From Gaiellales bacterium (GTDB lineage: Bacteria > Actinomycetota > Thermoleophilia > Gaiellales > JAICJC01), in contig JBBQUW010000013.1 in NCBI GenBank assembly GCA_038212095.1, positions 1,232 through 65,231 of the forward strand: a stretch of 64,000 nucleotides of DNA, read 5' to 3'. Below are positions 1-64,000 of the stretch, piece after piece (position 1 is the first letter of the stretch; each line of letters begins with the position of its first letter). A program made the position numbers and the translations under genes. A model generated the notes under the pieces. The model did not search any database. It saw nothing but the letters and a program-made list of their open reading frames with translations, and had not been told where the DNA came from.

Positions 1-290
1 GGGTAGAGCGGGAAGAACGCGGCCGTGTTGCCGTGACCGATGGAGGGGTCGTAGCCGTGGTGGGCGATCCAGCCGTACCAGGTCGCGTCCCAGTCGCCCA
101 GCGAGGAGTACATCGCCTGCCATGACAGGCCGGTCTCGCGCGGCCGCCGCTCCGACCAGCCCTGAGCGGCCAGCACGAGGTAGACGGCCAGCCGGCTGGC
201 GGCCCACACCGCGAGCGGGTAGCCGAGGCCGCGCAGCCGGCCCGCCGAGACAGCCGGCTGCTGCTGGGACGGCTCGGCGACCGCGGTCAC
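1..290 (-). CDS. GT-C-type membrane glycosyl/mannosyltransferase-like protein, N-terminal fragment (gene continues beyond window start)
   Basis: Not in the ORF track because no stop lies in the window. Own translation of the minus strand from GTG at 290: VTAVAEPSQQQ...RLAVYLVLAAQGW...LGDWDATWYGWIAHHGYDPS...AAFFPLYP. This is the WD..WY..IA..GY...FFPLYP pattern of PIG-V/GT-C mannosyltransferases. GTGA start/stop overlap with the PAP2 gene at 287-290. Confidence 0.5.
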   Translation of the reverse strand, partial: MTAVAEPSQQQPAVSAGRLRGLGYPLAVWAASRLAVYLVLAAQGWSERRPRETGLSWQAMYSSLGDWDATWYGWIAHHGYDPSIGHGNTAAFFPLY

Positions 291-1240
291 TCCGGCCAGC
301 CCTGGCGGCGCCAGAACCACCGCACACCGTACAGCGCAGCGGTGGCGTAGGCGAAGCCGATCAGCAGATCGACCACGTAGTGGTTGCCGGTGTAGACGGC
401 GGCGAAGCACTGGATGGCTGGGTACAGGGCGACAACGTACGCCGTCCACCGCCAGCGCGTCTTCCAGACCAACGTGGCGATGAACAGGAAGATCAGGAAC
501 GAGTAGCCGCCGTGCAGCGAGGGAATGGCGGCGTAGTTATTGCCGTCCACCAGGTGGTAGAGCGGGCCGGAGTCGGTCGGCAGCGGCGACTGCGCGGCCT
601 GCTCGCCGGCCGGGCTGGAGAGGTAGGGGATCAGGCCCTTCAGCGCGGCCGCCCATGGCGGCGCGGCGGGGTAGATCGCGAACGTCAGCGCGCCGGCGTA
701 GGACAGCGTCAGCAGCGTGGCCGCCCAGCGGTAGAACAGCGCCCGCCGCTTCAGCCACAGTGCGAACGCCAGCGTCGGCGGCACGATGAAGTGGATCCGG
801 GTGGCCGCCGACAGCACCTGGTCGTACCACATCAAGTGCCCTTTCCAAAGCCAGTCCTGCAGGACGTTGGAGGGCACGTGGCCAAAGAAGAGGAACTTCT
901 CGGCGTCCAGGTGCGGCAGGTAGTAGGGGTTGGGGTGCACGATGTTCGCCAGTCCGCGACACTCCTCGTACCAGACGATCAACAGCACGAAAGGCACGAA
1001 ATCGAGCATGAACCGCCGGCCCCGTCCGATCACGAGCGCGGGGGCGAGCAGCACGAGCAGGTAGCGGTCGGGCGTCAGCGACAGCCCGAAGGTCAGCACC
1101 TGGGCGCTCAGAGCGACGACGAAAGCGACCGCGGCCAGCGCGGCGGTGGTGCGGTCGATCTCGGCTCGTGGCGGGCCCCAGCGCTGGCCGCCGTCGCCGC
1201 CTCGCTGATCGCCGTCGCCATGCGGCTGCCCTTCCTGCAC
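287..1240 (-). CDS. PAP2-superfamily membrane phosphatase/phosphotransferase (PAP2_3, IPC-synthase-like)
   Basis: The last ~300 aa of ORF 287..2584(-) have several TM helices, then IPSLHGGYS and YTGNHYVVDLLIG (PAP2 motifs). The rest of the 765-aa ORF is Arg/Gly-rich noise antisense to the next gene. Start uncertain: GTG 1240 is the first canonical start upstream of TM1, and ATG 1009 would remove two TM helices. Confidence 0.75.
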   Translation of the reverse strand: MQEGQPHGDGDQRGGDGGQRWGPPRAEIDRTTAALAAVAFVVALSAQVLTFGLSLTPDRYLLVLLAPALVIGRGRRFMLDFVPFVLLIVWYEECRGLANIVHPNPYYLPHLDAEKFLFFGHVPSNVLQDWLWKGHLMWYDQVLSAATRIHFIVPPTLAFALWLKRRALFYRWAATLLTLSYAGALTFAIYPAAPPWAAALKGLIPYLSSPAGEQAAQSPLPTDSGPLYHLVDGNNYAAIPSLHGGYSFLIFLFIATLVWKTRWRWTAYVVALYPAIQCFAAVYTGNHYVVDLLIGFAYATAALYGVRWFWRRQGWPE

Positions 1241-2572
1241 ACCCCGCTCACCGCCGACGAGGGCGGGTACGGCGAGATCGCCCGGCTGTGGGATGGCGGC
1301 GCTCGCCTCTACGACCAGGCCTGGGTCGACCGCCCGCAAGGGCTGTTGCTCGTCTTTCGGGCGATCCTGCATTTCGATGGTGGCTCCACCTCTGCGATCC
1401 GGCAGGCCGCGGCTCTGGTGAGTGCGCTGGTCGTTGTGGCCACGATGGCCGTAACGGCCCGGATCGCGGGCAGGATACCCGCGATCTGTGCCGGACTGCT
1501 CCTGGCCGCCCTGGGCAGCAGTCCGCTGATCGAGTCGTTCACGCTCTCGGGCGAGATGCTCGCCTCGCTGCCGGCAATCCTCTCGCTGCTCGCGTTCGGC
1601 GGCTACCTGCACGGCGGCAGGGCGCGCTGGCTGGTGGTCTGCGGGCTGCTCACCGGCTGTGCGGTGATGACCAAGCAATCCGGGTTCGACGGCGGATTGG
1701 CGGCGGTCGCACTGCTGCTGCTCACGCGCCGCCGATCGGGGTTGGCGCCGGCGGCGGTGATCGTCGCCGCGGCGCTGCTGCCGGTGGCCGTCGCCGCCCT
1801 CGCGGCGCCCAGCTTCTTGGACTGGTGGTACGCGATGGTCACCTACCGCGGCCAGGGTGACTCGATCGTATCCGGATCGCCCGGAACGCGGTTGGCGCAG
1901 TTCGGCGATACGCTGCCCGAGGTGGCGCGGGCGCTGGCGGCGCTGGTCGCGCTGGCCGCCTACGGTTGGCGCGACTCCCCGCTGCTGGGCCGGCTGTGGC
2001 TGGCGGCGGCCGCGCTCGGCGTGCTGGGCGGAGGCAACTTCCACGCCCACTACTACATCCAGCTCGCTCCACCGCTGGCGCTGCTGGCCGGTGTCGGCGC
2101 GAGCCGCATCGTCCGCCGGCGGGCGGGTCTGATGGCCGGCGTCTGTGCCGGGCTGGCGGCGTGGAGCCTCTCGGCGGCGGTGCCGCTCTGGTTCGACTCG
2201 CCGCGCGCTCAGGCCGCTGCCGTCTTCCCGTCCGATGGCCATCTGCAACGAGACGCGATGGTGGTGGCCTATGTGCGGGCGCACAGCCGGCCCGGTGACC
2301 GGATCTTTGTGATGTGGGCCGCGGCCGATGTCTACTACCTCGCCGACCGCGATCCGGCGGTGCCCTACATCTGGTTTCGCAACATCCAGGCCATCCCGGG
2401 CGCGCTCGATCTGGTGAGGGCGGCGCTGGCGTCGCCGTCGCGCCCGGCGCTGGTGGTGGCCGAGCAGCCGCCGGGGGCGATCGATTCCAGCGGTGCGACC
2501 GCTCGGGTGCTGGCGCAGCGATACCGGCTGGCCGCGACGGTGGACGGCATCCCGGTCTACCGCGCGCGCTGA
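1220..2572 (+). CDS. ArnT/PMT-like polytopic membrane glycosyltransferase (GT39/GT83 type)
   Basis: The 3' ~470 aa of ORF 122..2572(+) contain RLPFLHTPLTADEGGYGEIARLW (first-loop DE motif), many TM helices and a soluble C-terminal domain. ATG 1220 is the only canonical in-frame start nearby, but a predicted TM1 (APALAAVAASLIAVA) lies just upstream. The true start is probably earlier or non-canonical. Confidence 0.7.
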   Translation: MRLPFLHTPLTADEGGYGEIARLWDGGARLYDQAWVDRPQGLLLVFRAILHFDGGSTSAIRQAAALVSALVVVATMAVTARIAGRIPAICAGLLLAALGSSPLIESFTLSGEMLASLPAILSLLAFGGYLHGGRARWLVVCGLLTGCAVMTKQSGFDGGLAAVALLLLTRRRSGLAPAAVIVAAALLPVAVAALAAPSFLDWWYAMVTYRGQGDSIVSGSPGTRLAQFGDTLPEVARALAALVALAAYGWRDSPLLGRLWLAAAALGVLGGGNFHAHYYIQLAPPLALLAGVGASRIVRRRAGLMAGVCAGLAAWSLSAAVPLWFDSPRAQAAAVFPSDGHLQRDAMVVAYVRAHSRPGDRIFVMWAAADVYYLADRDPAVPYIWFRNIQAIPGALDLVRAALASPSRPALVVAEQPPGAIDSSGATARVLAQRYRLAATVDGIPVYRAR

Positions 2573-2619
2573 TCCGACCGGCACGGCGCCATCGCCGGCG
2601 CCCGGTAGACTCCGCCCGC

Positions 2620-4635
2620 TTGGACGCCGGCGCCCTTCTCATCGCCACGCTGACTGTCCTCATCCCAGGCGCCGGCGCCGCGTTCGCGCTGCACCGGCCG
2701 GGCGAGGTGTCGGTTGCGACCCGCGTCGCGCTCAGCTTCGGCCTCGGCTACGCGACGGTCGCTCTCACCGGCGTGGTGCTGGAGGTGCTGCACGTGCTTT
2801 CGGCCGGCAGCTTCGTCGCGCTGCTGGCCGCGGTCACCGTCACTCTGTGGCTGGTGGCGATGCGGCGGGGCGGTGCGCGCGCCCACGCCGCGGCTCTGGC
2901 CGCCGAGTTGCGCGAGGAACGCTGGCTGGTGCTGTCCGGACTGGCCGGGCTGCTGCTGTTCGCGCTGATGCGGCTGCAGTTCTCGCCGCTGATCAACTTC
3001 AGCATGTTCGGGCCGTGGCGCTACTGGGCCGACGGGCTCGAGATCGCCGATGCCGGCCGCGTCCCGCACCTGACGCTGCAGTGGGGTGCGACCTACACGC
3101 CCACCGTCAGCAAGGTGATCCTGAACAGCTACCACGCCGGTCTCAGCTACCTGATCGGATCGGCGCCGCTGCCGGCGATGGGAGCGTTGCTCTGGGTGGC
3201 CGCGGTCGGGTTTGCCGCCGGGCTGTGGTCACTCGGCCGCGAGCTGGGGCTGCGCTACACGGCGGCCTTGCTGCCGCCGCTGGTGCTGGTGCTGCTCGAC
3301 AACGAGCTGCATCGCGATCTGGACGTGTACACCGCCGAAAACGTCGGCCGGATGGCCGCCGTGTGCGCGCTGGCGCTGGGTGTTCGCACCCTGAGAAACC
3401 GGGGCGGGCGCGGCGAGACGATCGCCACCGGAGTGCTGTTCGCTGTCGCGGCCGGTAGCCATGGCATCCCGGCCTTCGTGATGATGCTCGCGCTGGGCTG
3501 CTATGCGGTTGCGCTGATGCTGGTCGAGCCCGACCGTCGCGGCGTGGTGCTGCGGGTGGCGTCGGTGCTGGCGGTGACCGTGCTGGTGTGGGGCGCCAGC
3601 CTCGGCCTCTCGGGCGGCGATGTCGGCTTCCAGGGCGCAAAGGGTGCGAACACGTACGCCAGCTTCGGAGCGGGAGTCGATCCGACTGCCTCGCTGTTCA
3701 CGGGCCGGCTGGTGACGCGCTCACCGACGGCCGACCACTGGTACATCCCGCCGGAGCACCTGGCGCGCGGCTTCGTCGCCAGCGCGATCACGCGGCCGGC
3801 CGGCGACGTGTGGCTGATCGCGGTGCCGCTGGGCACGCTGCTGTTGGCGCTGGCGATGCTGCTGCGATTCCCGGACGAGCTGCGGCCGCTCGGTTTCTCG
3901 ATGTGGCTGCTGGGTGCGGTGCTGATCGCGATCGCAATGGTGTTCTCGTATCGCTACACCACCTACATCCCGGGCACGTTCGGGCCACACCGGTTGTACG
4001 ACTACGCCTGCCTGCTGCTCACGCTGTTCGCGCTCGGCTGCCTGGAGGCCGCGGTCGGTCTGCTGCGCCGCGTGCGTCTATGGCTGCCGGCGGTGGCGGC
4101 GGCCGTGGCTGTGCTCGCGCTGGGCGCGACGGTGGCGCTGGCCGGCGGGCCGGCCCGCCACGGCTGGCAGGACAACGGCCGCAAGGCGGTTGCGGTCACC
4201 GACTGGGTCAGCGGCAACCTGCCGTGCGGCGCGCGGCTGCTTGTCGACCGGCTGACCCTGGGGACGTTTGCCGCGCAGACCGGCCGCGTCAGCGTCGCCG
4301 AGGGCATGGGCCCCTACCTGCGCCCGCCCGAGCTGCACACGGTGCTGGACATCGTGCTGGGGGCGCACGCGTTCTTCCGCGACCCGGCCCATCATCGCGC
4401 GTTCCTGCGCCGCGAGTCTGTCGACTACGTGCTGGTGGTGAAGGATGTGCGGCTGGGCAGCATGGTGGATACGCTCGAGAAGGGCGTTGATCCGGCCCGA
4501 TTCCACGGGCTGCCCTTCCTGCAGCTCGTCCACAGCGATCTCAACCTCGAGGTCTACCGCGTCACCGGTCGTGGCTCAGGCGCTGCGCCCCCCGACCCCT
4601 CGCGCTTCTCCGGCCTGGATTGCAGAAGCTCGTGA
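2620..4635 (+). CDS. Large polytopic membrane protein with soluble C-terminal domain (GT-C-like, function unknown)
   Basis: ORF 2314..4635. TTG 2620 is the first start after the upstream stop (2572). Many hydrophobic segments are followed by a soluble tail ([21 protein letters not shown]...[13 protein letters not shown]). No catalytic motif recognised. Confidence 0.6.
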
Positions 4636-5960
4636 GCCGCAGGCCGGCGCTGATCGCCGTGGCGCTGCTCGTGGCCCTGCCCTTGGGGCCAGAGCCGGTT
4701 ATCGACCCCTGGTCGGTGGCGGTCGCGGCGCCGCCGCCGCCGCCGCGGAGCCCGCTGCCGGTGGCCCGCAGCATGACGCCGATCAAGCACGTGATCTTCA
4801 TCATCAAGGAGAACCGCACCTACGACAACCTGTTCGGTCGGTTGGGCATAGGTGACGGCGCCGGCACCGGCCGCACCAAGGATGGCCGCACGATCTCGCT
4901 GCTGCCGCTGCTGGACAAGGAGACCGACCTGCAGCACAGCTACGCGGCGGGGCTGGCAGCGGTCGACGGCGGCAAGATGGATGGCTTTTCAGCCATCCCC
5001 GACAAGGCCGGCAACCCGACCCTGCTGGCCTACAGCACCGCCTCGCCAGGACAGCTTCCGGCGTATTGGGGCTACGCCCACCGCTATACGATCGGCGATC
5101 GCACGTTCTCGTCGGTCAACAGCTCCAGCTTCCCAAACCACCTGTTCACCGTCGCGGCAACATCGGACGGCATCATCGACGGCCCCAACTACAAGACGAG
5201 CTGGTGGGGCTGTGATGGCCCGCCCGGCATCACCGCCCCGGTGCTGGGCGCCGACGGTAAGGTGGGCGAGACGCGTCTGCCGGTCTGCCTCGACATCCCC
5301 AGCACGGCCGGTTCGATCAACGGCCACCCCGGCCTCACGTGGAGCAGCTACGGTGCGAGCCCGGGCCAGCTCGGCTACGGCTGGGTGGCGCTGGACGCGA
5401 TCAAGCCGGTGCGCGAGAGCCCGGACTGGAGCCGGCACGCCTTCCCGTGGGAGTGGTTCCACTCCGACATCGCGCAGGGCTACCTGGCATCGATGACCTG
5501 GATCACACCCCCGTTCGACATGAGTGAGCATCCCGGTGGCCCGTCGCTCTGCCAGGGCATGAACTGGACGGTGCGCCTGATCAACGACGTGATGCGCTCG
5601 CCGATGTGGAAGAGCACCGCGATCGTGCTGACCTGGGACGACTTTGGCGGCTTCTACGACCACGTCCCGCCGCCGCAGGTCGATCGCTTCGGCTATGGCC
5701 CGCGCGTGCCCTTCCTGGTCATCTCGCCCTGGTCGAAGCGGGGCGTCGACCACACCACATACGACTTCACGTCGGTGCTGAAGTTCGTCGGCCAGGACTT
5801 CGGCCTGCCCAACCTGACCGCACGCGAGCGGAACGCCAACTCGCTGCGCTCGGCCTTCCAGTTCACCGCCCCGCTGAAGCCGTGGATCGCACCGATCAAG
5901 GATTGCCCGAACGTCTCCTTCCAGCAGACCGAGCCTCCGCCCAAGAACATCCACGACTAG
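4632..5960 (+). CDS. Phosphoesterase family protein (phospholipase C / acid phosphatase AcpA-like), exported
   Basis: [19 protein letters not shown] is the signature N-terminal motif of the PF04185 phosphoesterase family. An N-terminal signal-like segment ([17 protein letters not shown]) is present. GTG 4632 forms a GTGA overlap with the upstream stop; the track start TTG 4620 is also possible. Confidence 0.85.
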
Positions 5961-6005
5961 CGCACTTTCGTCGCCGCACCGGTGCTCGCCGCCGCCGGCC
6001 GCGGG

Positions 6006-7136
6006 TCAGCTCAGCGCTGACGCGGATGCGACCAGCCGCACAGCCAGTTCCAGCCGCGCGACCACTGTCTCCAGCTCGATCCACTCGTCCGGCGTGTGGT
6101 CGAGTGCGCCGACCGGCCCCAGGCCGTCCAGCGTGGGTACGCCGTGTGCTCCCGTCCAGCAGCCGTCCGAGACGCCGCCCGAGAGCTGCTCTCCTGCAGT
6201 CAGGCCAAGCTCGGTCGCATGCCGCAGCGCGGCCATGACCAGTACCGGCGAGCGCGGCATCGGCGGCCACGTGCCGCGGTCAAGGATCTCGATCGTGACG
6301 CCGTCGTAGGGCTCCGGGGCGGGCAGCTGCCGCAGCGCGTGGTCGAGGTCGGCCGGATCGCTGGAGCGGATGTCGAGCGTGGCCACCGCCTCGCCGGGGA
6401 CGGTGTTCGCCGCGCCTGGGGCGTGCGCCGTCGTGACGACCGACGTCATCTGCGGCCGGCCGGCCGCCAGCGCCTCGATCCTGATCACCTCGCGGGCCAG
6501 CGCCGAGACGGCGCTGCGGCCGCGGGCGGTGTCTGCCCCCGCGTGCGCCGGCCGGCCGTGCAGCGCCATCGTCCGCCACACCGCCCCCTTACGGGTGCTG
6601 ACCACGTCGCCGTTCTCGCGACCACACTCGAACACCAGCGCCGCCGCAGCGTCGGCGGCGTGATCGCACACTGCCGGTGCTCGCAGCCGCACCTCCTCGT
6701 CTGCGCAGATCAGCAGCCGCAGCTCCGAGAACGGCCGTGGCCGGTCGGCGTAGGCCTCGAGCACCATCGCCGCCAGCACCAGGCCGCCCTTCATGTCGGC
6801 GACGCCGGGCCCGAAGCAGCGCATGCCGTCGCGCCGGAACGGCCGTGCGGCCGCCGTACCCAGCGGAAACACGGTGTCGGTGTGGCCCAGCAGCGCGACC
6901 GGCCGAGCTCCCTCCCCGGGCAGGCTGAGCACCATGCTGCGGGCCGGGCCGTCCGGCTCGTCGACCCATCGCCGGCTGCATCCGAGCGGCTCCAGCCAGC
7001 TCGCAACCGCTGTCGCCACCTGCTCCTGCTCCGCCCCCAGCGAGGGCGAGTCGAGGTCGACCAGGCTCTTCAGCCGCCGGCAGAAGGTCTCGATCACCTC
7101 AGAAGCCGTAGCGCTGCTCCGTCCACGGGTCGGCAT
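6006..7136 (-). CDS. M20 family metallopeptidase (glutamate carboxypeptidase CPG2-like)
   Basis: Motifs LLGHTDTVFP, GPGVADMKGG and ADEEV. An alternative GTG start at 7097 lies one nt after the upstream stop. Confidence 0.8.
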   Translation of the reverse strand: MPTRGRSSATASEVIETFCRRLKSLVDLDSPSLGAEQEQVATAVASWLEPLGCSRRWVDEPDGPARSMVLSLPGEGARPVALLGHTDTVFPLGTAAARPFRRDGMRCFGPGVADMKGGLVLAAMVLEAYADRPRPFSELRLLICADEEVRLRAPAVCDHAADAAAALVFECGRENGDVVSTRKGAVWRTMALHGRPAHAGADTARGRSAVSALAREVIRIEALAAGRPQMTSVVTTAHAPGAANTVPGEAVATLDIRSSDPADLDHALRQLPAPEPYDGVTIEILDRGTWPPMPRSPVLVMAALRHATELGLTAGEQLSGGVSDGCWTGAHGVPTLDGLGPVGALDHTPDEWIELETVVARLELAVRLVASASALS

Positions 7137-7710
7137 CGTTGTGGTACCCGTAGCCCTCCCAGAACCCCGGCTTGTCGACGTCCGAGAACTCGAGCCCGCG
7201 CAGCCACTTGGCGCTCTTCCAGAAGTAGCGGCTGGGCACGAGCAGCCGCAGCGGATAGCCGTGCTCGGCGGTCAGAGGCTGTCCCTCGGCCTCGTAGGCC
7301 AGCATCGCGCTGTCATCCATCACAGCCTCGATCGGCAGGTTCGCCGTGAAGCCCTGCTCGGCGTGTGCGATCACGAAGCGGGCGCCGTCCAACGGCTGCA
7401 CCTGCTCCAGCACCGTCCGCATCGGCACCCCCTTCCACGGCATGTCCAGCTTCGACCAGCGCGTGACACAGTGGATGTCGCTGAGCTGCTCCTGGCTGTC
7501 CAGCGCCACCAGCTGGTCGAACGAGAGCCGCAACGGATGCTTGACCAGGCCAAAGGCGCGGAAGTCCCAGCTCGCGATATCGACCTTGGGAACGCTGCCG
7601 GCGTGCAGCACCGGCCACTTGTCGGTGTAGTACTGGCCGGGCGGGATCCGGGCCGGGTCGATACCGGCCTCACGCGCCTTCTTGTCGGCATTCGAGCGAA
7701 ACAGTGCCAC
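7099..7710 (-). CDS. Sulfite-oxidase-fold molybdopterin oxidoreductase (short YedY/MsrP-like form)
   Basis: HCVTRWSKLDMPWKGV, GYPLRLLVPSRYFWKSAKWLRGLEF and the C-terminal GFWEGYGYH are typical of Moco-binding oxidoreductase domains. Confidence 0.75.
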   Translation of the reverse strand: MALFRSNADKKAREAGIDPARIPPGQYYTDKWPVLHAGSVPKVDIASWDFRAFGLVKHPLRLSFDQLVALDSQEQLSDIHCVTRWSKLDMPWKGVPMRTVLEQVQPLDGARFVIAHAEQGFTANLPIEAVMDDSAMLAYEAEGQPLTAEHGYPLRLLVPSRYFWKSAKWLRGLEFSDVDKPGFWEGYGYHNDADPWTEQRYGF

Positions 7711-7754
7711 GCGGCCTCCGCAGGTTGGTGGTTGGCCCTGAGTATGTATCGTAG

Positions 7755-8558
7755 ATGCCGTCCATCGCTACGCTTCCTCGGATGAGCAGCCTGGTGGATC
7801 GGTCGTGTCTGACGGCGGAGGGGCCCGACGCAGCGGTGCTGCTGCAGAGCCTGCTCAGCAACGACGTCGCGCTGGCACAGCCGGGCGGTGCGGTCTACGC
7901 GCTTCTGCTCACCGCCAAGGCGAGGGTGATCGCTGATATCGAGCTGTTCAACGTCGCCGGAAGCTACGTGCTGGCCTGCCCAACCGGCCGCGCGGAGGAT
8001 GTTCTGGACGTGATCCTGCGGGCGCGTTTCCGGCGCAAGGCCGAGCTGCAGCTCTCGCACCACGCGGTCGTGTGGGGTGAGGCCGCGGGCGCGCTGGCGA
8101 CCCTTGAGACGCCGGCCGGCCCTCATAGGCTGGTGGAAGCCGCCGGGGAGGAGGTCGAGCCGGGGAAGTGGTGGGAGCTGGCTCGCGTCGAAGCCGGCAT
8201 GCCCCGCTACGGACGCGAGTTCGACGAGGCCACGATGCCTGCCGAGGCCGGGCTGGTGCCGCTCGCGATCAGCTTCAGCAAGGGCTGCTATCCCGGTCAG
8301 GAGCCGGTCGCCCGGCTGCAGTACCGCGGGCATGCAAATCGCGGGCTGCGCGGTCTGGGGCTGGAGGGCGAGCTGCCGGCCGCCGGGTCCGCGGTGCTGC
8401 TGGACGACCGTGAGGTCGGCCGCATCACCTCGCCGGTTGACTCCCCGCGCTTCGGCCCCATCTCGCTGGCCGTGCTGCGGCGCGAGGTGGCTGACGGCGA
8501 TCGTGTGACGGTGGCCGGCGCGTCCGCGATCGTGCGCCCGCTGCCGTTTGCAGCTTGA
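7755..8558 (+). CDS. ygfZ: YgfZ/GcvT-like folate-binding protein
   Basis: GcvT-like N-terminal region (GPDAAVLLQSLLSNDV) and the C-terminal ISFSKGCYPGQE motif characteristic of YgfZ. An alternative ATG lies at 7782. Confidence 0.65.
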   Translation: MPSIATLPRMSSLVDRSCLTAEGPDAAVLLQSLLSNDVALAQPGGAVYALLLTAKARVIADIELFNVAGSYVLACPTGRAEDVLDVILRARFRRKAELQLSHHAVVWGEAAGALATLETPAGPHRLVEAAGEEVEPGKWWELARVEAGMPRYGREFDEATMPAEAGLVPLAISFSKGCYPGQEPVARLQYRGHANRGLRGLGLEGELPAAGSAVLLDDREVGRITSPVDSPRFGPISLAVLRREVADGDRVTVAGASAIVRPLPFAA

Positions 8559-8592
8559 GGCCGTCGGTCGGGTCGCGTACGCTGGTGGCAGG

Positions 8593-9657
8593 GTGGATGA
8601 CGAGAGGATCACCGACGCATCGTTGATGATCGGCCTGTCGCTGTACGACGAGGCCGAGGCGGCGCTGCGGGCCGCGCTCCGCGACGCCGACCGGGACGGC
8701 GACGATCGTCTCGCCAGCCTCGCGCTGGAGGGTCTGGGGACGATCGCGAACCGAAAGGGCCAGGACGGCCGTGCCCAGGAACTGCTCGAGCAGGCGCTGG
8801 AACGGGCACGCCGGCCCGACCCGGTTGAGCGCCGGTCACTGTATATAACGGTGGCCCGCCTGCGGTCGTTCGCAGGTGACTCGGAGGGGTCGATCGAGCT
8901 GATCGAGGAGTGCCGGGGGCGGGTCGCCGAGGCCGGTGATCCCGATCCGGCGGTGGTCGCACTGTACGCGATCGCGCTGAGCTTCGCGTGCGCGGACGCC
9001 GGCCAGTACGGCCGGGCGCAAACGCTGCTGGCCGACGTGATCCGCCACGCCGAGGATCTCGACCTGACCGTGCGTGGACACCTGTATTACGCCCTGGCGC
9101 GGCTCAACATCAACACCGGCCGCAACGACAAAGCGGTCGAGTACGCCGACCGGCTGCTCGAGGTGAGGCTGGCTGCGAACGCCACCACCCAGCTCTCAGA
9201 CGCCCACCTGATGTGCGCGCATGCGCGGCTCGACGCCGGCGACACGGCGAAGGCGGGCGAGCACCTGGAGCAGGCGCGGCGTCACGCCCCGACGCCGCTT
9301 GGTGCCGTCGACGAGGGCTTCGTCCTGGTCGAGGAGGCTCGCCACGCATTGCAGATGGGCGAGCACGAGTTGGCGCTGACGCAGGCACGGGCCGCGATCG
9401 AGCTGCTGGCCGATCGCGCCGTTCCCGGCGAGTTGGGCAGCGCGTACCTGGTGATCGCCCGCGTGCATGACGACACCGGCGACGACGACCGCGCCGACCG
9501 CGCGTACCAGATGGCGGTGGATGCGTTCCGGCTCCAGGGGGGGTGGCCGACCGACCTGGCCAAGGCGTACCGTCGTTACGGCAAGTTCCTACGCCGCCGG
9601 GGACGGGTCGACGACGCGCTCGAGATGCTGGAGGCGGCCGGCGACGTCGGGGTGTGA
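8593..9657 (+). CDS. Tetratricopeptide-repeat protein
   Basis: Repeated Ala/Leu-rich helical pairs throughout (AEAALRAAL, GRAQELLEQALERA, GDTAKAGEHLEQARRHA, DRADRAYQMAVDAF). Start ambiguous among TTG 8548, GTG 8593 and ATG 8626. Confidence 0.6.
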   Translation: MDDERITDASLMIGLSLYDEAEAALRAALRDADRDGDDRLASLALEGLGTIANRKGQDGRAQELLEQALERARRPDPVERRSLYITVARLRSFAGDSEGSIELIEECRGRVAEAGDPDPAVVALYAIALSFACADAGQYGRAQTLLADVIRHAEDLDLTVRGHLYYALARLNINTGRNDKAVEYADRLLEVRLAANATTQLSDAHLMCAHARLDAGDTAKAGEHLEQARRHAPTPLGAVDEGFVLVEEARHALQMGEHELALTQARAAIELLADRAVPGELGSAYLVIARVHDDTGDDDRADRAYQMAVDAFRLQGGWPTDLAKAYRRYGKFLRRRGRVDDALEMLEAAGDVGV

Positions 9658-9664
9658 GCTGCGG

Positions 9665-10126
9665 CTACTGGGAGCCGTTGTCGGCGCCGGCGTACTCGTA
9701 GATCAGCCGGCCGCCGTGGCTGAAACCCTGCTTGGCATAGAAGTCGGGGATGCCCAGCTCCTGATCGTCGGGCGTGACGCGTAGCTCGATCGACTCGATG
9801 CCGCGCCGGCGGCACTCCGCCACCACGGTTCGCAGCAATCCCGCGCCCAGGCCCTGGCCGCGGGCTGATGGCTGCACCCAGATCTCCTCGATCTCGGCGC
9901 TGGCGCCACCACCGGCCGAGATGCGGATCGTGGTCGTGGCGACGCCCTTGTCGCCCGCGAGCGTGAAGAACCCCCGGCCGGGGTCGTCAAGGATCGCCTG
10001 CACGTTCTGGCCCAGGTGAGCCACCTCGCGGCCCTCGTGGCTGAAGAACGCCTTCAGCAGCCGCGTCGTCAGCGCGGCGTCCGCGGTGGTGGCGAATCTC
10101 ATCGGCAGTTCGGTCACCGGTTTCAC
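9665..10126 (-). CDS. GNAT family N-acetyltransferase
   Basis: VQPSARGQGLGAGLL acetyl-CoA binding motif and the overall GNAT length. An alternative ATG start lies at 10102. Confidence 0.8.
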   Translation of the reverse strand: MKPVTELPMRFATTADAALTTRLLKAFFSHEGREVAHLGQNVQAILDDPGRGFFTLAGDKGVATTTIRISAGGGASAEIEEIWVQPSARGQGLGAGLLRTVVAECRRRGIESIELRVTPDDQELGIPDFYAKQGFSHGGRLIYEYAGADNGSQ

Positions 10127-10150
10127 ATCGATGCCGCGCGGCTCGGGAAA

Positions 10151-11446
10151 TCATCCATCGGTGCCACAGTAGCGGATCGCGGCCAGCGCCAACCCCTGTG
10201 CGCAGCGGACGAGATCGTCGACCGGCACGTATTCGTCGATCGTGTGTGCCCAGGCGATGCTGCGCGGCCCCCAGCCCACGCAGGGCGTCTTCCCGAACCG
10301 GCTGTAGCTGGCGGCGTCGAACCATGAGTCGAGCCCGGAAAGTCGCGACGGCTCTCCCACGCGCCGGCTCGATTCCAGCATCACGTCCACGATCGGATGC
10401 GCCGGATCGACCTGGTAGGGCGGGATGTCGAGGCTCCACGCGACGCGGGGCGGATGCTCGGCCAGCCACTCATCGCCGCTGCAGTGACGCCGTATCCACT
10501 CGTCCACTTCGGCCTCGACCGCGGTGCCCCAGCCGTCCGCGTCGGCACGTCCCGGCAGGTACATCAGCTCGCAGTCCAGCGTGGCCGATGCCGGGTACGT
10601 GACGGCCCACTCGCCGCCGCGCACGAGCACCGGCACGATGTCTCCCGGCGAGAGGTGGGGATGCTGCTGTTCCGGGCTCGTCCGCCATATTTCGCGCAGT
10701 GTTCGCACCGCCTCCAGCACCACCTCGATCGCGTTCACGGCGCCGCCCTCGCGCCAGTGCGGCTGTGCCATCTCGGCGTGGCCGGGGCGTCCTGCGACCG
10801 TGATCGAGGGCGAGAGCGATCCCCGGCAGCACGTCCACAGCTCGAAGGCGGTAGGCTCGGTGACGATGCCGGCGTCCGCCCGCACGCCGTGCTGGACGGC
10901 TGCCAGCCCGCCCGCCCCGGACGACTCCTCGTCGGTGACGGTGTTCACGATCACGTCGCCCCGCAGGCGGACGCCGAGCCGGGCGAGCACCTCGGCCGCG
11001 AACACCATCGCCGCCACGCCGCCCTTCATGTCGCAGGCACCGCGGCCATAGAGGTCGCCACCGCGCACCTCGGCCCGCAGTGGATCGCTCGTCCAGCGAT
11101 CGCGAGGCTCGCATGGAACGACGTCGATGTGGCCGTTCAGCAGCAGGCTGGGACCGCCGCCCGAGCCCCGAAACCGGGCCGCCAGCTGCGGTCGATCAAC
11201 GAACTCGATCGGCTCGGGGATCTGGCGGCTGCCGGCGACGTCGTCCGCAGTCGGCTCCCACAGGTCGATCGCAGCACCTGCTGCGGTCATTCGCTTCGCC
11301 AGGTAGCGCTGCAGGTCGGCCTCTTCGCGAGCCGGCTCGCCGGGGGTGCGGGCGGTGGTGTCGAAGGCGATCAGTCGTGTGGTCAGGTCGACCAGTTCGT
11401 CCCGGCCCTCGGCAACCGCATTGAAGATCCGCTCCTCCAGGTGCAC
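10151..11446 (-). CDS. M20 family metallohydrolase (ArgE/DapE/ACY1-like)
   Basis: Motifs LLLNGHIDVVP, GRGACDMKGG and TDEESSGAGG. GTG 11446 (VHLEERIFNAV) starts the conserved part. The upstream part of the 516-aa ORF is Pro/Arg-rich and overlaps the divergent gene. Confidence 0.8.
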   Translation of the reverse strand: MHLEERIFNAVAEGRDELVDLTTRLIAFDTTARTPGEPAREEADLQRYLAKRMTAAGAAIDLWEPTADDVAGSRQIPEPIEFVDRPQLAARFRGSGGGPSLLLNGHIDVVPCEPRDRWTSDPLRAEVRGGDLYGRGACDMKGGVAAMVFAAEVLARLGVRLRGDVIVNTVTDEESSGAGGLAAVQHGVRADAGIVTEPTAFELWTCCRGSLSPSITVAGRPGHAEMAQPHWREGGAVNAIEVVLEAVRTLREIWRTSPEQQHPHLSPGDIVPVLVRGGEWAVTYPASATLDCELMYLPGRADADGWGTAVEAEVDEWIRRHCSGDEWLAEHPPRVAWSLDIPPYQVDPAHPIVDVMLESSRRVGEPSRLSGLDSWFDAASYSRFGKTPCVGWGPRSIAWAHTIDEYVPVDDLVRCAQGLALAAIRYCGTDG

Positions 11447-11553
11447 GGTGCGCGATGATACCGGCGGTGGGCGAGCAGGACGCAGATCAGCGTCGCCGAG
11501 CGAGGCGCGTGCATGTGGCGGGCCGCCGGCGGAGACAGCTTCGGCGGCGCCGA

Positions 11554-12684
11554 ATGGCGCTGGGCGTGGCCGTGGCGATGCTGCTGGTCGGCGCCGGGCT
11601 GGCGGCGGCGCGAATGGCGGCACACGACTCCGGCCGTTCCGTGGCGGGTTCGAGCGGGCGCCCCGCGGCCAGCGGGCACCCCAGCGGTGGTGGGGAGCCA
11701 TCTCCCTCCAGCAACACGACCGCGATCCCGCCTGCGACCGGCAGCTTCACCCTTTCGGCGGTGGGCGACACGATGCTCGGGTACGGCACCACGCTGGCGC
11801 CCAACCCGGGCAGCTACTTCGATGGCGTTCGTTCGCAGATCACGGGCGACATCCGGTTTGCCAACCTGGAGGGCACGCTCACCAACCAGACTTCCGGCAA
11901 GTGCACCGTGCTGCACACCTCGTGCTATGAGTTTCGGCTGCCGCCCTCGTGGGCGCGCTACTTCAAGCATGCCGGCTTCACCGTGGTCAGCGATGCCAAC
12001 AACCACGCGTTCGATTACTGGCAGGCGGGACTGGACGACACGGTGGCTGCACTCGATCGTGTCGGGCTGGCGCACACCGGCCGTACGCACGAGATCACCT
12101 ATCTGCGGGTGCGCGGCATCACGGTCGCGTTCATCGGCGTGGCCAGCTACTCCGACACCGGCCCGCTGAATGACTATCCGGCCGCCCGCCGGTTGATCCA
12201 CCGGGCCGACGCGCATGCCGATGCGGTGGTGGTTGCGATGCACGCCGGTGCCGAGGGCGTCGCCGCGCTGCACCTGACCGGCCAGGAGGAGGTCTACGGC
12301 GGTGAGAACCGCGGCAACCCGGAACAGTTCGCGCACATGGCGATCGACGCCGGCGCCGACCTGATCATCGGCTACAGCCCGCACGTGTTGCGCGCGATGG
12401 AGGTCTACCGCGGTCGGTTGATCGCCTACAGCCTGGGCAACTTTGCCGGCTACCACAACTTCACCACCGAGGGTGACCTGGGTGTCTCCGGCATCCTCCA
12501 GGTGCGGCTGGCGGCCGACGGCCGCTTCCTGGGGGGCCGTTTCGTCTCGACCTCGCTGGCGGGTCCCGGCCAGCCGGTGCTCGACTCGACGGGCCGTGGT
12601 GCAGCGCTGATCGAGCAGCTGTCACGGACCGACCTGGGCTCGCGCGGAGCGCACGTCGCGGCCGGTGGCCGCATCACGCCCTGA
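11554..12684 (+). CDS. CapA family protein (poly-gamma-glutamate synthesis/metallophosphatase-like), membrane-anchored
   Basis: Motifs FTLSAVGDTMLG, FANLEGTL, ANNHAFD and YSLGNF. The N-terminal anchor is MALGVAVAMLLVGAGLAAA. Start ATG 11554 is preferred over the track start 11455. Confidence 0.8.
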   Translation: MALGVAVAMLLVGAGLAAARMAAHDSGRSVAGSSGRPAASGHPSGGGEPSPSSNTTAIPPATGSFTLSAVGDTMLGYGTTLAPNPGSYFDGVRSQITGDIRFANLEGTLTNQTSGKCTVLHTSCYEFRLPPSWARYFKHAGFTVVSDANNHAFDYWQAGLDDTVAALDRVGLAHTGRTHEITYLRVRGITVAFIGVASYSDTGPLNDYPAARRLIHRADAHADAVVVAMHAGAEGVAALHLTGQEEVYGGENRGNPEQFAHMAIDAGADLIIGYSPHVLRAMEVYRGRLIAYSLGNFAGYHNFTTEGDLGVSGILQVRLAADGRFLGGRFVSTSLAGPGQPVLDSTGRGAALIEQLSRTDLGSRGAHVAAGGRITP

Positions 12685-12906
12685 GCGTCGAGACACTCGG
12701 ACGCCCACGAATCCGCGCGGATCCCCCGGATGGGGGAATCGGCCTCCCCATGCGTTGGCTATTACGTGATAGACGCTTCGGAGGCTCCCCCGTGGCCCTC
12801 CCCGCTCCCCCGGTACACCGCACGTACGGGGCCGCAGGTGGATGGCTCCGACGCGACGATTTTCCGATGTACCCCGCTCTCGTGTTGGGAAGGAGGTGCG
12901 AACAAT
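12685..12906 (+). promoter_or_regulatory. Structured, locally AT-richer leader upstream of a small ORF
   Basis: Hairpin TCCCCC-GGAT-GGGGGA (12722..12737). Long interrupted hairpin GCCTCC..GCGT..CTAT-TACGTG-ATAG..ACGC..GGAGGC (12742..12785). A C-tract (12786..12812, CCCTCCCC) is complementary to the downstream SD AGGAGG (12891..12896). Confidence 0.4.
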
Positions 12907-13008
12907 ATGATCAAGTGGAACTATCGCACGATGCGGATCGCGCTCGTCCTTGGCTCGATCGCCGCGTTCGCCGTTTCGGCCGGCGCAAATACCAAGTGGG
13001 GGTTCTAG
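12907..13008 (+). CDS. Small (33 aa) single-TM protein
   Basis: ATG 12907 is preceded by GGGAAGGAGGTG. The product is MIKWNYRTMRIALVLGSIAAFAVSAGANTKWGF, with mostly G/C-ending codons despite AT-richer surroundings. It is the C-terminal part of track ORF 12730..13008. Confidence 0.5.
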   Translation: MIKWNYRTMRIALVLGSIAAFAVSAGANTKWGF

Positions 13009-13033
13009 ACAGCCTCTAGCTCCCGCGCTAAAG

Positions 13034-13053
13034 CGGTCAGGGGATCCTGACCG
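13034..13053 (+). other. Perfect 8-bp hairpin (CGGTCAGG-GGAT-CCTGACCG) between the small ORF and the GGDEF gene
   Basis: Read directly from the sequence. No U-tract follows, so its role (attenuator, stabiliser or none) is open. Confidence 0.3.
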
Positions 13054-13069
13054 ATAACCACAGGTAGCC

Positions 13070-13312
13070 GTGACGAACCCGTCCCACACGTACCCGCCCC
13101 GGCTGCTCCGGTATGTCACCGCAATGATCGCGGTGACTGTCCCGGTAGCAGTCGGGGCGGTGCTGCAGATCGCCGCCAATCGTCCGCACGCCGGCACGGT
13201 CGCCGGCGTGCTGCTGTTCTTCCTCGCCGCGACGGCGGCCGAGTCCAAGCCCGTGCCGCTGGACGAGAACGGCGGCCGCACCGTCTCGTTGGCGTTCGTC
13301 TTCCTGCTCTAG
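13070..13312 (+). CDS. N-terminal membrane fragment of the GGDEF/HD-GYP protein (ends at an in-frame TAG)
   Basis: 80 aa with 2-3 TM helices and AAESKPVPLDENGGRTVSLAFVFLL. Same reading frame as 13319..14908, separated only by TAG ACC CAG. Confidence 0.6.
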   Translation: MTNPSHTYPPRLLRYVTAMIAVTVPVAVGAVLQIAANRPHAGTVAGVLLFFLAATAAESKPVPLDENGGRTVSLAFVFLL

Positions 13313-13318
13313 ACCCAG

Positions 13319-14908
13319 GTGCTGTTCGGGTGGGAGTACGCGGTGCTTTCGGCCATCGCCAGCATGACGGTCGTGCAGGCCGCGGGCCGCGCGCCCGCGC
13401 TCCGCACGGCCTTCAACAGCGCCTCCTGTGGCCTGGCGGCCTTCGCCTCCGCGGCGCCGGCGTTCCTGCTCGGCTGGAGTGTCTCGCCAAGCAACGCCGC
13501 GCGGTTGACGCTGGTGGTGTTCGTCGGCGGCGCGGCCTATGTGGTGGTCAACGTTGTCACCGTCGCACTCGCCGTTTCGCTGTACACCGGCGTCTCGATC
13601 AAGACGATGCTGGACGACTACGTCCGCCACTCCGGCCCTGCCTTCGGCATCATGGGCTTCATCGCTGCCCTCGCCACCGCGCTGTGGGTGATCAACCCGC
13701 AGCTGGAACTGCTGCTGGCCGGGCCGCTGTTCGCGCTGGTGTTGTACCAGCGCTACGCCTACCGGACCGTGCTGGCCACGCGCGACGCCGAGACCGATGC
13801 GCTCACGTTGCTTCGCAACCACCGCTCCTTTCAGACCGATCTGCGCGAGGCGCTCGCGATGGGTGCCTCGATGCGTTCCCAGATCTCGCTGGTGCTGGTC
13901 GACATCGACAACTTCAAGAGCATCAACGATCGCTTCGGCCACCCGGTCGGCGACCAGGTGCTGACGATCCTGGCCACCCTGCTGCGAGACGAGTACGGCG
14001 ACGCCCAGGCCTACCGGATCGGCGGCGAGGAGTTCGCCGTGCTGTTGCCCGAAGAGGGCGATCAGGATGCGTATGCCGCCATGGAGCGGCTGCACGCCCG
14101 GCTGTGGCAGACGCGCTTCCCGCACGGCGAGCCGGTGACAGTCAGCGCCGGCATCGCGGCATATCCCCACACGGCGTCCGACCGCGATGAGCTGCTGCGG
14201 GTCGCCGACGGCGCGCTGTACTGGGCGAAGGATCACGGCAAGAACCGATCCTGCGTCTACAGCCCGACGCTGGTGCGGATCTACACGCCCGAGGAACTGG
14301 CAGAGACGGCCGAGCGCCATGCCCGTCTGAAGGCGGCCGAGGGTCTGATCCGAGTGGTGGATGCGAAGGACACCTATGCCGGCGCCCATAGCCAGTCGGT
14401 GTCGCGGCTGGTGGAGGGAATCGCCCGCGCGATGGGGCTTGACGAGGAGACTGTCGAGCAGGTGCGGCTGGCCGGCCTGCTGCACGACCTGGGCAAGATC
14501 GCGATTCCCGACCGCATCCTCCAGAAGCCCGGCAAGCTCGATCCGGACGAGCTGCGCATCATGCGCGAGCATGCCGAGCTCGGCTACCGGTTGCTGGAGG
14601 GACTGGGCGTCTCGCCGGTCGACCGCTGGATCCGCCACCACCATGAGTGGTGGGACGGCTCCGGCTATCCGCTGGGCCTGGCCGGTGAGGACATCCCGCT
14701 CGGCTCGCGGATCATCCTGGTCGCCGATGCCTTCGACGCGATGACGTCGGATCGCGTGTACCGCGCGGCCGGCAGTGCAGGCGATGCGGTTTCTGAGTTG
14801 CGCCGGCGGTGCTGGACGCAGTTCGACGCGCGGGTTGTGTCGGCGCTGGAGAAGCACCTGGAGACACTTGGTGAAGCGCTGCCTGAACAGACCGCGGCGA
14901 GCGCCTGA
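13319..14908 (+). CDS. Membrane-bound diguanylate cyclase/phosphodiesterase: TM domain + GGDEF + HD-GYP
   Basis: GGDEF domain (LVLVDIDNFKSINDRFGH, RIGGEEF). HD-GYP domain (HSQSV, LLHDLGKIAIPD, HHEWWDGSGYP, VADAFDAMTSDRVYR). Several N-terminal TM helices continue from 13070..13312. Confidence 0.9.
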   Translation: MLFGWEYAVLSAIASMTVVQAAGRAPALRTAFNSASCGLAAFASAAPAFLLGWSVSPSNAARLTLVVFVGGAAYVVVNVVTVALAVSLYTGVSIKTMLDDYVRHSGPAFGIMGFIAALATALWVINPQLELLLAGPLFALVLYQRYAYRTVLATRDAETDALTLLRNHRSFQTDLREALAMGASMRSQISLVLVDIDNFKSINDRFGHPVGDQVLTILATLLRDEYGDAQAYRIGGEEFAVLLPEEGDQDAYAAMERLHARLWQTRFPHGEPVTVSAGIAAYPHTASDRDELLRVADGALYWAKDHGKNRSCVYSPTLVRIYTPEELAETAERHARLKAAEGLIRVVDAKDTYAGAHSQSVSRLVEGIARAMGLDEETVEQVRLAGLLHDLGKIAIPDRILQKPGKLDPDELRIMREHAELGYRLLEGLGVSPVDRWIRHHHEWWDGSGYPLGLAGEDIPLGSRIILVADAFDAMTSDRVYRAAGSAGDAVSELRRRCWTQFDARVVSALEKHLETLGEALPEQTAASA

Positions 14909-15477
14909 TGTTCCTCCTGCCCGCTGTCGCGTTGGGGGTGCTGGTGGGCTACCTGCTCGGTGGCCGCATGGGCGGCTTGGCGGATGTTCGGCTGCGCGCG
15001 CCGTGGCTGTTCTACGTCGCGATCACGATGCAGCTGCTGGCGTTTCCCAGCCTGATCATGCCCTGGCATGCCGGCGAGCAGCTGGCCACGTCGCTCTCGA
15101 TCGGCTCGTACGGATGCCTGGTGGCGGTGTTCCTGCTGAACGTGCGGCTGCGCGGGCTGGCGATCGCAGGTGCCGGCATGCTGCTGAACCTGGCCGCGAT
15201 CCTGAGCAACGGCGGGCACATGCCGGCTCTGCCCTCCGCCATGCGCGGAGCGGGCATGACGTTCGCCGGGGTGCACAACAACAGCGTCGCCGAGCGATCG
15301 CCCAACCTGGCCTGGTTCGTCGATCGGTGGGCGGCACCGCACTGGATGCCCTACAGCAGCGTGTTCTCGGTCGGTGACGTGCTGATCGCGGTGGGCGTGG
15401 TCGTCACCGTGGCCGCCGCGATGGGCGCTCGGCGGCCGCACCTGCGGCGTTCGGTGACCGTCGTGAGCGACCGCTAG
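14908..15477 (+). CDS. DUF5317-like membrane protein
   Basis: TM-rich protein with LSNGGHMPA and FSVGDVLIAVG motifs, as I recall for DUF5317. The ATG overlaps the upstream TGA by 1 nt (14906-14910). Confidence 0.65.
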   Translation: MFLLPAVALGVLVGYLLGGRMGGLADVRLRAPWLFYVAITMQLLAFPSLIMPWHAGEQLATSLSIGSYGCLVAVFLLNVRLRGLAIAGAGMLLNLAAILSNGGHMPALPSAMRGAGMTFAGVHNNSVAERSPNLAWFVDRWAAPHWMPYSSVFSVGDVLIAVGVVVTVAAAMGARRPHLRRSVTVVSDR

Positions 15478-15506
15478 GCACGAGCCCGCCACGTCGCGGC
15501 GGTGGC

Positions 15507-16424
15507 TCAGCCGTCGATCCGTTTCTGCCAGGTGGCGAAACGCGGCTTGGCATCCATGCCGACCCGCTCGTACAGGCGCGTCGCACCGGTCTCAGACTGG
15601 CTGTCGACCAGCAGCATCGCGCCCTGCGAGCCGCGGCGCTGGAACTCGACGAAGATCGAGCGCAGCATGGCCTCGGCGATGCCGCGTCCGCGCGCCTCCG
15701 CTCGCACCCCGAGCAGGGCGACGTAGCCCAGCTCGGCGGCCTGGGGCGCCTCCGCCTCGCCGATCAGCACGCCGACCAGCCGGGCGCCCCGCCATGCCAG
15801 CCGCCACAGACCGGGATCGAAGTCATCACCGTGGACGAACTGGCGCAGCCAGTGGTCGCGCGACTCGAACGGGGAGCCCCAGTGGTCGCGGAACGCCTCG
15901 GCCAGGCAGTCGTATGCCTCTGACTCGTCGCCCGGCTGGAATCGGCGGAGCTCGATGCCGGCGAGCGCGTCCGGTTCCGGCTCTGGGCCGTCGAAGCGGA
16001 GGTGCATCGCCCACAGCCGCCGCACCTCGACGTAGCCGTGGGCGAGCAGCAACGCCGAGACGTGCGGCTCGTCGGAGAGCGTCCCGACGTGCAGGAGGAC
16101 GGGCTCGCCGGCAGGTGCCATCGCGACGAACCGCCGCGCGCGCCGCTCAACGTCGCGCACGATCGCCGCTCCCAGACCGCGGCCGTGATGCGCCAGCGCC
16201 ACGCACGCGACCGAGAACACGATCGTGTGCGGCGGCTCGGAGATGAGCGAGAGGTAGCCGGCGATCTCGCCCTCGGCGGCGACGATGACGGCGAAGTCGG
16301 TGCTGAGATCCGCCGCCTGCGTGCCCCACGGCGTCGTGATCCAATCGAGGCTCGCGACCGGCACGCCGATCAGGGCCATCGTCTCCTCGTTCATCATCTC
16401 GACGATGGCGGATCCGTCCTCCAA
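15507..16424 (-). CDS. Tandem-GNAT acetyltransferase (MshD-like architecture)
   Basis: Two GNAT cores: VALAHHGRGLGAAIV and VRAEARGRGIAEAML. Confidence 0.7.
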   Translation of the reverse strand: MEDGSAIVEMMNEETMALIGVPVASLDWITTPWGTQAADLSTDFAVIVAAEGEIAGYLSLISEPPHTIVFSVACVALAHHGRGLGAAIVRDVERRARRFVAMAPAGEPVLLHVGTLSDEPHVSALLLAHGYVEVRRLWAMHLRFDGPEPEPDALAGIELRRFQPGDESEAYDCLAEAFRDHWGSPFESRDHWLRQFVHGDDFDPGLWRLAWRGARLVGVLIGEAEAPQAAELGYVALLGVRAEARGRGIAEAMLRSIFVEFQRRGSQGAMLLVDSQSETGATRLYERVGMDAKPRFATWQKRIDG

Positions 16425-16462
16425 CGCCGGTGGCCGTGCCGTATATCCGGCGGGCAGGTGCA

Positions 16463-16624
16463 GGGGGGCATGTTAGTCGAGGGGTTGGGGGTGGTGGAGT
16501 GAGGGGTGAGCGGGGTGGGTGGGGGGGTGCCACTTGGCGTTCGCACTGGCTGCCGTTTGTTCCTTGCAACCCCTTCACCGCACCTCGTCACCCCCACGCA
16601 ACACCCCCTCCGCGAAACTCCCCG
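16463..16624. other. G-tract cluster (16463..16528) mirrored by a C-tract block (16569..16624) in a divergent intergenic region
   Basis: Seven runs of 3 or more G on the plus strand (GGGGGG, GGGG, GGGGG, GGGG, GGGG, GGG, GGGGGGG). After ~40 nt come runs CCCC, CCCCC, CCCCC, CCCC. Confidence 0.5.
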
Positions 16625-16625
16625 T

Positions 16626-17162
16626 ATGCACCTTCCCACCCTCTACAAGGCCCGCAACATCGGCAAGCAGAACCCGTGCGCGATCTGTCTCGATCGGACG
16701 CGGGGACGGACGCAGCGCGTGACCCTCGGCTACGGCGTCGAGGTGTGGCTGTGTCCTGGGCACGCCTCGGTGGAGTTCCTCACCCGCCGCAGCGGCAGGG
16801 ACCTGGTCGTGACGCTTTCAGGAGTGTGGCATGCGAACGGCTGCATGACGGCCGCCCGACATCGAGCCCTCGACGCTCACCTCGCCTCGCTCGTGGCTCG
16901 GCCGCCGCGTTCGCGCCCGGGATCGTACGCTTGGCCACGGGTGCGGCTCCGTTGCGAGCGGTGGTTCGCCTCCGGGGTGCCGCTGTCGCGGGTTGCCGCC
17001 CGAGTCCAGGATGCCGCATACGCTGACGCCGAGCCGCCCAGCCTGCGCACCATCCAGCGCTGGCGCTCCCAGCGCCGCTGGGTACCCCCGCCGGGCGCCG
17101 TTGTCACGACGGTGCCACCACCCGCTCCGCCCGGTTCACGTCCAGGTACCGCTCGCGCATGA
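16626..17162 (+). CDS. Hypothetical protein with Cys/His pair (CAIC...CPGH) and a C-terminal HTH-like segment
   Basis: ATG 16626 inside track ORF 16506..17162. Contains NPCAICLDR...WLCPGHAS and PSLRTIQRWRSQRRW. The 3' end overlaps the convergent CopCD gene by 59 nt. Confidence 0.45.
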   Translation: MHLPTLYKARNIGKQNPCAICLDRTRGRTQRVTLGYGVEVWLCPGHASVEFLTRRSGRDLVVTLSGVWHANGCMTAARHRALDAHLASLVARPPRSRPGSYAWPRVRLRCERWFASGVPLSRVAARVQDAAYADAEPPSLRTIQRWRSQRRWVPPPGAVVTTVPPPAPPGSRPGTARA

Positions 17163-19530
17163 AGTGCGCGGCCGTGACCATGTGCAGCGTGAGCACTAGG
17201 TGCGTGCGTCGGTCGATCGTCAGCCGAAAGAACGTTGGGCCCTGTGGCAGCACCAGCGTCACCGCGATCGTATCCGCCGTCTCGCCCGCAACGTAGGCCG
17301 CCACCGCGCCCGGCGCCCAGAAGGGATCGGGCACCTTCAGCGGGCTGGTCGCCTGCTCGACCCAGCTGCCGTTGCTCAGATCCCAGCGATGCTTCCCGAT
17401 GATCCGAGCCTGGGTGCCGCCGTGGACGTCGATCGAGAGCCGGTCGGGTGAGTTGGCAACGAACGTGGTGTGCACCGAGTGCACCGGGTCGGAGGCGAGG
17501 TCGTTCTCGATCCGCACCGACCGCAGGCTGCGCAACGACCTTGCCGTCTCGGCCACCAGTCGCGCCGCGCCGCTCGCATCCGAAGGCGGCACGTCGATGG
17601 TGACGGGCGCCGCCGCCGCTCCAGGCAGCAGCACCGTCAGCGACAGCCGCGGCGCGCCGACCGGCGCCAGGTAGCAGATCTGGGGGCCGGGGCAGGGAGT
17701 CGCGACTCGGCCGTTCACCACCAGCAGGGCGGCTCGCGGCGATGAGCCGTCCGAGTTCAGCAGCGTCAGGCGCACACCGCCCGGCACCCGTTGCGCGCCG
17801 ACCGCCAGCGCTCCCGCCTCGGCGGCGCCCACCGGCCCGCTCGCCGATGGTGGCTGCGGGACGCCGGGCGTGGCCAGCGCGGAGCCGATCGGCACCGCCG
17901 CCGCCCAGGTACGCGACCCGGCCGCGACCTGCGCCGTCAGGCGCCCTGCCGGCACGGCGGCCGCGACGCCCGCCCACTGGCCGCCGCCGAGGCTGCGCAG
18001 CGGCACCGTCGTCTGCGAGCCTCGCCCGTCTACCAGCAGCAGCGATGCGGCCTCCGCCGAGAGCGGCAGCCGCAGCCGAAACGCATTTCCACCCGCGTGG
18101 CCGGGCCACACGCTGAGCTCCGCCGCCGGTCCCAGCCGGAACGTCGCGCTGCCCCCGGCCGGAGCGGCGACGGCCGACGAGGCGGTCGACGGAGCGCTGC
18201 CGGGGGGCAGGTTGGTGAGCAGCGCCACCGCCGCCACCACCAGCGCCATCACCACCAGCTCGGCGATAGCGGAGCGGCGCAGCGCCCGGAACCGTTCGAG
18301 CAGCCCACGATTGCGATAGCCCAGCGCCACCAGCACCGCCAGCAGCAGCGTCTTTGCCACCAGCGTGCGGCCGTAGCCGGTCGTCCACAGCTGGCTCACC
18401 GAGCTGAGCTCCCACAGCGCCCGCAGTCCGCCCGTCAGCGACAGCACGAGCACCGACGCCAGCGCGATCCGCGAGAACCGCCGCGCCGCGGCCGCCCGCA
18501 CGCGCAACTGGTCGGCCTCGGCCAAACCGCGGGTGGCATGTGGCGTCACCCACACCAGCTGCAGCAGCCCACCGGCCCACACCGCGGCGGCCGCGATGTG
18601 CGCGGTGTCCAGCGCCACCACGAGCAGTCCGCGCCCGGGGTCGCCGGCGTGTCCCGAGATACCGGGCGCCGCCAGCGCCCAGACGCCGGCCGCCAGCGCG
18701 GGCGCCGCCAGCGCCAGCGTCAGCAGCCGTCCACGGCCGATCGATGCGTAGGCTAGCGCGACCAGGATCGTGAAGGCCGCCGTCACGTCGACACCGCGTC
18801 CGAACACGCGTCCGAAACGGGTCGCCTGCAACGCGGATGCGACCGGGCCGCGATGATCGAACGCAGCCCAGAAGCTGACGCCGGCGACCTCGGCCCCCTG
18901 CTGCGTCAGCGCCACCCAGCCTCCGCCCAGCACCAGCACCGCCGACAGCGCCAGCACCTGGTTCGCGCGATGGCGCTCGCGCAGGGACATCAGCCGGCCC
19001 GGCTCGCCTCCCTCCTGGACGATCAGCGGCCGGAAGACCGCCAGGCGGTAGACGACGCCGCCCACGAGCAGCAGCAGTCCGGCGAAGTACACGAAGCGGG
19101 CGGTCAGGTACGGCACGTCGAGCCGTGAGTCCTGCGAGCTGGCCTGCGGCGGTGGCCGTCCCGAGCCGATGCCGATCGCGTACAGACCGGAGATCAGGTG
19201 GCCGTCGGTGGACACGATCTGCCAGCGCACCGTGTAGTCGCCGTCGGGCAGGCCGGGCCGCAGCGGGATCACCAGCGAGTCGACGTTGCTGGGTGAGGTG
19301 TAGGCGGCGGCCGCCAGCACCGCGGAGCCGCTGGCATCGGTGACGGTGGTGCCGCCCGGGATCGGCCGCACCTGCTGGTCGAACGTCAGCAGCAGCTGCC
19401 GGGGCGCGGCGGCCACCCTGGTACCGGCGGTGGGAATGGTGGTCAGCAGGGTGGCGTGGGCGAGCGCCGACGCTGGCGCCAGCGCCGGCAGCAGAACGAC
19501 GACAACCAGGAGTGCGGCGACGCGTCTCAG
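17104..19530 (-). CDS. CopC-CopD fusion copper-handling protein (YcnJ-like) with a long C-terminal extension
   Basis: CopC module (HATLLTTIP..., YTVRWQIVSTDGHLISG), a multi-TM CopD module, then ~367 extra residues. The track ORF starts at GTG 19416, which removes the signal peptide and the N-terminal His. The extension to CTG 19530 is inferred. Confidence 0.8.
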   Translation of the reverse strand: MRRVAALLVVVVLLPALAPASALAHATLLTTIPTAGTRVAAAPRQLLLTFDQQVRPIPGGTTVTDASGSAVLAAAAYTSPSNVDSLVIPLRPGLPDGDYTVRWQIVSTDGHLISGLYAIGIGSGRPPPQASSQDSRLDVPYLTARFVYFAGLLLLVGGVVYRLAVFRPLIVQEGGEPGRLMSLRERHRANQVLALSAVLVLGGGWVALTQQGAEVAGVSFWAAFDHRGPVASALQATRFGRVFGRGVDVTAAFTILVALAYASIGRGRLLTLALAAPALAAGVWALAAPGISGHAGDPGRGLLVVALDTAHIAAAAVWAGGLLQLVWVTPHATRGLAEADQLRVRAAAARRFSRIALASVLVLSLTGGLRALWELSSVSQLWTTGYGRTLVAKTLLLAVLVALGYRNRGLLERFRALRRSAIAELVVMALVVAAVALLTNLPPGSAPSTASSAVAAPAGGSATFRLGPAAELSVWPGHAGGNAFRLRLPLSAEAASLLLVDGRGSQTTVPLRSLGGGQWAGVAAAVPAGRLTAQVAAGSRTWAAAVPIGSALATPGVPQPPSASGPVGAAEAGALAVGAQRVPGGVRLTLLNSDGSSPRAALLVVNGRVATPCPGPQICYLAPVGAPRLSLTVLLPGAAAAPVTIDVPPSDASGAARLVAETARSLRSLRSVRIENDLASDPVHSVHTTFVANSPDRLSIDVHGGTQARIIGKHRWDLSNGSWVEQATSPLKVPDPFWAPGAVAAYVAGETADTIAVTLVLPQGPTFFRLTIDRRTHLVLTLHMVTAAHFMRERYLDVNRAERVVAPS

Positions 19531-20066
19531 CGCCGACTCCGCACTGCCAGCGTGGCCGCCGCTGCCGCTGCCAACGCCGCCACCAGCGCCAGTCCTGCCA
19601 GCACTCGCGCGACGCTGTCGCTGGAGCTGCCGCCGGCGATCGGCGCGACGGTGATCAGCGGCGTCGTCCAGACCCTGGTCGAGCCGTCGGCAAAGGTCTG
19701 CATCGCCGTCAGGTGGATGTCACCGGCGGTCGCCGGCAGCGTGGCCGTGAACTGGAACAACGCCAATCCTCCGGGCGGCACCCGGCCGCCCTGCCAGGAC
19801 AGGGTGGCGACGCGATTGGTCTGGTCGCGCACCGTCTGGGTGATGAACCCGGGCGCATCCGCAGCGCCTTCGACCACCAGTGAGGCGGGGATCGTGAGGC
19901 GGAGTCCGGTCAGCGCCTGGCCGGCCGACTCGTTCGGTGATCTGAGGGTGAACAGCACGTCGCCGCCCGGCGATGCCGTGGCCGGTGTGAGCTCGACGTG
20001 TGCCTGCGCTGTCGCCGGTAGGGCGAGCAGCGCGGCGAGTGCGATCGACAGTGCGCGAACGCGCAT
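19527..20066 (-). CDS. ycnI: YcnI/DUF1775 copper-binding protein with C-terminal TM anchor
   Basis: Signal peptide MRVRALSIALAALLALPATAQA followed by HVELTP. AGGAGG lies upstream of ATG 20066. The C-terminal anchor is ARVLAGLALVAALAAAAAA. Confidence 0.8.
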   Translation of the reverse strand: MRVRALSIALAALLALPATAQAHVELTPATASPGGDVLFTLRSPNESAGQALTGLRLTIPASLVVEGAADAPGFITQTVRDQTNRVATLSWQGGRVPPGGLALFQFTATLPATAGDIHLTAMQTFADGSTRVWTTPLITVAPIAGGSSSDSVARVLAGLALVAALAAAAAATLAVRSRR

Positions 20067-20194
20067 TGCGGGAACCTCCTGACCTGGTACGAGATCGTGG
20101 TCAGGCCGGAGTCGGAGGTGCCCGGCCGCGCCAGGCGCCACCGCTCAGCGCCGCCCGGGGAGCGCTGCCGAGCATCGTCCGGCCAGGGCCGGGC

Positions 20195-20599
20195 TCAAGG
20201 ATGGTTGGCGCGGCGACGCCCCCCGGCGGCGGCAGCCGCGATGCGGTGGTCGAGGCCGCGCACGAGCAGCGCCGCCAATACCGCCAGCACAACGTGCAGG
20301 GCGAGTCCGCCGGCTGCGCCGGCGTGGGCGGGAGCGCCGGCCAGCATCAGCGCGGCGTGGGCGGCCGCCTGGGTGAGCAGCATCGCGGCGGTGATCACGC
20401 CCAGTGGCAGCGCTCGGTGGTCGCTCATGCGCGCTCCAGCCAGGTGCGCGGTTGCCACCAGCATGCCGGTCGCCACCGTCGCGCCGATCAGCGCCACCGC
20501 CAGCCAGCGCGGATCGCGGATGTCGCCGTGTGCCAGCGAGGCCGATGCCGCAGCCAAGCCGGCAAACGCTACCGCGCGGATTGACGAGCCGGTTCGCAC
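20195..20599 (-). CDS. Small His-rich four-TM membrane protein, unknown function
   Basis: 134 aa with four hydrophobic segments and many His at the helix ends. Same strand as the copper module. Confidence 0.45.
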   Translation of the reverse strand: MRTGSSIRAVAFAGLAAASASLAHGDIRDPRWLAVALIGATVATGMLVATAHLAGARMSDHRALPLGVITAAMLLTQAAAHAALMLAGAPAHAGAAGGLALHVVLAVLAALLVRGLDHRIAAAAAGGRRRANHP

Positions 20600-20630
20600 C
20601 CCGGCAGTATCGCACCGCTCCGAACGGTCG

Positions 20631-22022
20631 CTACGCGACCAGGTCGAGCGGCGTGTAACTGGCGGCCTGTGGGATCACGTCGGCGGGGTCGGTGCCCATC
20701 CAGCTGCCCAGCAGGTTGGTGTAGATCTGCCGGTAATCGGTCGGCACCTTCAGGTTGCCCCACTGGTCGAGATCGTTGTCGGTGATGCCGGGGAAGGCGC
20801 TCGCGATTCCCGGCTTGGCGTGCGTGCCGATCACCATCGCCAGCCCGCCGGCTCCGTGGTCGGTGCCGCCGCCGCCCGAGTCGTTGTCCTCAACCCTGCG
20901 GCCGAACTCGCTCCAGACCAGCGTGATCACGCGGTCCGCCAAGCTGCGCGCCTCGAGGTCTGCCTGGAAGGCGGCCAGCGAGGTGGAGAGCTGGGACAGG
21001 TTCTGCGCCTGGCGGGTCAGCTGTGAGTCGTGGAAGTCCCAGCCGCTGTCAAACGAGACGCAGGCCGTGCGCATGCCCAGGTTGGAGTCGAGCAGCCAGG
21101 CCAGGTTCGCCATTCGGCGATCGAAGTCGGTGCTGCCGTAGCTGAGCCCGCTGGGGGGCAGCGTTGGCTGGGTCAGCGCCTTCAGGCGTGTGGCGACGTT
21201 GACGGCGCCGCTAACGGCGCCGTCGGCAGCGTTCATCGCAACGCTGGCTGCCGGTCGCTGCGACAGCCCCGCGAGCGCGTCCACCATCAACTGCTCGTCC
21301 GCCCACACGTTCTCCAGCCAGAACTGGGCGTCGTCGACGCTCGACAGCACGGCCACCGGGTTGCTGGCGCTCTTCAGCGATCCGTCCAGCGACCAGCCGG
21401 CGGAGATCGCCTGCAGCGGATTGTCCGGGGCGCCGTTCTGATCGACCCACCGCCCCAGCCAGCCGGTGGCGGGATCTGGGTTCAGCTCGCCCGCCTGCCA
21501 GAACGCGCGCGAGTGGAAGTGGGAGAGGTCCGGCGGCATGTAGTCGACGGCGGGGACGATCGCCATCTTGCCGGCGTCGTAGAGCTGCTGAAACCCGGTT
21601 GCAGCCGGGTTCCAGCGCCAGTCGGGGGTGGCGGCCACGCCGCCCAACGGCAGGCAGGCGTTGGGCTGCAGGTTGATGTGGGGCCGCTTGGTCACGTAGG
21701 CGGCGTAGTCGGCGCCGGTGACCGGCACCAGCGTGTTCAGCCCATCGTTGCCGCCGTCCAGGAAGACGGAGACGATGATCGGGTCGGTGGACGGCGTGGC
21801 TGCCTGCGCCGCCGCGGCCTCCCATATCCGACCCCACGACATCGTCGAGGCGCCGTAGACGGTCAGGAAGGCGACGGCGCCGTTTCGCAGGAAGTCGCGA
21901 CGGCAGATTCCGGCCGTCTCGCCTTCGAGCACCGCTCGCGGGATCGGCACCACCTGTCCCCCTCGGCGGAGCATCGCGCGCCGGTGGGTCATCTGCCAGT
22001 CGTTACATCCACATTGATTCAT
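20631..22022 (-). CDS. DUF1501 family protein (sulfatase/alkaline-phosphatase superfamily), Tat-exported
   Basis: Tat-like RRDFLRNGAVAFL, FLDGGNDGLNTLVP and GGGTDHGAGG. Confidence 0.85.
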   Translation of the reverse strand: MNQCGCNDWQMTHRRAMLRRGGQVVPIPRAVLEGETAGICRRDFLRNGAVAFLTVYGASTMSWGRIWEAAAAQAATPSTDPIIVSVFLDGGNDGLNTLVPVTGADYAAYVTKRPHINLQPNACLPLGGVAATPDWRWNPAATGFQQLYDAGKMAIVPAVDYMPPDLSHFHSRAFWQAGELNPDPATGWLGRWVDQNGAPDNPLQAISAGWSLDGSLKSASNPVAVLSSVDDAQFWLENVWADEQLMVDALAGLSQRPAASVAMNAADGAVSGAVNVATRLKALTQPTLPPSGLSYGSTDFDRRMANLAWLLDSNLGMRTACVSFDSGWDFHDSQLTRQAQNLSQLSTSLAAFQADLEARSLADRVITLVWSEFGRRVEDNDSGGGGTDHGAGGLAMVIGTHAKPGIASAFPGITDNDLDQWGNLKVPTDYRQIYTNLLGSWMGTDPADVIPQAASYTPLDLVA

Positions 22023-22032
22023 GCCAACTCTC

Positions 22033-23523
22033 CTAATGAATAAGTCCGTCGGGGCCGGCCGTGAGCAATCCCCTGATCACCTTCTGGCGCTCGATCCGGC
22101 CGTGCTGGTCGAGCGTGGGCCCGTTGCGGGTCACGTAGTCGGAGGCGTAGGCGACCAGCTTGGTGTGGCCGTCCGTCGACACCCAGGGCTGCGACAGCGC
22201 CGCTCGTGCGCCGGCCACGGCCTCCAGCGGCGTCTGCGTGCCGGGGTCGTTGACCGTATGCAGCAGCAGGTAGTTGCAGGCCTCCCAGTAGGCGCGGGCG
22301 GTGTTCGTGTTCAGGAATGCCGCCCCTTGCTTCCAACCCGAGACGTTGGGCGGGTAGAACGGCACCTGTCCCATCCCCTCCAGCAGCCAGCTCCAGCTGT
22401 TGTCGGTGATGAAGCGGCGGTTCATGCGCAGCCCGGCGGCGACGAACACGATCGGCGGCTTGACCATATCGGGCGCTGTGAGGTTGGCGTAGAACGCCGG
22501 GTGGCGCAGGATCACGCGGATCAGCGGCGCCAGCTCGTGGCCGGACAGGCGGTAGTTGTTCACCATCTGCTGCATCGCGGCCTGCGGCGGCGGCGTGCTG
22601 ACGAAGTAGTTCCACAGCGAGTACGCCAGGTAGGGCGCGTGGTTGGGGTGGGCGACGATCAACCGGCAGACGTCCTGCCATCCCCAGGCGCCGGTATGGC
22701 CGAAGATCGTCTTGGAGCCCGTGTCGTGGTAGGACGGGTCGTAGAAGGTCGGGTTGTCGCGCTGCGCGAGGGTGCCGGTGGTGGCCTTCGTCCAGTCGTA
22801 GCGCCAGCCGGTGAGCGCGCGGGCGGTCTCGTGGATGTCGTCCTGGGTGTACATGTGAGCGGATGACCACATGCCGTAGGTGAGGGACTCCAGCGCGGGG
22901 TCGTTGCCGAGGCAGAACAGCTCCATCACCTCGCGGCCGTAGTTCTCGTTGGGCTGCCACTTGTTCGAGTCGGCGCCGTTCAGCCACAGCAGCATCGCCG
23001 GGTCGATCGTGATCTGCTGGAGCAGGTCGGCGAAGTTGCCCAGCGCGTGGCTGCGCAGCAGCCGGTTCTGCCGCAGCATGTGGCGCGTGTTGCCGACGCC
23101 GGCGTTGGAGGTGGCGAACAGGTCGTGCAGGTTCAGCGTCATCCGCTCCTGCAGCTGGTTACGGCTGCGCACCATGCGATCCAGCCACCACAGGCAGTCG
23201 TGGCCCCAGTGGTTGAGTGGATCGATCGGCGCTCCGGCGTCGGTGGGAGCCGGGCCGACCACGACGTTCGTGGTGAACGGGTTCATCAGCTCCCCGATCG
23301 CCAGCGGCAGTCCCAGCTTGGCGTAGTGGGTGATCTGGGCGGTGCTTCCGGAGAAACCGGCGCGCCACAGCAGTCGCGCGAAGTGCGCGCGTGTCGGCTG
23401 CGCCGGCAGCGTCGGATAGCTGAACCCCATCGATCCCCCCGTGCTCGAGATGACCAGACCCGTGGTGGGTATCGGCCGGCGGCGCGGGTCGTCGCGCCCA
23501 CGTGCGGGGGATCTGGGGGTCAC
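22033..23523 (-). CDS. DUF1800 family protein
   Basis: HFARLLWRAGFSG, LQERMTLNLHDLFATS and NENYGREVMELFCLGN. It is the usual partner immediately upstream of DUF1501. An alternative ATG start lies at 23430. Confidence 0.8.
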   Translation of the reverse strand: MTPRSPARGRDDPRRRPIPTTGLVISSTGGSMGFSYPTLPAQPTRAHFARLLWRAGFSGSTAQITHYAKLGLPLAIGELMNPFTTNVVVGPAPTDAGAPIDPLNHWGHDCLWWLDRMVRSRNQLQERMTLNLHDLFATSNAGVGNTRHMLRQNRLLRSHALGNFADLLQQITIDPAMLLWLNGADSNKWQPNENYGREVMELFCLGNDPALESLTYGMWSSAHMYTQDDIHETARALTGWRYDWTKATTGTLAQRDNPTFYDPSYHDTGSKTIFGHTGAWGWQDVCRLIVAHPNHAPYLAYSLWNYFVSTPPPQAAMQQMVNNYRLSGHELAPLIRVILRHPAFYANLTAPDMVKPPIVFVAAGLRMNRRFITDNSWSWLLEGMGQVPFYPPNVSGWKQGAAFLNTNTARAYWEACNYLLLHTVNDPGTQTPLEAVAGARAALSQPWVSTDGHTKLVAYASDYVTRNGPTLDQHGRIERQKVIRGLLTAGPDGLIH

Positions 23524-23609
23524 CCTGGGGACATGATCCGGGGGTCGGGCCGACGGGATGTCCCGCGCACTGGGGGAGGGCTGATAGCTACCCCGATTAG
23601 CCTTCGGTC

Positions 23610-24113
23610 ATGCCCACCGGCGACGGATACCCGGCGATCGCCTTCGACGCGATGCAACAGGCAGGCGTTCCTCACCTCGTTGAACGCCGGACGGGTGACG
23701 AGGCGTTTGTCCTCGAACGGATAGCCCGAGGCGCTGGCGCGACTCGATGGTACGTCCTCCGAAGCCGCGCCGACCTGTCGGCGCTCGCGAGCCGGTTGCG
23801 ACCGGGAAGCTCCGTTAGCTTCTATTTCGACGACCGGTTCGAGCCTACTGCTAACGACGAAGTCGCTCGCGCGGGGATCCTTGGTGTCCTGGCCGAGGAC
23901 GGAGAGGCCGTCGTAGGGACTGCCGACGCCAAGGACATCGAAGTCGCGGTCGACTTCATCTCCGGGCCCGCTGAAGTTGACACATGGCTGAGCGAACACT
24001 CCGGCGAGCGGATCCGCTTCGGCCGGTTTCCTGGGCGCGACAATGATGGCGAGCGCGCCGTCACCCTGGACCTTCCAGATCGGGACGGCGTGGTCCGCTC
24101 GCACCCGCACTGA
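23610..24113 (+). CDS. Hypothetical protein
   Basis: 167-aa ORF with balanced composition (YVLRSRADLSALASRL..SVSFYFDDRFEP). Preferred over the overlapping Arg-rich minus-strand ORF 23520..24296. Locally lower G+C. Confidence 0.45.
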   Translation: MPTGDGYPAIAFDAMQQAGVPHLVERRTGDEAFVLERIARGAGATRWYVLRSRADLSALASRLRPGSSVSFYFDDRFEPTANDEVARAGILGVLAEDGEAVVGTADAKDIEVAVDFISGPAEVDTWLSEHSGERIRFGRFPGRDNDGERAVTLDLPDRDGVVRSHPH

Positions 24114-24148
24114 CCGGTCACGCGGGGGACAGTCCAGAACGCTCGCAT

Positions 24149-24174
24149 CGCGAGCGAGCCTTGGCTCGCTCGCG
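24149..24174. terminator. Perfect 26-nt palindrome CGCGAGCGAGCC-TT-GGCTCGCTCGCG between convergent genes
   Basis: Read directly from the sequence. It lies 36 nt after stop 24113 and 82 nt before the convergent stop 24256. No U-tract. Confidence 0.35.
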
Positions 24175-24255
24175 GCGCACGGCTGCCTGCGCCACTTTGC
24201 AGTTCGAGCGTCTGCCACTTGGCGCGACCCGCCCGCTACCCCGGCCCGCCCCGAC

Positions 24256-25176
24256 TTACGGCCCGTTCCGCAGCCCACTCGTGTCGACCACCTCAAGGTC
24301 TGCGCCGGTGATGCGGTTGAGCGTGTGCAGGTCGCTGTCGTTGAAGTGCGGGTCGGAGGCGCCGCTGACGTACCAGGGCGAGCCGTTGTCGGCCAGGATC
24401 ATGCCGTAACGCTGCAGCGCGATCGCGATCACCCGCGCCTGCGGCGAGAGCTGCGAGACGTCGAACGACGACTTCAGGCGCACGCGCAGGCCCATCGGCG
24501 GCAGCGAGAGCGACGAGCCTGAGCCGGCATCATGGCGGGCGGGGTAGATGTGTGCGCTGCGAGTCGTGGCTGCGGTGAAGCGAAGCGCGTGGTCGATCAA
24601 CCCCGCCGCCACCTCGCGGTAGCGCACCAGGCCCGGCAGGATCGGCAGCCCGGCGGCGTCGGCGCTCGTCCACCCGTCCGGCCGCAGCGCGTTGGAGGTC
24701 ATGCTCCAGATCGCTCCCGAGCCCGCCTTCCAACCGGTGCTCGTGTGGCGCGCGTTCCACAACTCGTACAGCGTGCAGTGGTCGCGGTCGACGATCAGCA
24801 GGTGGTGGTCGCTGGACGCCTCGATCTTGGGATTGCTCGGGATCGGATACGGCCCCGGGTCGGACTGGGCGGCGTAGCCGAACCGCACCTTGACCTTCGT
24901 CTGCGTCCCCGCCACCGCATTGAACGGGATGCCGTAGCCGGCGTAGCTGCCGAAATCGGGATGCAGGCCGGTCGTCAGTCCAATCGCCTGAAGCATCGTG
25001 GCGGAGTTCGTCGCCACAGGCAGGGCCGAGACGTCCTCGTTCCAGACGTTGTCTGCTGGGAAGACGGGGCAGGCGGGGGCCGCGCCCAGCGGCGCTGCCA
25101 GTGGTGCGTCGGCGCCGACCGAGAGGCCGGCCAGGGTGACCAGTGCGACGACGCTCGAGGTGATGCGGATCCCCAT
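24256..25176 (-). CDS. Secreted protein of unknown function
   Basis: GGAG-TGCAG-ATG at 25176. Signal peptide MGIRITSSVVALVTLAGLSVGADA. Conserved-looking core (CPVFPADNVWNEDV, DHCTLYELWNA, GWTSADAAGLPILPGLVRY, ADNGSPWYVSG). Confidence 0.6.
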   Translation of the reverse strand: MGIRITSSVVALVTLAGLSVGADAPLAAPLGAAPACPVFPADNVWNEDVSALPVATNSATMLQAIGLTTGLHPDFGSYAGYGIPFNAVAGTQTKVKVRFGYAAQSDPGPYPIPSNPKIEASSDHHLLIVDRDHCTLYELWNARHTSTGWKAGSGAIWSMTSNALRPDGWTSADAAGLPILPGLVRYREVAAGLIDHALRFTAATTRSAHIYPARHDAGSGSSLSLPPMGLRVRLKSSFDVSQLSPQARVIAIALQRYGMILADNGSPWYVSGASDPHFNDSDLHTLNRITGADLEVVDTSGLRNGP

Positions 25177-25249
25177 CTGCACTCCAGAACATCGGCCGCC
25201 GACGACCGACCCTCGACCCCCGGCCGGGTGGCGCCGATACACTCACGCG

Positions 25250-25543
25250 ATGGCGATGTACGATGCACAGCCGATCCACACCCGGCGACCGATCGAGCAC
25301 AAGCAGCTGCCACAGCTCGCGCCCGGCGACCACGCGCGGCGCCCCGACGGCTCCTTCGGCACGGTTGTGCGGGTTGCCGGTGACAGCGTGGTGTTGCGCA
25401 TGGACGAGCCGTTCCAGGCCGGCGGCCTGCCACATCGCCTCTACTACAGCAACCTCCACGAGCTGACGAAGGTCGAGAGCGTCGGCCGGATGGGTGCTCG
25501 CGACCTCTTCCAGGACGAGGACGCCGACGACGAGGACGAGTAG
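25250..25543 (+). CDS. Small hypothetical protein with acidic tail
   Basis: ATG 25250 inside track ORF 24998..25543. The product runs MAMYDAQPIHTRRP...LFQDEDADDEDE. Confidence 0.45.
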   Translation: MAMYDAQPIHTRRPIEHKQLPQLAPGDHARRPDGSFGTVVRVAGDSVVLRMDEPFQAGGLPHRLYYSNLHELTKVESVGRMGARDLFQDEDADDEDE

Positions 25544-26985
25544 CTCCGCCGATTGCCAGGCGGAGGATTGGCTCGTACGCTCGATGAGTGAGCAGCTACT
25601 GGCAGAACGTGCTCCTGCTGGCCGTCACCTTTGGTGCTGTCTGGCACCTGGCGTGGCATAGCCCCGAGTGATGCCGGCCGGCGCCTCCTAGAGCAAGGCG
25701 GTGGAGTCCCCCTCCTCGGCGAACCGCAGTGCACCAGGTAGGCATCACGCAGCATCGCGTCGGCGGCGGGAGCGGGCTGGAGGCAGTCGAAGTGGCCGCG
25801 CTCGTAGGTCATCACCCACGAGAGCACCTCACCCAGCGGGCCGGTCTGGTCGTACAGCGCCTCGCTCACCTCCGCCGACAGCGGCAGCTGGGCGAGCACG
25901 TCCTCCATGCGCATGTTCATGAATGCGTCCACCACCGAGAACAGCCCGACCGTGAAGTGCGCGTCCGGGTCGGGCCGGTCGATCGCTTTGGCGACCAGCT
26001 CGCACATCTTGGCGCGGATCATGGCGGTGCGAATCAGCTCGCCGGGCTGGTCGTCGATCGTCGCCAGCGTCATCAGCAGTGCCCAGCTGCGGACGTTCCG
26101 TACGCCCAGCAGCACCAGCGCCTCGCGCACCGAGTTGACCTTTCGCGGCAGCGAGAAGTAGGCCGAGTTGATCCACCGCAGCAGCCGGAAGCTCACGCCC
26201 AGGTCGGTGGTGATCGCCAGCTCGAGGTCCTCCATCTGGCAGTGCGGGTTTTGCAGAACAGCCATCAGCCGCATCTGTGTGAGGCGGTTGGACGGGATGC
26301 CTCGGCCGGCCACCGTCTTGGGCTGGCAGAAGAAGTAGCCCTGGAAGTGGTCGAAGCCGATCTGCTTGCAGTACTCGAATGTGTGGTGATCCTCGATCTT
26401 GGAGGCGATCAGCCGCACCTTGTGCGCGCGCAGCGCGTGCACCTGCTCGGCCAGCTGATCGCGGGTGAACGCCTGGACGTCGAACTTGACGAAGTGCGCG
26501 ACCTCGAGCAGCGGCAGGCTGTCCTCGCGGATCACGAAGTCGTCCAATGCGATCAGGTAGCCGAGTCCGACCAGCCGCCGCAGCTCTGTCAGCACGCTCG
26601 GGTCGAGCGCGTCATCGCGGCGCAGTTCGAGCACGACGCGGCCGGCCGGCAGCAGCGTCACGAACTCGTGCATGACGAACCCGCGGGTGGCGTTGACGAA
26701 GGCGCAGCGCCCACCCACCAGCGCGTCCAGACCGATATCGGAGAAGGTGGTGACGACCATGCTGGCGGTGGCCGCCTCGCGGTCGGTGATCTCGGCATGG
26801 TCGACGTCGGCGGCCCGGAACAGCAGCTCGTAGGCGTAGACCTCCATGTTCACGTCGTAGATCGGCTGGCGGGCGACGAAGCTCGGCGACGACGCGGCCG
26901 ATCCGGCGCTCGCGATCGCCTGTGACAGCGATGGCGGTGGCCACGACTCCAGTCGCCGTGCCTCCGACCATGCCCGCTCGATCAT
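25444..26985 (-). CDS. EAL + HDOD c-di-GMP signalling protein (YuxH-like); 3' end probably frameshifted
   Basis: EAL domain (QPIYDVNMEVYAYELLFR, KFDVQ, LIASKIEDH, FQGYFFCQP) and HDOD domain (SFRLLRWINSAYFSLPRKVNSVREALVLLG). The last ~95 codons are Arg/Pro/Ser junk overlapping the convergent gene. An alternative frame gives a natural end at 25688. Confidence 0.85.
   Translation of the reverse strand: MIERAWSEARRLESWPPPSLSQAIASAGSAASSPSFVARQPIYDVNMEVYAYELLFRAADVDHAEITDREAATASMVVTTFSDIGLDALVGGRCAFVNATRGFVMHEFVTLLPAGRVVLELRRDDALDPSVLTELRRLVGLGYLIALDDFVIREDSLPLLEVAHFVKFDVQAFTRDQLAEQVHALRAHKVRLIASKIEDHHTFEYCKQIGFDHFQGYFFCQPKTVAGRGIPSNRLTQMRLMAVLQNPHCQMEDLELAITTDLGVSFRLLRWINSAYFSLPRKVNSVREALVLLGVRNVRSWALLMTLATIDDQPGELIRTAMIRAKMCELVAKAIDRPDPDAHFTVGLFSVVDAFMNMRMEDVLAQLPLSAEVSEALYDQTGPLGEVLSWVMTYERGHFDCLQPAPAADAMLRDAYLVHCGSPRRGTPPPCSRRRRPASLGAMPRQVPDSTKGDGQQEHVLPVAAHSSSVRANPPPGNRRSYSSSSSASSSWKRSRAPIRPTLSTFVSSWRLL
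25544..25565 (+). terminator. Hairpin CTCCGCC-GATTGCCA-GGCGGAG immediately after the stop codon
   Basis: A 7-bp GC-rich stem starts 1 nt after TAG 25541-25543. Confidence 0.3.
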
Positions 26986-27118
26986 GCCATCCCCCCTTGG
27001 ACGCCCACCTTCACATAATCGGCCATCGGTGGAGCCGTGGGATCACCCGTTTGGCACGCGCTGTCACCTGATTGCGGTAGCGGCCATCGAACCGGCCCCA
27101 CCCGTCGTCCAAGCGTGC

Positions 27119-27529
27119 ATGGGTGACCCCCGCAGGCAGTTCGACTTCTGGCTCGGCGAGTGGCGCTGCTCATGGGACGGCGGCGAGGGGAGAAATACTG
27201 TCGACGCGATCTGCGATGGCCGGGTGATCCGCGAATCGTTCGATGCCTCAGCGGACGCGCTGGTCGGCACCAGCATCTCGCTGTACGACGAGGCGGCCGA
27301 TCGCTGGGTGCAGACGTGGATGGACAGCCAGGGATCGTGGTTCCACCTGCGCGGCCAGTTCCGGGATGGGGCGATGGAGCTGTTCACGACAGAGCCGGAC
27401 GCCAACGGCGAGACGAAGCGGATGCGTTTTCACGACATCGGCCGAGACGGCTTCACCTGGACGTGGTCGAGCGCGCCCGCCGCCGGCGAGTGGTCGCAGC
27501 TGTGGCAGATCGGCTACCGCAGAGCCTGA
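27119..27529 (+). CDS. Small conserved protein (DUF1579-like), unknown function
   Basis: ATG 27119 inside track ORF 26984..27529. FDFWLGEWRCSW N-terminal motif with a beta-rich remainder. The family name is from memory only. Confidence 0.45.
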   Translation: MGDPRRQFDFWLGEWRCSWDGGEGRNTVDAICDGRVIRESFDASADALVGTSISLYDEAADRWVQTWMDSQGSWFHLRGQFRDGAMELFTTEPDANGETKRMRFHDIGRDGFTWTWSSAPAAGEWSQLWQIGYRRA

Positions 27530-27571
27530 GCGGGGCGGCCGCGCGGCCGGACAACTACGATCCCGGCCAGC

Positions 27572-28603
27572 ATGCGAGCACTGGTGAAGAGCCGCGCCGA
27601 GCCCGGCCTGTGGCTCGAGGACGTACCCGAGCCCGATCACGGCATCAACGACGTGCTGATCCGTGTGCACCGGACGGGCATCTGCGGCACCGACGTCCAC
27701 ATCGAGCGGTGGGATGCCTGGGCGCAGCGCACGATCCCGGTGCCGCTGGTGATCGGCCACGAGTTCGTGGGCGAGATCGTCGCGGTGGGGGCGAACGTCA
27801 ACGACTTCCACATCGGCGACCTTGTCAGCGGCGAGGGGCATGTCGTCTGCGGCCGCTGCCGCAACTGCATGGCCGGACGCCGCCACCTGTGCGCGCATAC
27901 GCAGGGCGTGGGCGTCGACCGGCCGGGAGCATTCGCGCAGCTGATCGCACTGCCGATGACCAACATCTGGCACCACGGTGCGGCGATTGACGAGGATGTG
28001 GCCGCCATCTTCGATCCGTTCGGCAACGCCGTCCACACCGCGCTGGCCTTTCCCGTGCTGGGCGAGGATGTCCTGATAACCGGCGCCGGGCCGATCGGCT
28101 GCATGGCGGCCGCCGTCGTCCGTCACGCCGGCGCACGCCACATCGTCGTCAGCGATCCCAACGAGTACCGCCGTGAGCTTGCCTCCGTCATGGGCGCCAC
28201 CCGCGTTATCGATCCCGGCAGCAGCGACCTGGCCGAGGTGCAGGCCGATCTGGGCATGAGCGAGGGCTTCGACGTCGCGCTCGAGATGTCCGGTAGCCCG
28301 GCCGCTCTGCGCGCCATGCTGGCGAACATGTCGCACGGCGGGCGGATCGCGATGCTCGGTATACCCAGCGAGGAGATCGCGATCGACTGGACGCAGGTGG
28401 TGTTCAACATGCTCACCGTCCGCGGCATCTACGGCCGCGAGATGTACGAGACCTGGTATCAGATGACGGTGATGCTGCAGTCGGGGCTTGACATCGCGCC
28501 GGTGATCACGCACCGACTGCCGTTCGATCAGTTCGCCGAGGGCTTCGCGATCGCCGGATCGGGCCGCTCTGGCAAGGTTGTGCTGGACTGGACGGAGGCG
28601 TAG
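27572..28603 (+). CDS. tdh: L-threonine 3-dehydrogenase
   Basis: Zn-ADH motifs [17 protein letters not shown] and [15 protein letters not shown], the GAGPIG NAD site, and adjacency to kbl. Confidence 0.9.
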
Positions 28604-29785
28604 GTGGACGCCGGCCTTCGAGATGATCTGCGGGGACGGTTGGACGAGTTGCGAGCGGCCGGCCTGTACAAATCTGAGCACGTGATACAGACGCCCCAGG
28701 CGGCACACGTCGACGTGGCCGGCCGCGGCGAGGTGCTGAACCTGTGCGCGAACAACTACCTCGGTCTGGCCGACCATCCCGAGATCGTGGCCGCCGCGCA
28801 GGCTGCGCTCGAGCGATGGGGCTACGGGATGGCCTCGGTGCGCTTCATCTGCGGCACCCAGCAGGTGCACCGCGACCTCGAACGGCGGCTGGCCGAGTTC
28901 CTCGGCATGCCCGATGCGATCCTCTACGGCTCGTGCTTCGATGCCAACGGCGGGCTGTTCGAGGCGCTGCTGGGCGCCGAGGATGCGATCATCTCCGACG
29001 CCCTCAACCACGCCTCGATCATCGACGGCATCCGGCTCTGCAAGGCGCAGCGGCTGCGCTACGCCAACCGAGACATGCAGCAGTTGAAGCAGCGTCTGGT
29101 CGAGTCGGCAGGTGCCCGCCACCGGCTGATCGCCACCGACGGCGTGTTCTCGATGGACGGCCACGTCGCCGATCTGTCCGCGATCTGCGATCTGGCCGAG
29201 CGCCACGACGCGCTGGTGATGGTGGATGACTCGCACGCCGTCGGCTTCGTCGGCGCCGGCGGCCGCGGCACCCACGAGCTGCACGATGTGATCGGCCGCG
29301 TCGACATCATCACGGGCACCCTGGGCAAGGCGATGGGCGGCGCCAGCGGTGGCTACGTGGCGGCCTCGGCAGAAGTGGTCGAGCTGCTGCGCCAGCGGTC
29401 GCGGCCCTACCTGTTCTCGAACAGCCTGGCACCGCCGATCGTCGGCGCATCCCTGAAGGCGCTCGACCTGATCGAGGGGTCGGACGAGCCGCGCCGCCGG
29501 CTGCGCGAGAACACCGCCCACTTCCGTCGCAGGATGACCGAGCTCGAGTTCGAGATCCTGCCCGGCGATCATCCGATCGTGCCCGTGATGATGGGCGACG
29601 CCGCTCGCGCCGCACGGTTGGCCGAGGGGCTGATCACTCGCGGCGTGTACGCGGTCAGCTTCTCGTACCCTGTGGTGCCTCAGGGGGCGGCCCGCATCCG
29701 CACCCAGATGTCGGCCGCGCACACGATCGCCGACATCGATTTCGCGGTCGAGCAGTTTATCGCCGCGCGCGCCGAAATGGCGTGA
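28604..29785 (+). CDS. kbl: 2-amino-3-ketobutyrate CoA ligase (glycine C-acetyltransferase)
   Basis: [27 protein letters not shown] and GTLGKAMGG (PLP lysine). It starts directly after the tdh stop. Confidence 0.9.
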
Positions 29786-29827
29786 CAGATGCGGTAGTCT
29801 CGGCCTCCCACGATCACGGGAGGAGCC

Positions 29828-30439
29828 ATGAGTTGGGTGCTAGAGGGCGAGTATCTGGAGAACTGCAGCTGTGATGTGCTTTGTCCCTGCATCACCTCAT
29901 CGCTGCAGGGAGCGGCCGACACGGAGCGCTGCGTCGTGCCTCTCGCGATGCGAATCGGGCACGGCTCCTCGGGAGACGTGACGTTGGACGGCTTCTGCGC
30001 GATCCTGGTCTGTGATACGCCGCAGGTGATGGGCGAGGGCAATTGGCGGGTCGCGGTCTACATCGATGAGCGCGCCGACGAGGCACAGCGCGCCGCCCTG
30101 GTGGGCATCCTGTCCGGTGCCCAGGGCGGGCCGCCGGTGATGCTGGCGGGACTGGTGGGGGAGATGCTGGGCGTCCACTTCGTACCCATCGAGTGGCAGT
30201 CAGACGGGTTGCATCGGCGAGTCGCCGTTCCCGGCATCATGGAGTTCTCGGTCGACGGCCTAACGGCGCCCAATTCCGACCAGGTGATCGAGATCACGAA
30301 TGTCTTCCACCCGATGGGCTCGAACCTGCCGGTCGCGGTCAGCCGCAGGGGCGTCTTCGATCATGGCGACAGCGGGATCGCGGCGTTCGATCACACCGGC
30401 AAGAACGGGCACTACCGTGACTTTTCCTGGGCGGCGTAG
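29828..30439 (+). CDS. DUF1326 family protein (copy 1)
   Basis: N-terminal YLENCSCDVLCPC motif and ~200 aa length. Confidence 0.75.
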   Translation: MSWVLEGEYLENCSCDVLCPCITSSLQGAADTERCVVPLAMRIGHGSSGDVTLDGFCAILVCDTPQVMGEGNWRVAVYIDERADEAQRAALVGILSGAQGGPPVMLAGLVGEMLGVHFVPIEWQSDGLHRRVAVPGIMEFSVDGLTAPNSDQVIEITNVFHPMGSNLPVAVSRRGVFDHGDSGIAAFDHTGKNGHYRDFSWAA

Positions 30440-31193
30440 CGCCGGAGCGGCGGTACCGGTCACCGCGCTGCTGGTGCTGGCGGGTGTGGCCTGGCTGGTG
30501 GTCGTCCGGCAGGCGTCGGGGATGCGCTCAGCCCCAGGCACGATGGGCTTCCACCTGGTCGGCTTCCTCGTGCTGTGGACGGTGATGATGGCGGCGATGA
30601 TGTTGCCCGCGGTGGCACCGGTGTACGCGATGTACGCCCGCGTGATCGAGCGGCAGGCCACGCCTGCGGTGCGGGCGCTGCGGCTGGGCGGGCTCGTCTC
30701 GGGCTACCTGCTGGCGTGGACGGCGTTCGGCTTGCTGGCCTTCGTGGCCGCCGACCTGGCCGGAAGGCTGGCCGATCGCGAGCCGCGGCTGGCGGTGTGG
30801 GTCGGCGCCGGACTGCTTGCCGCCGCCGGCCTCTACCAGCTCACGCCGGTCAAGGATCGCTGCCTCGCGCACGGCCGCTCGCCGCTCTCGCTGCTGATGC
30901 ATCTGGGCAGCTACCGGGGCCGGCTGCGCGACGTACGCGCCGGCATCTACCACGGCGGCTACTGCGTCGGCTGTTGCTGGGGGCTGATGGTGGCGCTGAT
31001 CGCGCTGGGCGTGATGGATCTGCGCTGGATGGCGCTGCTGGCCGGCGTGATCGTGCTGGAGAAGCTGTGGCGGCATGGCAAGGCGCTGTCCTATGCGGTC
31101 GGTGTGGCGCTTCTCGGCCTGGCGGCGCTGGCGCCATCCCATCCGGCCCTGATTCCCGGCTTACACGCCGCGCACACGATGACCAGCATGTAG
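30417..31193 (+). CDS. DUF2182 family predicted metal-binding integral membrane protein
   Basis: LWTVMMAAMMLPAVAP and HGGYCVGCCWGLMVAL. Start taken at GTG 30417 (overlaps the upstream gene); a later GTG ~30474 is possible. Confidence 0.7.
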   Translation: MTFPGRRSAGAAVPVTALLVLAGVAWLVVVRQASGMRSAPGTMGFHLVGFLVLWTVMMAAMMLPAVAPVYAMYARVIERQATPAVRALRLGGLVSGYLLAWTAFGLLAFVAADLAGRLADREPRLAVWVGAGLLAAAGLYQLTPVKDRCLAHGRSPLSLLMHLGSYRGRLRDVRAGIYHGGYCVGCCWGLMVALIALGVMDLRWMALLAGVIVLEKLWRHGKALSYAVGVALLGLAALAPSHPALIPGLHAAHTMTSM

Positions 31194-31233
31194 CCGGCCA
31201 CCGGCCGGGTGCACCGAACCAGGAGGAGTGGAA

Positions 31234-31881
31234 ATGAGCGAAGGCAACGGGGTCAACTGGCGGCTGGTGGGCGAGGAGGTGTCCAGCTGCAACTGCGACT
31301 GGGGCTGTCCCTGCCAGTTCAACGCCCGCCCCACCCACGGCCAGTGCGAGGCGATCATCAGCGTGAACATCCACGAGGGCCACTACGGCGACACCGCGAT
31401 GGGCGGTTTGCGGTTCTCCCGGGTGATGTGGTGGCCGGGGGCGGTGCACGAGGGCGGTGGAGTACGTCAGCTGATAGTCGATTCCGGTGCCGATGCCGCT
31501 CAGCTGGCGGCCATCGACGGGCTCGAGAGCGATTTCGACAGCCATCCCTTCTTCGGCATCTACGGCTCGATGGCGCCGACTCGCTACGACACCGTCACGG
31601 CACCGATCGAGTTCGAGCTCGACCGCGAGAGTCGCGTGGCACGAGTCAGCATTGGCGAGATCGCCGAGGTGCGAGTGGAGCCGATCCGAAACCCGGTCAC
31701 GGGCATTGAGCATCGCGCTCGCATCGACCTTCCCAACGGGTTCGAGTACCGCCAGGCCGAGATGGGCAACACCGTCAGTGTCAAGATCGCGCTGCGCGAG
31801 CCGCTGGCGCTGGTGTTCGAGAACAGCTACGGCCAGCTGGCGCCGGTCGAGTGGAGCGGCGTGCAGGGAGCAGCGGCCTAG
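31234..31881 (+). CDS. DUF1326 family protein (copy 2)
   Basis: AGGAGG lies 9 nt upstream of ATG 31234. Contains the EVSSCNCDWGCPCQF motif. Confidence 0.75.
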   Translation: MSEGNGVNWRLVGEEVSSCNCDWGCPCQFNARPTHGQCEAIISVNIHEGHYGDTAMGGLRFSRVMWWPGAVHEGGGVRQLIVDSGADAAQLAAIDGLESDFDSHPFFGIYGSMAPTRYDTVTAPIEFELDRESRVARVSIGEIAEVRVEPIRNPVTGIEHRARIDLPNGFEYRQAEMGNTVSVKIALREPLALVFENSYGQLAPVEWSGVQGAAA

Positions 31882-31893
31882 CGCCCGGCTCGG

Positions 31894-34525
31894 TCACCAC
31901 GTCTTGGCCGCACGCACCTCGCTGCGTGGCGACACGCGCGCCCGGCAGTCCACGATCACGCAGCCCTCGCCGCGCGCGATCACCGGGTTCATGTCCAGCT
32001 CGGCCAGCTCGGGCAGGTCCTCGGCCAGCGCCGAGAGCCGCAGCAGCAGGTCGGACAGCGCGTGCGCGTCGGCGGCCGGAGCGCCGCGGAACCCTGCCAC
32101 CAGCCGGCCCGCCTTGCCGCTGGTGACCATCTCGTCCGCGTCGACGTCGGTGATCGGCACGATCCGAAATGACGCCTCTCCGATCAGCTCGGCCAGCACG
32201 CCGCCCGGGCCAAACGCGACCAGCGGCCCGAACACCGGATCCTGCAGCAGGCCGGCCAGCAGCTCGACACCGCCGACGACCATCTGCTGGACGATGACCG
32301 GTGCCGCCATCGCGGTCGCGGCGGCGAGCACGGCCGGCTCGTCGGCCAGCCCCAGCGCCACGCCCTGCCGCTCGGTCTTGTGCGCGCCCGGCTCGGCCAG
32401 CTTGACCGCCACCGGGAAGCGCAGCTCGGCGGCACACAGAGCGGCCTCCTGCGGCGTGTCGGCCAGCCGCTGCGCGACCATCGGCAGGCCGTAGCAGCCG
32501 AGCAGGTCGCGGATCTGATCGGCGCCCAGCCACTCATCACCGGCGGCCAGCGCGTGGTCGACCAGCGCCCGGGCGTCGGCTGGCCGGATCCCGTCCGGCC
32601 GCAGCGCCATGCCGGAGGGACGCCGCAGCCACTCGCTCCGCTGCACCGCCCGGCCGAGCGCGCGGGCCGCTGACTCGGGGTAGGAGAAACCGCTCACGGG
32701 TGACCCCGGACGCGCGAAGGCGGCCGGCGGCCCGGACGCGGTCATGGTCACCGCCAGCACCGGCTTGGTCGATCCGGCTGCCGCGTCGGCGACGGCGGCG
32801 GCAACGGCGTCGGCACCGGCCGGTGCAGCGGGCGCGAACAGCACGATGATCGAGTCCAGCTCCGGGTCGGCCAGCAGCGCCGGCAGCACGGCCGCGTATG
32901 CCGCCGGCGTCGCCGACCCGAGCATGTCGATCGGGTTGGCCAGGCTGGCCTCGGCCGGAAGCAGCGGGCGCAGCAGCTCGACGGTGGCCGGCGAGGGCGT
33001 TGGCAGCGTCAGGCCGGCGGCATCGCACGCGTCGGCGCACAGGATGCCCAGGCCGCCGGCGTTCGTCACCACGCCCACCCGGTTGCCGGCCGGCAGTGGC
33101 TGCGCCGCCAGCAGCGTCGCGACGTCCATCACCTCATCGAGCGTGCCCATCCGCAGCACGCCGGCCTCGCGGAACAGCGCCTCGACCGCCGCGTCCGATC
33201 CGGCCAGCGCGGCCGTGTGCGACCCCGCCGCCCGCGCTCCGGCGCTGCTGACACCGCTCTTCAACGCCAGCACCGGCTTCTTGCGTGCCACCCTGCGAGC
33301 GACGCGGGCGAACTTGCGCGGGTTGCCGAACGACTCCACGTAGATCAGCAGCAGCCGCGTCGCCTCGTCGTCCTCCCAGTACTCGAGCAGGTCGTTGCTC
33401 GAGATGTCGGCCTTGTTGCCGATCGAGACGAAGCCGGACAGACCGATGCCGCGCGACGCCGCCTGCTCGAGCAGCGCCAGGCCGAGCGCGCCGCTCTGGG
33501 ACGAGAAGCCGATCGATCCGGCCGGGAACCCGCGCGGGGCGAAGGTGGCGTTGACGCCCGCCGCCGGCACGGCGATGCCGAGACAATTGGGGCCGAGCAG
33601 CCGGGCGCCGTACTGGCGCACCAGCTCCAGCAGCTGTCGCTGCAGCTCCACCCCGTCGGTGCCCATCTCGGCGAAGCCGGCGGAGATCACGCACACGGCT
33701 CGTGTCCCCGCTCGCAGCGCCTGCTCGGTAACCTCGAGCACGTGCGCCGATGGCACACAGACGACCGCCAGATCGATCAGCCGCCCCACGTCGTCCAGCG
33801 AGCGGTACGCGGGTACGCCGGCCACCGGCTCGCCGCGCAGGTTGATCGGGTACACCGCGCCGGGGAAGTCGGCCGCCAGCATGTTGCGCACGAGCGAGTT
33901 GCCGATCGTGCCGGCGCGCGCGGATGCGCCGAACACGGCCACCGTTCCGGGATGGAAGAAGGGTTTGAGCGACCTCACGGTGGCGGCGTGGTCGCGCTGG
34001 TCGACGCGTGCCACGTAGGCCGCGGTGGGCGCAATCGGGAAGCGCATCTCCGCGGTGCCGCGGTCGGCGTGCCGGGTGACCTCGAAACCGGCGTTGCGGA
34101 ACACCGACATCATCACCTCGTTGGAGAGGTCGACAACGCCCACGAACTGTTCGACGCCGGCCGCACCCGCCGTCTCTGCCAGCTGTTCCAGCAGGCGGGT
34201 CGCGACGCCGTTTCCCTGCATCGGGTCGGCCACGGCAAAGGCCACCTCGGCCGTGCGCGGATCGCGCAGGCGGTCGAACGTCCCCACCGCCACCACGCGG
34301 TGCTCGCGGATGCCGATCAGCGCCACCCGTTCGACCTGCGGCCTCGATGTAGCGATCGACCATCTCCCATCCCACCAGCCGGCTGTCGCCGAACCGCAAC
34401 CGGAGGCTCTCCGCCGACAGCTCCGAGAAGAAGTCGCGCGCGGACTCGCGGTCGGAGGCCAGCGAGCGTCGCAGCCGCAGCGTGCTGCCGTCCCGGAGGA
34501 TCACGTCGCGGACGGTGGGATCCAT
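31894..34525 (-). CDS. GNAT + NDP-forming acyl-CoA synthetase-like protein (actinobacterial Pat-type protein acetyltransferase); frameshifted as sequenced
   Basis: Track ORF 31894..34326 has CoA-binding (VAVFGASARAGTIGN), ligase and ATP-grasp parts plus only the second half of a GNAT (QGNGVATRLLEQL). The first GNAT half (MDPTVRDVILRDGSTLRLRR...SAESLRLRFG) is in another frame, from ATG 34525. Confidence 0.8.
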
Positions 34526-34585
34526 ACCCCGACCATAGACCTTTCCGCCAACCGTGCGGCCCGCTCGCACTACGCTTGCGAGACC

Positions 34586-34891
34586 GTGCTCGAGCTGCGT
34601 CCCAACTGCGAGCTGTGCGACCGAGACTTGCCGCCGCTGGCCGATGCCCGCATCTGCAGCTACGAGTGCACGTTCTGTGTCGACTGCGCCGAGAACCGGC
34701 TCCACAACGTCTGTCCGAACTGCGGAGGCGGGTTCGTGCCGCGGCCGCTGCGGCCTGCTGGTGCCTGGCGCGAGGCTACCGGTCTGGCCGCCGACCCAGC
34801 GGGCACGCGGCGTCGCCGGTCACGCTACAGCGACGCCGCGATCGACGAGCTGGTGGCCCGGCTCGCCGCCGTCGATCCGGCCGATCGCTAG
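34586..34891 (+). CDS. DUF1272 zinc-ribbon protein
   Basis: GTG 34586 gives VLELRPNCELCDRDLPP...ICSYECTFCVDCAENRLHNVCPNCGGGFVPRPLRP. Confidence 0.75.
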   Translation: MLELRPNCELCDRDLPPLADARICSYECTFCVDCAENRLHNVCPNCGGGFVPRPLRPAGAWREATGLAADPAGTRRRRSRYSDAAIDELVARLAAVDPADR

Positions 34892-34908
34892 GTCACTTGG
34901 TCGCGGTG

Positions 34909-35406
34909 CTACTCCTCGCGCTCGTATGAGCCGGGCTGCCAGGCGCGGGTGCTGACCGCGATCGCGTTCCAGGCGTTGATGGCGACGATCATTGCGACGA
35001 GTGCCGCCATCTCGTCCTCGTTGAGGTGCGTGGCCACCTCGTCGTAGATCTCGCGCGGCACGTGATCGCGCGCCAGCAGCGTTACCGCCTCGGTGAAGGC
35101 CAGTACCGCGCGTTCGCGGGCGGTGAAAAACGGCGTCTCGCGCCAGGCAGGCAGGGCGTAGATGCGCTGTTCGGTCTCGCCGATCGCGCGGGCGTCCTTG
35201 GTGTGCATGTCGATGCAGTACCCGCAGCCGTTGATCTGGGAGGCGCGGATCCGCACCAGCTCGCGCAGGCGGTGGTCGAAACCGACCAGGTCAAGCTGTT
35301 TGATCGCGGCGCCGTCGAGCTGACCCATGGCGCGCGAGAAGATTGCGGCGTGCTGGTCGAAGTCGAGCCGGACGGTGATCTCTGAGGTGGTATCGGCAGA
35401 TGTCAT
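34909..35406 (-). CDS. Carboxymuconolactone decarboxylase/AhpD-like family protein
   Basis: ATG 35406. Contains the ASQINGCGYCIDMH (CxxC..H) core motif. Confidence 0.8.
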   Translation of the reverse strand: MTSADTTSEITVRLDFDQHAAIFSRAMGQLDGAAIKQLDLVGFDHRLRELVRIRASQINGCGYCIDMHTKDARAIGETEQRIYALPAWRETPFFTARERAVLAFTEAVTLLARDHVPREIYDEVATHLNEDEMAALVAMIVAINAWNAIAVSTRAWQPGSYEREE

Positions 35407-35452
35407 GGGGAGATCGTACCCGAGCAATGGCCCGTGGTTATGATCCATTCCT

Positions 35453-36875
35453 GTGCCAGAAACGTGGGCCAATCTTGGTGTGGAGCTCCGGCTCGACCGC
35501 GATGGCGGGCGGCTGCGGGCGGAGATCGAGCGGGCGCTGCGAGAGGCTGTGCAGCGCGGATTTCTGCACCCCGGCGCGCGGCTGCCATCGTCTCGGCAGC
35601 TGGCGGCCGATCTCGGTGTGGCAAGAAACACCGTCGCGGAGGCGTACGCGCAGCTGGTGGCAGAGGGCTGGCTGTCCGCCCGCCAAGGTTCCGGCACGCG
35701 CGTCGCCGAGCGCGCCGCCGTCGCAGCGGCGCCGGCCATCGGCGAGCGGCCTGAGGTACGCGCCCGCTTCGACCTGCGGCCGGGGTCGCCCGACCTGGCG
35801 ATGTTCCCACGGGCGTCGTGGCTCGCCGCGACTCGGCGGGCGCTGGCGGGGGGCGCCCTACCACGCGCTTGGTAACGGCGACCCGCGGGGACGGTTGGAG
35901 CTGCGCGCCGCGCTGTCCGACTACCTGTCCCGCGTCCGCGGCGTCAGCGTCACGCCGGATCGGATCGTGGTCTGTAGCGGATTTACGCAGGCGCTGGGAC
36001 TGGTGTTGTCGGCGCAGCGCGAACGCGGCGTGCACCGCGTTGCCATGGAGGGCTACGGGCTGCCGCTGCACCGGGACGTGGCAATCGCGCAGCGGATGCG
36101 AGTGCAGACGCTGGCGGTCGATGGGGATGGGGCGATCGTCGACCGGCTGTCCGGCGCCGGCACGGTGCTGCTGACTCCGGCTCACCAGTTCCCGCTCGGC
36201 GTGGCACTCGCCCCCGATCGTCGTCGCCGCGTGGTGGAGTGGGCGGCCGACCACGGCGGGCTGGTCATCGAGGACGATTACGACGGCGAGTTTCGCTACG
36301 ACCGGCAGTCCGTGGGAGCGCTGCAGGCGCTGGCGCCTGATCGGATCGTCTACGCCGGTACCGCCAGCAAAGCGCTCGCGCCGGGCTTACGGCTGGCATG
36401 GCTGGCGGTGCCGCCCCCGCTGGCGGGGGGAGTCGTGGAGGCCAAACGGATCGCGGATGGCCACAGTGGCACGTTCGATCAGCTGACGCTGGCCGAGTTG
36501 CTGCGCACGGGGTCATACGAGCGGCACGTCCGCCGCTGCCGGTTGGCGTACCAGCGGCGTAGGAACAGCGTGGTGGAGACCGTGCGGCGACGCGTCCCGG
36601 ACGCCCGCATCACCGGCATTGCGGCCGGCCTGCACGCGCTGGTGGAGCTGCCACCCGGGCGCGGCGAGGCCGAGACGGTCGCGCGGGCGGCGGCGCTCGG
36701 GCTGGCGGTCGAGGGACTTGCGAGCTACCGAACCGGCGACCAGAAGCACAGACCGGCATTGGTGATCGGCTACGCGACGCCGCCCGAGCACGCCTTCGCG
36801 GCCAGCCTCGACAGGCTGTGCGCGGTGATCGGTGAGAGTACCCGCCGGCGCCCAGCGGGTAGTCTGGGCCGATGA
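35453..36875 (+). CDS. MocR/PdxR-type regulator (GntR HTH + aminotransferase-like domain); frameshifted as sequenced
   Basis: The HTH (LPSSRQLAADLGVARNTVAEAYAQL) is in frame 35453..35875. The PLP fold (GDPRGRLELRAALSDYL, GTASKALAPGLRLAW) is in frame 35400..36875. The frames switch at a G6 run. Confidence 0.8.
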
Positions 36876-37678
36876 AATCCTGGCCGAACGGCGCCCGCGG
36901 GGCGGTGGCATTCACGTTCGACTTCGACGCCGAGGAGGTCTGGATCGGCGACGACCCGGCCAACGCCGACCGGCCCGGCGTGCTCTCGCAGGGCACCTAC
37001 GGCGCCAAGGTGGCGGTGCCGCTGCTGCTGGATCTGCTGGAGCGGCACGGCCTCCAGCAGACCTTCTTCGTACCGGGCCGCGTGGCCGAACGCCACCCGG
37101 GACGCGTGCGCGAGATCCTCGCTGCCGGGCACGAGATCGGCCATCATGGCTACACGCACACCTCCCCCGCCGATCTCTCGCCGGCCGAGGAGGAGGCCGA
37201 GCTGGTGCGGGGGCTCGAGGCGTTGCGTGCGCTGGGCGCCGATCCGGTCGGATACCGCTCGCCGTCCTGGGAGCTCTCGCCTGCGACGATCGATCTGCTC
37301 ACCCGGCATGGATTCCGCTACTCGTCGAACTTCATGGACGACATCCGGCCCTACCGCCATGCCGGTGGCTCGCTGGTGGAGCTGCCGATCCAGTGGCTGC
37401 TCGACGATGCTCCCCACTTCTGGTTCAGCGGCGGGCAGGATTGGACGCGGTCGATTGCGGCCCCGTCCGCGGTGCGCGAGATCTGGTCGGCCGAGCTTGA
37501 CGGGATCGTTCGCCTGGGCGGGTGCTGCATCTTCACGATGCATCCCCAGGTGATCGGCCGGCCGCACCGGCTGGACTTCCTCGACCGCTTCATCGGCGAG
37601 GTGCGGGCGCGAGGCGACGTCTGGATCGCGACCTGCGGCGAGATCGCCGGGGCGGCTCCGATTGTCCCGGATGGCTGA
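36872..37678 (+). CDS. Polysaccharide deacetylase (NodB-homology) family protein
   Basis: FTFDFD, GHEIGHHGYTH and YRSPSWE. ATGA overlap with the MocR stop. Confidence 0.8.
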   Translation: MKSWPNGARGAVAFTFDFDAEEVWIGDDPANADRPGVLSQGTYGAKVAVPLLLDLLERHGLQQTFFVPGRVAERHPGRVREILAAGHEIGHHGYTHTSPADLSPAEEEAELVRGLEALRALGADPVGYRSPSWELSPATIDLLTRHGFRYSSNFMDDIRPYRHAGGSLVELPIQWLLDDAPHFWFSGGQDWTRSIAAPSAVREIWSAELDGIVRLGGCCIFTMHPQVIGRPHRLDFLDRFIGEVRARGDVWIATCGEIAGAAPIVPDG

Positions 37679-38006
37679 GCCATACTGGGACTGGCTGACG
37701 CGTGTGGCGCGGGAAGGTTCGGCCGAGGAGCTGCGCCGCGGCGTGCTCGAGCGGATGCCCGGCTGGGCGAACCGTGACTACCGCGACACGCTGATGGTGC
37801 TAGCTCCCGTCCATCATCTCGCCACCCGGCTCGCCATCGATGTGCCCGCGCTGTTCGATGAGGCTGCCGCCGTGGCCGGGCCGACCGCCGCGGCGATGGT
37901 TCGCGACTTCGGCCGGCGCGATCACGGCTCGCCGGGGGTGTTCGGCTTCGGCGTCGAGGAGTCGCCCGAGGGGCCGCGGTACTACAACGCGCTGGCGCGG
38001 CCGTGA
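37671..38006 (+). CDS. Hypothetical protein
   Basis: ATG 37671 overlaps the upstream stop (37676-37678). The product begins MAEPYWDWLTRVAREGSAEELRRG. No known motif. Confidence 0.45.
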   Translation: MAEPYWDWLTRVAREGSAEELRRGVLERMPGWANRDYRDTLMVLAPVHHLATRLAIDVPALFDEAAAVAGPTAAAMVRDFGRRDHGSPGVFGFGVEESPEGPRYYNALARP

Positions 38007-38049
38007 CGCGGATGTTGTCCGCCGGCGCAACCGTGTAGCCTCTCCGGTC

Positions 38050-38535
38050 GTGGCGACGTCCGAGCACTCGGAGCAACCCGGCGAGTCGGTCGATGCGCGG
38101 CGCAATCGCCAGCTGATGGAGCTGCTGAACGAGCTGCGGCTGGCCGTTCCCGGCGTTCAGATGTTGTTCGGGTTCCTTCTGGCCGTCCCCTTCAGCTCCC
38201 GCTTCTCGAACGTCACCACGGGAGCACGAAACCTGTACCTGGTGGCGTTCCTTTCCGCGGCCACGGCCTCGCTGTGCCTGATCGCCCCCACCTCGATCCA
38301 TCGGATCGTCTGGCAGCATGGCCAGAAGCAGCGGCTGCTGAAGATCGCGAACCGGCTGGCCATCGCCGGCACCGCCTTCCTCGCCGTCGCGATCTGCGCG
38401 GCGGTCGGTTTCGTCAGCCAGTTTCTGCTGGGCTGGAGCGTGGCGGCGGTTACCGCCGGTGTCGCCGCGCTGCTGTATGCGGGGCTCTGGTTCGTGCTGC
38501 CGGTCACCGAGCTGCTTCGCTCACACCACGACTAG
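38050..38535 (+). CDS. DUF6328-like membrane protein
   Basis: GTG 38050. RNRQLMELLNELRLAVPGVQMLFGFLLAVPFSSRF followed by TM helices and PTSIHRIVW. Confidence 0.6.
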   Translation: MATSEHSEQPGESVDARRNRQLMELLNELRLAVPGVQMLFGFLLAVPFSSRFSNVTTGARNLYLVAFLSAATASLCLIAPTSIHRIVWQHGQKQRLLKIANRLAIAGTAFLAVAICAAVGFVSQFLLGWSVAAVTAGVAALLYAGLWFVLPVTELLRSHHD

Positions 38536-38560
38536 CCATATACGTCGTGCTGCATGATGG

Positions 38561-40504
38561 CTATACGGCCTGGGCCGAGCTGCGGATCTCGACCAGCGCC
38601 GGCCCACCCGTCACCGCCATCGCCTCGCGCAGCGCCTGCTCGAGCTGGCCTCGGGTGTCGACGCGGAAACCGCGTCCGCCGCAGCTCTCGGCATATGCCG
38701 CGAAGTCGGGGTTGACCAGGTCGGTCTGCCACACCGGCCGGATCGCCGAGACGTGTTCGCGGCTGATCTTGCCCAGCTCGGAGTTGTTCAGCAGCACGTG
38801 CGTGATCGACATGCCGTACTTGACCGCGGTCGTGAATTCGGCCAGGTACTGGCCGAAGCCACCGTCTCCAGTGACGGCGATCACCTTGCGCGTCCCGCCG
38901 GTCGCCGCCCACGCTCCCATCGCGGCCGGGAAGCCAAACCCGATCGAGCCCAGGTAGCCCGACATCAGCACGTCCTGCCCAGGCTTGCACTCGAAGTAGT
39001 GACCGAATGCGTACGCGTTGTTGCCGACGTCCACCGCGATCACCGCGTCCGCTGGGGCGGCCTCACTCAGCGCTTCGAACACGGCTGCTGGGTGCATCCG
39101 GCCGGCGCCGTCGAGCAGCGCGGCGCGGCGGATCTTATCCTGCTGCCAGCGCTCAGTGCGACGGGCGATCACCGCCCGCTGTTTGGGCCGCTCGACCTGG
39201 GGCAGCCGCTGGCAGAGCACGGCCAGCGTCCGTCCGATGTCTCCCCACAGCGGCACGTCCACGGGGTGGAACTTGCCCAGCGCCATCCGGTCGAGATCGA
39301 CCTGGATGGTGGGCACGTACGTCGCGATACCGGTGTGGTTCGAGAATGAGGCGCCCAGCACCAACAGGCAGTCGCTTCGGGCCATCACGGCCGAGCCGAC
39401 GGGCGTTCCCGATCTGCCGAGTACACCACAGGCGAGCGGGTGGCCATCGGGAATCAGACCCTTGGCCTTGAAGGTGGTTATCACCGGCGCGTCGATTCGC
39501 TCGGCCAGCTCCACCACCGCCTCGCGGAACGGCCGGGCGCCGTTACCGACGATGATGGCCGGCCTCTCGGCCGCTTCGAGCATGCTGAGAGCGCGTTCCA
39601 GTTCGGCCTGCGGCGGGGCGATCTGGGGCTCGGCGACTCGTCCCAGGCGGGGCCGCTCGGGCGGGTCGTCGAGGCCGTCCAGCTCCTGCACCTCGTCGGG
39701 AAAGATCAGATGGGCGACGTCTCGGTTGACGACGGCGTGCTTGACCGCCAGCGCGGCGAGCTCGGTGGCATTCTTGGGTGACAACACTGTCTGGCTCCAC
39801 TCGCTGACGGCGTCGAAGGCGGCTGCGAGCGGCAGCTCCTGGAACGCTCCCGGGCCGACCACCTGCGTCTGCACCTGGCCGGTCAGCGCGAGGATCGGGG
39901 CGCGGTCGACCTTCGCGTCCCAGAGCCCGGTGAGCAGGTTGGTGGCACCCGGACCGGCGATCGAGAAGCAGGCCGCCGGCCGGCCGGTCAGCTTGGCGTA
40001 GCCGGATGCGGCGAACGCGGCGGCGCCCTCGTGGCGGATGCCGATGAACCGCAGCCTGCCCGCCTCCTCGGCCTTTCTCAACGCATCGGCCAGTCCCAGA
40101 TTGGAGTGACCGACCATGCCGAACACCGTGTCGATGCCCCACTCGGTCAGCACGTCCACCATCTGATCCATCAGCGTGACCCGCTCCCGCGGCACCGGCA
40201 GCTGCACGTAGAGGCCGTCGCCGCGCAGCTCGATCGGGTAGCCGGTGGCCGCGTCCGAGAAACCCTCGGGCGGCTTGCCCGTGCAGGGGTTGTACTCGTA
40301 GCCGTGCCAGGGGCAGATCACGTAGCCGTTCTCGATCTGACCGTCGCCCAGTGGTCCGCCCTGGTGCGGGCAGCGGTTGTCGAGCGCCCCATAGCCGTCG
40401 CTGGTGCGCGTGATGCAGATCGCGCGGCCGGCCGCCACAACCGTCGTCAAGCGGTCGACCTCGAGCTCGCCTGGCTCGACCTTGAACCACGCCGTCTCAA
40501 ACAT
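38561..40504 (-). CDS. Rieske [2Fe-2S] domain fused to a TPP-dependent enzyme (pyruvate oxidase/acetolactate synthase family)
   Basis: Rieske motifs CPHQGGPL and CPWHGYEY in the first ~110 aa. This is followed by the TPP fold (GMVGHSNLGLADAL, GPGATNLLTGL, GSIGFGFPAAMGA, VTGDGGFGQY). The ATG 40504 codon starts 8 nt upstream of the last base of the preceding gene's stop codon (40497). Confidence 0.8.
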   Translation of the reverse strand: MFETAWFKVEPGELEVDRLTTVVAAGRAICITRTSDGYGALDNRCPHQGGPLGDGQIENGYVICPWHGYEYNPCTGKPPEGFSDAATGYPIELRGDGLYVQLPVPRERVTLMDQMVDVLTEWGIDTVFGMVGHSNLGLADALRKAEEAGRLRFIGIRHEGAAAFAASGYAKLTGRPAACFSIAGPGATNLLTGLWDAKVDRAPILALTGQVQTQVVGPGAFQELPLAAAFDAVSEWSQTVLSPKNATELAALAVKHAVVNRDVAHLIFPDEVQELDGLDDPPERPRLGRVAEPQIAPPQAELERALSMLEAAERPAIIVGNGARPFREAVVELAERIDAPVITTFKAKGLIPDGHPLACGVLGRSGTPVGSAVMARSDCLLVLGASFSNHTGIATYVPTIQVDLDRMALGKFHPVDVPLWGDIGRTLAVLCQRLPQVERPKQRAVIARRTERWQQDKIRRAALLDGAGRMHPAAVFEALSEAAPADAVIAVDVGNNAYAFGHYFECKPGQDVLMSGYLGSIGFGFPAAMGAWAATGGTRKVIAVTGDGGFGQYLAEFTTAVKYGMSITHVLLNNSELGKISREHVSAIRPVWQTDLVNPDFAAYAESCGGRGFRVDTRGQLEQALREAMAVTGGPALVEIRSSAQAV

Positions 40505-41207
40505 GGCGCTGGATCCGGCCCCGCGCCTCACGCAAAAAGCTGAGCGCCGCTGCCATCGGATCGGCGCCGGCGATCAGCTGGGAGTGCAGCAGGGACGCGC
40601 CCTTGAACGTGGCATCGCCGAAGAACTCGTCGATCCTCCCGGCCCACGGCGACACGTACAGGTACGGCTCGGGATGGTGGCCGTCCCCGGGCGAGGCGCC
40701 GTATGTCCCGCGGTGGTTGGAGTCGTTGTCGCCCATGTCGATGGCGGCGTCGAAATGTTCGGGCCAGATCCGCACGATCGACGCCTCGTCGCGCGGGCCG
40801 GCCTCGGCTCGTAGCGTGTCGAGCGCCGCGGTGGCGAATGCGTACCATTGGCCCAGCGCGCTGGCCGCGTCGGCGTCGACCGCCAGCGGCGCATCCAGGT
40901 CGCCGTGCGGCGGCACGTCGAACTGCTCCTGCTGGGCGACGTCCGGCGTGATTCCAGCAGCGGCGGCGGCCGCGTTCAGCGTTGTGATGGGGCTCCTCGC
41001 CCCATCGACCACGAGGTGATCGCCTTCGACGCCTACCACGTGGCCGTCGAAGGCGAACGTCGAGAAGCCGCGCGGGGTGGCGCGCAGGATGACCTCGCCG
41101 TTCGCCAGCCGCTGGGCCGGTGCGATCACGTACACCGCAAGCCGGTGGAGCGCTTCGGTCGTCTCCAGGTACGCGGCTGGCAGCGGCGCCAGTGAGGTCG
41201 TGTTCAT
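40497..41207 (-). CDS. Hypothetical protein (coupled between the two Rieske fusions)
   Basis: ATG 41207 in an ATGA overlap with the upstream stop. 236 aa, with VRIWPEHFDAAIDMG and EPYLYVSPW. No family recognised. Confidence 0.55.
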   Translation of the reverse strand: MNTTSLAPLPAAYLETTEALHRLAVYVIAPAQRLANGEVILRATPRGFSTFAFDGHVVGVEGDHLVVDGARSPITTLNAAAAAAGITPDVAQQEQFDVPPHGDLDAPLAVDADAASALGQWYAFATAALDTLRAEAGPRDEASIVRIWPEHFDAAIDMGDNDSNHRGTYGASPGDGHHPEPYLYVSPWAGRIDEFFGDATFKGASLLHSQLIAGADPMAAALSFLREARGRIQRHV

Positions 41208-42848
41208 ACCACCCACTCCAGGTCGGTTCTTCGGGCCAGCTCGGGATCGAGCGTGGCCAGGTCGGTGCGGCACATGTCCGCCATCCGCTCGCGGCCGCAG
41301 ACACGGGCGAAGTCCACCATCATCGCGGTCGCCCGCGTGAAGAACTCGGTCAGCCTGCGGGCGGACTCGTCAACATCCAGCCGTCCGCGGAGCATCGGGT
41401 TCTGCGTGGCGATGCCCACCGGGCATCCACCCGAGTGGCAGGCGCGGTACTGCTGGCACCCGATCGCCATCAGGCTGGCAGTGGCCAGCGCCACGGCGTC
41501 AGCCCCAGCGCGAGCGCCTTGGCCATCTCGTCAGGCCCGCGGAAGCCGCCGGTCGCGACCAGCTGCACATCGGTCACGCCCTCATCCTCCAGAACCGGCG
41601 GGCGCGGTAGAGGCCAAACGCGGACGGGATGCCGACGTTGTCCTTGACGTGGACGGGGGCGGCGCCGGTACCACCGCCCAGGCCGTCGATGGTGATGTAG
41701 TCCGCGCCGCATTCGAGGGCGGCGGCCACGTCGCGCTCGACATCGCCGGCGGCGAACTTGATCCCGACCGGCACCCCGCCCGTCATCTCCTTGATCTCCG
41801 AGATGCGCCGAGCCAGGTCAGCCTTCGAGTGGATGTCGGGGAAGTGCGCGGGTGAGTGAACGTCGGTTCCGGCGGGCACTCCCCGCACGGCCGCGATCTC
41901 GGCGGTCACCTTCGAGCCCAGCAGCGTCCCGCCCAGCCCGGGCTTCGCACCCTGACCGATCTTGACCTCGATCGCGTTCGCCTTGGCGATGTTCTCCGCC
42001 GTCCAGCCGAAGTAGCCTGAGGCCATCTCGAAGATGTAGCGCTCGGCGTTGTCGCGTTCGCGCGGGTGGGCCCCGCCCTCACCGCTGGCGATCGCCGTGC
42101 CCGCCGCGGTGGCGCCGCGAGCGAGCGCCTCCTTCGCCTCCGGGCTGAGTGCTCCGTACGACATGTGGCTGACGAACAGCGGGATCGCAAGCGCGAGCGG
42201 TTTGGTGGCACGCGTGCCCAGAACCACCGACGTATCGACCGCGACATCGCCGAGCAGGGGCAGTCGATCGAGCTGCGCGGGTCGGAACACGAGTTCGTCG
42301 TAGGAGGGGTAGGGGCGCGCGTGCATCCCGGGCTCGTTTCGCTCCGAGCCCATCGCCTCGACGAACGGTCCGCCGCCTTCGGCAAGGTGATGCACCAGGT
42401 ACATGCCGCGGTCGTTGGCACCCCGGCGCGTCCACTCTCCCAGGTACACCCGCGGGCGGGCCGGCGCCGCCGCCACCCGCTCGGCATCGATCTCAACGGC
42501 GCCCTCGCGTACCCGCACGGGGTAGGTGGGCAGCGAGTCGCTCGGATTAAAGGGCGAGATCCCGGTTTGGAGGTCAAAGTCCCACGCGTGCAGGGGGCAG
42601 ATCGCCTTGCCATCCTCGACGTGGCCGTCACCGATCTGACCGCCGCGGTGAGGGCACAGGTTGCCGAGTGCGAACACCTCGTCGCCGTCCCGCATGATCG
42701 CGATCTCGGTGCCGTTGATCACCCGCACCACCCCCCGACCCGGCTCGATCTCATCCAGCCGGCAGGCGTGAGTCCAGCCGCTGCACGCGTTTCGCTCACC
42801 CATCGGAACCCGCTGCCGCCCGCCCCGTTGCCGCTCAACGTACGCCAT
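41204..42848 (-). CDS. Rieske [2Fe-2S] domain fused to an FMN-binding glutamate-synthase-like (GltB central domain) protein; two frameshifts as sequenced
   Basis: Rieske motifs CPHRGGQI and CPLHAWDF. GltS-like core (SHMSYGALS, KIGQGAKPGLGG, ITIDGLGGGTGAAP). The continuation VTDVQLVATGGFRGPDEMAKALALG and the end LMAIGCQQYRACHSGGCPVGIATQ are in two other frames (track ORFs 41470..41712 and 41204..41494). Confidence 0.8.
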
Positions 42849-42953
42849 ATCTCGCACTCCCGAGTCGAAGATCGCCGAGATACTGTCACCCTCGCGCGCG
42901 CCGCGTTACAGACCGAGCGTAACGAATCCCGGGTCGCGGCGACTGCCGTCACC

Positions 42954-44183
42954 ATGGAAGCTGTCAGCTTCGACAACCTCGCGATCATCGCAGCCGTCGC
43001 GTTCGCGGCGCCGCTCGTGCTCGGGCTCGCGCCGTGGCTACGGGCGCCGTCGGTGCTGATCGAGATCCTCGCAGGAGTGCTGCTCGGGCCCTCTCTGCTG
43101 GGCTGGGTGCAGGCTGACACGGCGGTGCAGGTGCTCTCGTTGATCGGTGTCGGCTACCTCCTGCTGCTGGCCGGCATCGAGATCGATTTCGACCAGCTGC
43201 GCGGCCAGGTGCTGCGGGTCGCGTTGCTGGGCTTCGTCGTCTCGTTTGCACTGGCACTGGCGGTGGCGTACGGGCTCTGGGCTGCGGGTGCGGTGCGCTC
43301 TCCCTTCCTGATCGCCGTCATGCTCTCGGCGACCTCGCTGGCGGTGCTGCTGCCACTGCTCAAGGACACCGGTCTGATCAGCTCGCGCTTCGGCCAGATC
43401 GTGATCGCCGGTGCCTCGGTGGCGGACGCCGTCGCCACGGTCATCCTGCTGTCGCTGTTCTTCTCGGGTCAGCCGACGTCGCTCGAGTCCCGGTTCGTGC
43501 TCTTTGGCGTGTTCGGCGCGCTGTGCGTCATCGCCGCCGCGATGATCGTCGCCGGCGGCCGCGTGACGCGGCTGTCGGGCGTGCTGCTCGCCCTTCAGGA
43601 CACGACCGCCCAGATCCGGGTGCGGGGGACGTTCGTGCTGCTGCTTGCGTTCAGCATCGTTGCTCAGCGATTCGGCCTCGAGGCGATCCTCGGGACGTTC
43701 ATCGCGGGCGCGATCCTGAAGCTGGCCGATCGCGATCAGATGATGACGCACTCGCACTTCCACGAGAAGCTCGAGGAGGCGGGATTTGGGTTCTTCATCC
43801 CCGTCTTCTTCGTGTCCAGCGGCGTACGGCTGGATGCACATGCGCTGGTGTCGAGCGGATCCGCACTCGCCAAGGTTCCCGTGTTCCTGCTCGCGCTGTA
43901 CGTCGTGCGCGGGCTGCCGGCTCTGCTCTATCGGCCGCTGATCGGCGGCAGGCTGACGGTTGCGGCCGCGGCGCTCCAGGCGACGACCTTGAGCTTTGTC
44001 CTGATCGCCTCGCAGATCGGCGAGCAGCTCGGCCTGATCACGGCGGCGACCACGGCGGCCCTCACCGCTGCGGCCCTGCTCTCGGTGCTGATCAACCCCG
44101 TGATCGCGATCACCCTGCTGCGCTCGACGCCGGCCACCCCCGCTCCGGCAGGCGGTTCACCGCCGGCCACGGGCCAGCAGTGA
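42954..44183 (+). CDS. Cation:proton antiporter (CPA2/Na+-H+ exchanger family)
   Basis: ATG 42954 inside track ORF 42066..44183. About a dozen TM helices with LIEILAGVLLGPSLLG and LLLLAGIEIDF. Confidence 0.8.
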   Translation: MEAVSFDNLAIIAAVAFAAPLVLGLAPWLRAPSVLIEILAGVLLGPSLLGWVQADTAVQVLSLIGVGYLLLLAGIEIDFDQLRGQVLRVALLGFVVSFALALAVAYGLWAAGAVRSPFLIAVMLSATSLAVLLPLLKDTGLISSRFGQIVIAGASVADAVATVILLSLFFSGQPTSLESRFVLFGVFGALCVIAAAMIVAGGRVTRLSGVLLALQDTTAQIRVRGTFVLLLAFSIVAQRFGLEAILGTFIAGAILKLADRDQMMTHSHFHEKLEEAGFGFFIPVFFVSSGVRLDAHALVSSGSALAKVPVFLLALYVVRGLPALLYRPLIGGRLTVAAAALQATTLSFVLIASQIGEQLGLITAATTAALTAAALLSVLINPVIAITLLRSTPATPAPAGGSPPATGQQ

Positions 44184-44228
44184 TCGCCTCGGCCGGCAGC
44201 CGCGCAGGGGATGGGATATGTATGACGC

Positions 44229-44867
44229 GTGGTGCCCACAACGTACGCGGGGGATATGGAGTTGGTGCGGGCCCTGCGGGCGGGCGAGGAGGCGGCCTTC
44301 TCGCAGCTCGTCGACACGTTCGGGCGCTCGATGCTGCGCGTCGCATCGCTCTACGTTCGCGATCGCGCGGTGGCGGAGGAGGTCGTCCAGGAGGTCTGGA
44401 TCGGGGTGATGAGAGGGATCGACCGGTTCGAGGGTCGTGCGTCGCTTCGCACCTGGCTCTTCAGCATCCTGGTCAACACCGCAAAGACGCGTGGCGCACG
44501 CGAGGCGCGATCGGTACCTTTCGCGGCGCTCGGCGATGACGCCGTGCAGCCGGCGGTTCCTGAGGATCGCTTCCTGGCGGATGGAACGGCGTGGCCGGGA
44601 CATTGGACGAACGGCCCTGCGCAGTGGGGTGCGCCGCTCGATCGACTGTTGTCGAGGGAGACGCGCGACGTGATCGCAGGTGCCATCGACCGGCTGCCCG
44701 AGATGCAGCGGCGGGTCGTCTCTCTGCGCGATGTGGAGGGCTGGTCGTCGGGGGAGGTCTGCAACGTCTTGGAGATCTCGGAGACCAATCAGCGGGTGCT
44801 GCTGCACCGGGCGCGGTCACGGCTGCGCGAGGCGATCGAGCGAAGCGCGATCGAGGGGAACGACTGA
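44229..44867 (+). CDS. ECF (group IV) sigma-70 factor
   Basis: Region 2 (AEEVVQEVWIGVMRGIDRFEG, LRTWLFSILVN) and region 4 (LPEMQRRVVSLRDVEGWS..EVCNVLEISETNQRVLLHRARSRLR). An alternative ATG lies at 44256. Confidence 0.85.
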   Translation: MVPTTYAGDMELVRALRAGEEAAFSQLVDTFGRSMLRVASLYVRDRAVAEEVVQEVWIGVMRGIDRFEGRASLRTWLFSILVNTAKTRGAREARSVPFAALGDDAVQPAVPEDRFLADGTAWPGHWTNGPAQWGAPLDRLLSRETRDVIAGAIDRLPEMQRRVVSLRDVEGWSSGEVCNVLEISETNQRVLLHRARSRLREAIERSAIEGND

Positions 44868-44872
44868 GCACG

Positions 44873-45115
44873 ATGTCCGAGCGAGAGATCACCTGTCAGG
44901 AGCTGGTCGAACTCGTCACCGAGTATCTCGACGACAGCCTGCCTCCCGACCGGCGCCTGCTGTTTGAGGAACACCTGGCGTTCTGCTCGGCGTGCGGCAC
45001 CTACCTGGAGCAGATGCGGCTGACGATCCGGCTGACCGGCACGCTCCGTGAGGACGATCTCGACCCGATCGCGCGCGACTCGATGCTCGCCGTGTTGAGG
45101 GGGTTCGCGCGATGA
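44873..45115 (+). CDS. Zinc-finger (ZAS, HxxxCxxC) anti-sigma factor, short soluble form
   Basis: ATG 44873 lies 5 nt after the sigma stop. Contains EEHLAFCSACGTYL. Confidence 0.75.
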   Translation: MSEREITCQELVELVTEYLDDSLPPDRRLLFEEHLAFCSACGTYLEQMRLTIRLTGTLREDDLDPIARDSMLAVLRGFAR

Positions 45116-45633
45116 CGATCGCGTACAAGTTTCTGCGCCCCGGCCGGATGGCGCCATTCACCGGGGCACGCTGGCCGCCGGCCGGCGAGTGGCTCGATGG
45201 CGGGGGATCGCCCGCCCTGTGCCGGTGTGGCATCCACGCGTTGGAAGCGGTCGCGCTGCCCAAGTGGATGACCGAGGAGTTGTGGCGAGTCGAACTGGAC
45301 GACAGCACCCACCCTGGCGGCGGCATCGTGCTCGCCCGCCGTGGGCGCCTGGTCGAGCGCGTCGCTGGATGGAGCGACGAGACCGCCCACGCGTACGCCG
45401 AGGACTGCCTGCACCATCTCCCCAGGGGCGGCTGCGAGGTCGTGCGGACGCGGGCAGCGGATACGGTCGCCGTCGCCGCCACCGTGATCGCCGGTACCGC
45501 GGCCGCCGAGGTTGGATATTGCGCTGCGAAGGCCGCTGAGGCGGACGCCCCCGGCGGCTATGAGCGCGAGCGCATCCGCCAGGCCATCTGGCTGGCGAGC
45601 CGGCTGGAACTGGAGCGATCCACTCCCGGTTGA
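45112..45633 (+). CDS. Hypothetical protein coupled to the anti-sigma gene
   Basis: ATGA overlap at 45112-45115. Product begins MTIAYKFLRPGRMAPFTGARWPPAGEWL..CRCGIHA..ELWRVELD. Confidence 0.55.
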   Translation: MTIAYKFLRPGRMAPFTGARWPPAGEWLDGGGSPALCRCGIHALEAVALPKWMTEELWRVELDDSTHPGGGIVLARRGRLVERVAGWSDETAHAYAEDCLHHLPRGGCEVVRTRAADTVAVAATVIAGTAAAEVGYCAAKAAEADAPGGYERERIRQAIWLASRLELERSTPG

Positions 45634-45716
45634 CCACGCGGAACGCGATGGCCGGCGGTCAGCAGGTGTAGGCTGGCAGGTGGAGCGCCGGGAAGCCTGG
45701 TCGGCATTCTTCGACT

Positions 45717-47090
45717 ATGCCCATCGCCGCCCGCCAGATCCTGCACTCCCGCCCCGTCTTGCTGATCGCGTTCGCGTTCGCGGTGATGGGGGATCCGGTG
45801 TCGTCGGTCGCGTACGCGATCGAGGCGGCGCTGCGCGCTCTGGGAGGGCGGCTCGATCTGCTCGTGGCGACGATGACGGTGGTGATCGCTGTGATCGGGT
45901 TGGTGATCGTCAACTATCACCGCCTGGTGGCGCGCTTTCCCGGAGGTGGAGATGCGGCCGCAGCGGGCACCGCCTTCGGTGAGGGGTGGGCGTTCTTGCC
46001 GCTGGGGTCGTTGATCGTCGACTACACGCTGACGATCGCCATCAGCTGTTCGGCTGCGGCCTCGGCCCTCATCGCCTATCTCCCCGGTGCCGGGTCGGCG
46101 CGCGTGCCGCTGGCGATCTCGCTATGTGTGCTGGTGGCCGGGCTGACCTGGTTTGGTCATGGCGGGCGCACGCTGTTTGCGGTGATGACGATCTCGTTCT
46201 TGGCCGTGGGCTCGCTGGTGATCGTGCTGGGGCTGGTGCATCCGGCCGGCGGCGGGCACGCCGCACTGCATCCGCGATCGGCGTCTGGGAGCGGGCTGGT
46301 CGCTGTGCTGCTCGCGTTCCCCGTGGCGATGGCGCTCGCCACCGGCGTCGAGGCGCCATCGTCGGCGGTCGCACAGTTGGGGCAGCTGGACCGCGCAGGC
46401 AAGGTCCAGTTTGGACAGGTCACGCTGTGGCTGACGCTTGGCATCGTCGGTTGGCTGACCATGGGGCTGACTGTGTTGGCGGTGAGGCTGCACGTCGGCA
46501 TTCCGTCCGCCGACTCGACGCAGATCGCCGATATCGCGCGCGCCGCGGTCGGCCATGGCGTGCTGTTCGCCGCCTTCCAGCTGACGAGCGCCGTGTTACT
46601 GCTGGCCGCCGCGAGCAGCTCGTTTCAAGCCGGCCCCGGGCTGCTGAAGGCGCTCGCCGGTGGCATCGGCGAGCGCGGCATCCTGCCGGCTTCGCTGGCG
46701 CGGGCGAACAAGCACCACACGCCGTACTGGTCGGTGGTGGTGTTTCTGGTCGCATCCGCCGTGATCATCGTGGGCGGCGGCGGCCGCGAGCAGGAGCTTG
46801 TGCTGTTCTACGCGGTGGCGGTGTTCGTCTCGTTTCTGTTCGGCCTGCTCTCGATGAGCGCCTTCTCTCGGCGAGAGGGCCGCCGGCTGCTGCTGGCGGT
46901 CAATCTGGTCAGCGTGGCCGCGGTCGTGCTGACCCTGGCCGTGAACCTCCAGCGCGGCTATCCGCTCGCGTCGCTGGCGGCGGCGGGAGTCGTGGCGGCC
47001 ATCCTCTATATCCTGTGGACGCGGGCTGGGCGGCCCGGCGGAGTGTCGGAGGCCGAACGTCTGGCGGTGGAGGAAGCCGGTGTCGCGTAG
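45717..47090 (+). CDS. APC-superfamily permease (amino acid/polyamine transporter-like)
   Basis: 457 aa with ~12 hydrophobic segments and an N-terminal AFAVMGDPVSSVAYAIE. Confidence 0.6.
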   Translation: MPIAARQILHSRPVLLIAFAFAVMGDPVSSVAYAIEAALRALGGRLDLLVATMTVVIAVIGLVIVNYHRLVARFPGGGDAAAAGTAFGEGWAFLPLGSLIVDYTLTIAISCSAAASALIAYLPGAGSARVPLAISLCVLVAGLTWFGHGGRTLFAVMTISFLAVGSLVIVLGLVHPAGGGHAALHPRSASGSGLVAVLLAFPVAMALATGVEAPSSAVAQLGQLDRAGKVQFGQVTLWLTLGIVGWLTMGLTVLAVRLHVGIPSADSTQIADIARAAVGHGVLFAAFQLTSAVLLLAAASSSFQAGPGLLKALAGGIGERGILPASLARANKHHTPYWSVVVFLVASAVIIVGGGGREQELVLFYAVAVFVSFLFGLLSMSAFSRREGRRLLLAVNLVSVAAVVLTLAVNLQRGYPLASLAAAGVVAAILYILWTRAGRPGGVSEAERLAVEEAGVA

Positions 47091-47105
47091 GTCGCCGGCC
47101 GCGCG

Positions 47106-47909
47106 CTAGCGCGGCACGTCGAGCGCGTCGTAGAGCGCCGCATACCCGCTCTCGTCCCCGTCCACCCAGCGGCCCACCCACTCCTCACGCATCGCGTCGG
47201 CGACGGTCGGATCGGTGGAGCTCATCTCAAACAGGCCGTCGCGAAACGCTGCACTGGTGGCCAGGTCGTGGGTCGGCAGCACGGTGAAGTTGCAGTGGTG
47301 ATAGGGCGGTGTCGTCCACACCCGTCGGAGCTTGACGCCCTCGACGGTGTCGGCATCGAACACGCCCGCGCAGGTGGCGTCCGCCAGCACCGCCGCGTCG
47401 ATCTCTCCCCGGATCAGCCGTGCCAGCTGTTCCCGCTCTGCACCGCCGGTGTCGCCATGTTTGCCAAGGTCGATCTCGAGCCGCTCGCTGGTCGCGTCAC
47501 GATCGGGGTCAAAGCCCTCCTGTTGCATGAAGTACACGGGCAGGATTGTCGCCTGCGGCGAATCAGACGACGCCAGCCCGATTCGCCTCCCGGCCAGGTC
47601 GGCCAGTGCACCGGCGGCCGAGTCGTCTCTCACGACCAGGTGGCTTCGCCAGTCGCGATCGTTGTCACGCATGGCGAGCATGGTGCAGCCGCCGCCTGAG
47701 CGTCTCTGAGCCTCGACGTACGCCAGGTTCGTGTTCCAGGCGACATCGATCTCTCCCAGAAACAGCGCGTCGAGCTGCTCGTCGTAGCTGCTGAACAGGG
47801 TTGGTCGCACCGGGTTGCCGCGGGCCGCGAACCAGGCCGTGAACGCCTCCCAGATCGTGACAACGCGGGGGTGGTAGGCGACGGCTCCGACGTGTAGCGG
47901 CTCTGGCAT
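47106..47909 (-). CDS. PhnD-like type-2 periplasmic-binding-fold protein, no signal peptide
   Basis: ATG 47909 inside track ORF 47106..48161. Contains DALFLGEIDVAWNTNLAYVEA and RIGLASSDSPQATILP. Confidence 0.5.
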   Translation of the reverse strand: MPEPLHVGAVAYHPRVVTIWEAFTAWFAARGNPVRPTLFSSYDEQLDALFLGEIDVAWNTNLAYVEAQRRSGGGCTMLAMRDNDRDWRSHLVVRDDSAAGALADLAGRRIGLASSDSPQATILPVYFMQQEGFDPDRDATSERLEIDLGKHGDTGGAEREQLARLIRGEIDAAVLADATCAGVFDADTVEGVKLRRVWTTPPYHHCNFTVLPTHDLATSAAFRDGLFEMSSTDPTVADAMREEWVGRWVDGDESGYAALYDALDVPR

Positions 47910-47993
47910 GAGCCGCCACCCTATCCGCCGAGTCGCTGACTGTCCAGTCGGGGCATCACAGGCAGGCGCAGAGAGATGTTGTAGAGTCGGCGT

Positions 47994-49049
47994 GTGCTCG
48001 CCCGAATCGTGGCCGCGTTCGTGACGCCGGTCGTTCTGATCCCGCTGGTCGCCTACCTGTTGATCGACCATGGGCGATCCGCCCATCTCGCACCGGCTGC
48101 GCCGGTCAGCTACGCGCAGGTGCAGGCGCTGTTCACGAGCGCTGGGTGCACCGGCTGTCACCCCAACGTGAACTCAACGCTGAACCTGCAGCAGGATGCG
48201 TCGTACAACTCGTTGGCCAACCAGACTGCGCTCGAGGACCCCCACTACGCCTACATCGTTTCCGGCGATCCGCAGAAGAGCTTCCTCTACCTGAAGGTGG
48301 CCGGTTTTGGCGCCTTCAGTCAGGTCGGAGGACGGATGCCGTTCGGCAAGCCGCCGCTCACAAGCGATCAGATCCATCTGCTGGCCAACTGGATCACCCA
48401 GGGCGCTCGAGGGCCCTCGGGACAGCTGCCACCGGCGTCCACCGCGCCGTTGCCCGGCGAACCGGCATCCGCATCGCTGCCACTGGCCACCACGCCGATC
48501 GGCACGGGCACCATCACCGGCACGGTTATCGACCAGGCTCGCAAGCCGATCGCGGGAGCTCTGGTCACGCTGCTGCTTCGGGGGGCCAACCAGGAGGGCG
48601 GCGAGGAGCATTACCGCGTCGCGCAGACCAACGCTGCCGGCCGCTATACCCTCGCCCGGGTACCGACCGGCACGTTCGAGCTGAAGGCCTACGCGCCGCA
48701 CACCATCTACACCTCCCACTTCGTCTCCCTGAAGCCAGGAGGCTCGACATCGATAGATTTCGGCTTAGCGACGCGCGTGCTCTCGACTCCGAATATCTCG
48801 AAGCCCAAGATCACGCTCGTGCCGGGCGGCGGTGAGATGCTCTCCATGACGGTTGCCGGCCGCAACCTGGATCCCAACTACACCTTGGTCGCGAACCCGC
48901 GGTCAGGACGAGTGTTCGAAGTGCATGCGGCGGGCGCGAAGGCGGGCATCTGGAGCAGGACGATCCCGATGCGGCTGAAGGGGCCGTGGATCTTCTTCGC
49001 CGTCGATCGAATATGCAGCTCCAGCCAGTTCATCACGGTTCGCGGCTAG
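47994..49049 (+). CDS. Membrane-anchored protein: CxxCH (PSCyt1-like) module + carboxypeptidase-regulatory-like beta-sandwich
   Basis: N-terminal TM helix. VQALFTSAGCTGCHP...SGDPQKSFLYLKV...LTSDQIHLLANWITQGA, then GTITGTVIDQARKPIAGALV...NAAGRYTLARVPTGTFELKAY. Confidence 0.65.
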   Translation: MLARIVAAFVTPVVLIPLVAYLLIDHGRSAHLAPAAPVSYAQVQALFTSAGCTGCHPNVNSTLNLQQDASYNSLANQTALEDPHYAYIVSGDPQKSFLYLKVAGFGAFSQVGGRMPFGKPPLTSDQIHLLANWITQGARGPSGQLPPASTAPLPGEPASASLPLATTPIGTGTITGTVIDQARKPIAGALVTLLLRGANQEGGEEHYRVAQTNAAGRYTLARVPTGTFELKAYAPHTIYTSHFVSLKPGGSTSIDFGLATRVLSTPNISKPKITLVPGGGEMLSMTVAGRNLDPNYTLVANPRSGRVFEVHAAGAKAGIWSRTIPMRLKGPWIFFAVDRICSSSQFITVRG

Positions 49050-49393
49050 CCTGCGTGGCAGCGATGGTGGCGACGCTGGCATCCGCATGTTCCTCAGGTG
49101 GCGACAGCCAGGTCTCGTTCCGCCATGACATCCAGCCGATCTTCACCGCCAGCTGCGCAGGCTGCCACCCCACCGCCTACCCATATCTCGATCTGCGTCC
49201 GGGCGCTGCGTACGACCAGCTGGTGGGCGTCTCACCACCCAACGCCGCGTCCTACGAGCGGGTCGTTCCCGGCTCCCCGCAGCTCAGCTACTTGCTGATC
49301 CACCCGATCGACCCATCCCGGAAAACTCTATTGACGCCCGCCGAGCGGCGCCTGATCACACGGTGGATCAGCCAGGGGGCGAAGAACAATTAG
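49013..49393 (+). CDS. Lipoprotein with a paralogous CxxCH (PSCyt1-like) module
   Basis: Lipobox LASAC. IQPIFTASCAGCHP...VPGSPQLSYLL...LTPAERRLITRWISQGA. Start ambiguous between 48986, 49013, 49055 and 49064. Confidence 0.6.
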   Translation: MQLQPVHHGSRLACVAAMVATLASACSSGGDSQVSFRHDIQPIFTASCAGCHPTAYPYLDLRPGAAYDQLVGVSPPNAASYERVVPGSPQLSYLLIHPIDPSRKTLLTPAERRLITRWISQGAKNN

Positions 49394-49397
49394 CAGG

Positions 49398-49913
49398 GTG
49401 CCGCTGCCCGAGGTGGACGAGGCGCCGCTGCTTGCCCGCGCGTTCTATCGCGCTGACGGGTCGGCCTCCGCGCTCACCCGTTCGTTTGCGATCGCAGCCG
49501 AGATGATGGAGACGCTGATGCCCTTCCTCGGTCAGATCATGGACGAGAGCTCCATCGACCTGCCCACCAAAGAGCTTGTGATCATGCGCGTCTCTCAGCT
49601 GAACGGGTGCGTGTACTGCCTGGCCGCGCATCGGCCGGTGGCGCTCGACGCGGACGTATCTGACAGCCAACTGGCGGCTGTCTGCGATCTGGCAGGGCTT
49701 GACTCCCTCTCGCCGCGAGAGCGTGCGATCATCGCATGGGTCGACCAGGTGGCACGCGACGCGAGTGGCGTCACGGATGCGCTGGTGGCGGCGACGCTCG
49801 ATCACCTGCGGGACGACCAGCTGGTCGAGCTGACCGTGCTTGCCGGCACGATCACGATGCTGAACCAGTACTGCACCGCGTTTCAGATCCCCCCACCAGG
49901 AGGTGGTCTGTGA
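49398..49913 (+). CDS. Carboxymuconolactone decarboxylase/AhpD-like family protein
   Basis: GTG 49398 lies 4 nt after the upstream stop. Contains the VSQLNGCVYCLAAH motif. Confidence 0.75.
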   Translation: MPLPEVDEAPLLARAFYRADGSASALTRSFAIAAEMMETLMPFLGQIMDESSIDLPTKELVIMRVSQLNGCVYCLAAHRPVALDADVSDSQLAAVCDLAGLDSLSPRERAIIAWVDQVARDASGVTDALVAATLDHLRDDQLVELTVLAGTITMLNQYCTAFQIPPPGGGL

Positions 49914-50752
49914 GCGGGCTGCGCGATGCGGTGGCCGAGGGCATCGCCGAAGGGCGGATGGGTGAGCGGCTGTGGCTGTATGCCACCTATCACTGCAACC
50001 TCGCCTGCTCGTACTGCCTGACCGAGTCGTCGCCCCAGATCGCCGATCGCCGCCATCTCGACCGCGCGGCGATGCTGGAGGCCGTTCACCAGGCTCAGGA
50101 GCTGGGACTGACCTGCGTCGGGATCACCGGGGGCGAGACCTTCATGGTGCCCTGGCTGCCGGAGGCCCTGGCCGAGATCGGCGAGATCATGCCCACCATC
50201 GTGCTGACCAACGCGACGCTCTTCACCGATCGCATGCTGGAGCGATTGCAGCCGCTGGCCGGCCGTGACGTCGCACTGCAGATCTCTCTCGACTCCGACC
50301 AGCCATCCCGAAACGACGAGTTTCGCGGGCCGGACAACTTCGCCAAGGTTCTGGACGCGATCCCCAAGCTGTTGAACCGCGGCATCCGCGTGCGGCTCGC
50401 GACCACCGTCGAGTATCAGACCGAGGCCGAGCTTGCCAACCTGTGCACGCTGCACCGCTCACTGGGAATCTCGGACGACGACCACGTCGTTCGTTCGGTG
50501 GTGCGGCGCGGTCGCGCCGTCGCTCGCGAGATGGGCGCCGAGCTGGGCGCTGACGACGTGCTGCCGGAGCTGACCGTAACCGCCGACGGTGCCTTCCTGC
50601 ACCCCTTCGCTCCGACCGTCCGCAACGGCCGCACCGACCTCGACCTGCTCGTCTCACGCCAGACGCGGCCGCTTGATCGGGCGATGTCGCGGTTCCTGCA
50701 GGTAACGGCGGGGCTGCCGAGCGGCGCCGACGTCGTTCGCAACATCCGTTGA
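49910..50752 (+). CDS. Radical SAM protein (no SPASM or Cys-rich tail)
   Basis: AGGAGG plus GTG 49910 in a GTGA overlap. YHCNLACSYC (CX3CX2C), GITGGE and ISLDS motifs. Confidence 0.8.
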   Translation: MSGLRDAVAEGIAEGRMGERLWLYATYHCNLACSYCLTESSPQIADRRHLDRAAMLEAVHQAQELGLTCVGITGGETFMVPWLPEALAEIGEIMPTIVLTNATLFTDRMLERLQPLAGRDVALQISLDSDQPSRNDEFRGPDNFAKVLDAIPKLLNRGIRVRLATTVEYQTEAELANLCTLHRSLGISDDDHVVRSVVRRGRAVAREMGAELGADDVLPELTVTADGAFLHPFAPTVRNGRTDLDLLVSRQTRPLDRAMSRFLQVTAGLPSGADVVRNIR

Positions 50753-51453
50753 GCATGACCACCCAGGCCCACCGGTCGGTGGGCGAAGGAGTGGTGGCGA
50801 TCATCCCGGCTCTGGACGAGGAGCGCTCGATCGCGGCGGCGATCGCGTCGCTTCCCCCCGAGCTGGTCGGCCGCGTGATCGTGGTCGACGGCGGCTCACG
50901 CGACCAGACGGCCGCGCGCGCCGCCGCGGCCGGCGCCGAGGTGATCCGCGAGCCGCGCCGCGGGTACGGTCGGGCGTGCCTGGTCGGCGCCGAGGCGGCT
51001 GCCGGGGCCGCCGTACTGCTGTTCATGGACGGTGATGGAAGCGACGTTGGCGAGCAGGCGGATCGGCTGCTCGCGCCGATCCTCAACGACGAAGCCGAAC
51101 TGGTGCTCGGATCGCGCGTGCGCGGTCGCCGCGAGCGCGGAAGCCTCTCCCCCCACCAGGTGGCCGGCAACCGGGTCGTCTCGACGATTCTCAATCGCCG
51201 CTTCCGACTGGCGCTGACCGACATCGGCCCATTCCGCGCCATTCGGGCGGACCTGTTACCGCAGCTGGGGCTGCGCGAGATGACGTACGGCTGGCCGACT
51301 GAGATGATCCGAAACGCCGCCCGCAATGGCGACCGGGTGGTCGAGGTGCCGGTCGATTATCGCCGCCGCACGGACGGCCGATCGAAGGTCTCGGGCGACC
51401 TGCGTGCCTCGGCGCGCGCCGGCTGGCACATGCTGCGGGTGGCCGTAGGATGA
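50749..51453 (+). CDS. Family 2 glycosyltransferase
   Basis: VVAIIPALDEERSI, VIVVDGGSRDQT and FMDGDGSD. The start (TTG 50749 or ATG 50755) straddles the rSAM stop. Confidence 0.8.
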   Translation: MSMTTQAHRSVGEGVVAIIPALDEERSIAAAIASLPPELVGRVIVVDGGSRDQTAARAAAAGAEVIREPRRGYGRACLVGAEAAAGAAVLLFMDGDGSDVGEQADRLLAPILNDEAELVLGSRVRGRRERGSLSPHQVAGNRVVSTILNRRFRLALTDIGPFRAIRADLLPQLGLREMTYGWPTEMIRNAARNGDRVVEVPVDYRRRTDGRSKVSGDLRASARAGWHMLRVAVG

Positions 51454-52586
51454 GTGCGCCGGCGCTGTTGGTCACCGCCAAGGCGCCTCGTCCCGGCCAC
51501 GTCCAGACGCGCATGTGCCCGCCGCTGGGGCTACGCACCGCGGCTCGCCTCAGCCGCGCGTTCGTCGCCGATGCGTTGGCTGGGGCACGGGTGGTCGATC
51601 CCGGCGCCGGCCTGCTCGCCCCCCCCGCTGACGTTGCCGATCTGACGCTGCTGTTCCCGGGAGTCCCGGTCGTCGCCCAGCACGGCAGCGGGCTGGCCGA
51701 TGCGCTGGAGCATGCTGTCGCCGGTGGCGCCACGGTCGTCTCGGGCGACGCCCCCACCTACCCGGTCGAGCTGATCCGGCGCGGCCTGGCGTCGACTGCT
51801 GACCTCGTGCTTGGCCCCTCGCTGGATGGCGGCTACTGCCTGATCGGCATGCGTCGCTTCCATCCAGCTCCGTTTCGTGGCATCGCCTGGTCGACGGGCG
51901 CGGTGCTCGAGCAGACCGTGACCGCCGCGCGTGCCGCCGGCCTGACGGTCGAGCTGCTCGATCCAGCGGCCGACATCGACACCGTCCAGGATCTCGTCGC
52001 CTGCGACCTGCGTTCGGCGACGCACACGACGGCACTGTTGGCCGATCCCGAGCTGGCACCCTTCATGCCCCTGCCCCCAGCCGCTGTGGGCGAGCGGCGC
52101 GTCATGCACGAGACACCATGGCGGCGGCTGGTTGTTGACCGGCTTGCGAATGGCAGCGAGTACGGGTATCTGGAGACGCCCCGCGCGGTGTGGGTGGTGC
52201 CCGTGTCGGATGCGGGCGAAACCGTGTTCGTGCGCCAGTACCGACACCCGGTTCGCGCGCACCCGTTGGAGATGCCGGCCGGGTCGATCGAGCCGGGCGA
52301 GACGCCGACCGCCGCCGCCATCCGCGAACTTCGCGAGGAGGTGGGGGGGACCGCACGCGAGCTTCGCCGGGTGGGCGGCTTCTACTCATCGTCTGCCCAC
52401 GTCTCGCTCGAGGGCGTCGTGTTCCTCGCCACCGGAGTCGAGTTCGACATGCCCACCCACGCCGACATCGAACGCCTTGAGCTGGTGCGGATGCCGTTTC
52501 GGCGCGCGCTCGAGCTTGCGCGCGACGGTGAGCTGTGTGAGGCCCAGACGGCACTGGCGGTGATCCTTGCCGGCCAGGCTCTCTAG
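51450..52586 (+). CDS. DUF2064 (TIGR04282-like nucleotidyltransferase fold) fused to a Nudix hydrolase
   Basis: N-terminal half LLVTAKAPRPGHVQTRMCPPLG, GPSLDGGYCLIGM, IAWSTGAVLEQT. C-terminal half has a complete Nudix box GSIEPGETPTAAAIRELREEVGG. ATGA overlap with the GT2 stop. Confidence 0.75.
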   Translation: MSAPALLVTAKAPRPGHVQTRMCPPLGLRTAARLSRAFVADALAGARVVDPGAGLLAPPADVADLTLLFPGVPVVAQHGSGLADALEHAVAGGATVVSGDAPTYPVELIRRGLASTADLVLGPSLDGGYCLIGMRRFHPAPFRGIAWSTGAVLEQTVTAARAAGLTVELLDPAADIDTVQDLVACDLRSATHTTALLADPELAPFMPLPPAAVGERRVMHETPWRRLVVDRLANGSEYGYLETPRAVWVVPVSDAGETVFVRQYRHPVRAHPLEMPAGSIEPGETPTAAAIRELREEVGGTARELRRVGGFYSSSAHVSLEGVVFLATGVEFDMPTHADIERLELVRMPFRRALELARDGELCEAQTALAVILAGQAL

Positions 52587-53862
52587 CCTTGGCTGGCGCA
52601 GGCTGGTGGCGTTCGCACCGCCCAGTATCCTCGTGGCCACGATTGCGGCCGGCTACTGGCTGCAACACCACCAGCATCGTCCTCTCGGCGCTCCCAACGC
52701 GCCGATGTACTGGTTCTCGCATCCCAAGGCGACCTGGTGGGTCGCGCCGGCCGCGCTCGTGCTGTGCGCCGCGGCCGTGCTGGCGCCGGCTCTGCTTCGC
52801 GCGACGCCGCGGCGCTTCGTGACCGGCGCCGCCCTGCTCGCGCTCGCCACTCGGGTCGCGCTGAACGTCAGCCGCGACGGACCGCACGAACTGATCGTCC
52901 CGCTCACCGGCAAGGAGGGGCGGCAAGAGTACCTTCCGACGGTCGCCCGGTTCGTGTCAGACCCGACCGGATACCTCCGACACTTCGACGATCTGATCCG
53001 CACCACGCTGGGCGACCACCCGGCGGGACATCCACCCGGACCGACCGTGATACTCGCCGGGCTGAACCAGATCGGGCTGGGCGGCGCGTGGCCGGCGGCG
53101 CTCCTGATCCTGATCGCGGGCTCGCTGACCGTGCTGCCACTCTACGCGCTCGCCTGCCGAGTGAGCGACGAACCGAGCGCGCGTCTCGCGGTGTTGGCGT
53201 GGGTGTTCGCGCCAAACGTTCTGCTGATGAGCGCCACGTCGATGGACGCGGTTTTTGGATTGGTCGCGACCGTGGCCGCGGTGCTGCTGGTGGGGCGTCG
53301 AGCGATTGCGGGAGGCGTCGTGACGGCCATCGCATCATTTCTCTCCTACGCGCTGCTGGCGATACCGGTGTGGGCGCTCGGCGTGCTGCTGATGCGCCGC
53401 ACCCCACCACGCATGCTGTTCGCAAAGGTCGCGCAAGCGGTCGCGGTGATCGCGCTCGGCTACCTGCTGCTGTGGATGGTGACCGGCTACGACCCGATCG
53501 CCGCATACCAGGCCACCAAGCAGGCCTACGGTCAGGGCATCTCGCGCCGCCGCCCGCTCTGGTTCTGGTTCTTCGGCGACCTGGCGGTGTTCCTGCTCGG
53601 CCTCGGCCTGCCCGCTGTGGTTCTGTGGTCGCGGGCCCTCAGCCGCCTCGATGCTGCCGCCGTCGCGCTGGCTGTGACGCTGCTTGTCGCGTCGGGATCG
53701 GGCTTTGCCAAGGCCGAGGTGGAACGGATCTGGCTGTTCCTGATCCCTTTGGCCGCACTCTCCATCGGACCGCAGCTGCGCGGGCTGCGACTGCGCCCGG
53801 TACTGCTCATGCTGGTGGCGCAGGCGCTGCTGGTAGAGGTCCTCTTCGGCACCACCTGGTAG
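52567..53862 (+). CDS. Polytopic membrane protein, GT-C-like glycosyltransferase candidate
   Basis: Many TM helices, with an early loop carrying DHPAGHPPGPTV. TTG 52567 overlaps the upstream gene by 20 nt; GTG 52606 is an alternative. Confidence 0.5.
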   Translation: MPARLSSLGWRRLVAFAPPSILVATIAAGYWLQHHQHRPLGAPNAPMYWFSHPKATWWVAPAALVLCAAAVLAPALLRATPRRFVTGAALLALATRVALNVSRDGPHELIVPLTGKEGRQEYLPTVARFVSDPTGYLRHFDDLIRTTLGDHPAGHPPGPTVILAGLNQIGLGGAWPAALLILIAGSLTVLPLYALACRVSDEPSARLAVLAWVFAPNVLLMSATSMDAVFGLVATVAAVLLVGRRAIAGGVVTAIASFLSYALLAIPVWALGVLLMRRTPPRMLFAKVAQAVAVIALGYLLLWMVTGYDPIAAYQATKQAYGQGISRRRPLWFWFFGDLAVFLLGLGLPAVVLWSRALSRLDAAAVALAVTLLVASGSGFAKAEVERIWLFLIPLAALSIGPQLRGLRLRPVLLMLVAQALLVEVLFGTTW

Positions 53863-53919
53863 CGGCGTGGGCGGCCGCGCACATGATCGTTGGTGGCCAC
53901 TGGTCTACGCTCGCTGGCG

Positions 53920-55362
53920 ATGAGGTGGACAGCAGTGATCATGACGTTCCTGGCGGCCGGCTGTTCCGGCCTTGGCCAGTCGGCCCCCTCGCTGCCCGAC
54001 AGCGGCTCGACGCTGGCTCGCACCTGGATCGACCCGCGCGGCAACGGTGTGCTCGCACCTGGCCCGGGCGAGCCGCTGTTGACGCGCACAGAGCTCGCGC
54101 CGCCGTCAAGGCTGCTGCGCCCGCTGGCCACGTTCGCCCAGATCACCGACGCGCACGTGACCGACGAGGAGTCACCGGCGCGGGTTGAGATGCTCGACCG
54201 GCTGGGCTCGCCGTTCACGTCCGCCTTCCGGCCGCAGGAGGCGCTTTCGCCGCAAGTGTTGACAGCGATCGTGCAGAGCGTCGATCACCTCCATCCACAG
54301 GCCGTGTTCGAGACCGGGGATCTGATCGACAACGCCCAGTACAACGAGATGACCCAGGCCGTCGCGATCCTGAACGGTGGGCGCGTCGATCCCAACAGCG
54401 GTGCCCCCGGGTACGCCGGCGTGCAGGTGCAGTCGAATGCCGATCCGTTGATCTACCGACCCGCCGTCGATGCCCCTCGCTACCCGCTGTTGCTGGCACA
54501 GGCTGAGCGGGCGTTCACCTCGCCCGGCCTCACCGCACCCTGGTACCCCCTCCCGGGAAACCACGACCTCGAGGTGCAGGGGAACGTGCCTGCCACACCG
54601 GCCACGAACGCGGTCGCCGTCGGCTCGCAGAAGCTGCTGACGGTCGACCGTGCCACGCTCAGCGGCGCTCGCGGATCGGTGGTCGACCAGCGGCTGGTGA
54701 ACCGGCTGCTGTCCCGCGGGCTGCCGGGAGCGAGCGAGTCCGTGCCCGCCGATCCGAGTCGACGCGAGCTCTCCCCCGGAGAGGCGGTGGCCGCCCTGCG
54801 CGCCGCCAGCGGCCACGGCGGCAGCGGCCCGCTGATGGACGATGTGGTCGACCTTGGGCCGTCGTTGCGGGCTCTGCTGGTGGACACCGCCGATCGCCGC
54901 GCCGGAGCACGCGGCGTGCTGCGACCGGCGCAGATCGGGTGGCTACGTCGGCAGCTGGTTGCAGCGGGCAGCCGCTGGCTGCTGATCTTCTCCTCGACGC
55001 CATTGACCGAGACGGCCGGCGCCGGTGGCGCGCTGCAGTTGCTGGCGGCCGACAAGCACGTGCTGGCGGTGATCGCCGGCGACGTGCATCGAAACCGCAT
55101 CGAGCCGGTGCACACCGCCGCCGGCGGGTACTGGGCTATCACGACCTCGTCCCTGGCCGACTATCCCCAGCAGGCACGGGCCTTCCGGGTCTGGAGCACG
55201 GCCTCGGGCGGCGTCGCTCTGCAGACCTGGATGCTCGACGCCGATCCCGGATCGCAGCTGGCGGCAACCGCTCGCCGCCTGGCGTGGCTCGACTACCAGG
55301 GCGGCCGGCCCAACCAGTGGGCCGGCACGCCGGCAGACCGCAACGTGACCCTGTTTCGCTGA
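53920..55362 (+). CDS. Lipoprotein metallophosphoesterase (calcineurin-like)
   Basis: Signal/lipobox MRWTAVIMTFLAAGC. Motifs QITDAHV, GDLIDN, PGNHD and AGDVHRN. Confidence 0.8.
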   Translation: MRWTAVIMTFLAAGCSGLGQSAPSLPDSGSTLARTWIDPRGNGVLAPGPGEPLLTRTELAPPSRLLRPLATFAQITDAHVTDEESPARVEMLDRLGSPFTSAFRPQEALSPQVLTAIVQSVDHLHPQAVFETGDLIDNAQYNEMTQAVAILNGGRVDPNSGAPGYAGVQVQSNADPLIYRPAVDAPRYPLLLAQAERAFTSPGLTAPWYPLPGNHDLEVQGNVPATPATNAVAVGSQKLLTVDRATLSGARGSVVDQRLVNRLLSRGLPGASESVPADPSRRELSPGEAVAALRAASGHGGSGPLMDDVVDLGPSLRALLVDTADRRAGARGVLRPAQIGWLRRQLVAAGSRWLLIFSSTPLTETAGAGGALQLLAADKHVLAVIAGDVHRNRIEPVHTAAGGYWAITTSSLADYPQQARAFRVWSTASGGVALQTWMLDADPGSQLAATARRLAWLDYQGGRPNQWAGTPADRNVTLFR

Positions 55363-55363
55363 G

Positions 55364-57640
55364 CTACCCATCGCGCAGCAGCCGGGTCACCGGCTCGGAC
55401 ATGATGCGGCGCGCCACCCAGGCTGACGCCCCCGCGGCGATCGCTCCCAGGCCGGCCAGCGAGACCAGCACTGCGGCCGTCCCGGCCCGCAGCGACACCG
55501 TCGCGTACGGCGCCGCCAGTTGGGCCGCCTGCGGTCCCAGCACCACTCGCTCCGCCACCACAGCTACCGGGGCCGCCAGCACCACCACCGTCGCGGCCAC
55601 GCCAAAGAACAGCAGAGCCACCTGTCGCCGGTCGGCGCCGCACGCTCGCAGCAGCCCGACCGTCGTGCGTCGCTCCAACGCTGTCAGCGCCAGCATCTGG
55701 GCGAGCACGTACAGACACACCAGCCCGTCGATGATCGCGACCGTGCGCAGCAGCGCCGCCACCACGCCCAGGAACTGCGCGTTTCGGCTGGTGACGCCTC
55801 CCACTGTCGATGGCCGGTTGCCGGTCAGGTTGAGCGCCGCCGTGACCGATGCCAGGTCAGCTCCATCCTTCAGCTTGATAACGGTCTGGCCACCGCGAAA
55901 CGTGCAGAACTCACGGTCAGGCCGGACGTACGCCATCCGGCCGTCGTTGTCCAGCGTGCGCACGATGCCAACCACCCGGAAGCGAGCCTCGTCGCCGTCC
56001 GAGAACTGCACGGCCAGCGTTGATCCCGGCACCAGTCCGAGCGCTGTCGCCAAGCCCTGGCCGACCTCGACCTCGCCCGGCCGCGTGGCTCGACGTCCGG
56101 CCGACAGCGGTGGATCCTCGAACGCCAGACGATTGCCGCAGTAGGCCACCAGGTTGAACGCCTCACCGAGCTGGAACGAGTCGACAACCGGCGTCGAGAA
56201 CCGTTGCGCGGCGTCGGCCACACCCGGCAGCCGCCGGATCCTGGGCAGTGCCCGCACCGAGCTGTGCGAGGTCAGCTGGTAGTTCTTGCCGATCGTGGTG
56301 GGGTCGTTCTCGAGCCGTTGCAGCGTCGTCGCCAGTGCCAGCAACAGCAGCACGACCGCCACCGAGCTGGCCACGACGATGGCGGTCGAGAAGGTGCGTA
56401 TCGGGCGGCGCAGCGCGATCCGTATCCCGAGGCCGACGGCACCACCGGGCAATCGCAGCGATCGCGATCCGGCCGGCAGCTCGGCGTCGCGTAGCATCGC
56501 CGCGGTGGGTCGCCGGCAGGCGCGCCACGTCGGCCACGCCGCCGCCGCCGTCACCAGTGCCACGATCGCGAGCAGGCTGAGCGCGAGCGGAAGCAGCAGC
56601 GTCGCCCCCCGGGGTAGCTGGTTGAGCGCTTCCAGCAGCCGAGCGCTGGCACCGTCCGCAGCCCACCAGCCGACAACCAGGCCAAGCGCGGCGGCCGGTA
56701 GGGCCACGGCCGCCGCCTCAACGCCGGCCGCCGCAGCTATCGCTCGCGGCGAGGCTCCGATCGCGCGCAGCAGGCCGATCGTCTCCAGCCGGCGCTGCAC
56801 CTCCGCTCGCGAGGACACGGCCACCATCACACCGGCCGCCGCCAGCGCTCCCAGTGACACCGCCACCAGCAGCGCGATCACGATCCCCGCCGCACCATCG
56901 ATCAGCACGCCCACGCCCTCTCGGGTCACGATCGTCAGACCATGCAGCCCGTAGCCGGCCGATCGCGCCTGTTCGAGCGTCACGTCCAACTGGGAGCGGT
57001 CGTTGACCCACAGCAGCGCGATATTGATCGACTTGGCGGTACCCGTTGTGTCAATCCGGCGCACCGTTCGGTAGGGCATCCAGATACGCGCGCCGGCGGC
57101 CAAGGGGTAGGCCACGTTATCGGGCGCCACCGCGACCCCGACGACGAGTGCGAGCACGGATCCGCCGTGGGCCGCGTCGCCGACCGTGATCCGCTCACCG
57201 GGCCGCAGATGCCACTGATCGGCCAGGCCGCGCTCGACCACAACCTCGTCAGGGCGGCCGGAGAGGTCGCGTCCCGCCACGATCGCGTACCCGTGTCGCA
57301 TTCCCACCGTCCCGAACAGGTCGCCGCTGGTGATCGGCACGCGGCCGGGCGCACGCACGTACTGCGATCGAAACTCCAGCTGGTACGACGCCGCCGCCAG
57401 GTTGGGCAACGAGCGCACCCGGCCCATCACCAGCGCGGCGTCGCGCGTGTCGAAGTGCACGATCACGTCGGGCATGCCGGCCGCGTCGGCGGATCGCGCG
57501 AACCCATCATGCAGGTTGAAGCTGACGGTCACGGCGGCGCCGGTCATGGCCGCCGCGGCGGCGATACCGAGCGCTGCCAGCAGTGCCCGCCCTCGCCGAC
57601 GGCGCAGCCGGGCGACCGCGCCCGCCAGCAGCGGCCTCAC
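55364..57640 (-). CDS. ABC transporter permease, double FtsX-domain (MacB/YbbP-like)
   Basis: 758 aa with two blocks of 4 TM helices separated by large extracytoplasmic regions. 4-nt overlap with the ATPase gene. Confidence 0.8.
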   Translation of the reverse strand: MRPLLAGAVARLRRRRGRALLAALGIAAAAAMTGAAVTVSFNLHDGFARSADAAGMPDVIVHFDTRDAALVMGRVRSLPNLAAASYQLEFRSQYVRAPGRVPITSGDLFGTVGMRHGYAIVAGRDLSGRPDEVVVERGLADQWHLRPGERITVGDAAHGGSVLALVVGVAVAPDNVAYPLAAGARIWMPYRTVRRIDTTGTAKSINIALLWVNDRSQLDVTLEQARSAGYGLHGLTIVTREGVGVLIDGAAGIVIALLVAVSLGALAAAGVMVAVSSRAEVQRRLETIGLLRAIGASPRAIAAAAGVEAAAVALPAAALGLVVGWWAADGASARLLEALNQLPRGATLLLPLALSLLAIVALVTAAAAWPTWRACRRPTAAMLRDAELPAGSRSLRLPGGAVGLGIRIALRRPIRTFSTAIVVASSVAVVLLLLALATTLQRLENDPTTIGKNYQLTSHSSVRALPRIRRLPGVADAAQRFSTPVVDSFQLGEAFNLVAYCGNRLAFEDPPLSAGRRATRPGEVEVGQGLATALGLVPGSTLAVQFSDGDEARFRVVGIVRTLDNDGRMAYVRPDREFCTFRGGQTVIKLKDGADLASVTAALNLTGNRPSTVGGVTSRNAQFLGVVAALLRTVAIIDGLVCLYVLAQMLALTALERRTTVGLLRACGADRRQVALLFFGVAATVVVLAAPVAVVAERVVLGPQAAQLAAPYATVSLRAGTAAVLVSLAGLGAIAAGASAWVARRIMSEPVTRLLRDG

Positions 57641-58308
57641 CCGATTAGCCGCCCGTCCCTGAGCGTGAGCACGCGATCGGCCAGAGCTGAGGCCTCGGCG
57701 TCGTGCGTGACCAGCAGCACCGCTTGGCCGGCGTCGGCGACCCCGCGCAGCAGCTGGAGCACCGCCAGTCCCGACTCCTCATCGAGGTTCCCGGTCGGCT
57801 CGTCGGCCAGCACCAGCAGGGGTTCGTTGACCAGCGACCGCGCCACCGCCAAGCGCTGCTGTTCGCCGCCCGACAGCACGCCCGGCAGGCGGGTCGCCGC
57901 ATCGCTCACCCCCAGCCGATCGATCAGCGCCCGGGCCCGCTCCCGCGCGATCGCACCGTCGCCGGCCAGCCGGGCCGGGAGCATCACGTTCTCCTCGCCC
58001 GTCAGCTCCGGCAACAGGTGGAAGAACTGGAACACGAACCCGACCGCGTGACGGCGAAGCTCGACCAGCTCTGCCGGTGACGCTCGATCCACTCGCACAC
58101 CGGCCACCTCGATCTCACCCTCATCGACCGGCTCCAATCCCCCCAGCAGATGCAGAAGCGTCGATTTGCCCGAGCCCGAACGACCGATCACCGCCGTCAA
58201 CGTCCCCGCGCCCAGCTCAAGGTCGACGCCGTTCAGCAGGGTGCGTCGCGCCGCGCCCGATCCGACGCTCTTTCGGACGCCTCGCAGTGTGGCCCCCAAA
58301 TTTGCCAT
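57637..58308 (-). CDS. ABC transporter ATP-binding protein (MacB/LolD type)
   Basis: Walker A GRSGSGKST, signature LSGGEQQR and Walker B LLVLADEPTGNLD. Confidence 0.9.
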   Translation of the reverse strand: MANLGATLRGVRKSVGSGAARRTLLNGVDLELGAGTLTAVIGRSGSGKSTLLHLLGGLEPVDEGEIEVAGVRVDRASPAELVELRRHAVGFVFQFFHLLPELTGEENVMLPARLAGDGAIARERARALIDRLGVSDAATRLPGVLSGGEQQRLAVARSLVNEPLLVLADEPTGNLDEESGLAVLQLLRGVADAGQAVLLVTHDAEASALADRVLTLRDGRLIG

Positions 58309-58455
58309 GGCTCATAGTAGGCGGGGTGGTCAGATCGATGTGTGTGCGCGTCCTGGGCGTACAGCGCGGCCATCGGGATGGGGCTGCGAGAAACCCGCAA
58401 CCAGTTCCGGCCGGTCACCGATGTCCAGCCGACTGCCGGCAGGGATAGTGCGAGG

Positions 58456-59115
58456 GTGAACATCGCAACGAGGAATGGCAAGCTGGTGAGGGCACGGCGC
58501 GGAAGGCAGGACGTGGCGATCCTGGTCGGGGTGGCGGCGGTCGTGTTCTCGGCGCTGTACATCGTCTCCGATCTGGTCGAGCTCGCCCAGGGTGGGTTCT
58601 CCACTCCACAGCTCGTGCTCACCTACGTGGCGGAGGCCGCGATCCCCCTGTTCGTGATCGGGCTGTACGCGGTGCAGCGGCCGCGCATCGGGCGGCTTGG
58701 CTTCTGGGGTGCCATCGGTTACTCGTACACCTTCATCTTCTACTCGAGCACCGTGGTGGTCGCTCTCGCGAACGGGACGCGCGACTGGGATGCGCTCGTT
58801 GCACAGTTCGGCCCCTGGGTGACCATTCACGGCGCCCTGATGCTGGTGGCGGGGTCGGCTTTCGGCGTCGCCGTGATCCGCGCCGGCGTGCTTCCGCGCT
58901 GGACGGGAGCTGCGCTGGTTGCCGGGGTCATCCTGGTGGGAATGTCCTCGACACTGCCCGCCATCGCGCAGGTCGCGTCGGCCGCGATTCGCGATCTCGC
59001 CTTCGCGGGCATGGGTGCCGCGCTGCTGCTACCCAGCCGCGAGGCGCGCCTGACGGTGCGGGCATCGACCGGCGCGATGGACGCTGGCGTGAGCGTGGGC
59101 ACAGTCGCGGTGTAG
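58456..59115 (+). CDS. Membrane protein, unknown function
   Basis: GTG 58456 inside track ORF 58342..59115. Six or so hydrophobic segments. Confidence 0.5.
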   Translation: MNIATRNGKLVRARRGRQDVAILVGVAAVVFSALYIVSDLVELAQGGFSTPQLVLTYVAEAAIPLFVIGLYAVQRPRIGRLGFWGAIGYSYTFIFYSSTVVVALANGTRDWDALVAQFGPWVTIHGALMLVAGSAFGVAVIRAGVLPRWTGAALVAGVILVGMSSTLPAIAQVASAAIRDLAFAGMGAALLLPSREARLTVRASTGAMDAGVSVGTVAV

Positions 59116-59143
59116 GCAGTTCGGCGTCGGAGGGGACGACAAC

Positions 59144-59797
59144 ATGGGTGGAACACACAGAGGGACAATCGGTCGGGTGGCCTTGGCGGCGGGCCTGGTG
59201 GCGGCGAGCTACCCGGTGCTGCTGCGGCAGCGCTGTCTGACGTGGGGGGCGACGCCCGATGAGATCGCTCGGGAGCTACCGGGAGACGAGCTGCTTGGCA
59301 CGGCCGACATCATCTCGACTCGCGCCGTCACCATCGACGCGCCGCCGAACGCGATCTGGCCATGGCTGGTTCAGATGGGCAGCGGCCGGGGAGGTGCCTA
59401 TAGCTACGACTGGATCGAGAATCTGTTCGGCCTCGCGATGCACAGTGCGGATGAGATCCTGCCGCAGTTCCAGAACGTGAAGCTGGGCGATGAGATGGAG
59501 CTGGGGCCGAAGGGCCCGAAGATGCGCGTGGAGGTGATCGAGGCGGAGCGCGTGTTCACGCTCCGCCTCGAGGATGGAAACTGGGTGTGGATCTTCGCAC
59601 TGTTCTCCGAGGCCGGGTCGACGCGGCTGCTGAGCCGAAACAGGATCGCGACACCTGACACCTCGCCGCTCACACGGCTGCTCTACCTGATGGTGATGGA
59701 GCCCGGCAGCCTCGTCATGGAGCGCAAGATGCTGCTCGGGATCAAGCAACGTGCCGAGCGCCTGGCAGTTCTGCGAGCGGCCGGGAGGGTCGGATGA
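59144..59797 (+). CDS. SRPBCC (START/polyketide-cyclase-like) family protein
   Basis: ISTRAVTIDAPPNAIWPWLVQMGSGRGGAYSYDWIENL is typical of this family. Confidence 0.7.
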   Translation: MGGTHRGTIGRVALAAGLVAASYPVLLRQRCLTWGATPDEIARELPGDELLGTADIISTRAVTIDAPPNAIWPWLVQMGSGRGGAYSYDWIENLFGLAMHSADEILPQFQNVKLGDEMELGPKGPKMRVEVIEAERVFTLRLEDGNWVWIFALFSEAGSTRLLSRNRIATPDTSPLTRLLYLMVMEPGSLVMERKMLLGIKQRAERLAVLRAAGRVG

Positions 59798-60441
59798 TGA
59801 GCCGCGCGGCTGATCGGCCGCTCCCGGCAGACGAGGGAGCGGCGGTGGATCTGTACTGGCTGCCGCTGGGAGCGGGCGGCCATTCTGTACGGTGGAACGG
59901 GCGCGCCTTCGAGGCGGTGGCGGCGCGGCTGAGGCGCCGGCCGGTGCGTGACCTCTACCACTCCGCGCTCGAGGTGCGGCTGCCGGCCGCAGGGCGCTTT
60001 GTGATCGAGCAGGCCGCGATCCCGGATGGCCACGGCGCGGACAGGGGTGTGGTCGCCGAAGGCCCGGTGGGCGCCCGCTGGGCTGGCCAGGCGCAGATCT
60101 TCCGCTACGAGGTGAGACGTTGGCGTGACGGAGTCATTCCGGATGTCGCGGAGGCCGTCGCCAGTCCATGCCGGCTGACCGATGATCCACGCATCGCGCA
60201 GCGGCTGTGGGATTGCGTGCCCGACCTTCCCATGCCGGTGTGGGGTCGGGACGAGCTCGACGCCGGCGAGATGTGGAACTCAAACTCGGTGGTCTCGTGG
60301 CTGCTCGTGCGGAGCGGTCTCCCGATCGAGGCGATCCTGCCGCCACTCGGCGGGCGCGCGCCGGGGTGGAACGCGGGGATCGTGGTCGCCCGGCGAGGGC
60401 TGCCGGCTTGCAGCCCGATGCCCGTGGGATTCGCGGCGTGA
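59794..60441 (+). CDS. Conserved hypothetical protein
   Basis: ATGA overlap at 59794-59797. Motifs DLYWLPLGAGGHSVRWNGRAFE and GEMWNSNSVVSWLL. Confidence 0.55.
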   Translation: MMSRAADRPLPADEGAAVDLYWLPLGAGGHSVRWNGRAFEAVAARLRRRPVRDLYHSALEVRLPAAGRFVIEQAAIPDGHGADRGVVAEGPVGARWAGQAQIFRYEVRRWRDGVIPDVAEAVASPCRLTDDPRIAQRLWDCVPDLPMPVWGRDELDAGEMWNSNSVVSWLLVRSGLPIEAILPPLGGRAPGWNAGIVVARRGLPACSPMPVGFAA

Positions 60442-61142
60442 CGGGCGGCGTCCTGAGCCGGGAACGGCATCTCAGTCACCGCACCGGTTGGCTGCGGGCA
60501 GCGGTGCTGGGCGCCGACGACGGCGTCATCTCGGTGGCGGCGATCATCGTCGGCGTCGCCGCTGCCGGCTCCAGCCGCTCCGCCATCCTCACGGCCGGTA
60601 TCGCCGGCCTGGTGGCCGGCGCCGCCTCGATGGCGGCCGGTGAGTACGTCTCGGTCAGCTCGCAGGCCGACTCGGAGCGTGCCGACCTCGCGCTGGAGCG
60701 TCGTGAGCTGGGCAGCGATCCGGAGGGCGAGCGCGCAGAGCTGGCCGCGATCTACCGCGAACGTGGCCTCTCGGATACGTTGGCCGAGCAGGTCGCGACC
60801 GAGCTGAGCGCGCGAGACGACGTGCTGGCGGTGCACGCTCGCGACGAGCTGGGGATGACCGCGCTGTCGCACGCCCGGCCGCTGCAGGCCGCTGGAGCCT
60901 CGTCCGCCGCCTTCACCGCAGGTGCTGCCTTGCCGCCGCTGGCGGTGGTGTTCGCCCCCGCCTCACTTCGGATCGAGGTGACGATGGCGGCCACTGCGCT
61001 GGCGCTCGCGCTGACCGGCTGGGCCGGGGCGTGGATGGGCGGCGCGCCTCCCGCCCGCGGAACGCTACGCGTGCTGGTCTGGGGAGTCGCGGCGATGGTG
61101 CTAACGATGCTCGTCGGCCGCGTCGTCGGTACCGCGGTATGA
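60438..61142 (+). CDS. VIT1/CCC1 family iron/manganese transporter
   Basis: GTGA overlap at 60438-60441. Motifs GWLRAAVLGADDGVISVAAIIVGVA and SMAAGEYVSVSSQ. Confidence 0.8.
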   Translation: MTGGVLSRERHLSHRTGWLRAAVLGADDGVISVAAIIVGVAAAGSSRSAILTAGIAGLVAGAASMAAGEYVSVSSQADSERADLALERRELGSDPEGERAELAAIYRERGLSDTLAEQVATELSARDDVLAVHARDELGMTALSHARPLQAAGASSAAFTAGAALPPLAVVFAPASLRIEVTMAATALALALTGWAGAWMGGAPPARGTLRVLVWGVAAMVLTMLVGRVVGTAV

Positions 61143-61475
61143 GCCGGCGTGGAGATCGGTGAAATGCTGTTTGCCGGGTCGATGTCTTCGCCGGGTCATC
61201 CACACACCGGTCCGTGCGAACATGAAGCCTCCCAGGGCGGTGCTACGCTTCCCGTGCCGGTCCAACCGAGGCGAAGATATGCCGCTCCTGTCCGAACCGG
61301 CTCGGGCTCGCTGGCCGCCCGCATCTGGCCAGCAGAACACTTCGACCAACGACGGACGGCAACCACGTGGATGCCGATGGCGCAACAGTGTCGGCTGGTT
61401 CCCAGTCAGTGCCCTGCGTATCGGTTACGGGCGTGATTCCAGGATCCCGGCGGCGGCCGACGAGGAGGAATCGTC

Positions 61476-62363
61476 ATGATCGCTGTCTATGCACTCATCG
61501 CAGTCGCGGTGGTGGCCTTGATCGGAGTTATCACATCGGTTCGGGTGCTCAAGCAGTACGAGCGGGGAGTCCAGTTTCGGCTTGGTCGGGTAAAGGATGG
61601 AGCGCGCGGCCCCGGCTTGATCATGATCGTGCCCTTGATCGATCGGGTGCATCGCGTGTCACTTCGGATCGTGACGATGCCGATCCAGTCGCAGGGAATC
61701 ATCACGAAGGACAACGTCTCGGTGGATGTGTCAGCGGTCGCGTACTTTCGGATCAAGGACGCCGTCAAATCAGTTGTTGCGATCGAAAACGTCTATGAAG
61801 CGATCAACCAGATCGCTCAGACAACGCTGCGAGCGGTCGTTGGCCGACATACGCTGGACGAGACGCTTTCAGAGACGGACACGATCAATCGAGACATACG
61901 CGAAATCCTTGATGTGCAGACGGAGGAGTGGGGCGTTCAGGTGACCGTGGTCGAACTGAAGGACATCCAGTTGCCTGAAACGATGAAGCGCGCGATGGCC
62001 CGCCAAGCCGAAGCCGAGCGGGAGAAGCGCGCGAAGATCATCGCTGCAGAGGGAGAAGCACTGGCCGCCGGCGAGCTCGCACACGCTTCAGACGTGATGA
62101 TGGCCCACCCGATCGCTCTGCAGCTGCGAAACCTGCAATCGCTGGTTGAGATCGGCGTCGACAAGAACACGACCGTCGTCTTCCCAGCGCCGCTGATGAG
62201 CACCATCCAAGAGCTGACCTCATTCTTGAGTCGCGAGAACGCCAGCGCAAGCAGCCCTCAAGCAGTCGTCCCTCCCAATGGCGAAGTGATCGCTCCAGAA
62301 ACCGGCGCCGCTAGCTGGCGAGGCCCGGTGGAGTACCGGGAAGCGGTCTCCATCATCAACTGA
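61476..62363 (+). CDS. SPFH/band-7 (stomatin-like) protein
   Basis: GAGGAGGAATCGTC precedes ATG 61476. N-terminal TM helix, then VLKQYERGVQFRLGR, ITKDNVSVDVSAVAYFRI and RQAEAEREKRAKII. Confidence 0.9.
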   Translation: MIAVYALIAVAVVALIGVITSVRVLKQYERGVQFRLGRVKDGARGPGLIMIVPLIDRVHRVSLRIVTMPIQSQGIITKDNVSVDVSAVAYFRIKDAVKSVVAIENVYEAINQIAQTTLRAVVGRHTLDETLSETDTINRDIREILDVQTEEWGVQVTVVELKDIQLPETMKRAMARQAEAEREKRAKIIAAEGEALAAGELAHASDVMMAHPIALQLRNLQSLVEIGVDKNTTVVFPAPLMSTIQELTSFLSRENASASSPQAVVPPNGEVIAPETGAASWRGPVEYREAVSIIN

Positions 62364-62456
62364 TGATCGGATGAAGGTGGGCGATCGGTCGCGGCGTCCG
62401 CGACCGATAGCGCGAGCGCACGGGAACTTTTGAATCTGAGCTCCTGTCTGATCTGC

Positions 62457-63053
62457 ATGACGCGGATCCCTGTTCTCAGAAGCGGAGCGCTGCTCGCCGG
62501 CGTTCTCCTCGTAGCAGCCTGCACGGCCGACCGGGCGACCCCGCCACCGAGCGCGCCGCCGCAGGAGCGTGTGGGCGTAACCTCGGCTGTCCGGGGAAGC
62601 ACGGTCAGCGCCGTCTACGCGGCGGTCATCCGGCAGCTCGTCACCGTGGATCACGGCTTTGGTGGCCAGCCATACCCCTACCGTCGGGTGTACGTGCTGA
62701 ATGGCGTGGTACCGAGCGCCGCAAACCCGATGCACCTGGTGGGGCGGCCCACCGCGCCCTTCGCACCGACAACCGTCGACGAGATCTCAGCAAATCTGCG
62801 TGCATTGCCGCCGGTATCGTTCGTCCGAAACCGCGGTCTCGTCATCACCGGTTCGGGGCCGGGGCATGTGATCCACGCAGGCGTGCTGATCACGCTCGGT
62901 CGAATCACTTGGCGAGATCCGCGCACCGCGGTCGTCGCGAACAATCGATGGGCGAGCGGACTCAACGGCCAATGGCTGCGCTACATCGTCCAGAGCCAGG
63001 ACGGCACGTGGCGCGTGATCGGGGTCGAGCGCGGCCCCGTAGCGATCTCCTGA
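62457..63053 (+). CDS. Lipoprotein, unknown function
   Basis: ATG 62457 inside track ORF 62430..63053. Signal/lipobox MTRIPVLRSGALLAGVLLVAAC. Confidence 0.55.
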   Translation: MTRIPVLRSGALLAGVLLVAACTADRATPPPSAPPQERVGVTSAVRGSTVSAVYAAVIRQLVTVDHGFGGQPYPYRRVYVLNGVVPSAANPMHLVGRPTAPFAPTTVDEISANLRALPPVSFVRNRGLVITGSGPGHVIHAGVLITLGRITWRDPRTAVVANNRWASGLNGQWLRYIVQSQDGTWRVIGVERGPVAIS

Positions 63054-63139
63054 CACGATCGAGCTGGTTGAGGCCAGGCGTTTGCTCCGCTGGCCGCGGG
63101 CGGAGCCGTGGCCCACGCTTGGCGTAGACTCGGCTGATT

Positions 63140-64000
63140 GTGAGCGAAGCCGTGCCCACAGGTTCCATGCCGCCTCCCGCCATAGTTACGCGGACGTTCC
63201 TCATCGCGGACATACGTGGCTACACGCGGTTCACGCGGGAACACGGCGACGAGGCGGCATCCGCGTTGACGGCGCAGTACGCCGCGACGGTGCGCCAAGC
63301 CGTTGCCGACCACGGATGTGAGCTGCTCGAGCTGCGTGGCGACGAAGCGCTGTGCGTGTTTGGTTCGGCCAGGCGGGCCCTCGACGCCGCGGTCGAGCTG
63401 CAGCGACGGCTGCGGACGGCGCGGGAGGGAGTGCCGTTGCTGCCTCTGGGAGTCGGCGTCGGTCTCGATGCGGGCGAGGCGGTGCCGACCGAGGACGGCT
63501 ATCGGGGCGGTGCACTCAACCTTGCGGCACGGCTGTGCAGCATCGCCGCGCCGGGGCAGATTCTGGCCAGCGAGGCGGTCGCGCATCTTGCCGGGCGGGT
63601 CGACGGGCTCACATTCGTACGGCAGCGGCCCGCGACCCTGAAAGGACTCGGAACCACGGTCAGCGTCCTGGAGGTGGTACCGGATCAGCCGCTGCCCCCG
63701 GTGCCACCACCGCCCCCGAACGAGCCGACGCCTCCTCGCGCGCCACGCTCGAGGCTGGTCGGCCTCGCGGTGATCGCGGCCGTGGCAGCGGTTGTGGCGG
63801 CACTCTGGTTCACCCACGGCGGATCGGGCGGGCAGCGCGTTGCGCTCCACAGCAACTCCCTGGTGGAGTTCGACCCGAGCCGCGGTCGGGTGGTCGGCGA
63901 CGTCCCGTTGCGGTCGGCGCCTGGGCAGGTCGTCAGCGGCGGTGGCGCGATCTGGGTCGGCCATGACGACGGCACGATCTCGCGTGTCGGGCCGCAGACG
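63140..64000 (+). CDS. Class III adenylate/guanylate cyclase with a TM segment and extracytoplasmic C-terminal region (partial, runs off window end)
   Basis: Not in the ORF track because it has no stop. Own translation from GTG 63140: ...RTFLIADIRGYTRFTREHGDEAA...LRGDEALCVFGS...GVGLDAGEAV...GGALNLAARLCS..., then a Pro-rich linker, the TM helix LVGLAVIAAVAAVVAALWF, and SNSLVEFDPSRGRVVGDVPL. Confidence 0.75.
   Translation, partial: MSEAVPTGSMPPPAIVTRTFLIADIRGYTRFTREHGDEAASALTAQYAATVRQAVADHGCELLELRGDEALCVFGSARRALDAAVELQRRLRTAREGVPLLPLGVGVGLDAGEAVPTEDGYRGGALNLAARLCSIAAPGQILASEAVAHLAGRVDGLTFVRQRPATLKGLGTTVSVLEVVPDQPLPPVPPPPPNEPTPPRAPRSRLVGLAVIAAVAAVVAALWFTHGGSGGQRVALHSNSLVEFDPSRGRVVGDVPLRSAPGQVVSGGGAIWVGHDDGTISRVGPQT

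Follow-up and report, generated by a model that had tools for sequence, protein, structure and literature searches.

A widespread uncharacterised gene cluster combining Rieske fusions of a glutamate synthase-like and a pyruvate oxidase-like enzyme

Three overlapping genes in a Gaiellales genome raise the question of why two different redox enzymes, each with its own fused Rieske domain, are encoded side by side. The window, by which we mean the whole 64,000-nucleotide stretch of DNA analysed, holds one copy of an uncharacterised gene cluster present across many bacterial phyla, and the first gene of this copy is broken. The original prediction knew of no described pathway with this gene layout, and none was found in the literature searched. 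With a probability of about 40%, we read the locus as a conserved uncharacterised two-enzyme redox module, in which two consecutive dehydrogenases would each use a Rieske domain as outlet.

Architecture of the three genes

The gene order on the minus strand is Rieske + GltS-like FMN/[3Fe-4S] protein, 236-aa protein, and Rieske + PoxB-like TPP enzyme (Table 1). The TGA stop codon of the GltS-like gene overlaps the ATG of the middle gene in an ATGA at 41207-41204. The ATG of the TPP gene at 40504 gives an 8-nt overlap with the middle gene, whose stop codon ends at 40497. Both junctions had been reported at these coordinates, and every motif reported with them is found in the sequence (CPHRGG...CPLH, CPHQGG...CPWH, KIGQGAKPGLGG, DGLGGGTG, CPVGIATQ and GDGGF).

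Table 1. Positions of the genes, domains and frameshift sites in the window
Feature	Position	Strand	Basis
Rieske + GltS-like FMN/[3Fe-4S] gene, two 1-nt deletions	41204..42848	-	ORFs, Pfam, intact homologues
Rieske [2Fe-2S] domain of the GltS-like protein, CPHRGG...x16...CPLH	42489..42776	-	Pfam, invariant ligands
Frameshift site 1, GltS-like gene	41590..41592	-	DNA alignment with intact L004 and L005 orthologues
Frameshift site 2, GltS-like gene	41504..41506	-	DNA alignment; same in Logan contig SRR19962015_56045
C-x5-C-x4-C motif CQQYRACHSGGC, GltS [3Fe-4S] ligands	41423..41458	-	Alignment to A. brasilense GltS
236-aa middle gene, divergent DUF5996 (PF19459) member	40497..41207	-	hhalign, AF2
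Rieske + PoxB/pyruvate-oxidase-like TPP enzyme, 647 aa, intact	38561..40504	-	Pfam, NCBIfam, PDB, Foldseek
Rieske [2Fe-2S] domain of the TPP enzyme, CPHQGG...x16...CPWH	40190..40504	-	Pfam, invariant ligands, AF2 model

The product of the third gene is a TPP enzyme of the PoxB/pyruvate-oxidase type, with an N-terminal Rieske-ferredoxin domain and without the membrane-binding tail of PoxB. In the 656-aa ORF, Pfam places the Rieske domain at residues 21-86 (5.2e-13) and TPP_enzyme_N from residue 119, with TPP_enzyme_N, M and C each at about 1e-34. At most 10 residues link the Rieske domain to the TPP Pyr domain. The proposed fusion is supported by HMM, by the four ligands Cys45, His47, Cys64 and His67, which are invariant in 12 sequences, and by the AF2 model, in which residues 4-103 form an all-beta domain with a pLDDT of 71-93 per 10-residue block. 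At least 120 homologue clusters have this architecture in common.

E. coli PoxB is the best PDB match of the TPP enzyme (8e-69). LpPOX, EcPoxB and CgPQO take the top ranks in Foldseek, where PoxB in its activated, tail-less form (3EYA) gives the best structural match (TM 0.87). The three-domain TPP fold is shared with the pyruvate:quinone oxidoreductases (EC 1.2.5.1) PoxB and Corynebacterium glutamicum PQO and with Lactobacillus plantarum pyruvate oxidase, and the RHE catalytic-Glu, FQE and GDGG TPP/Mg motifs align with those of PoxB. However, structural alignments with these enzymes give only 25-28% identity, and the Rieske [2Fe-2S] domain is an addition that they do not have. The best NCBIfam match, pyruvate oxidase, lies under its cut-off, and the equivalog cut-offs are missed widely (397 versus 742; 301 versus 792). 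The alignment ends at residue 525 of the 572 residues of PoxB and the TPP enzyme ends 7 residues further; the C-terminal lipid-activated membrane peptide of PoxB, about 47 residues long, has no counterpart.

The first gene product is, as judged from its sequence, the FMN/[3Fe-4S] 'synthase' domain of glutamate synthase behind a Rieske domain. Pfam matches Rieske_2 (1.2e-16), Rieske (1.7e-15) and Glu_synthase (6.9e-68), the last as in the synthase domain of GltB/Fd-GltS and in stand-alone FMN-binding glutamate synthase family proteins. The Rieske and Glu_synthase matches lie on the 5' part of the gene, and Glu_synthase profile positions 302-364 lie on the 3' fragment. In the ORF starting at 42857, the Rieske domain covers residues 28-123, and its ligands Cys50, His52, Cys69 and His72 are invariant in 20 family sequences. 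The C-x5-C-x4-C motif aligns to Cys1102, Cys1108 and Cys1113 of A. brasilense GltS (chain 2vdc/1ea0) and is likewise invariant in 20 members. Also kept are the QGAKPG lysine and the next arginine, the residues that bind the 2-oxoacid in GltS. Together, Pfam and the invariant cluster ligands bear out the predicted fusion. In contrast to GltS, the protein has neither the Ntn-amidotransferase domain nor the C-terminal GXGXG beta-helix domain, the active-site loop GEGGQ is changed to GLGGT, and the score against the glutamate synthase model is 185 bits versus a cut-off of 1047. Homologues are intact, 509-567 aa long and of the same architecture.

The N-terminal Rieske domains had been called NirD-type, which is only loosely right. 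Like the Rieske ferredoxins of oxygenase systems and NirD, they have about 100 aa and C-x-H ... x16 ... C-x-x-H ligands, and HMMs recognise them as Rieske domains. In PDB and NCBIfam, the domain of the GltS-like protein best matches the CarAc (carbazole) and naphthalene/biphenyl dioxygenase ferredoxins, T4moC and NirD, with the oxygenase-system ferredoxins ahead. None of the family-specific cut-offs is reached (AndAb, 68 versus 150; NirD, 57 versus 74.65). Those proteins are free carriers or a nitrite-reductase subunit, whereas the domain studied here is the N-terminal part of a fusion with a flavoenzyme.

The middle protein, previously described as unrecognised, is a distant DUF5996 member. 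It has no direct Pfam or NCBIfam match, and its AF2 model (pLDDT 91.7) has no PDB fold match. However, hhalign of its family against DUF5996-positive homologues, which are encoded beside Rieske-TPP genes in other phyla, gives a full-length alignment (probability 99.1%, E 1.8e-18, 227 columns), and the motifs WP(E/H)HFD and PGD...PY.Y are common to both. At 236 aa, it is shorter than those proteins (about 280-300 aa) and stays below the Pfam threshold itself. For the DUF5996 family no solved structure was found and no mention in the literature searched.

Two single-base gaps in the GltS-like gene

Compared with intact orthologues, the GltS-like gene shows two single-base gaps and is therefore read in three frames (42848/42857..41574, ~41590..41505 and 41494..41204; 42857 is an alternative GTG start). 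Near 41591, TTCCTG of the intact trio L004 has become TTCTG, and the original frame then stops at a TGA at 41576-41574. Near 41505, GCGCT-GGGGC stands against GCGCTCGGGGC in L004. As a result, CPVGIATQ and KIGQGAKPGLGG lie in different frames. In this genome the gene has either lost its function or been mis-sequenced; both the TPP gene and the DUF5996 gene are intact. Thus the trio, which had been proposed as a working unit, cannot work here as such unless the indels are sequence errors.

Sequencing or assembly errors, with an intact working trio in the organism as in its relatives, are a possible explanation to which we give somewhat less than even odds. One base added per site restores a 548-codon ORF with 91% identity to the best homologue, no further defects and every family-invariant residue. 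Frame breaks occur in two more genes within 7 kb, a GNAT-ACS gene (near 34.34 kb) and a MocR-like regulator gene (near 35.85 kb, inside a G6 run); so many breaks in so short a stretch are not usual in a free-living bacterium and suggest that data quality is a problem. Other MAGs also contain split DUF5996-like genes. However, the Logan contig SRR19962015_56045, assembled independently from run SRR19962015, matches over 2,396 nt with 100% identity and carries both gaps, a check of six further overlapping ORF pairs in the window showed ordinary separate genes, and both site 2 and the GNAT-ACS break lie outside long homopolymers.

Neighbourhoods in other genomes

The Rieske-TPP fusion is found in at least 594 species genomes of many phyla and also on haloarchaeal and M. 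abscessus plasmids. We scored adjacency alone, in those 56 of 84 loci that had at least 3 kb on both flanks. A Rieske-GltS-like gene lies near the Rieske-TPP gene in 23 of the 56, mostly directly upstream, a DUF5996-like gene in 20, and one or both in 30. Adjacent co-oriented fusions occur in Actinomycetota, Nitrospirales, Planctomycetota, Acidobacteriota, Myxococcota, Bacteroidota, Gammaproteobacteria and others. Intact trios are present in L004 and L089, and L005 has the pair without the middle gene. In many phyla, then, the two fusions are neighbours. They usually share an orientation, with the GltS-like gene immediately upstream, and a gene of the DUF5996 family often joins them as third member. 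The co-occurrence on which the original prediction depended is therefore found elsewhere, and the functional link between the two fusions is very probably real.

That the genes are neighbours without shared function, two unrelated redox enzymes with similar Rieske domains and an unrelated DUF5996 gene between them, is highly improbable. Each of the three genes does occur without the others, and in L002 the middle gene keeps its place, between anti-sigma factor and peroxiredoxin genes, though both Rieske genes are missing. However, about 0.3% adjacency would be expected by chance (our own estimate for a single-copy gene within 6 kb in a several-Mb genome), far below the 23 of 56 loci observed; these span at least 8 phyla, and their surroundings are otherwise not conserved. 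Order and orientation are also conserved, and the same pair exists in a Rieske-less form.

This Rieske-less pair, likewise uncharacterised, is found on just two related plasmids, in Streptomyces viridifaciens (pKVP1, BOQ63_003475/003480) and Streptomyces sp. NBC_00667 (OHA81_RS34185/34180). The two enzyme families keep their order and orientation, with 20-84 nt between the genes, and the GltS-like protein keeps QGAKPG and C-x5-C-x4-C. In place of the Rieske domain, the Streptomyces GltS-like protein has a hydrophobic N-terminal anchor; the TPP enzyme, only about 32% identical to that of the window, ends in a C-terminal tail like that of PoxB. In this pair, both proteins thus seem to be in contact with the membrane. 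TM-anchored GltS-like genes of Rhodococcus, Ruegeria and Sphingobium are solitary.

Possible routes of the electrons

In our preferred reading, both enzymes would be dehydrogenases acting on consecutive steps, from amino acid to 2-oxoacid and on to acid and CO2. The GltS-like enzyme would oxidise an amino acid (or a related 2-amino/2-hydroxy acid) at FMN, and the TPP enzyme would oxidatively decarboxylate the resulting 2-oxoacid, pyruvate or 2-oxoglutarate being likeliest. Electrons would leave each flavin one by one for the Rieske cluster fused to the same enzyme, with 3Fe-4S as a relay in the GltS-like one. The Rieske domain would serve as outlet to a shared acceptor, replacing the membrane/quinone contact of the Rieske-less relatives. 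GltS runs reductively in vivo, with its 3Fe-4S cluster as electron entry point; thus the opposite electron flow is equally natural for the first enzyme.

Such a flow defines a donor-acceptor couple, which we consider unlikely. Here the TPP enzyme would oxidise pyruvate or another 2-oxoacid and the electrons would run from Rieske to Rieske, then via 3Fe-4S to FMN, reducing the 2-iminoacid that a 2-oxoacid forms with ammonia. If true, 2-oxoacid oxidation would power an amino-acid (glutamate) synthase that needs neither NAD(P)H nor ferredoxin. The tight adjacency in many phyla, where the genes overlap or have very little space between them, agrees with it, as does the conservation of the three Cys ligands, 3Fe-4S to FMN being the physiological entry route in GltS. 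The fused Rieske domains resemble diffusible Rieske ferredoxins, which carry electrons from flavoprotein reductases to acceptors, and PoxB-type oxidation is irreversible, making the TPP enzyme a natural donor. However, there is no glutaminase domain or other ammonia-delivering partner. The original prediction of direct coupling from 2-oxoacid oxidation to reductive amination is not supported, since it implies strict co-occurrence, while 33 of the 56 TPP loci are without an adjacent GltS-like gene and the GltS-like fusion also occurs alone. In addition, the Rieske-less Streptomyces pair looks membrane/quinone linked, and reductive amination is poorly served by quinol as reductant.

Independent outlets are favoured over a closed couple by the same solitary occurrences, by the TPP fusions found alone on plasmids, and by the state of the present genome, in which the supposed acceptor is broken while the donor gene is 94% identical to its relatives. 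Two consecutive dehydrogenases are thus the most likely reading, and sequence proves neither this nor the couple. The DUF5996 protein, whose gene is also found without either Rieske gene, may be an accessory or assembly factor. No conserved transporter, regulator or catabolic neighbour at the loci gives a clue to the substrate. The sole other conserved neighbour encodes a membrane cytochrome-b (Ferric_reduct) + Rieske protein (7 of 84 loci; 6 of the 56 well-flanked ones), and beyond these families none exceeds 3 of 146 neighbouring genes. In some phyla this operon-encoded protein is probably the acceptor; a comparison at two loci gave 38-44% identity between its Rieske domain and the one of the TPP enzyme.

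Domain composition of the three coupled genes

The three consecutive coding regions are coupled as the original prediction described. The first two genes overlap in an ATGA at 41207-41204, and the third gene, from its ATG at 40504, overlaps the end of the second (stop at 40497) by 8 nt. Every motif quoted in that prediction was found in the sequence, and the proposed fusion of Rieske domains to two different enzymes is borne out by Pfam. The first product, the GltS-like protein, matches Rieske_2 (1.2e-16), Rieske (1.7e-15) and Glu_synthase (6.9e-68); the third, a 647-aa TPP enzyme, matches Rieske (5.2e-13) and TPP_enzyme_N, M and C (~1e-34 each). The Rieske model scores 57.1 and 49.2 bits in the two fusions against a gathering threshold of 20.3, and the C-x-H ... 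C-x-x-H ligand set is invariant in the homologue alignments of both families. The assignment of these domains to the NirD type holds only in part. The NirD models stay below their cut-offs (TIGR02378, 57 vs 74.65; PRK09511, 35.5 vs 135), while the NirD-like Rieske_2 model is passed by the GltS-like protein alone (61 vs 27). No NirB-like neighbour is found among the window genes, and the Rieske domain of the GltS-like protein is most similar to ferredoxins of ring-hydroxylating oxygenase systems.

A comparison of the GltS-like protein with glutamate synthase shows that only the FMN 'synthase' region is matched (positions ~865-1180 of the 1490 in the NCBIfam model), with 185 bits against a cut-off of 1047. 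Shared with GltB/GlsF are QGAKPG, the following Arg and a C-x5-C-x4-C triad. The triad is invariant in the GltS-like family and aligns to C1102, C1108 and C1113, the [3Fe-4S] ligands of A. brasilense GltS. Unlike glutamate synthase, the GltS-like protein has no Ntn glutamine amidotransferase, central or C-terminal GXGXG domain, and Pfam finds none of these in the neighbouring genes either.

By sequence and predicted fold, the TPP enzyme is closest to FAD-dependent pyruvate oxidases and dehydrogenases. Its best PDB match is E. coli PoxB (8e-69), and its AF2 model (pLDDT 78.6, pTM 0.80) retrieves L. plantarum pyruvate oxidase, E. coli PoxB and C. glutamicum PQO at the top of the Foldseek ranking. 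The three TPP-enzyme domains (Pyr, middle and PP) are present, and RHE with the catalytic Glu and the TPP-Mg motif GDGGF align to E. coli PoxB. The curated equivalog cut-offs are not reached: the best NCBIfam match, pyruvate oxidase PRK08611, gives 397 bits vs 742, and PRK09124 gives 301 vs 792. Residues 4-103 are modelled as an all-beta domain (pLDDT 71-93), in agreement with the Rieske assignment, and its four ligands (C-P-H-x16-C-P-W-H) are invariant in 12 homologues. The alignment spans PoxB residues 10-525 of 572 and the TPP enzyme stops 7 residues further on; therefore the lipid-activated C-terminal membrane-binding peptide of PoxB (~530-572) is absent. The membrane contact that PoxB makes has been lost in the TPP enzyme. 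Both enzymes have complete predicted ligand sets for a chain of flavin, ([3Fe-4S]) and Rieske [2Fe-2S].

The middle protein (236 aa) gives no direct Pfam match at E <= 0.01. Its relatives number 1,940 in a word-indexed search, the named ones being 'hypothetical protein' and mostly from Gaiellales, and a search of 1.84 billion proteins gives 1,474 cluster representatives. Homologues that adjoin Rieske-TPP genes in other phyla match DUF5996 (PF19459) at 7.5e-56 and 1.5e-12, and a profile-profile comparison of the middle-protein group with this DUF5996-positive group gives a probability of 99.1% (E 1.8e-18, 227 columns). Therefore, by transitive homology, the middle protein is assigned as a putative distant DUF5996 member. 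Its AF2 model is confident (pLDDT 91.7, pTM 0.89), and Foldseek finds no solved structure resembling it (best E 0.58). No mention of DUF5996 was found in the literature searched. Many actinobacterial DUF5996-like homologues (proteins P0368, P0369, P0377 and P0397) have an extra N-terminal region of ~90 aa ('RVLEPSPPAV...ADDP'); a hidden Rieske domain in it is ruled out, with no Pfam match and no C-x-H motif.

Positions of the genes, sequence differences and related loci discussed in the text
Feature	Locus	Position	Strand	Remark
Three consecutive coding regions	Window	38561-42857	minus
Gap 1 in the GltS-like gene	Window	near 41591		TTCCTG→TTCTG (vs L004, L005)
Gap 2 in the GltS-like gene	Window	near 41505		GCGCTCGGGG→GCGCTGGGG (vs L004, L005)
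ECF sigma, zf-HC2 anti-sigma, 173-aa protein without Pfam match	Window	44229-45633	plus
GNAT + ADP-forming acyl-CoA synthetase (Pat-like) gene	Window	31894-34560	minus	frame change near 34340
MocR-type regulator, split	Window	35453-36875	plus	break near 35850, inside G6 run
Ferric_reduct-Rieske gene	L067	9328-11157
Ferric_reduct-Rieske gene	L043	8913-10836
Ferric_reduct-Rieske gene	L042, L051, L056, L081, L082
Rieske-less pair	L094	4455-7785		S. viridifaciens pKVP1
Rieske-less pair	L095	3423-6823

Frame breaks and gene context in the window

The first gene is not one ORF in the window. Its Glu_synthase match falls into two parts, profile positions 52-264 on a 427-aa ORF and positions 302-364 on a 96-aa ORF in a different frame, and the third frame holds the missing piece. 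DNA alignment with the intact orthologues of loci L004 and L005 reveals two single-base gaps, 86 nt apart. Adding one base at each gap restores an uninterrupted 548-codon ORF from ATG 42848, which is 91% identical to its best database homologue and keeps every invariant residue of a 20-sequence, multi-phylum alignment. All 120 homologues listed are uninterrupted and mostly of 527-567 aa, the few shorter entries coming from short contigs or being labelled partial. Programmed frameshifting is ruled out: it would require two separate +1 events 86 nt apart, and all relatives have a plain intact ORF.

Over window positions 40190-42585, a Logan contig of run SRR19962015 shows 100% identity, both gaps included. 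Since this contig was assembled independently, the gaps are not the product of one assembler. They are probably real and would then reflect recent pseudogenisation; a systematic read error or other artefact is possible, with the lower probability. The GNAT-acyl-CoA synthetase gene, 7 kb from the trio, is a second frame-broken gene, whose reading frame changes between '...DRYIEAAG' and 'RVALIGIREH...' (34300-34420). A third within 11 kb is the MocR-type regulator, whose GntR HTH domain (35453-35875) and aminotransferase domain (to 36875) lie in different frames. Six further pairs of overlapping ORFs, in other parts of the window, each consist of two normal genes. Several other MAGs have the DUF5996-like gene in two ORFs (L045, 5070-5931; L037, 2831-3663; L006, 7098-8019), so frame breaks in such neighbourhoods are not unique to the window. 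With its GltS-like gene partly degraded or mis-sequenced, the window itself is a weaker case of a finding that is real and worth pursuing in organisms with intact copies.

The intact trio of the Gaiellales-like locus L004 is directly preceded, on its own strand, by a homologous sigma/anti-sigma block and followed by a gene for a 1-Cys peroxiredoxin. The ECF sigma/anti-sigma/173-aa block is still near the trio in the window, inverted relative to it, and the peroxiredoxin gene after the trio is absent, unlike in L004. Such a block beside the trio may point to stress-linked regulation. A promoter and terminator scan of 38.3-43.1 kb gave no sites, which is uninformative for a 70% GC actinobacterium (window GC ~70%). 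The window also holds copper-handling genes, namely a CopC-CopD fusion with a DUF1775 (YcnI-like) gene (17107-20144, minus strand) and a DUF1326 gene with a PpoB2 copper-chaperone gene (29798-31190, plus strand).

Distribution and linkage of the fusions

The Rieske-TPP fusion is widespread. The best 120 related clusters all have the same architecture at >=71% identity, and a scan of one genome per species gives at least 594 relatives. The best 80 of these, 55-74% identical over the full length, come from Actinomycetota, Chloroflexota, Gemmatimonadota, Nitrospirales, Planctomycetota (Engelhardtia mirabilis Pla133), Cyanobacteria, Myxococcota, Acidobacteriota, Bacteroidota/Ignavibacteria, Poribacteria, and Alpha- and Gammaproteobacteria. 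Full-length fusions are also plasmid-borne in haloarchaea (Haloferax larsenii and three others) and in Mycobacteroides abscessus subsp. bolletii 50594. The copies on H. larsenii pHl5678-1 (L093), on M. abscessus 50594 plasmid 1 (L092) and in a Heimdallarchaeota MAG (L028) are full-length, 52-61% identical and have no GltS-like partner nearby. The archaeal and mycobacterial-plasmid copies imply horizontal spread of the TPP fusion.

For the neighbour analysis, all ORFs of 84 loci were clustered and HMMs were made for both partner families. Linkage was counted in 56 non-redundant loci, each flanked on both sides by 3 kb or more, a GltS-like gene being scored within 6 kb. The original prediction would have failed if the two fusions did not co-occur in other genomes. 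A full-length Rieske-GltS-like gene accompanies the TPP gene in 23 of the 56 loci and a DUF5996-like gene in 20; both partners occur in 13, and at least one in 30. The GltS-like gene nearly always lies immediately upstream of the TPP gene in the same orientation. A DUF5996-like gene has that orientation in every case, and its place is between the two or just downstream. Intact trios like that of the window occur in L004 and in L089 (Acidimicrobiia); L005 is a pair without the middle gene.

The GltS-like and TPP genes are thus linked far beyond chance expectation, and mere neighbourhood without shared function is very unlikely. The parts are also found separately. In 33 of the 56 well-flanked loci the TPP fusion has no GltS-like gene nearby, the GltS-like fusion is solitary in L090 and L091, and L001 and L002 have the middle gene but neither Rieske gene. 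Its neighbours in L002 are a zf-HC2 anti-sigma gene and a 1-Cys peroxiredoxin gene, one on each side; the same two genes enclose the complete trio of L004. In L001, the 645-aa neighbour of the middle-gene homologue has no similarity, which rules it out as a diverged TPP enzyme. In a Pfam census covering 146 genes of the flanks, no other family recurs beyond 3 loci, with two exceptions, and threonine-dehydratase-like genes are found in only 6. Neither the clustering of the 84 loci nor the Pfam census offers a substrate clue, with nothing conserved beyond the module.

Possible routes of electron transfer

The two exceptions, each in 7-8 of the 84 loci, are a Ferric_reduct (haem-b membrane) protein with a C-terminal Rieske domain and a 268-aa membrane protein without Pfam match. 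The Ferric_reduct-Rieske gene, followed by a gene for a membrane protein of 250-280 aa, stands next to Rieske-TPP genes in several phyla. Its Rieske domain is 38-44% identical to that of the TPP enzyme of the same locus (two loci compared); the Rieske domains of the TPP enzyme and the GltS-like protein share ~30% identity. The Ferric_reduct-Rieske protein could accept electrons from the soluble Rieske domains at the membrane.

A related pair is found in Streptomyces viridifaciens pKVP1 and Streptomyces sp. NBC_00667, where a 'FMN-binding glutamate synthase family protein' gene directly precedes that of a 'thiamine pyrophosphate-dependent enzyme'. Neither protein of the pair has a Rieske domain. 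The GltS-like protein keeps QGAKPG and C-x5-C-x4-C and has a hydrophobic N-terminus (putative membrane anchor). The TPP enzyme is PoxB-sized, with a C-terminal tail that by our own reading resembles that of PoxB. In Rhodococcus, Ruegeria and Sphingobium, GltS-like genes of this anchored type stand alone.

We tentatively favour two dehydrogenases acting in sequence, each Rieske domain being an outlet to a common acceptor (probability about 0.4). An amino acid would be converted to a 2-oxoacid at the FMN of the GltS-like enzyme, the 2-oxoacid would be converted to an acid and CO2 at the TPP/FAD of the TPP enzyme, and both would pass electrons through their Rieske domains to the shared acceptor. 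This reading is favoured because the parts occur independently, because the TPP and DUF5996 genes of the window are kept despite the break in its GltS-like gene, because several phyla add a membrane cytochrome-b + Rieske gene to the cluster, and because the Rieske-less pair looks membrane-linked on both sides.

The original prediction gave 2-oxoacid oxidation or ligation linked to a reductive amination-type step as one example of an electron-coupled pathway. As a donor-acceptor couple, the TPP enzyme would give electrons to the GltS-like enzyme for reductive amination. This agrees with the physiological direction of GltS and with the tight gene coupling. However, strict co-occurrence would be expected and is not observed, and an ammonia-delivering partner is absent, which leaves it somewhat unlikely. 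The Rieske domains could also wire the PoxB-like 2-oxoacid oxidase directly to the GltS-like enzyme, a reading that as a whole we consider unlikely. If true, the Rieske domains would be the plug-in connectors of an electron-transfer system so far overlooked in many bacterial phyla and in haloarchaea. Glutamate or some other amino acid would then be made by reductive amination at the expense of the oxidation of pyruvate or another 2-oxoacid, with no need for NAD(P)H, free ferredoxin or glutamine, and DUF5996 would be a new-fold accessory subunit.

PoxB-type and glutamate-synthase-type flavoenzymes are textbook enzymes. The trio is built from known families, and databases already list its fusions under generic names. 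The literature searched has no account of a PoxB-like or a GltS-like enzyme fused to a Rieske domain, or of the two as a pair. The trio is a conserved uncharacterised module of known enzyme kinds, and both textbook enzymes have a large, strongly conserved Rieske-bearing branch (55-74% identity across phyla, at least 594 species genomes) that is uncharacterised. The recurrent pairing, together with the DUF5996 protein and, in some lineages, the membrane cytochrome-b + Rieske protein, suggests an unrecognised amino-acid/2-oxoacid redox route in soil, marine and symbiont bacteria. Cultured hosts include Engelhardtia mirabilis Pla133, with its genes at about 630.6-634.3 kb of NZ_CP036287, Haloferax larsenii, with the plasmid gene KU306_RS17095, and M. 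abscessus subsp. bolletii, again with a plasmid copy. The cluster is also a clean test case for the swapping of electron-transfer domains with membrane anchors.
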